Notes: generated by a model not told the origin, from the sequence alone. Counted from the whole stretch's first letter, positions 1 through 55,196 are shown. The stretch is DNA of 55,196 bases, filler included, from Sluysia triapertura (GCA_046118255.1; 4 parts of 4 records of this genome joined end to end with filler, not necessarily neighbours in it), one strand, 5' to 3'. Numbers and translations are program-made.

Positions 1-76
1 GGAGAAACATGAGGTTCCTTCACGAAACCCATGGGCTCGAAGGGTTCCTAGAAGTATAAAAGGTTGAAGACCCCTG
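1..76. mobile_element. Terminal fragment of a hAT-type (Charlie/Buster-like) non-autonomous DNA transposon
   Basis: Ends AAAAGGTTGAAGACCCCTG (reverse complement CAGGGGTCTTCAACC, a hAT-like TIR). It is followed by TTCTAAAT, which fits the nnnTAnnn 8-bp target. The other end lies outside the window. Confidence 0.55.
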
Positions 77-3000
77 TTCTAAATAAAGTAATCACAATGA
101 CCAAAGGTTTAAAACCAGATATACTTTAATTAAAAACTTTAACTGTTATAACTGTGCAAGTTTTTTAATAATTCACTTCTGACTAATTAAAATCGATTCG
201 TTGTAACAATTTAAAATCACTTCTATTTTTTACATTCTACCACTGAATTGCACTTATTAAGCATTTATAGCACGCACAATTTTATAATATTTGCACTTTT
301 ATTAGTTTTTTGATATTATAATATAATTTTAATAGATAATAAACAATAATAAATAATATAATTTTAATAAAATAATAATAATAACTAATTATATACATTT
401 ACATATCAAAATTACAGAATATTACCTTTATTAAATCATTTATTAAATTTTATACATTTACAAAACGAATAGAAGATAAAATTAACGAAGTATTATTATC
501 AATCAAAAGTAAACTACTACCAGAAAATAACTAACATTTGATAAAAAGTTATACCCTAAGGCAATAGACTTATATTTAAGAGATAACGCATTTTATAACT
601 AAAGAACTCAACGAAACGTTTTGAGCAAAGCAACTCAATTTCCACACCTTGATTTTTACAGTTTTATTTAAGAGACAATTAATTCATCTCATGTTTGATT
701 ATGATGCCGCAAATCCTTCATGTGACAATCTTAAATAAATCATTTATAAATAAATAATTTCAATATTTCAATAATTAATAATACAAATTAAAGCAAATCT
801 AAATTTTTATAATTTCTATGTGAGAAAACAATTTGTAAAATTAACTTTAAAGTAAAAATAATAACATCGAATAAATATCAGTAAAATCTATTGATAAAAA
901 TAAATTATAATGATAAAATAGTATCGCTAGAAAATAAAAAGACTACCCAGATTAATAATAATTCAGTGTATATACAGAGTTTTTTATACAAGTAAATATA
1001 CTATAGTATAGTATAAATCCAGAATCTGGATAAATAATAATAATACTGTTATCAAACCTGAAAATTAATATCTGGATTTATCTAAATAAACTAATTATTA
1101 CGAGAAAAAACATTATTATTAAAAAATGACTCTTTAGATAAATGAAAATAAATAATAATTAATATAAAAAATAATTATAATTAATATGTAATCTTACCGA
1201 TGGCTCAATAAAGCAATATTTAAGTTAAACACGCAAGGTATTTTGTATTAAAAAATTTCGGTACGTTATTATCGATTTATGTATCGTGATAGTTTGAAAC
1301 TCAGTTAATTTAATTGGAAATATTTGTATTTTCTAGAAGATTTGATTGCAAACGAGATCTTGCTATCGCTATTTGTCTAAGTAAAATGAATGCTCTCATG
1401 AATGTTCTTATTGTAAAATAATGTGGATTTTTTTATCATAAAATAATGCTCATTTTATGTTCGAACTCATTTTTTTTCATATTATCATTTTTAAACTTTC
1501 ATTTTAAAATAAATTTAAGATCATTTATTTGTATTATTAAATTATTATTGTAAAATTACGTAGATCATAATGCTTTTATATTAAATTAAAATGAAATTAC
1601 ATACCAACAATATAAAGTCAAACTTTAGTAACAAATAACAATTAATTTTAAATTGAAATTGTATAAATAATCAGTTTAAAGTGAGATGCAAGAAAGATAA
1701 CATGAAATTAAAAATTATAAACATCAAATTATATTATCATAATCAATAAAATCATTTCAAAATAAAAATTAATAACAATAATGTAAAATCACACTTGAAG
1801 AGCATAAAATCCGATTAAAATTATCTTTAAAACATTATTTGAAATAACAAGGAAAAAATTATTTTGCATAAATCATATTATCTTTATTTCTAACTTTAAA
1901 TCCGTATTAAGATGATCTTTAAAATCGACATTCAAAAATATTAATCTTTCTATTTTTGCTTGTTCGGGAATGTCGTTTAATTGAGATTTTTCTTGGAAAA
2001 TGAATGTAGGCTTTAATTTCTGAACTTTGCTGGAGTTACTTCTTTCATATTTTATTTCTGTTCTTGCTTCGTGACTTCGATTATTCCCTGATTTTGCAAA
2101 TAATAAGAAAGAAAATAAAGAATAACTAAAAAACAGAAGATACCTACAATGACAAATATTAAAAATTATAGTCGTCTTATTTGTGGATATAGGAGTCAAA
2201 TGCCGTGGTTGAATTTTTAATTTAATTTGTAATTTCGTGATTTTAATAATTTATGAAATCGAGTTTTAGTGTGAAGGATATAAGACTTGAGGCGGTCATG
2301 ACTATTGATGTTCCTTAAGTGTATTATGAATTGGTTCGAAATGAAGTTCGGTTATGTACGTGAGTTTGAGTACATGAAAGTAGTATAATATAATTGTGGA
2401 AAAGATTAAAACACATTTGTATCACAACAATATTAAATAATTTGGAATTACATCACAAAATGGTATAAATATTCAATCAACTTTAACAAGATCCATTAAT
2501 TTTTTGGTTGAAATTATCGAACCCTTGTAAAAATTTATAAATCGAAATAAATATTGATTTAGTGACAAGAAACAATAAAATTCACTATTTCAAGAGCCAT
2601 TTGTCTTTTGGTTGAAAACTTATTTGAGGTTATCAAACTCTTGAGTTATCAAACAGACAGGTAGACTCAAAATCAATATTGATTTATTTGGTAACAAAAG
2701 TAAGATTGTTTTGTATCTGTGTACTTAATATAAAATTTTAAGAAAAATCTCATAATTATACAATAAAATAAAATAATTGTCGATTATTTTTGTCAAGTTG
2801 TGTATTCTAAAAATAATGTGTCTGTAACAAGATTGTGATTTTCTATTATACATACTAAATAAATTGATTTTCTTAAAATAAACTATTGTAAAGTATGTAA
2901 AGAGTATATGTAAAGTATAAAGAATTTATAATTTATTTATTCATAAATAACTGTTATCTTATATTATAAATAAATTAAAAAAATAACTAAAAAATAGAAA

Positions 3001-4649
3001 ATTAAATAAAAATCAAAAAATAAGAATATACTGTTTTAAATTTTATTTTAATATTTGTTTTAATTCTATTAATATTTAAAAAGAATTTAAAATAATAAAC
3101 AAAGGTAATTTTATTTTAATTATTAAAGAAATTTATTTTTAGAAAACTAAAGAAAATAATAAATAAATTATTTTAAATTATTAATAAGCGGAAACCATCT
3201 TGGAAGTAAATTTTGTATATATATAAGAACAATTTAGGAATCTCGAGAAGACAAAGTCACAACAAAAGAATAACAAAATTTTTTAGATAAAGTATTAAAG
3301 AAGCTATTTAAGAACCAAGTTCCACTTTTATAAAACTTTCCATGACTTCCAAGTAATTAATTTTATTTTAAGTTTATAAACACTTCACTTTATATAGGAA
3401 GTGCAAAATCTCACGGGTTGCGAAAAATCAACTTAACATTTAACGTAACTATCAACCAAAGTTGAGCAGGTAATTAAAATATTATCATTATTATAATTAA
3501 CCTCACGTACTGTCATTTTACTTTTATTGTAAGTTTATCGTTGTTATTAATATACCTTAAGCAGTTTAAGTAGTTTTGTTTTGAGTAATTAATTTAAAAT
3601 TCATTTTCTAAAGCAACACCTTAATACGCGTTGCGTAATTTGTAAAATATAAAATTTTAATTAACACCTAGCAAAGGGTTGTAACACAAAGTAATTAAAG
3701 TGATTGTTATTAAAGTAATCATAAGTGAAAAGTCAATTAAGTTTAACAGAATTAAGAAAACCTAATAGTACGTTTCCAATAGTGGTGTAAAGCGTATATA
3801 TTAGGCGAACCGACTTCTCAGATAATTTGCAGTGAATAAGTTTAAGAAAATACTAGCACTTTTTATGGCATTAATATATAATTAATTTATTGTAATAAAT
3901 TATATAAATAAAAATATTTCTTTGAAATATAATTAATTCTTTATAATATAATTCTTTAAATTAATCAAGGACATTCAAGTAGTTCTAAAAGCTACAGTAA
4001 TTTTACATAAACTTAACAACTACTTTGCACATAACTATTCTGTACTCCACACAATTTTTTCGGATCATTGTTCATTTGAATTAAATCATACTGTTTCTTG
4101 GATCGGATCAGAATCATTCTTAAACACTCTGGACAAAATCATTTTGGATTACTACTTTTAATTTATTCGTTAGTTTGATTATTTTAAGTGATAAATTTAA
4201 ATTAAGATAGTAAAATATTTACTTAACATCTATTTAAAGAAATCAATTCTTTTTAATCTAAGAGTTGTCAAGTTTATAAATATAAAATAAATTAGTTACG
4301 ATAATATATTAATGTGTAAAAATTTTCATTTATTATTGTATTATCACTGCTATAACTTTTGTAATATACATTTATTTTAAATTTTTTGTTGCCTTCAAAT
4401 TTTGTTGTTTGTATATAATAAAGTGCACCGATTTTACTCGGTATAATGGCGGTTGGGCATTAAATATATCGAAAATTTTAAATAAATATCGAAAATTTTA
4501 AGACAATTTAAAATTAAATTTAAATTCGAATTACGAAGAAAGTAAAAATCGATTAAATAATTATTACAATTATAGCAGGTAAAAAACAAATAATCGAAAA
4601 CTGCATATATTGAACATTCAAATATTACGTAACAATAAAGATGTTTTGA

Positions 4650-5310
4650 AAACACCAAATGTTTTAAAGACACTAAAACAGTAGGTTCACATACTTCTTC
4701 TAGTACTTCTTCCAATACGAAGCACTTAATTGCATACTGACAGTTTACATACACACATTAAACAAGACACTTTCATCTTAGTAAATTGGCAATTTAAGCA
4801 GATTACGTTAAAACGTACACATATTTCAATTTTTAAAACGCGAATGCCGTAAACTGAGCTACAGTTAGATGATCTTTAAGCACGGTTCCCGATTTCAAGA
4901 ACTTGATTCACCATGGGAAGGATGTAACTTTTCAATTCTAGCTCAGGAAATTTGCTCATCATGAAGTTCAAATCTTTCGAGTTTGTAAGCACTATCTGAA
5001 ATAGCTGCGGCATATAGAGAACAAGGATAAGCTTTGTAAGCACGCATTTGGATGAATCAACTTCCGTAGCAATTTTCGGTAGTAATTTGTAAAGTTGGGA
5101 TCGACCTAAAAAATCAAGTTACAATACATTATCCATACTTTGAACAGTTGATACCGGAGGATCGATAAAAGGTGAAATCTTGCTAAGTCACACTGTATCA
5201 TTATCATCAACTGGGTTGATTTTTACAACAAAATTTAGTAACATCTTGCATAGTTCTAAAGAAAAGCTTTTTGATCCAACAAAAACAAAACACACTGTAC
5301 AAGTCTCGAA
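4650..5310 (-). pseudogene. SCYL2: SCY1-like pseudokinase 2 (SCYL2) fragment, end of kinase domain plus HEAT region, with stops, a frameshift and internal deletions
   Basis: Minus-strand translation gives ELCKMLLNFVVKINP..LSKISPFIDPPVSTVQSMDNVL*LDFLGRSQLYKLLPKI..SKDLNFMMSKFPELELKSYILPMVNQVLE..NVICLNCQFTKMKVSCLMCVCKL, then after a frameshift KCFVLEEVLEEVCEPTVLVSL. This is colinear with recalled human SCYL2 (MTKIPFFDDVGAVTLQYFDTLFQRDNLQKSQFFKGLPKV; KMDLLLTKTPPDEIKNSVLPMVYRALE; VRVNSLVCLGKI; KWFVLDDIL..EPAVLMGI). Confidence 0.75.
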
Positions 5311-6667
5311 CTAAAAAATTTCGGGTAACAATTAAGTAAAATCCCAGATGAAATTATTTCACCGATTTCGAAATTTTCATACATAAAAATTAATATTCTC
5401 ACTAATCTTGAAAGATTTAAAAATTAGAAAAGTATGAAAATTTAAACAAAAAAATTTCTTTTATAAGATAAATTCAATATTAAAACTTTATTTTCAAAAA
5501 AAGGGAATCAAAGCAAAAATTGTATAAAATTCTCTAATATGCATAAGAAACAATTAAAATCCGATAGGTGCTGCAAGGAGGAAGAAAGCGACATCGGCAA
5601 GAAATGCTACAATTAATTTATAATAACACTTTTGCATGCTAATGATTTAATCGCATGAATTTATAAGTTTGGCGAGATATGATGGTGTTATGAAATTGAT
5701 GAAATGTTCATGAATGAGTTTAGAGTGAATTGTATTTGTGCTTATGTCTATGTTTATTAATGGATGTATTTAGCACTACATTCGGTTGTAAAACATACGA
5801 AAAATTCAAGTTCATTGCTAAAGAGTTTAATAATAATAATAAGGTGCAGTTTTTTCAATGCGGACGTAAAATACTACTTAAATTATTAATTTTGTTACCT
5901 AATAGTAAATATAATTTGAAATAACATTTTTTGATTACCAGTATTACTTGATATCAAACAAATTCCGAAAAATACCATTTATCTTGCCAATTGCTATGAA
6001 AGAGATCGCTTCTACTTAAAATACCAGCATTTTACATTTACCTCCGAATAAGTTCTTCTTGATTGCTACTTACAACTTAGCCCTTAAGTGAGTAAGACTA
6101 AGATTGTAAGGAACTCACCACAAAGCAAAAACAAACAAACTCGCAAATTCTTGCATGTAATAACCAAATTTTATTTGATTTTCTTTTTGAATAAAATAAT
6201 CATAGTTCTAGTTCGTTCTTTTTCTTTATGAGTGGTAGGGGATAGGGTTACAGAGTGGAATTAAAGTAATATAAGTAAAGAATATAAAATAAGAGTTTTC
6301 TTGTGAGTAAAATCATTTATTAAAATCACCGTTTTAATAAAGTGAAATAAATTACCATAAAGTGTAATCATACAAAATAGGTCGAATCATAGTAGAATAG
6401 TAATATGTCTAATTGAATAACTAATCAATTAATTAGCACCTCTACCTCGAATAACTGGGACTAGTATTCTGATCCACACTTCCAGATGAGATAAATATAA
6501 TAGATAAAGTCCAGATATTACTTGCAGAATAAGTTAATGCAGAAAATTTGCATTAATAAAAGATTATATCGTCACATAAGTTTAAGTAGTAAAATAAGTG
6601 AAAATATTACTAAAGAAGCTTATAATATTACCAGAGACTAAAAGTTAATTCAAACTCATTCAAATTT

Positions 6668-6669
<2 letters not shown>

Positions 6670-6720
<51 letters not shown>
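6670..6720. repeat. (AAT)n microsatellite
   Basis: About 17 perfect AAT units. Confidence 0.95.
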
Positions 6721-6722
<2 letters not shown>

Positions 6723-9700
6723 TTTTTACATTTGGATTAACATTAATCAATTGATTTTGACATTTCTACTATTGTGAAAATCTGAGTAATAAGTAAGTTA
6801 ATTATGCTTAGGATTCTTTTTCTGTTAACAGAAAAATAAGATTTACTTAAACTTGTTTAATTAAAGTGTGGTTTAGCTAGACACAATTTAATCACCAAAA
6901 TATGATATTTCTAGAGGTTCCTCTAATTACAATATTTTATATTATTTTGTAATAAATTGTAGTTTACAATTTTTGTCCTAATAAACTCTTACTTATTTGT
7001 TTTCTTTTACTGTTGGAATAATAAAAGTTGTTTGAATAATTTGAATTAAATATTGTAAAAGCTAAAACTAACACTTATTAGTGACAAGGTAAAGGTCTTA
7101 AGGTAATATTTATTGATTTACAAGTGCATAATTGTTTAAACGAAGTTATTTATTTGCATGGAGATATTATAAGTTGTAACGAGGACTTGTTAATTAAGAG
7201 ATGTGAAGAGATTTAACACAAACACAGAGTAAATAAATAATCAATTTGTCAGACAGATTTTTTAGATAAAAACTAGCATAAAAATAGACTAACTTAAATA
7301 GATAAATCTTAGAAATAATTAGATTTTAACAATTAAACCTTAGGAGAAAATTTAAAATTGTATTCCAATATATTTGATTCAAATTATATTAAATCTTTCT
7401 TAGAATTCTAATTATGTACAGAATTTAACTAATCCCAGAATAGATAAAGTTCTTTCTAATTAATTTAAATCAAATTGACTTCAGATTTACTTTTCATAAT
7501 TTTCTTTATTTATAAATATAAGAATCGATAACAATAAAAAATGTTAAGTTTTTACTCTGGGAATTACATCTGCAATTAATCAATTATTTGGTTTTGTTGA
7601 GGATAACCCTGAAGAAAAAATGAAACAGAAGACTAGTAAAATTGTACTGAAAATGACAATAAAAAAGAAATTATTATAATTGAAAAAATCGGTCACAAAA
7701 CAAGTCTATTTTATGTTCCGACTGATAGTATGTTTTCTCAAAACATTATCAGCGAAACACCTGGTAATAGTAAATAAACAATTTGAGACAATAAATAGAA
7801 TAGTTCATTTAACTGTGATTATCGTCACTAATAAATCTAACGCTTATAAAAAAATTTACCGTTGAAAATTTAGATTTCAAATCAAAAACGGGTTTTTTGG
7901 GAAATATTACTAATTAGTGTTTAATATACAAAACTAACTCTTTATCATTTGTTCTTTACCAAGTTAAATTTTAAACTCTTCATATTCTGCCAACAATGAA
8001 TTGTATTCATGCTTTATATTATTATCTGAATTTTCCAATTGTTTTCTTAACTTTTCTATCTCTGAATCTTTTTATTTTATTTTTCATATTCATCTTTATC
8101 TAAATAAAAGTCAATATTAAATTAATAAAATTGCTTTTTAATATTGATAAATAAATAAATAAATTTATTCATAATAAAACTGAAACAAATTCAGTTTTCA
8201 ATGTTGATTAATTAAAAAACAAAAAATAAAATAAAATGAGATATTATTTGTTTGGACTAATAAAAAAAACATCTTTATATATTCGAACCCAGGATTTCTT
8301 GATGTGGTGGCTCACTAACAACTTAATTCCTATTGTCAGAAAAATAATAGTAGTAATATTTGTTAATAATAATGATAGTAATAATAATAACAATAACAGA
8401 TAAAAACAATATAATTAAAATGCATATGAGAAAAAAATAAGTCAAATTGAAATAAACTAATTTAATTTAATGAGATTTTAAATATTAAATTATTTAATGT
8501 TTTTCCTGGAAAAACGTTTTATATTAATTGAAATTTTAAATGTCCAAAAAAATTATTGCGATTTAATAAAATGTTTAATTTAAATTAATTGGATTAAAAA
8601 TATGTCCAACTATTATAGAAGGACCAACATATTCACATACACTGCACAATAAATAATTCATTTGACTGAAAACTAATATTTACCAACAACTTTCTGTTTC
8701 TCGAATTTCGATAGAACGTTTTTTGGCAGTCCACATTCAGTACTAATGCATTGTATTTGGCAATTCACGTTCAATATTAAAATCGATGTCAGGAATATTT
8801 TCAGGAATATTTTTTCAGACTTTGATGATCCAAAATTCATTAGTTTATTTGTATTAAGTCTTCCTTACTTATGTAAGATACAAATTTTATTTAAATCTTA
8901 ATTTAAAATCCGTATATTTGCACGCTGGCTTAAGTCCAGCAATAAAATCAGTCTTTTAAAATATTCATCATATACAATAGTGCCATAAATATTATTTATT
9001 ACTACTTGCCCCTCATACGTTGTTACATGGAAAGTACATATTTTATATTATACATTTTTAATTGGTATTTTGATCAGTGGATCTTATGATACAATAAATA
9101 TTAATACCTTTATTTGTTGTTTAATCGAAATTATTTGTTAAACTTAAATATTAATCGGTAATTTAAGAATACACGAAAACATAACTATTAGTAATAAGAA
9201 ATAATTAGACATTCACATAACTGAAATTGTTAGGAACTTAACATATAAGATTGAAATTCGACTTATAAAGTAAAGTTGTAGCTAAAAAATCATAGAGGTG
9301 CGTCTTTTAAGATAAGTAAAAGTAAACCGCACACTTTTGATGAACCCGTTAACTATTTTGCAAGTTTATATTAGTGAAAAAATTAGCACCATAAAATACA
9401 AAATTATTGAAAACATCTAATACAAGCACTTCAGGCCCAACACATTACACTTTAAATATTCTTACGTTACATTTGTCTGACTTTTCATACATCTTAAAAA
9501 ATATCAATTTACATCAACTCTAGTGCACTCAAACACATCTTAAATCACATTTCATACAAAGTTTCACCTTATTTCTCTCAATATTACGTTATAGTCCTAA
9601 CAATCTAAATAAACTGCATAGTATATCTATTATGTTTCAGCCTACCGTAACTAGTAATAAAACTGAACACTTTAGATTATTTTACCACAAAATTCAGTGT

Positions 9701-9949
9701 GGCTTGCCTTTCAAACATTAAATGTTGAACTTGTAAACTATTTAACATGTCATTCGGATGCGTATCACATATTTCTTAAGTACTAAAAATGCTCAATACA
9801 AATTTTGGAGGGCTTAAAACTTATCGCTTTTAATAACTTTATCAACAGATTAACAAATATATTGTAAATTTTAACTATTAACAAATTAATTAACAAAATA
9901 GGCTTAAGGCCTTTAAACAAAAAATCAATTTCTAGAAAACATACGAAAT

Positions 9950-10385
9950 TTAATTTAAATTTATTTTGAAGAAATAAACAATATAAAATATTACTTTTAA
10001 AAATATAATAAACGGATTAGTATACATTCTGATATCAGTTAATTCAACCGTGGATTTCGTTTCTTCTAAATCTCCATTATACATCGAAATCGCGTGATTG
10101 AGATTCAAGTAATTGAGAAACTCAACTTTTATACTAGACAAATTTTCTACCTGGTTCCGTTCGAGAAACAGTTCAGCTAAGAAACCGTGAGATCTGATTG
10201 GACATATATATCAACTATTTTATTAAATGAACCATTCAGTTTTAATAAATAATAAATGTTCTTTAATGCTTCTGTATTTGAAATATAATTTTTGGAAATA
10301 ACAACGTAATACAAATATTTGTAATTTTCTGTTCCATAAACATTACGAAGTAACAAACCAATGCTTTGCTCACATATAACTTCAC
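9950..10385 (-). pseudogene. Decayed orphan ORF with a C-terminal hydrophobic helix, probable paralogue of the 10925-11964 gene
   Basis: Open frame EVICEQSIGLLLRNVYGTENYKYLYYVVISKNY...LLKLNG, then stops and a frameshift into ORF 9950-10141, which ends IFLKVIFYIVYFFKINLN. The same 22-nt 3' motif follows it as follows its neighbour. Confidence 0.4.
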
Positions 10386-10924
10386 TAAGAACAATGTAAA
10401 GTATTATTTCAACTAAAATTTAAAATCAATCAAATTTAATTTATATTAATTTTTTAATATTTTTATAATTTCAGTTATCGAAGCAACGGTAGTGATGGTA
10501 CAGTAACTTAGTAGTGGTATTGTTTACAATAATAATAATTATAGTTATAATAATGGTACTGCAATAACAATAACAAAAAATACAATATTAGTTACATTTT
10601 ATCTACTCATTATTTTTGAGTAGATAAGATTCAACTAAAAATTAAATATAAAAATTTGTAAAATACAAATAATGATCATTATCAAAATTGCACTATCAAC
10701 AAGATATGGAGTTATTAAACCTTATATTTTGAAGTGTAGAATTAAGTTTGTGGAAAGGGCTTTTTCTTTTTTAATTTTAAAAAATTATTAAATTTATTAA
10801 ATTTCGTATTTTTAAATTTTTATTAGAAACGTTAAAAATTTTAATTAACGAAAAACAATTTAAATACAACTTGTAAACAATTAATAAAGTAGGCTTAAGG
10901 TCTTTTGTAAACAATAAATGAACA

Positions 10925-11964
10925 AGGTTGATTTTTATTTTGAGTATAAAAATTGTAAAAATATAAAAAACGCTAATAATTAATGTTATTGAACGTTTAC
11001 TAACTATACTTTTAGAATATATTTTCTCGAATACTGGATTTTCAACACCTATTAGAGTTTTCAAATTAGACATCAAAACTATCAGTTTTTATTTCACTAT
11101 TAATTCTTCGTAATCTATACAATTCACAAGGTACATGTGTATGTATAACATCGACATGAACAAAATTGCCATGGTAAATTTTATGTTTACTATAATTAAT
11201 AAGCGTATCACAACTATAGCTGTCAGAAAATGTTCGCTTACGTATAGTCATTGACCGAGTAAGAAATAAATCTGTATAATTTAATGATAAAATAAATTCT
11301 ACTTTTTCGTACTTTTTAACCGCATCATCATCTTTAGAAGAATAATTTTGAAATATAATATAATTTGGATTTCTATAAAAACAAGCAATATTTTCAATAA
11401 ATTGCAATTTGCAAAAACAATAATACTCTATTTTTAGTTTATCGGATAAAAATGTCTCTAGCCGTGATAAACGTGCAGCGAATAAAACGAATCCGTATGA
11501 TATGAGAAAAATACTTATTAGTATAATAAAACTAAGACTTGCGATACAAAACAAAAGAAAGTTTACTTGAAGGAATGGCAAAATTTTGTATTCATAAATT
11601 GAAACATTAATCATTTTCGATAGCAAATGTAATAAAATAAATAATAATTTCTTTCGTACTCTTAATAAATGGAGTGTACAAGTACGAAACTATAATTTAA
11701 AAATAAAATATAAATCTTACAGTTAAAGCAAAGTTATCGTCTGCTACACATCTCCCACTTGTCGATAATACTGCAAAACTGACCAGGATTATAAATTTGA
11801 GAGCTAACTTTAATGTATTGACATTGTACTTAGATGTAACTTCATTGTAGAAATTTTCAATTTCAAGTAAAACATGAAATTCATGATGAGCAAATTAGTA
11901 GGTAAATCATAGGATAAATAAGTCGAGTGATTGAACAATTATATGCAAGAGCCTTTATAATCAT
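10925..11964 (-). pseudogene. Orphan membrane-protein-like gene, apparently frameshifted, with a 31-nt GT-AG intron at 11690-11720
   Basis: Removing the intron GTAAGA...TTATAG joins ..SGRCVADDNFALT in frame to FRTCTLHLL.. and on into ORF 11066-11626. The N-terminus (MIIKALAYNCSITRLIYPMIYLLICSS) and the C-terminal TM segment (in ORF 10777-11076) are in other frames. Confidence 0.5.
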
Positions 11965-12035
11965 TTTCAATCAATAAAAAATAATTTATTTTTCAATAAT
12001 AATTATTTTATTTTATTTTAAATTTCTAGGAGCAA

Positions 12036-12188
12036 TCTGGTGTTATGGATAGTGCTGTAAGTACTTATTTGTTAAAGCAGAAAGGTTTTAGTATTATTGG
12101 TATTTTTATGACTAATTGGGATGCAAAATAATGTCTGGATAGTCTTAATGCAGATGCTTTTGTCACAGGTAAATATGCTAAAACATAA
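12036..12188 (+). pseudogene. TRMU: tRNA 2-thiouridylase (TRMU/MnmA) fragment, internally deleted
   Basis: Translates as [49 protein letters not shown]. This matches the MnmA PP-loop SGGVDS..GY.V.GVFMKNWD and the later LGADAIATGHYAR motif. The segment between them is missing and the motifs are mutated. Confidence 0.85.
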
Positions 12189-12332
12189 TTTGGTCAGTAT
12201 TTAAAGAAAAAATCTAATATTAAAATGTCATTATTACTCGGCAAAATATGTAATAAAAGATTAACCATTGTGGTTGTCGAAGGTTAATCCTTATTATCTG
12301 AATCTGCTTGAATTGGGCGATAGCGTATTAAA

Positions 12333-12710
12333 TTATTTGAATAGGCAAAGTATTAGATAAAGTAGTTTCATCATATTTACGATTTTGATGTAAAGGTGAT
12401 GAAGTTTCGATATGTGACACAAAGTAGGTAATTCTGCTGCTGAATTGGGTCCATATTTAATATCATATGTTCGGTGCTTAGTCAATCCAGAACTTTTGAA
12501 TTGTTGACTGAAATCACTGGTAACAGGACACACGCTATGTGATGTATAATGTCCATCTTCTCTTTTGTAGTGGTCATAATTACTTTCTTTTTCTGCATTG
12601 TCCTTAATGTTATTATAATAATTCTGTTTGAAATTATTATTATTATTGTTATCGAAGATCATAGATTCGTTATTTTTCTTGTTTCGTTCAGTAGTGAATG
12701 CAGCAATCAT
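12333..12710 (-). CDS. Hydrophilic Asn-rich ORF of unknown function, possibly a decayed gene fragment
   Basis: 125-aa ORF with protein-like composition and no recognisable domain. Upstream frames are interrupted. Confidence 0.25.
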   Translation of the reverse strand: MIAAFTTERNKKNNESMIFDNNNNNNFKQNYYNNIKDNAEKESNYDHYKREDGHYTSHSVCPVTSDFSQQFKSSGLTKHRTYDIKYGPNSAAELPTLCHISKLHHLYIKIVNMMKLLYLILCLFK

Positions 12711-13084
12711 ATGTTTTCTTTCAATCTCTCATAACGATTTCTTTCTTAGCGCAGTTCATCTTATTATCCTTATTTTAAATCTTTGATATATTGATCTCTA
12801 GTATAATAAATACAGCTGCACATAATTGACACGTCATTGTTACGATTGGTGAAAAATAATCATTTGGCATAAAATAAATGACACCATGATTATCAAACTT
12901 AATATCAAAAACTTAATAAACCAATAGCCATTTTAATTATTACCACGAGATGTCAAATTATTTACTCGGAGTAATAATACTGACATTATGATGAAAATAT
13001 AAACATTGAAAAATGAATGCGATATATTACACTGAAATAAGGGACGAAACTACAATTTGTCCTTAATATATCGTATTCCAACTT

Positions 13085-23088: not shown

Positions 23089-24472
23089 TTACGCGACTTG
23101 GTAAATCATTTTCTCCTTATTAATTAAATGATTAGTGTGTCGAATAAGTCCAAGTAATTTATCAATATTACCAGACCATTCTTCCAGTAACTGTTCTGCA
23201 TCTTTACCAACTTTAACAAAATGCACTATTCCATCCAATCTATCTATTTTAGCATCAACTGTTTTACTAACAACCAAATCATTTAAATAACGTTCTAGAT
23301 CACTCTCTGGAATATCTAATAAGCGTGCCATACGAGATAACCTTATTTGGTTATAATAATCCGCCATAACGCGAATATTGTGCTGTATTACCCGACTATG
23401 CAACATACTCCAACGTGATTCACCATCAGGTCCTTGAAACACAACATCAGATTTAAGCGAGATTTCAAATCGCTTACAAAATTCTTTCCATAAAATAACT
23501 TCTTTTGCGCAAAATATCTCTATAATTTCACTAAAAATATAAATCATAATACTACAATTACCTCACAACAATTAAACTTTCTAAATCTCTAGAGCACAAA
23601 GTTTTATGACGATATAATAAATCATTTTGTTCATTGTCATATGACGATAACAATAAATAAAGCATAACATTTTTTAAATTTTTTAGTCTTTCATCTTTAT
23701 TGTCGTTAATCGATTTCGATTTATAAATTTCATAATAATGCTTGCTCGTATTTAAATAATTATTTTCAGCCAAATCCAATTCAATCATTAATTTGTAATA
23801 TTTTAATTTTAGTTGTTCCAATGATTCATCCTGAAAACTTTTGGACGATATCTTTTTACTAATAATTTGAGTTCTGATATAATCTTTTTTGGCTAAACAT
23901 AATCTCATTTGTTCTAAAATAAATTCAATCTTTTCTTTCTTTTCCATAGAACCATAAGTTTCCACTTGTAAATCTTGTAAAATTGCAGCTGCAGCTTCTA
24001 TGTCATTGTTCTTTTCTTTAATATCTGCTAACTTTTTTGAAATCCTGGCTCTTTCATTTTCAACATATATTTTACCTTCAGTTACATTCCTGATACAATT
24101 TATTAATTCAATTTTAATTTCCTCATTAGGTGTCTTGTCAACATATTCACAAACTTTTTGAATCATTTTGGTTACGGCCTGCTTTAATTGTCCTCTTTTT
24201 TTGCAAAATAACAATAAATGTTCATTCAACTTTTTCCATTCATTAGCTTCAGTACATCTCATAACAAAATATTCTAATAACTTTCCTGTTGAAATAGCAT
24301 CAGAAGCCTAAAAATTAAATATAAAAAATAAATTTCTTACAATGCGAGTAAGCTTTTCATAGCCATAAAGTTTATCTAAAAATTGATCAATCTCTCTTAG
24401 TTCATTCATTTCCTCAATCCACTTTGGACAATCATTAGAATAATCAACATCCATTTTAATTATTTTAGACAT
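23089..24472 (-). CDS. PSMD12: 26S proteasome non-ATPase regulatory subunit 12 (Rpn5), 439 aa; exons 24472-24341, 24307-23562, 23530-23089
   Basis: MSKIIKMDVDYS..YEKLTRI|ASDAIST..KKRGQLKQAVTKMIQ..TEGKIYVENERAR..LQVETYGSMEKKEK..EQMRLCLAKKDYIRTQIISKKI..HNIRVMADYY..AKIDRLDGIVHF..HLINKEKM. GT-AG introns of 33 nt (24308-24340) and 31 nt (23531-23561) restore one 1320-nt frame. Confidence 0.97.
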
Positions 24473-25089
24473 TTTTTAATTTAATTAGATTAACTTTAAA
24501 GAAAAATGCTTAATGTATATTAATTATATAGATTATAATATTAATTCAATATGGATTCAATTAAGAAGGATTATAAACTAAAAACGAATTAAAAAACATA
24601 AATTCTATTAAAATAATTAGTTTATGTAAATAAAAATTATAAAAGAAAGTTTAAAGTATCTTCGCAAAATCTTATTAAAACAATAAAGTTTTTAACGTCA
24701 TAAAATTACTAAATATTATGTTATAATATTTTAAATCTTAATTTTGCAACTCATTAAAGCTAAGTGTTTGAATTTTATATTTACGTCCAATTATTATAAC
24801 CAAGGATTTATAATATTTTTATTTTGATGTCATAAAAATTAAGCATCCAGAATATGTAAACAGTATAGTTAAATGCAAGTATTATGTAATGCATCTGTCT
24901 AAATTGAAAAGAGAACAGTTTACTTTGATGAAAATCAAAATGGATGATAATATTAGGCTTTGATGTTTTTAAGATTATATCGGAAAATTTTTTAATTGTT
25001 AAAATTATTTATTCAGAATTTGTTATTGAATTAAAATAACTTAAGAATGAGGTTATTTACTGAGTTTGTTGTGGTTTTCTTAACTCAAC

Positions 25090-26842
25090 CTACGTCAAAA
25101 TAATTTTAAGCATGGCATTATTACAGTATGCGACGTATGATGTAAAGTGGGCGTATCTATAACTAAAGTTAATTCCTAAACGTTGTGAAACCTCTGTTAA
25201 TTTATACTTTAAGGTTGTAGGATATAATGGTTTTGTAAGTGATACTTTTAAATGGTAATTTTGATAATGTACTGTTTGATAATTAGAGTTATTTAAGTTA
25301 TTTTGGAAATTTGAGAGTAACAACACCTTTTGTGCTACACTGACAATATTTAGGTTGAAAAAAAGCGATATATGTTCAAGTCTTAGACATATCAAAGAAA
25401 AACGCAAGTTTATAAAAAATGTATATATTAAAGTTGAGGGCGACAAAGAAAGTAAAATAAAACAATGTGGATTAATCAGTAATTTAGGCAAAATGATGTC
25501 TTGGTTATGATATATATGTTTTGATATTTGGTAAACCAAGACATTGTATTTTAAGGTTGACTTATAATTGACGAAAGATATAATAATTTTATTTGATCTA
25601 TGATTAAGACTTAGTTCATTGTCATAACAATTCGTATTAAATTGATCTGTATACCTAGTACGTTTTGATTAGTTCATATTAATAAGAATAATATTAGTTT
25701 TGAATTTAAATCTAGAACTAAAACTAAATTGACTTTAAAAATAACAAATAGAATTTATTATATTTGACAAAATTTTTATTATGTTATAGTCTTTTTTATA
25801 AACACAATTAGTTCGGACCCCCAGCGCTTCAAAAGATTCCACACGGTATTCGATCTAAAAAAATAATAATTAGATGATTTGCTAAATTTATATTTCACAT
25901 GAAGGTTAAGTAAATGTAAATTAAATATTATACGATTACCTTGAGATATTTTTGTCACAAATAGATCAGTATTAACCTTAATTCTTTCAAAATTTTGTTT
26001 GTTGAAACAAGTAGAACATGCTTTGTTTAATACACTGTTGGTGATATTGTCATCATGATTGATAGATAGATTATGTCCTTGATAATTGTATGATAGATTT
26101 GAACTGTCGTTTAATTTAGAATTAAGTGTATAGGAAGAGTAGAGTACAGTTGTCGAAACTGAGGACTCTGTCGTGTCATGATTCTCGCATATACTCATTT
26201 CTTTCATTCTGGATGGATACGTCTTAAAAATCAAAATTGAATTCTTATTGACTTCATCTTTAAGTATAATGATAATTTCTTCACAATCTTGATAATCATT
26301 CGAAACTTGTTGTCTCTGTGTCGACACAATAAGTAACCTCACCAAATACTTTACAAGTAGGTCAAGAGGTTCTAAAATTTGTTCATTTATGGGATTCTCT
26401 TTTATTTCATCTAATTTCTTAGCCATACTGAAGTGTTAATTTCATTATTTTCGTAAGATGATCTTCGTATTATAAATGTGCATTTTGGATAGTAATACCT
26501 TTGTTCAGAAACATTATTTGACTTTAGACAAAAACAAACGATTTTATCTAATTGATAAGAGCATATATTGGTATAGTTTTCATTTGTGATACGGGCAGTA
26601 ACTTTAAATATGTGCTTCGCCTCATAATTAAATAATGATGAATTTTCGTGTACGTCAACAATATATACTTGAAAAGGATGTTTCAGTGAACTGTTTACGT
26701 AACATGTTTCTAATACCTGTTCAGCAAGGTGTATACTTCTTCTAATGCTCAAAATACGTTCATAAAACATATGAATAACAAAATTTTGTGAATATACGAA
26801 ATTTGAATCGACAAGCCATAATTGTTTTGCATCATCCAACAT
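25090..26842 (-). pseudogene. Orphan family member B: one long ancestral ORF (~580 codons) broken into ORFs 26411-26842, 25779-26426 and 25090-25539
   Basis: Consecutive same-strand ORFs are linked by frameshifts. The bridge KDYNIIKILSNIINSICYF*SQFSF..NIILIN runs in frame into ORF 25090-25539. Homologous to 15845-16615. Confidence 0.55.
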
Positions 26843-26994
26843 TTCACATAACAGGCTAGTATTAAAATTCTTTGAAATTTAGATTTTGTGAACACTAAAT
26901 TATAATATAAAAAACCTGGAAATTCACTCTCTAATTAGCTTAAGTTTGAAAATACTGATCACACAAGTTTAGTTACAAATTGATTTTTGAATTT

Positions 26995-28205
26995 TTCTAC
27001 TTTTAACTCCACCCAATCATATTAGTAATTAGAGTATTAAACAATGGCAATTCTGATTGGGTGACGCATTAGTAAGAGCCAAAATGATCAATATGTTGAT
27101 GACTGGCTACCAACCGTCATCAACGTTGACAGTATGATGAAAATGTAAATAGGCTGTCATCGTTGGTGATGGTGGCAACCAGTTTAGACGACAAGATTTA
27201 TTTTTGTTTAATTTTTTAATTTAATTTTAATTTTAATTTTTAGGTACAAACAATGATCCAGGTACTAATAATAATGATACTAAATGATAATGATAAAAAT
27301 AATAATAATAATAATAACATTTACTGATAATAATAATAATAACAATAATAATAACAATAACAGTAATAACGTTATTATTATTATTGTTATTGAAAGAAAT
27401 AAAACTACATAAATCTTGTAATTCTTGAATATGAACTTTTCTTTATTTTCTTTGTCCTTCTCACATAAAAATGAAAAAAAATAAAATAGGAACAAGATAT
27501 AGTAATAAGATATAGTAAGTGTCGGTTATCATTGTTGCTTAAGTTAGATAATGACTTCTCTAAAGTTATCTTAGACTTGTTTTTTGAAAATCGTAATGGT
27601 TAAAATTGTAAATGAAATGGAAAGTGTTATTTATTGGAACTTATTGAAGCTTTGTAATTGAAAACAAGATCTATGTATTAGATTTGAGTTTAAAATGCTT
27701 GTTAAAAGGTTGAAATTATTTTAATCTTTACTGATGATTACAAAATAAATCTTAGTGCACCACGATATCGTTACTGGTAAGTATTACGATGAATATGTAT
27801 AAGTGAAGTGTATTTTGGTTGGTGTAGTTGGTTGGAGGTTTTGATGCAGATGATCTATGTTTCGTGAAATGTTTGTTAGAATTGTTTGATAAAACTATTG
27901 TTTTAGGGTTTATGAAGGTTTCTGTTATGATTGTAGTTTGTTTGTTGAAATATTTAATGTATGAATGTGGTGAAGTGTTTGAAGTGAAATGTAGAAGTTT
28001 ATTATGGGATAGATGATTGAGATATTAGTTGATTTGTTGGTGTATGTAAGTTAGTGAGGTGTTGTGGTTGTCAAATGTTGTTTTATGATGTTTATAGTGA
28101 TGTAATTGTAAAATAAAAGTATGATTGTTGAGAAAATTGTTTTTTAATGAACTTAGATTTATAATTGTTAGGTTTAAATTTAAGTTATTAATGTTGACCA
28201 CTACA
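26995..28205 (-). mobile_element. Dispersed element, copy B, with defined terminus GTTGACCACTACA (minus strand TGTAGTGGTCAAC)
   Basis: Homologous to 17510-18129 and, inverted, to 29631-29869. Strongly G+T-skewed tract at 27790-28190. Confidence 0.7.
27010..27180 (+). other. Double-hairpin module, copy B
   Basis: 10-bp inverted pair CACCCAATCA/TGATTGGGTG, then a 20-bp stem 27113-27132/27154-27173 with two G-T pairs and one mismatch. Confidence 0.8.
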
Positions 28206-28949
28206 TTATATATATATAGCCTACGAATTAAAAATATATTACCTACAAAGCGATGAATATCGTTAATGAATATATGTTTGTTTATATTGTGATTAAACTC
28301 AACTTAATCTAATTTTATTACAGAATAAACACTTAATACAACTTTAACTCATAACACATGCAACAAAATTTTCAATCCAAATCACATATTCATTGATCAT
28401 TTAATAGTCTTCATACGTTCTGTATCTCACAACTTTCGAAATTAATAAATTTCCAACTTCATCCAATATAAAGTTTCGACCTTAAATCATTCCACTAGAA
28501 AACTTCATTTTACAGATCACCTGCAGACTTAAATAACTTTTTTCAAAAAAATTGCATTTATTTTTTAAACGATCATTTCTTATTACTATTTATTACCATT
28601 TGTTATAATAAGATAAATCGTTTTTGAAATATTAGTTAATTTAAATATAAACTTTACCGACCTAATTAAAGGTCATGGCTTTAGTATGAGATATAATATG
28701 AATTTGCATTTAAATTTAAGATTTATATTAAATTGAAATGGTTCATTAAAAATAATATTAAAGTTAAAAAAAATATGATTATAGAAACATTTAAAATTAT
28801 GATTAGATTGTCATTATTAAAACCTTTATGAAGGATAAAATAAAAATAAGTATTAAAACATTTACTGAACATGAAATAGATTAGGACGTCAATTGAAACT
28901 GTTATTCTAAAGTTTATATGAGAGTGATGATTGTTTATGTTTGTGCGTA

Positions 28950-29578
28950 TTACTGTCCATTCGACGCTTCTAAAAAGAAAAGTTTATAGTTAAAACTTTT
29001 ACAAAACATTTTATAAATCAAATTATTTACTTTTGAATTTAACATGTTATTGGAGAGGGTATTTCTTGACCTGAGTTCTAAACTAGAAATAAGACTTGTG
29101 ATCCGATTAACATTGTCGTAGAAGAACTGCTCATCGTTTGCATCGTGTTGTACTTCTGAGATCTTGTGCGTATATTTGCAAATAGCACCACATCTTGAAT
29201 ATTGTCCATAAAGTGACATGCCATATGTAGACAAATGCCACGTTTATAATGATCTTTTAGAGTAATCCTTTTGCGTGATGCTTTTCTAACTGGCACATAA
29301 GAATACGATAACTTTTATGGATTAAATACAGATTCATGCATTTGGTATTAAATCGGCTATTGTGACATATGTGAAACTGTTTCATCAATATCCATACCTG
29401 TCAAATGCATTAAAAGACCTTTATTTGGCATTAAATATATATGAGAAGGATTTAAATCAAGTATAGATACGCAGTGATTAACATTTGAAGAATTAGCAGA
29501 CACTATTTCGTTAGAGTTACATTTTGAATTATTTTGAATTTGTGTCAAAATTCGATGTATAAGAATTTGGAAAGACAT
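28950..29578 (-). pseudogene. Decayed gene fragment with a degenerate CCCH zinc finger
   Basis: HYKRGIC /frameshift/ MSLYGQYSRCGAICKYTHKISEV resembles the YKTxxC-x8-C-x5-C-x3-H finger of TIS11/Roquin type. Stops lie between the ORF pieces. Confidence 0.45.
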
Positions 29579-29630
29579 TGTTGAATCAGAAAATTAAAAT
29601 ATTGAAGTGTAGAATACGATGAACAGTAAC

Positions 29631-29869
29631 TGTAGTGGCCAACCCCTTAACTTAAAAATAAAATAAAATTTATCACATAAAACAACACTACTCATCACAC
29701 CCTCAAACATAAAACACCACTCAACTCATTTCATAAAACAATAAAATACAATCTTAACACTTCACCGAACTACATCTCACAATAAATTAATTCATATCTG
29801 AACATTCCCAACTCAATAAACTCTTACATTCATTTCAACAACTCAAAACACTCACTCACTAAACACCTT
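29631..29869 (+). mobile_element. Dispersed element, copy C (terminus and A+C-rich tract; cut by the contig end)
   Basis: Starts TGTAGTGGCCAAC....TAACTTAA. CATAAAACAA..ACAA..AACAC.TCAC..AATAAACT..TACATT matches the reverse complement of 27975-28090. Confidence 0.7.
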
Positions 29870-29969
29870 NNNNNNNNNNNNNNNNNNNNNNNNNNNNNNN
29901 NNNNNNNNNNNNNTTAATTAATTAANNNNNNNNNNNNNNNNNNNNNNNNNNNNNNNNNNNNNNNNNNNN
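29870..29969. other. Artificial contig linker
   Basis: 44 N + TTAATTAATTAA + 44 N. Confidence 0.98.
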
Positions 29970-30082
29970 GCTTATAAAGTGATAAAAAGGTTTTTATGTC
30001 AGTGATAAAGTTTTAAAGTTATTCACATTTTTCTTCCCATGGGGGGAGGGGTAAAATTACCCCCCAGGTTGACTGACAAAGG
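29970..30082. mobile_element. End of a TTAA-target (piggyBac/Kolobok-like) element
   Basis: A GGGGTAAAATTACCCC palindrome, then ...GACAAAGG followed by TTAA. Confidence 0.45.
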
Positions 30083-30859
30083 TTAATATGGACAATGATA
30101 TAGATCTTAAAATTCGTAATGGACTATCTTTTATTTTTTTTTGTATTTAATGATGAATGTGACGCTGCGGATGTTGTAAGCAATTGTTATGGTTATGATT
30201 TAGATGGATTTTCCTTACGAAATGAATTTCCTCCAGATTTTAAGCGAAGTACTTCACGTCGCCATGACAATAGAGATCTCAGATTTGATCACTGTTCAGA
30301 TAACAGACATTGTAGTAATATTAGTAATAATGAATATTTAGTACCAAACAAAAATTTATATACCAAAATGTAATATTAGTAATAGTGACCATTTAATACT
30401 ACATTTAGATACATTTAGATATATTTAGATACAAAATCATTTAGATACTACTCATCCATTGGTATTTATTACAATGATTATCGTAATATTGCTCATATTC
30501 ATAATTATAACATTAATTCTATCAATCAACATATTTGTTATTCTGTTCGTTATCATTTATTATGAACACTTCCAGCTTTATTCGGCTCGTCAAACAATGT
30601 TTTTAAACGTCAAAAATTACCAAACTTTATACGTTGTGTCATTAGGAAGCAATTTATAACTAAAAGTTGTGTTATTAACTTTTTGTGTTATTTACGAATT
30701 TAATTTTGATATAGTAAGGGTCCTTAAACCCCATTTTTATATTAAAGATTCGAGCAATCTTCTAATTATATTATCAAAAATTAAAAATTTTATTTTATTA
30801 ACTGATAAAAGAGTTTTTATTAATGATCATAGTTTTAATTTTACTTTGACGCAACCATA

Positions 30860-31541
30860 TCAGCTACTTATACTAATCATTGATAGTGATTTTATTATTA
30901 TTACGTACAAACAATTATACATAAAACACACTTCATTCATCACTGTTTCAATACAAATTACAAACTTTATAACAAAATCATTAATATTAAAACTATGATA
31001 ATCAATCGTATTATTACTAAATATAAATTTTATGATAAATATCATTACGAAGAGTACGACTAAAACTTGCAATATTTTTTCGCGAATGATTTGAATTAAG
31101 CAGTTTTTTAGAATTAGAGAAATGTTTACCAAACTTTGTTTGAGATCTTTTACGGTTCATTTTTTATCTTTGTGATTGTTTATCATTTGCAAATCATGCA
31201 CATTTTATTATTTACCTGTTAGGTCTTTCAAGAGGTATCTTCTGTAGTCCTTTGGTATTACAGAGTTAGTACTCCAGTCAACAAACTGTAAGCAAAATGA
31301 CAGTTTACATTCGTTTTCGTTTATACATTTATATTTTATGGATGAGACAATGAATTACATGAATCATCTGTGTGACATTGAAGAATTTTATTTCATTACA
31401 AGGAGGATATGTTTATCTTTTCCTTTGAATCCATTTTAAAAAGTGCAATTTTTCATTTTAAAATGAGAACTTCATCAAAGCTCGGTCAATAGGTTTTGAA
31501 TGTGTATGTGTGGAGTGATATAAATTAATCGATTTTTCCAT
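30860..31541 (-). pseudogene. Decayed unrecognised reading frame
   Basis: One frame with scattered stops (MEKSINLYHST..ECKLSFCLQFVDWSTNSVIPKDYRRYLLKDLTGK**) runs into ORF 30860-31132. Confidence 0.25.
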
Positions 31542-33622
31542 TTATCATCAACTCTTAAAGACAAGAGTAAAACAGACTACTCGAAGCAACTAAGAATAAA
31601 GATTATATAAATAAAAAGAGATAATAAATCTTTTTACATAATTATTAAGAAATTATGGAAGGTTCAGGACTCCGTTAAAGACTTTCACTTATTTTTAATC
31701 ATCAAATGAATTTAAATTTCGTCATGGATGAAATTAAATCGAAAGTAAGTTTCAAATTAAACCATGAATCTGATGCATCTTAAATCAATATTAACAATAA
31801 TCCAATATTAATTTACGTCACTTAAATAAAATCACAAATGTGTTGTGTTTCTTCGTTTATTAATATCCCTTTTTAATAACTAAAATCAAATAAAACTAAA
31901 TCTCGATATATTCTTATATAACAATTATACAAATCAAACCTCTATATGACAAATATAATTCTAAAAATCAATTTCTTTATATCACAATTATAGTTATATA
32001 AATCAAACTCTTTTTATATTTAAAACACTTCTTTAAATCAAATTCTTTAATAAATTATTCTCTAACTTTATTAAAAATAGCAGGGGTTACACAACATAAA
32101 TGTCGTTACCACGAAACAAAACATAAAATAATAATAAAAACAAAAGAATCTTAACTCTCTACTAACCACTCAAACCTATTTCGTCTTAATGCTATTGCAG
32201 AAGAAAAAGACTCAATGAGTGTTATCCACAACTCAATTGAATCCAGCATCCCTATAGCAAAAGGTTTGATCAATCTATTAATTTCCACTGATGTCGCTCT
32301 TTTTCTGGATTGTTATTAATGTTGTCGCTTTCTCTGAATTACTATTGTTATTTTATGTAAAAAGTCAGCTCTTTATATAGTATCCAGATAGTTGTCCGAT
32401 AGTCGGGAATTCACTTTAATTAGTTTGCATGCCTACAACACATGCTATTTTCTTGGAATCAGTTTTATGCCGACTCATTACTAAAATGAAATTTCAATAT
32501 AAATTTCCAATGGATTTCCGACTTTAGATAATCTAACAATTATCTAGAGATAATGAGTTTTGTGAAGAACAAACCCATATCTCTTTAAAAGAATCAAATC
32601 ACAATTTCATATCACAATTGGCATTATACAAACAGATATAAAAAACATCATCTTAATTTACTTATATTTATAATCTAGTATAAAACTTCTTATAATAACA
32701 ATACTTTATATCATACGTAACACGTTAACAGTATGTCCAACTTATCCATAAATTATTAACAAATGCAATTACAAATATTTCATACGAATTACAACTCCGC
32801 TACATCTTTTACACGTGATAACATCTAAAATAAAATTGCAAATATATTTTAAATTCCAATAATTAACCATACTAGCATCACCTTTAATTCGCCGATATCG
32901 TCTCTCATCTACATCGACATTGTGTTAATTACCACACCTTTTCTTTTTTACTATAACTTTTACTATTATTATTATTTTTAATTTCATGTATTAATACTCG
33001 ACATCTGTTTTCTTTCATAGTAAAATTCTGTTGGGAAATTCGTCGATAAATCGAATTTCCAGCGATTGTAGTCAATACATAGAAATGCAAGATATTAGAA
33101 CGTTTCTGAACTGCCTATTTTTTATAAATACGTAACTAAAGTATACAAGTCAATCTCAATAACGTATACTGACTTGTTTCTTTACAAGCTTTAATTTGAT
33201 ATATACTTTGTTAATGTTCCGACATTGGAACGTATTTAATCTTTAATTTTAAATTACGAAATTAATTAAAATAACTAATTTTTACGTTATCTGCATTGAC
33301 GTGCTTCGTAACACTTCATTACTAAAACCAATAATAAAACTCAACATTATATACTAAATTTGATATCATTATATCATGAACAAACATTAAATAATTTTTA
33401 ATTAACAAATGTACTTTAACATTTCGACAAACCAAACCTTATTTCTTTGTATCTTTCATTACCTTATCTTGATTCGAATATCTCATATCATTATATCATA
33501 TCGACTAGATCATTACAAATCATGATAATCCCCTATCTCAATTCCTCAATATCATTTACCTTATATGTTATCCCGAATCTTGAACCTTTATATCTACCTT
33601 TGCCTTTCACTAATCCCAACAA

Positions 33623-34054
33623 CTGTAACTGGCTAGGTCAAAATCTTTATAAAATCCAATTTTCCTCGGTTAAGCACTAGGCTTAAGTCGATAAAATAAT
33701 TATTTATATGATATTAATTTGATTACTCTTTTGTAATACTATTTACTACATCTTGAGTTTAATAAAAGTATTATTCATCGAGTCTTCTAATATTATTATT
33801 TAAAATATTTCAAATTTGGCCAGACCGTAAAAAGGCTGGTTCAACACTTAAACTATTGCATATTTTGTTAGACCGTAACAAGGCTGACTTAATTTACTCA
33901 TATAGTCATGACCCATATAAACGTAACCTCAGATATTTTGACGATTATTTTTTTGGTATAACATACCTAAGTAAGTGAAGTGACTCTCTTTTGTCTCCAA
34001 ATCTAATCAGGAGGTCTTCGTTCAGATTTAAATCGTGCCTAATTAGTCGAGCTG
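33623..34054 (+). repeat. ~430-bp direct repeat, copy 1
   Basis: Colinear with 37081-37490 from GTAACTGGCTAGGTCAAAATCTTTATAAAATC to GTGCCTAATTAGTC.AGCTG. Confidence 0.9.
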
Positions 34055-37000
34055 ACCTTCAGAAATATTTTGTTAGTAAGGTTAAAACCTTCGCATAATT
34101 AATAATTGTCAGCCTACAATATACGGTTTAAACGTAAGGTACCTTTAGGAACAGAAATTAAAAATTCTCAAATAATATGTTTCTTTCTATATATTTAAAT
34201 CTACTTCTTAGATAAATTTTAATTTACTCGAAGAATCCCTAACTTTTATAATCAATTCGATTAAATCTTGACCCCTAAAACTTTATTTAAAAATCTAATA
34301 TGTTACTAATACGTTACTTAAATTGCCTGACCTATTGTAATAGTCTAAATTATATTAATTCACAAGTATTATTGAACAATTTTGCATAGATCCTCTTAAA
34401 CCTTAAATTGCTGATAAAATTTCTTAAATTTTTTTAAATCTAACTACTCTTAATTAAGATCTACATCTTCTTTTATTATTTACTTTATGAATTCACTAAT
34501 GATTTAAATATAACGTTAGGATAATTATATATTCTATCGTCTTTTAATTACCTTTGTTATTTATAAATATTCTTCTGTACAAATAATTGTTCTTTTAAGT
34601 TTATCAAGTAAAATAAATTAAGACAAATTCGAAGTTATATTACAAAAAGGTGCTTAAAATAAAATACAAACGTTATTGACACAAATATAAAAACCAAAAA
34701 TGATAATTAATTATGACTAGAATTACTTTAGCAAATGTTTAGAGTTTAAAAATGAAATTATATTTAGCCTAAGCTAAATATTTATTAAAAGATTTTAAGT
34801 AACATTTTGTCTATCCTAATAGAAAGAATAACCTAATAATGATCAACTTACGGATAATTTAAATCAAATTAAATGAGACTGATTGATAGTCGCTGGTGCC
34901 GATAATTTACATCAATTATTAATCACGAAATTGAATCACGCAGGAACAACAGCAATATAGCTGACTCACGCAGAAGCAACGATAAACTTTAAATGATACC
35001 ACACTAAATTTAATCAAACAGTAGCAACAGTAAACTTTTGGAATCGAAACGAGTAATTAATACTTCTAACCAAATACAGAAATCAAAGCTTTTTATATTA
35101 TACGTCAGTAAAATTGATGAATCATAATTATTTATTCTCAGGAGAATCCAGTCAAATGAGGTTAATTATTATATTTATTATGACTAATCTTTATTATTAC
35201 TTATTTTCATTTAGGTGAGGTCACCTGAGGTAAGTTTAATGTAGTATTATTATTATTGTTATTATTTCTTAATTTGTAAAATTAAAATAAAAAAATTCTA
35301 AAATTAAAATTAAAGTTAATAAAATAACGGCTAATTTAATTTATAAATTAGTTGTTTATTTTTAGTTACTTGTTCGATAAATTAACTAAAAATAAAAATT
35401 AATTTGAAACGTACTATATGACTTCTTATAAAATCCAAAAAGCCTAATAGGACGTCCTTGCAGCGATAAAGTGTCCTTATTATGTGAACTTGACCTCTAG
35501 TTTATTTTGTAATTGTAACTTGATAAAAAACCTTGAGCAATTATTGCTATTATTGTCTTTATTGATGTCATTATTTTTATTATAAAATGTTAAATAATAT
35601 AAGTGAAAAATTTTGCAGTGCAATGAATTCATAGATGATGAATGATTTAATTGTACATAAATTAGAAAGGCTGCGATTTAAACAATTCCATACATTAAAC
35701 CATTATTAGATCAATTACACAGAGCTGAATAACAGAATGTAGAAGCGCTTAAATCTATTGATTATATTAATAAAAATTTAAAGAAATTGAATTCTTTGTT
35801 GATAAAACAATGAAGTGTAAAACTCCATCAGTTAGTTCATTAGAAAAGGCAAGTGCAATAGTTATTTGTGATCAAAACTCAGATGATTATGCAAGATTGA
35901 CAAAGAATTCATCGAGTATAGAACCATGTAAACCACTTGTGTCACAAGCAAGATCAGAAAGAAAATTGTACTAAAACTTTAAAGGGAATAGTAAATAGTA
36001 AATAACAAGAAACGGAATATTTTTAGTCGAGATAAAGCTTCGTGTTTAACTTCAAATGACTTTGTTGGGATTGGTGAAGAATAATGGTAAATGTAAGGGT
36101 CAAAACTAATTATAACAGAATAGAGTCAACATTATTAAAGATTAAGATGAAGCATTATGATGAACTGCAATAGTAAGATAAGCATATAAACTATTTAAAT
36201 CGAAATAAAATAATGAGAGATACGGAAAACAACCATGTAAAAGGTTTTATTTGTTAAAATACTAAAGTACATTTGTTAATTAACTTAATTAAAATTTATT
36301 TAATTTAATATCTCGTTAGAAATGTTTGCTCATGCTACAGTGATCTTAAATTTAGTGTATAATGTTGAATTTTATTATTGGTTTTAATGATGATGTATTG
36401 CGAAGCACATCAACGTAGATATAGTAAAAGTTATTTATTTTAATTAATTTTGTAATTTAAAATTAAAGATAATATATGTTCAAATGTCGAAATATTGATA
36501 AAGTATATGTTTGATCGCCAGGATCGCTAGCTGATATTTTCAAACAATGGTTGTTCATTTATTTTGTGTTCAAAATTACATTATTTATTTTAGCAATATT
36601 TTGTTAATTTTACTTATTATATTTATTCACACTGATACAAATTTATTTATTATTTTATTATTAACAATTATATTTTATTTTATTATTAATAATTTTTAAA
36701 TATTATTTTTATTATACAAATTAAATTAATAAATATTACAAGCCAAAATCAATTTCAAAAATTATAAGAAATTTTAAAAATATTTGTTTGAATAAATCAA
36801 TTAGTAAGATTTAACTAATATCACGTAGGCAAATATGGAGAATAAAAAAGACATAAATACAGTAGAAATCGATCTAATTGACACAAGAACAATAACTACG
36901 GCAACAAAAATCAATGATTACGGCGTAACATTTTTAAAGAAAATAATATTCTTCAGCAAGAAAATATTACTTTTCAATCCACGCAGAATTAATATTCCTT

Positions 37001-37080
37001 TTAAGTTTAAATTAAACCCTAATCGTAATAAAATAGGGTATTTAAAATCACTACGTCAAATCATTATATTTAATCCTAGA

Positions 37081-37490
37081 CCGTAACTGGCTAGGTCAAA
37101 ATCTTTATAAAATCGAATTTTCCTCGGCTAAGTCGATTAAATAACTATTTATATTATATCAGTTTTATTACTTTCTTGCAATACTATTTGCTATGTATTG
37201 TGTTTAATAAAAGTATTATTCATCGAATTTTCTAATATTTTTCTAAAATTTTCTAATTTTTTAAAATATTTCATATTTGGCCAGACCGTAAAAAGGCTGA
37301 TTCAACGCTTAAACTATTACATATTTTGTCAGACCGTAACAAGGCCACTCATATAGTCGTAACCCATATATTTTGACAACGTTAGTTTTTGGTATAACAT
37401 ACCTAAGTAAGTGAAGTGACTCTCTTTCTTCTCCAAATCTAATTAGGACGTTTTCGTTCAGATTCAAAGCGTGCCTAATTAGTCCAGCTG
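37081..37490 (+). repeat. ~430-bp direct repeat, copy 2
   Basis: As copy 1, with small indels. Confidence 0.9.
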
Positions 37491-37760
37491 TAAATATTGA
37501 TTGGTGTGATGTAAATATTAAATTAATAGAAGCATTTTGGAATAATTAATGTAAATATTAAATGTTTAATAAATATTAATAGATATAAATGTTAAATGTT
37601 TAATAAATATTTCATTAATTAAATACAATATTTAATCTTTCAATCTTTCAATTGCTTTGGTAAAATTTATACAATAGTTTTATTTTTATTGTTTTAGTCA
37701 AGTGCTTTCTCGTTGTTGTTCATATTTCGGTAAAAATAAAAGTAAAAAATTGATATATAA

Positions 37761-37955
37761 GAACTGACACAATCAGCTTACTTGACAGACTTCACACGAA
37801 AAACGATTTAGTAATCTCGATTTTACGACTACTGGAAATAATCTCCGATTTTGGAACAATTTACCATTTGGTGAAAATATTCTCCGGATCTATATTCTAT
37901 TATTCCATTGCTCTTTCGAAAATTTTATGACTGATTAAGCTGGTTGTGTTAAGTT
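37761..37955. mobile_element. Small inverted-repeat-bounded element (MITE-like)
   Basis: ACTGACACAATCAGCTTA ... TAAGCTGGTTGTGTTAAGT form an imperfect inverted repeat. Confidence 0.4.
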
Positions 37956-38389
37956 TTTTTGCATAAATATTTTGCAATAAAATACACGTAAAATACTTTA
38001 TATTTTATACCCAAGCATTCGCCCGGATCAAACTCAGTACTAAAATATTATTTTATTTTTTGAAACACGGAAATAATTTTCCTGTAATTATATTGTTATA
38101 TTTTATTTGTGCGTCTCTTCATATTTGTTATAATTGTAATTAATAAAACATTTTTGTTTAACCGAGTTGTGTGGAGGGCAATAAATATTCGAATTTAAAT
38201 TTTTTTAGTAAATAATCTAATAAATAATCGAAGTGGATATTTTTATTTAGTTTTAGTTTTTATGAAAATTATTTACAACATTAATCAAACAAAAACACTT
38301 TAACTTTAATTCAATTATGTGTAACAAAATAGGCGTAAGGTCTATAAAATTTAGGAAATTTTAACATAACAGCAAAATTTGACATTTTA

Positions 38390-39141
38390 TTATTTATAAA
38401 CACTAAAAAAACAAGAAATCAAATAAATAGTTAATAATAATAAAACTAGCTCAATTTCCAATAATTTCAATAAACGATGATGTGATACTACCTTACGTAT
38501 TGTTTTCAATTGTATCATAATTCTTGTAACCATATTTGTATATTCAAAACGCAACATTTTCATGCCATAATGTTCACTACTTTGTATAATTATGTACAAT
38601 AAAATTGATAATTCAATTTGTAAAGATTTGAAAGGAGCAGCCGATTTTTTTGGTAGAATCTCAGAATAACATGTGAAATAGACACTACTACACAAGCATA
38701 TCAGAAACATTCCCCATTTTCTTTGTGGATGACAAATATTTGAAATCAGTAAATCACTACAAAGTATTAATATGACAATAGTTTGATTATAAAATAATGA
38801 TAGAAATGACATTAGTTTTAATTCTTCATTTGTCATTAACAAAATTTTATCAAATGTACAAATACTCACAAACATTACTGACACAAACATAGCCAAGGAA
38901 ATAGTACAGAAACTACTGTAGTAAATGAATTACTTCTCGTATATGATCTACCAATCCATACTTGACGAACAATACATCCAAAGATACATTTTTGGAAAAT
39001 AAGATTTAGCAACGTTAAATGTCTAAAGTGATAAATAAAAGAATCATTGGCATTGTTTTGCGTCCAAAAACTGTATAATTTTGCTGAACATGATATGAGG
39101 AACAAAATTAAATACGTAATACGATACACTAAAATGCTCAT
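38390..39141 (-). pseudogene. Orphan multi-hydrophobic-segment ORF split by one frameshift near 38885
   Basis: Overlapping same-strand ORFs 38875-39141 and 38390-38896 have several TM-like stretches. The 22-nt motif follows at 38322-38343. Confidence 0.45.
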
Positions 39142-39422
39142 AATAAAACTAAATTATTTTGCATCAAAGATAATATTATACTAAATTAATCCATTGCCTC
39201 CATATACCAAAAATCGTCCATTGATTTTTTTAAATTAATTATTATTAAATATTATTTTCGTTATTAGTAGTAATATAATAAGTATACTTATTTAGTTTGT
39301 AGTAAATTGTGTTATCAAATTGTAAGTAAATATAATTTCTAGATGTTTTGAATCTCAGTATTTTTATCTATTTTAACAAAGGTGGCAATAAAGCAGTTAT
39401 CAATTTGAGTATTTTTATTAAA

Positions 39423-39892
39423 TCATATTGATTTAGACTGCTGATAATGGTCAACATTGGAATCAACAGATGATACAATGAAAGCATTAGGGTCAGTAAT
39501 ATACAATGAATTGGCAGAACATTCAGTAAGAGAACCAGAAAACGTATTTACAGATAAATGCTGTTGTTCTTGTTGCTGATTGTACAAACCTGATACCTGG
39601 TTATTATTAGAACAATTTGAGATATTTGTATTGTTTACTGAAATAGCTGAAGATGTCGGAGTTTGCAAACTATTTTGGCGAAATGAACTTATAATACTCC
39701 CCGCTGCCTTCTTTCGATCTTTCATACTATGAAACTTTGTAAATTAGCTGATTTTATACTATCATCTGATCTAGTACTGTTACAATTTAAATTCAATTGT
39801 TTCGATAATTAAGAATTCGGTTTCAATGACGATTCTGTTCGATTTACAATTTGTTTAGATTTTTTCCGCTCTTCGTCTTTTTCATGATCCAT
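39423..39892 (-). pseudogene. S/N/Q-rich low-complexity gene fragment
   Basis: ORF 39423-39725 plus an upstream frame MDHEKDEERKKSKQ.. with a stop and a frameshift. Confidence 0.3.
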
Positions 39893-41869
39893 TTTTAACA
39901 AAACTGTTTTCTGATAAATAACCATCATTATAGCACGAATATTGGCATGGCGAGACACCGGGTTATTATCAATATGTAATTCTATTAAGGTTGGTTATTC
40001 TTCTAGACACTGAAAGTCAGACATGTTTTTCGGAAATAAAAGTGCTTCTTTCGTAGCAAATATATTTGAATTAACGGTTGGCTGTAAAGAAGTTTCCTTT
40101 GAGATGAATGGTATGAATCGGGATCAGATATATTGTGTAGTAATGGAAAAATACATTGAAGAAAAACAAAAAAATAGAAAGGCAGATTGATAATAAGGAT
40201 AAAAGAAATAACAATAACATGGTTATTATATTTATTAATACTGAATTGTTGATGTTGAAATTTATTATGAAATTTATTATGAAAAATATTATAAAAGTTA
40301 TTACTTGATAATCATATTATATAACAATAATGACTATAATTATTATATATATTTTAATACGAAGCTGCTTTAGTTCATCAATTGAAACCAAAGTCATTTC
40401 TTTAGCAATTCACTAAAATAATTCATTTTCTTTTCAAAGCAAGGGTTAGTAATACATTTCTTACTGTTTATATTTTCCATTGATGGGGGTGCTAAAGTTT
40501 AAATAAGTTGTGTCACCCCTGGTTATAATTTGTCTTTAAAGAATAATTTACCATTTTATAAAGAATAATCTGTATTGTCATTGTTATAAGAATAATTTGT
40601 ATTGTCATAATTTATATATATTGTAGTTGTAGTTTTGTGATCATATAAGAAATATATCGAGATTTTGAATTTATTTAGTTATTGAGTTTTAATTTAATAA
40701 TTTGGGAAAAAAGTAATAAAGGACACAACACAACATTAATATTTTGAACTTTGGATATTGATATTTTTAGAGTCTGTTACGTCACTCCTGGTTTTATCAT
40801 ATAGACTGTCATATCCTTGATACTGTAGACATTATTGCTAATTCTCTAGTTTTAGTTATTTTATTGTTGTTAATAAAGACTTATAATAATAATTTGTAGT
40901 TTGATTCTTTTGTAATCATTAAATTATTATGTTATTTTGGTTTGATTTCAAAGAGTTTAACTTTTAGGGTGAATAATTATTGATAAGAATATTTTTTTTA
41001 GAAAACTTAAACTTGATTTAGCTAGTACTTAGATAATTAAGATTCTTTTTAAACAAATTAAATTGATATTTATTTTAAATATTTTAATAATTTTCAAATA
41101 TACAATGTAATAACTCATCAAATAAATTCTTATCACAAATCCTTTGATATGATCAAGGATTTTAAAATGTATTCGAATAAATCTTCACCACTCTTACTTT
41201 CCATCTGCAAAATAATTAAACAATATTTAGTTATGAAAATTCAAAAGTGTTCGGCAATATTTTGCTAGGGTGTCTGGATCCCATACAGTTTTATCATGTT
41301 TTGAAATTACGCGATCTTCCGTCGATGCATCAGCGCAGAATCAGACAGATGATAAGTGATGATTTAAAAGTTATAGGTTATATTTTTTAATTTTTAGGGC
41401 AACGTCGCATCGGAAATAAGAAATACAATTTTATGTGTGAAAGAATTTAAAGTTAAATATTTATGTTTTAAAGACATGTCACATTTATCATATTTTTGTG
41501 TGATCAAGTTTTATTTTAAATTCAACTTTGATTTTTAAGTTTTAAGTACAATTTTGATTTTAGTTTTAAAGTTAAATTTTATGATTCCGAGTAATGAAAA
41601 AGGCCTTGAGCCGATTTCTAATGTTTCGCAATTATTAAGCTTGAATAATAAAAGGACCTTAAGTCCACGTTCAATAGTCTCGTTTCTCATAATGGAATTT
41701 TAAAAGATAGAAAGTCTAATTTTTGTAATTTGTAAAGATGAGGCAATTATACGCCAAAATATAACCAGATCATTTCACCTTTTTTAAATATTTCATAATC
41801 TTCCACTAATTTGACATTCTCTGGTAAGTGGTTGTATATTTTGAAACATAAATGGTATACAACATATAA

Positions 41870-41941
41870 CCTAAAGTGTCATTTGGTAAAATTGACTATA
41901 ATAAAATAAATTTGTTAGAAGGGACTGATAGCTCAATGGTA
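41870..41941 (+). mobile_element. tRNA-containing repeat, copy 4 (truncated)
   Basis: CCTAAAGTGTCAT..AATTGACTATAATAAAATAAATTTGTTAG..GGACTGATAGCTCAATGGTA. Confidence 0.7.
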
Positions 41942-42429
41942 TATTCATCTTGATTATATACTGTACTGAGTTTTTATCTTTTTAATATTACTTAAATTAA
42001 CAATGATAATTATAAAATACAATTAAATGAGACTGAATCTCAATATATTATATTTACATGACAATATATATTACATTAAAAATCAAATAATAGTTAACGC
42101 AATATAACTCAGCCTTTTTAAGACAACTAATTATATTTTTTTACAAATCAATCTCAAAATAATTCAATATAATATTCATCAATTATAATATTCAATCTCA
42201 GTGCATACATAAGCAAAATACAATAAATAAACAATAAAAGCTCAAGACTCAACTAACTACAAATAAGTTGGCTTAAAGATAAAATTTTAGTCAGATTTCA
42301 AAAAATTCTGTAAGATTCAATCAATCTTTGTTACTACTGTATTTGTTGCGTCTTAAAAATTGTTAAATATTAAAACTCAATCTTATTGTCTTGATCAGTT
42401 TAAACCGTAATCTTCTTTTATAACTATAT

Positions 42430-42529
42430 NNNNNNNNNNNNNNNNNNNNNNNNNNNNNNNNNNNNNNNNNNNNTTAATTAATTAANNNNNNNNNNNNNNN
42501 NNNNNNNNNNNNNNNNNNNNNNNNNNNNN
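42430..42529. other. Artificial contig linker
   Basis: 44 N + TTAATTAATTAA + 44 N. Confidence 0.98.
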
Positions 42530-44499
42530 GAATTCGTATAATTAATAAAGCAATTAAAAATTAATCTAAATTCAATCTCTTTGTATTTTTGAAAATGTTA
42601 ATTCTATAATTCTGAAAATATACTTCTAAAAATAATTTAATTATAATTATAATTAATACTAATGCTTAATTACCAGTGATAATTTTTGATAATTATTTTT
42701 TGTTTTTCTATAAACTTTCCAATGTCAATATTCGAAATAAATTATTAGTGTGGTGTTAGAATATAAGTACACTACTTAAAATCGATTTGTATTAGTCCAA
42801 AAAGATGGATATTAAGCTATTTAATATTTAATATTCACATTTAATTATTTTCAGATGTATTACTTTACGTAAAATAAACACAATAAATTTTCCTACATAA
42901 AATTTCATTTTACTAATGAAATTTTTTGAAACATTGGTTTCCAATTATGTCGTAAAAATGTATAATTTAAAATTGTTATTGTTATAAATTGAAACGTTTT
43001 TGTTTAAATATTACTGTTTCATCTAAAAAATTGAATTTGTATAGATATTGAAAATTTAAAATTCAGGCGAAACAAAGACAGTTAATTCAAATATTTGTAG
43101 CATGAGCGGAGTTCAGATTCTAAAGATATTAACAGAATTGATGATGCAACATCAAAACATCATTTACTATTCAATAGCCGAGCTGATATTTGATTTAATA
43201 AAATTAAAAATGATACAAAGAGTTCAATTTTAATAACTTTGACGAATATAAGAAACTTCTGCCCAAAATGAAATATTTAATTATTTTCAATAAGTAAAAT
43301 ATAATGATAAATATAAACATAAAGATGTGAATATTTAAATACTAAAGTCATTACAAATTGATAACCAAATTAATGCTTTAAATTAGAGTTTCCTGTTATT
43401 TTTCAATGTGAAAAAGTTAAGTTATTAACTCTACCAAAAATAAATTGATTAATAAACTTAGTTTACAAGAAACTCCAAATTTGGATAAATCATCAAGAAG
43501 GTTGGAAAAGTTTAACAAAATAAAAATGGCAATATTAAGGATACATTCAAATTTTTTGACTGTAATCTATTGAATACAGTTACTCCGAGATTGGAAGTAA
43601 TATTCGACACATAATATTCTTTTGTGATTACATTATTAGCTATATTTGGAATAAAAGCAATCTATAACCAACTTAACAAAGAAAATTTTTCTTCATTATA
43701 TACGGAAAACTGTTCCGAATGAAGAACTAACAGAATAAATATTAAATATATATACCACGAATGAAATTTAATTACGACCTTAGTTAAAGGATCTCTTGTA
43801 ATGTGAACACCACAACAACCCGTCAATAGGCGAAATTTCAAATATTTTAAAACCATTTAAGATATTATCGAATAACTGCAGAGACGTATGTGGGATCGGT
43901 TACCAAAGTTTAAATTTAGGAAATAAATTAAGAATAAAAAATAATGAGAACAATTTGTATTAAAAACGCAGGTAACGTAGTGTTAGATGGAACTTGTGAA
44001 AGATGATCTATGTCACCGAAACATGTATTAATTTTAAAATCGTTTAACGAAAGTTTTGATATATAAAAATGTATCATGATGTCTCGCTCATCTTGCAGAA
44101 TTCGCCTAATTAATCGTGACACTAGTGAATCTGCGGTGGTTGAAATTATATAAGTTCAAGTCTTCTGATATTTCGAAAACAAATCAAATTTAATTTAATA
44201 TCAGAATGACCTGTGGAATAAACCCATAGAACACAAATAAACACCAATTCATTATAAAGAAATAGGTAGAATAAAATAGAAATCCCTACAATTTTCATAG
44301 CTAATAGAGAGAGAAATTAATTTTTATATCTAAAAAACTAAAAGTTAGATATGACGAAGATGGCCTTGTAGAAAATTTGTGTTCTTGATTCTTTTAGCAT
44401 TTTACTTTCATTCCTACTATTAAATCTGATTACTTTTTTTAAAAATTAATCTAAGTTTTATAATTGACTCTAAAACCGGTTTAAACCCGTGCAGCTAAG

Positions 44500-46300
44500 A
44501 TGTAATCGAATTAGAGTTAAAAATCAATTTAACAATTATAAATTAACTAAACAATAACAAGAATAAATTACATATTTGTAATAACTATAGCCATAAAAAT
44601 TTAGGATCTATTTCAAATAGGTATAAAATAAACCGAAACTCAACGGTCTTATAATTCACGTTTTTCTTGTTTTAGTATGTAATAAATACCTTGTATCAAA
44701 AATTGATATTAGTGTTGTTAAAGAGCTTAATAAATATGTAGTTATAATAATTTTCACAGGCATTTCAATTTATATCGTGGATTTTAATGAAAATTGTTGC
44801 TACCATTAGTAGTATACTGACTAGATATAATAAATTACATTTTATATATACTTAACTAAACGAACATATCAAAAATGGTATCGGTTCGTTTTTACCATAT
44901 GCTTAAAACCAGGATACAAGGATGGAAGCATGTCTGCCAAGCGTGTGATGAAAGAAAATATCATTGATGAACAATAAACCATGTAATTTAACATAAACAA
45001 AATGGTGTCATTTAAAAAACTTCTGAAACTAAAACCAATAAAAAAAGCTTAAGATTGTAACCAGATTAATACTTAAAACCTGGGCATAGATATTACTCAA
45101 ATATTATGGTTTCTAAATATAGATGTGATGATAATTTATGGATATCGTTACCAGATAGAAGTCAAACTAAAACTTCTGAAGTTATAGATTTAACAAATTT
45201 AAAAATAAAATTACAATATTTAGCTAAAATTTCACAATAATGATAACATTCAAGCAGCTTGGTAAGAAATAATATTTCAAATCTAAAGGTCAAATGTTTT
45301 GACTGATGTAGTAAACAAATCAATTGTAAAGAAATATGGAGAAATAAATTTAGGATCCGGTCACTCTAAAATAGCAACCAAAAAACAAAATATCAGTTTT
45401 AGGGCAAGCTTTTCCATTATTAAGTGAAGCACTTATTATTATTATTAAAGTTATAGCACTAACTATTTCACAAATATTTTCAGGATTTACATAGAAACTA
45501 ATAAATGGTTGTTTTCCATTTTTATCATAATTCAAACTGACAAATAAATACACTTAAGAAAGAAATTCAATAGTCAGAAAATTTATTACCTCAAACAATA
45601 AATAACGGAAATAACGAGGATAAATAATACTAGGGTATTTGATTAAACGTGATAGAAGAAATACTATTAGAATAATTAATTATACCGATGAAAATAAATA
45701 GTTAATTGTTGTCACTAAATTAAGAAAAGTTGTTAATTATAAAGTTTAATTTCACATTAAAGATAATAAATCTTCTAATTCTGATATAAAATTATAACGA
45801 AATACAAATGCAAAGAATGACGAAGATTATGAAGATATACAAATCACAAATAAAAATCTCACTAGACAAGAGAAAGACAAAGAAGCTAAACAATAGTTAT
45901 TGCTGAAAATGATAAGAATAAGGCAACATTACATGAATACGAAAAAAATACCATTTGGCTAAATAGCAGCCCGGCAACATTTCTACACTGCGTGGATTTT
46001 ACTGTTTCAGCATTTAAGAAGGTTATGTTATATATTGATATTATTTTTCGATAATAATTAATAATCTTTTAAGTTGATTATTAGTTTCTCAATTGAAAAT
46101 AAATCCTGCTAATGAGTTTGGGACATATATTATCAAAAAATACTGTTAAAAGTCATTCTTAAAATATCGAAAAAGTAGTTAAATTTCTTCTAACTGATAA
46201 TGTTAAAAAGTTCAACGTTTTCTAGATCTCACTAATTATTAATGTAGATTAGTTAGAAACTTTGCTAAAATAATACGCTAATTAAACTTTATCTGAAATA
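44500..46300 (+). mobile_element. Highly decayed LTR-retrotransposon pol relic (RT, possibly integrase); boundaries uncertain
   Basis: Ordered motif remnants across frames: SYNSRF (~44647), KELNKYV (~44720), LPY-LK (~44892), LNIDVMIIYG for YxDD (~45113), ILG (~45347) and TDN (~46195). Confidence 0.4.
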
Positions 46301-46680
46301 ATTGTAACATGATCCAATAAACATGGATAATAAACAAAGGATGTTTTAATTTATGAATTCTTTGTAAATAAATCAATTTGTCTTCTTTCATCTCTTTTAA
46401 ATATTTTAATAAAGCTTTTGTGAATGTTTTATCTTTGATAAACGTTGATCAAAACATTTTAAATATCACAATTGCTTATGGAAATTCACCGAAAATTTCC
46501 TTTAGTTGCTAAGAGAAAATAAAGAATAAAATGATTTATAAAGATCAAATTCTAAATAGTATATACCCATTTAAACATTTTAATGGACCAAATTCTTTCA
46601 TAAATATGGCATGATTATTCAAAATTTTCACACTCTTCATTACTCTATTACACGCTTATAATTTACTTTATACAATAACT

Positions 46681-46760
46681 TTATTTATTATTTATTATTT
46701 ATTATTTATTATTTATTATTTATTATTTATTATTTATTATTTATTATTTATTATTTATTT
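46681..46760. repeat. (TTATTTA)n heptamer tandem repeat
   Basis: About 11 units. Confidence 0.9.
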
Positions 46761-47766
46761 CTACATTATTTAAATAGTTACAGTGTGTTACTTTCTTTAA
46801 AATGCGTGTGTTGAAGCGTCATGAAGTTTAATCTTGCCTTCTTTTAAAAACATTTTTATTGTTGATTGATTTTCATCGAAATAGAAGCAAATACATGTAA
46901 AAGGCTTGAGATGTAAGAGCTATTACATAATGGTTGGTGTAATTGAGAATACTTATGATGTTGCCTCATCACAAAGTATTTATTGCCAATGTTTGCTTAA
47001 ATATGTGTTCTGTAAATAAATAAAACCATAAAGCAAAAATAATAATTATATACTTTGCACATAACTTTATTCATTTAATTAAAATTTGTAAAACATTTAT
47101 TTATATAATTTAATAAATAATTTTTTAAAATTTAAAAATTATGTGACTACATTGTATGTAATATTAATATTAAAATGTACTTATACAAAACTGAACAGAA
47201 GTACATTTAAATAATACTTATACAAATATTATTTATAACAGAAGTCTTATTAAAGTATAAATAAATTTGAAATGCTAACATTTATGTTAATGAAAATCAA
47301 AACAAAACAGCGAATAAAACAAAACAAATAACTAATATAAAATTAATTAATTTTACATTTATTTAAATTAAGAATGCATATTCATGTCAAGAAATGAATT
47401 TAAATGCACTTTAACTTAAAACAGCTAAATAATTGAATATTTATAAGTTATACATACTATAATAATAAAAAAAACAATAAAATTGTTTATTTCCACAAAA
47501 TGCGAATAAATATATTATATTAATATAACTTTTAAGAATTTGCGCAACTGCTGTAGTCGCATTTAATAACATAAAAACATATTTTTGTAAAACTTCTTAC
47601 TCGAGTTCTTTTCCTTTATGACGGTTTCTTTGATTACGTTGAAGGTTTTATTTTGATCTCTAATATTAGAAGAAATATTATTGTTGTTACAGTTATTGTC
47701 ATTCTTAGCGTTAGGGAGATAGTTGTTATTGATAATTTGTGGTTTAATAGTTATCTTATTATTAAT

Positions 47767-47770
47767 GTTA

Positions 47771-47835
<65 letters not shown>

Positions 47836-47836
47836 G
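47767..47836. repeat. (ATT)n microsatellite
   Basis: Direct inspection. It explains the poly-Ile ORF 47653-47883. Confidence 0.95.
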
Positions 47837-48266
47837 TAAGATATAATTTGAATTTTTTCGGCTCTGCAGCACGTGTTATTTAATTTCCAAAAAGATCTTT
47901 TTGTAGGCGTCGGTTAAAAACATTTCTTTGTTGATATTACATATATTAAGTGATTTATTTCTCTGCACATTTTTTAAAAAATGATTGTTCTTAGTAAATG
48001 TTTATTCAATTATATCAAGTTACTTCAGTTCGTATTTTTATTCTTGGTACGATTCAGTTTTATTTGTATGGGTGTAGAACGACAATTACTTAGATCCGGA
48101 TCTGTGGCTATCATCACTCTAATAAAGTCACTGGACCGCAAAGAGTTAAATGACTTTGCATATTTATATAACATATACTTTCTTTCTTTGCTTATACTTT
48201 ACAGAAACAAAATTATAAATTAGACCTGCTGTTAATGATGTCTTTGTAGTTAATTATGTATTTCAG

Positions 48267-48540
48267 ATCTCGTGAACGTACAGTGAAAATTCCAAGTTCC
48301 TGTGGAGGTGGTTCGTGTTCTCCATTCGTACGAGAAATAACAGAGTGTGTTAAGAATGTTAAAGAAAATTGTACAGTTTCTGCTTGGTCATCTTGGACAT
48401 TATGTTCCAATGGTTGTGGAGCAGGAATACAAACTTCGTCTAGGTATAAAGTGACAGATGAAAGTTGCGGAGGAGCTTGCAGTTATAATTTCACAAAAAG
48501 TCAAGTTTGCGAATCATATCGAAATAATGTCGATTGTCAA
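48267..48540 (+). CDS. Internal exon of an extracellular TSP1/EGF/sushi protein (thrombospondin type-1 repeats)
   Basis: TTTCAG acceptor and GTTAGA donor. Encodes SRERTV..CGGGSC..CTVSAWSSWTLCSNGCGAGIQTSSR..SCGGAC..VDCQ. Confidence 0.9.
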
Positions 48541-49629
48541 GTTAGATTATTTTATTTTATATTTAATCCATAAAACTGAATTGTTTGAAATTCAAATAAG
48601 GCAGTACTTAATTATTAATATTTCAAAATATTGTTAACTGATTTTATTAATATTCGACTTGTACAATTTCAAGCTAGAAATTATTATTATTAATAAAGTC
48701 AATCTAAATCCCTAATTTAAATGCAAAACAAGAATACTTAAACTGTTGCTTCCAATTAACTTATTGCAAAATAGTTTAAATGTAAGTTCGACTACAATAC
48801 ACGACTCAAAAAGTTTTGTAGAAGCTTCTGTAGCTATGTAATAATCAAAATTAACTAACTCAGTGAAAGTTTTGTTCGTTTACGTGCAATTATTGTAATT
48901 TCTTAATAAACTTTATCTTCTCGAAATATATATTGTCTAAATAAATTAATAATAAATAAATAAACAATACTTTTATAAATTAATAAATTAATACAAATAA
49001 CACAAACAATTCTTTAGAGAATCTAAATAAAAAGAGAATCCAGTAATAAAAATTAATTTTCTATTAAAGTTCTTTAACTTTAATCTTTGGATTTTAAAAA
49101 ATAAGTTTTAGCTTCATTTAATCCGGTGATAAAAAGTGAATGTAATATTAAGTGGATTTTATGATTTAATTATGAAATCGAAACTTATATTAAACAAACC
49201 AACTTTGATATATCATATCAGAAATAAAAAAATTTAAGTAAATTAATGATCAAATTGCATAAACTCATTAACATTTTGGGGTTCTATTGCATTTTCATTG
49301 AATTCTTTACAGATCCTATTTAATTCCAACGAAAACACAAAATTTTCACAATTAAAAGCCTGACTCAAGAAAAACATACTCAAATCGAATTTAAATTTAA
49401 ATTATTAATTTAATTACGTTTATGTTACATCCTTAGTTGGATTGCGGACATTTCCTATCAGCTACATCGACAGAGGACCGCAAATGGTTAAATTGTGTAC
49501 AAATCCAATTGTATTAAAATCCAATTAGTAAGAAAAATAAAAATACCATCATTAAATTCATTTTTTATTTTTCATTTTTATATTATTGTATAACAATGAT
49601 ATAACTTATTTTTTAAATAATAATTTCAG

Positions 49630-49749
49630 GTAAGTGAATGGAGTACATGGTCACTTTGTGTTAAAAGTTGCGAAGGAGGTCTTACCTATCGAACCAGAAC
49701 TGTAACAGTAACACCAATATGTCGAGGAACACCATGTCCTGAATTGAGG
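49630..49749 (+). CDS. Next exon (120 nt, phase 0-0), TSP1 repeat
   Basis: TTTCAG|VSEWSTWSLCVKSCEGGLTYRTRTVTVTPICRGTPCPELR|GTAAGA. Not in the ORF track. Confidence 0.92.
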
Positions 49750-50748
49750 GTAAGATTTATATCCATATACTTTCTTTTACTAAATGTGGCAAGTTTATTA
49801 TTATTTATGTTTAACTCAATATAATATATTTTAATCTCACAATGGATACAGGAAGCTCCACATAACAAGACAAGTATTTCAAACATCTACGATGATTGTT
49901 TTGTTTATGATAGCCGAATGCGAGTGTAACATAGAAAGAAAATAAATACAAACACAAGATTTTAGATACATTCAGTAAAAATAATGTTCATTTGGTTCAT
50001 GCACTTCTCCTACTGGGATATAAAATTTTCTATATTTTTAGAATAAGAATCTTTCAGTTATTAATTCGGAAGAATTTTCAACATTTTAAGAACATATAAG
50101 GTCACTCTAACTATATGATCAATGTTTTGTTTCGGCTAGTTCTATAATGGGGTGGTACAATTACCAATAATGTTTGTAATGTTCAGCGTTTGCGGTTTGC
50201 TATTTTCCCAGCAAACTAAGTAGTATACAGCCACATTGGTTTCAAATAAATAGTGTAGTTCTTTTATAATTTTTTGACATTCCGGAATATTTCCATTCAT
50301 GAGAGTCTCTTCTATTCTCAGGTAAATGTAAATTTATGCAGATTTATTTTTAGTAAGTAAATAGCACAATAAATCATTATCATATTAATTCCGATAATGA
50401 TGATGCATTTAATGTAGGCGAAACACATCTAAAATAATTTTCCACATCCAAATGACCGAAGTAGCTAATGAACGTATCCAACCGCAATATATAACTCTGC
50501 CGATATATCTCTTTTCGATATTCTACTATTTTTCCTTCTATTGATTCCAAAGATCACTTGGTATGTATCAACCTAATATCCATTCCATTTTTAAATTCTT
50601 TACTTTCATGCGATGGGAATTCATTTTCATATTTTATAGTTTAATTCTTTGAATATTTATTTTCCTTTCTTTTCTTGCAGTACAAAAAGATCTGTATCCA
50701 ACTTTATTTATATTGTTGTAAATTTTCCTTAAATAAAAATTATATATT

Positions 50749-50890
50749 TATCCCTCGTTTTACATGGTTCAAAAAATTTAAAATTTGTTTTTTTATCATA
50801 GGCAGTTTATTTTCAGTATTTAATTTAAAATTTTTTTAACCGCGTAAAATCGAAAACGTGTAAAATAAAGACTGTGTAAAACGAGGGATA
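50749..50890. mobile_element. pogo/Tigger-like MITE inside an intron
   Basis: 16-bp perfect inverted repeat TATCCCTCGTTTTACA/TGTAAAACGAGGGATA, with subterminal GTAAAA repeats. Confidence 0.7.
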
Positions 50891-53800
50891 TGATTTATTA
50901 TTACAGCAAAACTTTTATTTTGTTAATTTAGATATAATTATATAGCTTGTCACAAGGTATTTGTCATATTTTAATTCCACGTAAAGAAACAGGTTCTCAA
51001 TTTTTTTTCTTACTTTCATAAATAACGATTTTATTCCACATGTAAAATGATTCTATCTTAATTAAATAATAATTAAATTAAAATAATATTCCATCAAAAT
51101 AACATTTTAAATTACTAAAACATGAACACATTTTTGGAAAATAAAAGAAACTGAGATTACAAAAACCAAATATAATTAAACATTATTGTCATTGTTTTCT
51201 AGTCCGTGCATTAATTGATTCATAGATTTGTAATATAAATCTTTAAGAAAGTTGTTATAGGTTATATAATTTTGGTTTATTATGGCCACATTAAATCAAT
51301 ATTCGGTTAATTTTGATACCAAAACAATAACAATAATATAATTAATTTATTACTAAGAAATACCTATTTAAATTAAATATCTTTAGAATTTATATGTTAT
51401 TATTTAATGCCTAAAATGCTTTTAGATGTATTTATCTTTATTATTCTTTCTTTAATAATGTTTTATATATTATATTTTTTAATTTGTTTTATTTTTATTT
51501 TATTTAATATAAAATCTCTAGACACCTATTCAATATTTATATTTACAATCCTAACGAAATCCTTTTTTTTGATTTTGGATGCGAAGAAGGCGTTCTTGGT
51601 CCTGCTTATTCAAAAGTTTATGATTAAAACTTTTTCTAAGGCTTTTAGCCAAATGTAGATTATTAGTATATTAAGATTTTGATCCTCAATAAATCGGGCG
51701 TAAATGAAATAGAAGATTTTGACTTGTATTTTAATCTTTACATTGTGATTTTGCAAAAACAATCATTAATAAACTTATTTATGCTGTTTTTTCCTATGAA
51801 CTTTATTGCAGAATAGTTAAAATATAGGTCCATCTTTAAGTAGGTCATTCTACAGCTATGCGATAATAAAATTAACTATTGCGGTGAGACGTCTTTATTT
51901 TATACTTAATAAAATTGTAAATGTGTTCTCTTAACGTTTGATGAGATTTGTCCACAAATATCTAAAAAATTAGAAAACAAAAAAAACATAAATAAACAAA
52001 TATAAAGTATACAATGTAAACAAAGTTATATAGTTATTAATCACATAATATTATGGATGTCAAAAGTGACATGTGATATGAACACTGATGAAGACATAAC
52101 ATTACACTGCCATGAAAATTGAAGTGTTTCTGCTAACAAAAATCTAATTTAAAAATAGTCTTAAATTTAGAGTTGGCCCATGGTAAATGACGCAACTACA
52201 GAATTTTCGTGCACTATGTAATTAATTCTATTCAGCTTATGTCAAGTTGAGAGAGTTTTCTCTTTTTGCGTATCTGTTTTCTTAATACTTCTTTAATCCT
52301 TAATTATCTCTAAAATGCATTCTTAATACTAAATAAATATCCAATTATTTTACGACTAATAATTTCGGTTGGTTATTCTCTAGTTCTCTATATTATAAAT
52401 AATTTATGAATATCTATAACTATTCAGGAATCTCATATGCATATTACAATTTCAAAAATAATTCTGCTCTGTTTGTACTACAATTACGTTAGCAATTTCT
52501 GAATACGAATCAATTAAATTTATTATTCCACCGAAATCGTAAATATCTTAATTAATGAAACACTCAGAATTTCAATGACATATACAAATATGAAGGTTTA
52601 TTGAATAACGAATAATAATTTTACACAAAAATTATTCACATAAAATAAATAAATACAAGTTATAACTATAAGGTTTCGGCCTTATTGTTTAAAGTTTTTA
52701 AGATTTTGTCACTAGCGTAAAACAAGTCTGATTTTAACATCAGATTTCATATCTTATGTTAAAGAAAAGGAAAATTTCCTAATAATAACAAACGATATCT
52801 TTAATAAAGTACCATAAAAATTATCTTCAATGCTGATGAATATTGTCTTAACGAAAGATTGAATCACGAATAAAATCATAAGAATCGATATAGTAACAAA
52901 GAATTAATTCATTTTCCGATACCGACTAATAATATCATAATGTGTGACTAAGTCACGAATAGAGTTACCAAAAATATCAAACCAAATCACCTTATCGAGT
53001 TTCCACACGATAAATAAGCACGCTAATCTCGTAATACCCGAATTGGTAATAATACATCAATTAAAGATCTCGTTAAAATGTCACTACTTGTACTTTTTGC
53101 TACACACTAACAACATTCATTAAAATCATATGTTACTACTCTTAACGAATATTTTATTATTAACATAGAAATTTTAGCGCCCTAAATTCAACTGTTACCT
53201 TTTATTCCTTTAATAATCCATAAAAATGACAAAATATTTACAATTTTCTTTTTTATTTCAACATTTGAAATTTTCTTAAATTTATTATTTTTTATTTTCA
53301 TATTAAAATATTGAACGCCTTCTGTTAAAGTTCATATTTTTTCTACAGATATTATAAAGAACGTATTTTTTAATATTAGTAGTAAGAAAAACTAATGAGG
53401 ATAAGAAATAATCGATTTTATAATTAAAGTTTTATACTAATGAAATTTTATGTTGATGAATTTTACTAATGAAATTTTCACTTCATTAAATCAGTGATAG
53501 GAAAAAATTGGTTTTAGTGGATTTTTTTAAAACTAATTATTATAAATTAAGAAAACGGATCTTAACGATAACAATTCTAAGAATCAGCAATTGAAAAAAT
53601 TTTTATTGAGAACTCCACCAAATTGTAAATATTTTACAAATAACACTACTGGGAAATTATCAAATTTCGATCTTTTGTTTTAAAATAATAATTCTTTGAA
53701 CATTTTTATTTAAATATTGTTACTATTACTTTTCAATATTGTGTTATACTATTTGATATTATTATGACAATTTTAAGTAGTGGTAAGAAATAGGATACAA

Positions 53801-54222
53801 AATTCTAATCCTAGTGTCGTATTTACTTGATCATTCTCCTACGGATTCGCCTTTTCAAACATGACGTTTATATCCTGTAAAATAGTAGTACTTGAATCAA
53901 GTTGATCTTGAAAAAGATTGTCGGAACTTTGTCATTTTTTATTAATTTCAAATTTTTATTAAAATCAGCATTTGCTTTAGATGCTTTGAAAATAATTGTA
54001 ATTCTTAAAAACAAAATTCTTTTAAAACGACTTAGTATCAATTAAAAATTCATCGATTAATTGACAAATAATTTCAAAAAGAATTACACACAAGTTTTGC
54101 TAATAAGATATTAATGGTGCGTTAAAAATTTCAAATACTCAAATTATAAACTTTTAAAAAATGGGTAATAATTTTTTTATAATTACGTTTAATAAATAAT
54201 AAAATAATATAATATATTTCAG

Positions 54223-54417
54223 GAATCGAACACATGTAATGAATTATGCGAGCAAAACTGTAATAATGCTACTTGTAGTTGTTTTCCGGGATACAAATTA
54301 TTACCAAATCAAATTCATTGTATGCGGATTTTATGTCTATCTTTACCAAATAATAATTATAATCCTGCTGGTTTAATACGTTACATTCATTATGATTATG
54401 TTAAATATGATTGTCCA
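54223..54417 (+). CDS. Next exon (195 nt): end of TSP1, an EGF-like module and the start of a sushi/CCP domain
   Basis: TTTCAG|ESNTCNELCEQNCNNATCSCFPGYKLLPNQIHCMRILCLSLP..KYDCP|GTTAGT. Confidence 0.85.
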
Positions 54418-54951
54418 GTTAGTAAATTAAATATTTCATTAATTTCCATAAAGTCTATTATGCAGGAACTTGGTTAATAGTGAATTATTAATAGTATATT
54501 ATGAATTACTTAATAAACTAAAATTATTTTTAATACTAACAATTTATTATAAATGAACACTGCATAGAATAGATTTGACAGTACAAAGATAATACAAAAG
54601 GGAACATTAGATTAATAGTTAGGTTTCAGAGCTCAATTAGTAAAACGACTATAGAGAATAAATTTTGAGTAATCTATACAAAATGAATTAACAATTATAG
54701 AGATATAAAGTTAAAACTTACAATAACTATAATTACTATAAAAGTGGCAAGTTTTACGAGAGAGAAGTTATATACAGTTTATTCTTTATTCACAGTTGAA
54801 AATTTTACATTACTATAAAAATGTTTTACATTATCAGTAAAGGAAATATAAAGAATAAATTATGAGAAAAATTAAGATTCGAAATTAACTAATATAAAGT
54901 TCTAAGTTTATTTTTACAATATTATTGATTTATTTGTTATAATAAATTCAG

Positions 54952-55104
54952 AATATAATAGGATCTGGTTCGAATTGCACGGTGAAGTGCACAAAATATG
55001 GTTGGGTAGTACGTGGTGAAGTTGGAAATTACACTTGTCAAGAAACTGGAGATTTTAATTACCTTAAAATGTATTGTGCGGCTCCAAATTATCCACCTAC
55101 TGAT
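54952..55104 (+). CDS. Next exon (153 nt): rest of the sushi/CCP domain, then NxPPTD (possible start of a cadherin-like domain)
   Basis: ATTCAG|NIIGSGSNCTVKCTKYGWVVRGEVGNYTCQETGDFNYLKMYCAAPNYPPTD|GTTTGT. Phase 0, matching the previous exon. Confidence 0.85.
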
Positions 55105-55196
55105 GTTTGTATTGTTTAAGATTCGTTTTTTCTTAACATTCATATGCTAAATTTAATTTTATTATGGAAATTTAAATATTAAAATAAAAATGCTTA

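What the first reader, a model, noticed from the sequence alone, without database searches (positions are those of the whole stretch)
25090..28205. Unrecognised dispersed unit: defined terminus, skewed tract, double hairpin and orphan gene, on two contigs plus a third partial copy
Seen: read on the minus strand, 28205->25090 and 18129->15845 share one order: a conserved middle block, a TTA-rich tract, a 15-20-bp hairpin, inverted CCAAT-containing arms, then a long disrupted ORF of the same protein family. Copy B begins TGTAGTGGTCAAC followed by ~400 nt of A+C-rich sequence. An inverted copy at 29631 begins TGTAGTGGCCAAC with the same tract. The hairpin arm TGATGGTGGCAAC (27167-27179) is an imperfect inverted match to that terminus. 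Knowledge: subterminal inverted repeats with an internal microsatellite and a hairpin are the layout of Helentron/DINE-1-type rolling-circle elements. Inference: this is an undescribed mobile or gene-amplifying unit carrying its own orphan gene; no transposase, Rep or RT motif is visible in it.
Basis: partly seen in the sequence, partly recalled or inferred. Interest (0 to 1): 0.8.

Follow-up and report, generated by a model that had tools for sequence, protein, structure and literature searches.

The report
Orphan gene flank with inverted G-poor repeat
The hairpins, the microsatellite, the strongly G-poor tract with a shared 13-base end and the gene without relatives are all real, but this contig shows only two old head-to-head copies, which an ordinary local inverted duplication explains as well as a new mobile element does.

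Summary
Most sequence features are confirmed. TGTAGTGGYCAAC occurs twice (28205->28193 minus, 29631-29643 plus). Each copy leads into an A+C-rich tract with only 2.5-2.8% G. The two tracts align in register (79% identity in non-gap columns, 25 short gaps, z 7.5-9.8), and similarity stops at the 13-mer. The (TAA)n/(TTA)n tract, an 82-nt hairpin (z -4.7) and 10-bp inverted CCAAT arms are real.

The "disrupted" ORF can be joined by canonical GT-AG introns, so it may be a spliced gene. It has no Pfam family and no credible relative among 1.84 billion representative proteins.

The Helentron/DINE-1 reading fails where it could be tested. The proposed subterminal inverted repeat is no better than chance, the bases flanking the two ends are A and C rather than T, and no 3' end can be placed.

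The two copies lie head-to-head, 1.4 kb apart. Arms of an inverted duplication, or long terminal inverted repeats, share their inner boundary by construction, so the shared end does not show mobility.

Copy number could not be measured. The host is an AT-rich, animal-like genome; PSMD12 lies next door.

Verdict: real but probably ordinary; mobility unproven.

The parts
28193..28205 (-). Boundary motif TGTAGTGGTCAAC, the point where similarity between the two copies begins
   Evidence: one of only two matches in the piece (shuffles give a mean of 0.15 matches; 3 of 100 give two or more); no similarity beyond it.
27790..28192 (-). G-depleted A+C-rich tract, copy 1 (about 400 nt; only 7 C on the plus strand between 27788 and 28197)
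   Evidence: Homologous to copy 2 in register. No tandem substructure of note.
27396..27789 (-). Its conservation could not be tested because copy 2 is cut off by the contig end.
   Evidence: No ORF of 50 aa or more lies wholly inside it (one 71-aa low-complexity TTG ORF, 27280-27495 minus, runs in from the microsatellite) and no Rfam match.
27266..27391 (.). (TAA)n microsatellite followed by its complement (TTA)n, forming an imperfect palindrome
   Evidence: period 3, 34 copies. pair I9: arms 27298-27321 and 27368-27391, 92% complementary.
27102..27183 (.). Long imperfect hairpin: arms of about 30 nt with a 21-nt loop
   Evidence: -19.7 kcal/mol on the minus strand and -21.2 on the plus strand, z -4.7, 0 of 200 shuffles as good.
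27010..27064 (.). Perfect 10-bp inverted arms CACCCAATCA / TGATTGGGTG with a 35-nt spacer. This gives two CCAAT boxes in opposite orientation 168-222 nt upstream of the ATG. Reading them as NF-Y-type promoter boxes is an inference.
   Evidence: z -2.2. The consensus comparison rests on established knowledge of NF-Y sites and was not tested.
26411..26842 (-). Gene A, first open frame (143 aa from the ATG at 26842). Exon 1 probably ends at 26499 or 26429.
   Evidence: Coding-like codon-position bias. No Pfam family. No credible relative among 1.84 billion representatives.
25779..26426 (-). Gene A, second open frame (215 aa). It can be joined to the first by a GT-AG intron, 26498..26428 (71 nt) or 26428..26397 (32 nt).
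   Evidence: No Pfam, word-search or PDB match.
28950..29578 (-). Gene B, in the unique spacer between the two copies. Its three ORF pieces can be joined by GT-AG introns of 66, 29 and 33 nt. It is unrelated to gene A, and its ATG lies 52 nt from the end of copy 2.
   Evidence: No Pfam family.
29631..29643 (+). Boundary motif, copy 2: TGTAGTGGCCAAC
29644..29869 (+). G-depleted tract, copy 2, cut off by the end of the piece (2 G in 231 nt)

Best explanation
The region 25779-28205 is an ordinary lineage-specific gene (gene A) together with about 1.36 kb of upstream DNA. Gene A is spliced, probably intact, and has no detectable relatives.

The upstream DNA contains, going away from the gene: a double CCAAT promoter-like palindrome, a long hairpin, a TAA/TTA microsatellite, and a strongly G-poor tract of about 400 nt.

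A second, old copy of at least the outer 240 nt of this flank lies head-to-head, 1.4 kb away. The two copies are 79% identical in aligned columns, with many short gaps.

The most economical mechanism is amplification by segmental duplication, here a local inverted duplication around a unique spacer that carries gene B. Under that mechanism the shared 'terminus' TGTAGTGGYCAAC is simply the inner breakpoint, which both arms share by construction.

Shown: the parts themselves, their order, the homology of the tracts, the sharp end of that homology, and the absence of protein relatives.

Inferred: the splicing of gene A, the promoter role of the CCAAT arms, and duplication rather than transposition as the mechanism.

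G stays rare in both diverged copies, which suggests a strand-asymmetric mutation bias or a constraint. This also is inferred.
For: - The two copies are inverted and 1,425 bp apart. Similarity is strong in register (z 7.5-9.8) and vanishes exactly at the 13-mers (z -0.8). An inverted duplication with a unique spacer predicts exactly this.
- There is no second terminus, no direct repeat and no significant terminal or subterminal inverted repeat for the unit.
- No transposase, Rep, RT or integrase domain is present.
- Gene A has long stop-free frames in a genome where about 8.6% of random codons are stops: 143 and 215 codons, chance about 2.5e-6 and 4e-9 from base composition. Its frames can be joined by canonical introns, and the neighbouring PSMD12 gene has verified introns of 31 and 33 nt.
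- The CCAAT arms and a TATA-like run lie at promoter distance from the ATG.
- Of 48 mismatch columns between the copies, only 3 involve G.
Against: - The piece ends inside copy 2, so it is not shown that copy 2 continues into the middle block, the hairpins and an A-like gene.
- The 13-mer is conserved 12 of 13 against 79% elsewhere. The chance of this is about 5% if the lower 68% figure is used, and the start of an alignment is biased towards matches.
- If the piece's edge at 29869 is a contig end, the contig stops inside a copy. Assemblies tend to do this in high-copy repeats, which would favour a dispersed family. This is inference.
- The G-poor tract has sharp compositional limits on both sides (about 27790 and 28192), which looks like a discrete inserted module.
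Confidence: 0.4

Rival explanations
1. The G-poor tract is the end of an old interspersed repeat, a transposable-element fragment of unknown family, that is independent of gene A. Two diverged copies happen to lie in opposite orientation 1.4 kb apart. The 'unit' is then a composite of a repeat fragment and an unrelated gene with its promoter.
For: - The end is sharp and identical in both copies, with unrelated flanks.
- The tract is compositionally discrete, about 27790-28192.
- The piece ends inside copy 2.
- The contig also holds other decayed repeats: a pogo-like element and tRNA-derived SINE-like pieces.
Against: - No known element signature was found. The end is not TC...CTRR. There is no direct-repeat partner as an LTR would need. 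There are no inverted ends for the module.
- No Rfam or Pfam match.
- Only two copies were seen.
Confidence: 0.27
2. The whole 3.1 kb is a non-autonomous mobile or gene-amplifying unit with a defined 5' end, which carries gene A and is moved by an unseen autonomous partner. The partner could be of Helentron type or something else.
For: - Two copies share the 5' end with unrelated flanks.
- The layout of microsatellite plus palindromes loosely recalls HINE/DINE-1.
- G-poverty is kept in both copies. This could reflect a need for an unstructured single strand, which is speculation.
Against: - The subterminal inverted repeat is at chance level.
- The flanks at the two 5' ends are A and C, not T.
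- No 3' end can be defined.
- The hairpin is more than 1.3 kb from the far end of the ORF, whereas HINEs place it 8-35 bp from the 3' terminus.
- The head-to-head arrangement makes a shared inner boundary trivial.
- At 21-30% divergence, the copies show no sign of recent activity.
Confidence: 0.15
3. The two tracts are the long terminal inverted repeats of a single old DNA element. The element's interior would be the 1.4-kb spacer with gene B, as in a foldback element or a MULE (Mutator-like element). Gene A would merely be the left neighbour.
For: - The arms are inverted, at least 240 nt long, and flank a unique core that holds a small gene.
- The left arm ends compositionally at about 27790, giving arms of about 415 nt.
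Against: - Gene B has no transposase or other domain.
- The outer ends and target-site duplication cannot be seen, because the right arm is cut by the contig end.
- Conservation is not highest at the presumed outer ends.
Confidence: 0.1

Closest known systems
Helentron-derived non-autonomous elements (HINE / DINE-1), as described in PMC4067079
   Same: A non-coding stretch with a central microsatellite and palindromes, and a sharply defined end shared by two copies.
   Different: - No significant 12-15-bp subterminal inverted repeats.
- The flanks are not T.
- The palindrome is not near a definable 3' end.
- The supposed unit carries a whole spliced gene and is 3 kb long.
- No Rep/helicase partner is known.
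- Only 2 copies were seen.
Local inverted segmental duplication producing head-to-head paralogues
   Same: Two inverted arms around a unique spacer. Homology ends at the same unit position in both arms. The arms are diverged, and the gene on the visible arm points away from the spacer.
   Different: It is not shown that the second arm carries a paralogue of gene A. The extreme and maintained G-depletion of the arms is not explained by duplication alone.
DNA transposons with long terminal inverted repeats (foldback elements, MULEs / Pack-MULEs)
   Same: Inverted arms of several hundred bases that enclose a short core with a small gene of unknown function.
   Different: No transposase, no visible outer termini or target-site duplication, and no subrepeats in the arms.
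Promoters with paired CCAAT (NF-Y) boxes
   Same: Two CCAATCA motifs in opposite orientation lie 168-222 nt upstream of the ATG, and a TATA-like run lies nearer the ATG.
   Different: The function is untested, and the perfect 10-bp palindromic arms are longer than a plain NF-Y site needs.

Membership tests
Helentron / HINE / DINE-1 | 12-15-bp subterminal inverted repeats, 2-4 nt from the 5' terminus and 38-60 bp from the 3' terminus (PMC4067079) | tested here: not met
   The proposed partner 27167-27179 matches 8 of 13 bases. The best inverted match of the terminus anywhere in 25090-28150 scores 8, which 38% of shuffles reach. No match within 2 mismatches.
Helentron / HINE / DINE-1 | Short palindrome 8-35 bp from the 3' terminus | tested here: inconclusive
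   Strong hairpin at 27102-27183, but no 3' terminus can be defined. If the ORF is part of the unit, the hairpin is more than 1.3 kb from the end.
Helentron / HINE / DINE-1 | Insertion within a TT dinucleotide, with T at the boundaries | tested here: not met
   The flanks of the two 5' ends read ...TATAA|TGTAG and ...GTAAC|TGTAG. Only the 5' side is visible.
Helentron / HINE / DINE-1 | Autonomous partner that shares the ends and encodes Rep/helicase/endonuclease | not testable with these tools
   The source genome is not in any searchable collection. No such domain occurs in the piece.
Helentron / HINE / DINE-1 | Many dispersed copies with common ends | not testable with these tools
Scans of metagenome and viral contigs gave only chance hits.
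Canonical Helitron | 5' TC and 3' CTRR, with a hairpin 10-12 nt before the 3' end | tested here: not met
   The end reads TGTAGTGG. No CTRR occurs at the right distance after the hairpin on either strand.
LTR retroelement | Direct long terminal repeats TG...CA, followed by a primer-binding site | tested here: not met
   No direct repeat of the tract in the piece. The tract does not end in CA followed by a tRNA-complementary site. No RT or gag domain.
Long-TIR DNA transposon | Inverted terminal arms with defined outer ends and a target-site duplication | tested here: inconclusive
   Inverted arms are present. The outer end of the right arm lies beyond the contig, and there is no transposase.
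Inverted segmental duplication | Two inverted arms, a unique spacer, and homology ending at the same unit position in both arms | tested here: met
   The full extent of the right arm is not visible.

The most novel reading that the evidence does not exclude
The 3.1 kb is one copy of an undescribed non-autonomous mobile or gene-amplifying unit. Its 5' end would be the conserved 13-mer followed by a leader of about 400 nt that is kept almost free of G. Such a strand can fold only at its defined palindromes, so the unit might move as a single strand, carrying and multiplying its own orphan gene and promoter.
Probability: 0.13. Interest if true: 0.65.

Novelty: new member of a known kind. Interest (0 to 1): 0.3.

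Why it matters
If the unit is only a duplicated gene flank or an old repeat fragment, it is routine annotation material for an AT-rich animal genome.

It would matter only if a whole-assembly search showed many copies with identical ends that each carry an intact orphan gene. That would be a gene-carrying mobile unit with no recognisable transposition machinery.

The maintained near-absence of G over 400 nt in two diverged copies is the one feature that none of the explanations offered here accounts for. It deserves a look in the full genome.

Tried and rejected
1. **Read laying for copy number and expression.** Local scripts that compared the piece with itself and with the two fetched loci L001 and L002 did include them.
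3. **Pattern scans.** The terminus pattern gave one metagenome hit, L001. It has 35% GC, bacterial-like coding sequence, no tract and no blastn similarity, so it is chance. There was no hit in viral contigs. The CCAAT palindrome gave one viral contig, L002, with 50% GC and no other similarity, also chance.
4. **Relatives of gene A.**
   - Pfam found nothing, and the word search found nothing, not even the ORF itself.
   - The full HMMER search gave two hits, both tandem-repeat translations. Their scores are sums over 12 and 3 repeated stretches, and a single stretch scores about 27 bits, far below significance for that library.
   - The motif QVYIVDVHENSSLFNY recalls kinase subdomain V of TGF-beta receptors, but no kinase appears in Pfam or PDB searches. 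This idea was rejected.
5. **AlphaFold2 of the first ORF.** Mean pLDDT was 34, which is unusable, so no fold search was run.
6. **Mitochondrial insert as the source of the G+T-rich strand.** In copy 1 every frame has stops under mitochondrial codes. Copy 2 has one frame with no stops under those codes, which I attribute to few stop codons in this composition. Neither translation looks like a membrane protein. Rejected.
7. **Gene B as a member of gene A's family.** No similarity was found.
8. **The 149-aa ORF at 25090-25539.** It has no coding bias in any frame and no family. It probably stays open because the strand is G-poor.

Full report
**Context**

The piece 18230-29869 has about 26% GC. 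It carries a PSMD12/Rpn5 proteasome gene on the minus strand at 23089-24472, with Pfam PSMD12-CSN4_N at 1e-80 plus PCI and RPN5_C.

That gene's best solved relatives are mammalian PSMD12 at 4e-78. Yeast Rpn5 scores 1e-49. The host is therefore an animal or a close relative.

The gene's two verified introns are 33 and 31 nt long, of the form GTAA...TTTTTAG. The organism names returned by the run search were coded.

**The observation**

The 13-mer TGTAGTGGYCAAC occurs exactly twice, at 28205->28193 on the minus strand and at 29631-29643 on the plus strand.

| Stretch | Strand | A | C | G | T |
|---|---|---|---|---|---|
| 27780-28205 | minus | 44% | 25% | 2.8% | 28% |
| 29631-29869 | plus | 44% | 28% | 2.5% | 26% |

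- The piece as a whole has 13% G.
- Between 27788 and 28197 there are only 7 C on the plus strand. Between 29639 and 29869 there are only 2 G.
- The two tracts are homologous in register. The local score is z 7.5 against shuffles, and 9.8 for bases 100-239.
- A blastn segment gives 69% over 139 bp at E 2e-5. A global alignment has 178 matches, 48 mismatches and 25 short gaps.
- On the far side of the 13-mers there is no similarity, z -0.8.

- The (TAA)n/(TTA)n tract at 27266-27391 is itself a palindrome.
- The hairpin at 27102-27183 has arms of about 30 nt (z -4.7).
- The perfect 10-bp CCAAT arms lie at 27010-27019 and 27055-27064.

**What does not hold**

- The hairpin arm 27167-27179 matches the terminus at 8 of 13 bases. 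The best inverted match of the terminus anywhere in the unit is reached by 38% of shuffles.
- The ORF pieces in the spacer (28950-29578) are unrelated to the main ORF.
- The copy on the other contig is masked and could not be examined.

**The gene**

The frames 26842->26411 (143 aa) and 26426->25779 (215 aa) are far longer than chance allows at this composition.

They can be joined by a canonical GT-AG intron, either 26498..26428 (71 nt, phase 2) or 26428..26397 (32 nt, phase 0). The second has the size of the genome's verified introns.

Codon-position bias favours the read frame. 'Disrupted' may therefore simply mean 'spliced'.

No relative was found by any search:

- Pfam gave nothing.
- The word search gave nothing, not even the ORF itself, so the source genome is not in that collection.
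- The exhaustive HMMER search gave two hits. Both are translations of tandem repeats, and their scores are sums over repeated stretches of about 27 bits each, so they are not significant.
- PDB sequence searches gave nothing better than E of about 1.
- A single-sequence AlphaFold model was unusable, with pLDDT 34.

The spacer ORFs can likewise be joined by GT-AG introns of 66, 29 and 33 nt into a small gene B. It also has no family.

**Interpretation**

The two copies are head-to-head with a unique spacer of 1,425 bp. In that geometry the inner limits of the arms coincide at the same unit position by construction. This is true both for an inverted duplication and for a pair of long terminal inverted repeats. 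The 'defined terminus' shared by the two visible copies therefore does not demonstrate insertion.

Against the defining features of Helentron-derived elements (PMC4067079):

- The subterminal repeats fail.
- The T flanks fail.
- The 3' palindrome cannot be placed relative to an end.

Helitron and LTR signatures are also absent.

I rank the explanations as follows:

| Explanation | Confidence |
|---|---|
| Duplicated gene-plus-flank unit, amplified by segmental (inverted) duplication | 0.40 |
| Tract is the end of an independent old repeat | 0.27 |
| Long-TIR element around gene B | 0.10 |

If the piece's edge is a contig end, the contig stops inside copy 2. That hints at a multi-copy family, but it is only circumstantial.

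**Unexplained**

Both diverged copies stay almost free of G. Of the 48 mismatch columns, 20 are C/T, 13 are A/T and 12 are A/C, and only 3 involve G. None is an A/G transition.

This points to a strand-asymmetric mutation process, such as cytosine loss on the G+T-rich strand, or to selection for a G-free strand. The data here cannot tell these apart.

**Limits**

Those letters were not sent to any later database, pattern or paper search. Local scripts comparing the piece with itself and with the fetched loci L001 and L002 did include them.
- Scans of metagenome and viral contigs gave only chance hits.

Noticed in passing
window 23089-24472 (minus): An apparently intact PSMD12/Rpn5 proteasome lid subunit gene with introns of 33 nt (24340-24308) and 31 nt (23561-23531). 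It is much closer to mammalian PSMD12 than to yeast Rpn5, so the host is animal-like and has unusually short introns.
   Followed up: partly
window 21179-22425: A decayed pogo/Tigger-like DNA transposon. It has imperfect inverted ends that begin TACAGTAAAATCTCTCTTATCCGG, stop-ridden plus-strand reading with an N-terminal HTH-like stretch, and a C-terminal '...KQKSMPDYF' motif typical of pogo transposases. The motif comparison is from memory and was not tested by a family scan.
   Followed up: partly
window 20935-21085 and 21695-21815: Two partial copies of a tRNA-derived SINE-like repeat that share AAGGCCTAAA(G)TGCCAT and GGTCAGTYCATTTWATGAAGTYTAACAC. The first keeps the A box (weak Rfam tRNA match, 22 bits). 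The second keeps the B box GGTTCGAACC and lies inside the pogo-like element.
   Followed up: no
window 25090-25539 (minus): A 149-aa stop-free frame in a moderately G-poor stretch downstream of gene A. It has no coding bias and no family, so it is probably open by composition alone.
   Followed up: partly
window 20391-20405 (plus): GGTTGCCACTACTGT resembles the boundary motif GTTGACCACTACA with one deletion. No tract follows it, so it is probably chance.
   Followed up: no
window 28950-29578 (minus): A small possible gene B with Cys/His-rich stretches (KRGICLHMACHF). Its ATG lies only 52 nt from the end of tract copy 2, so the G+T-rich strand of that tract sits directly upstream of it.
   Followed up: partly
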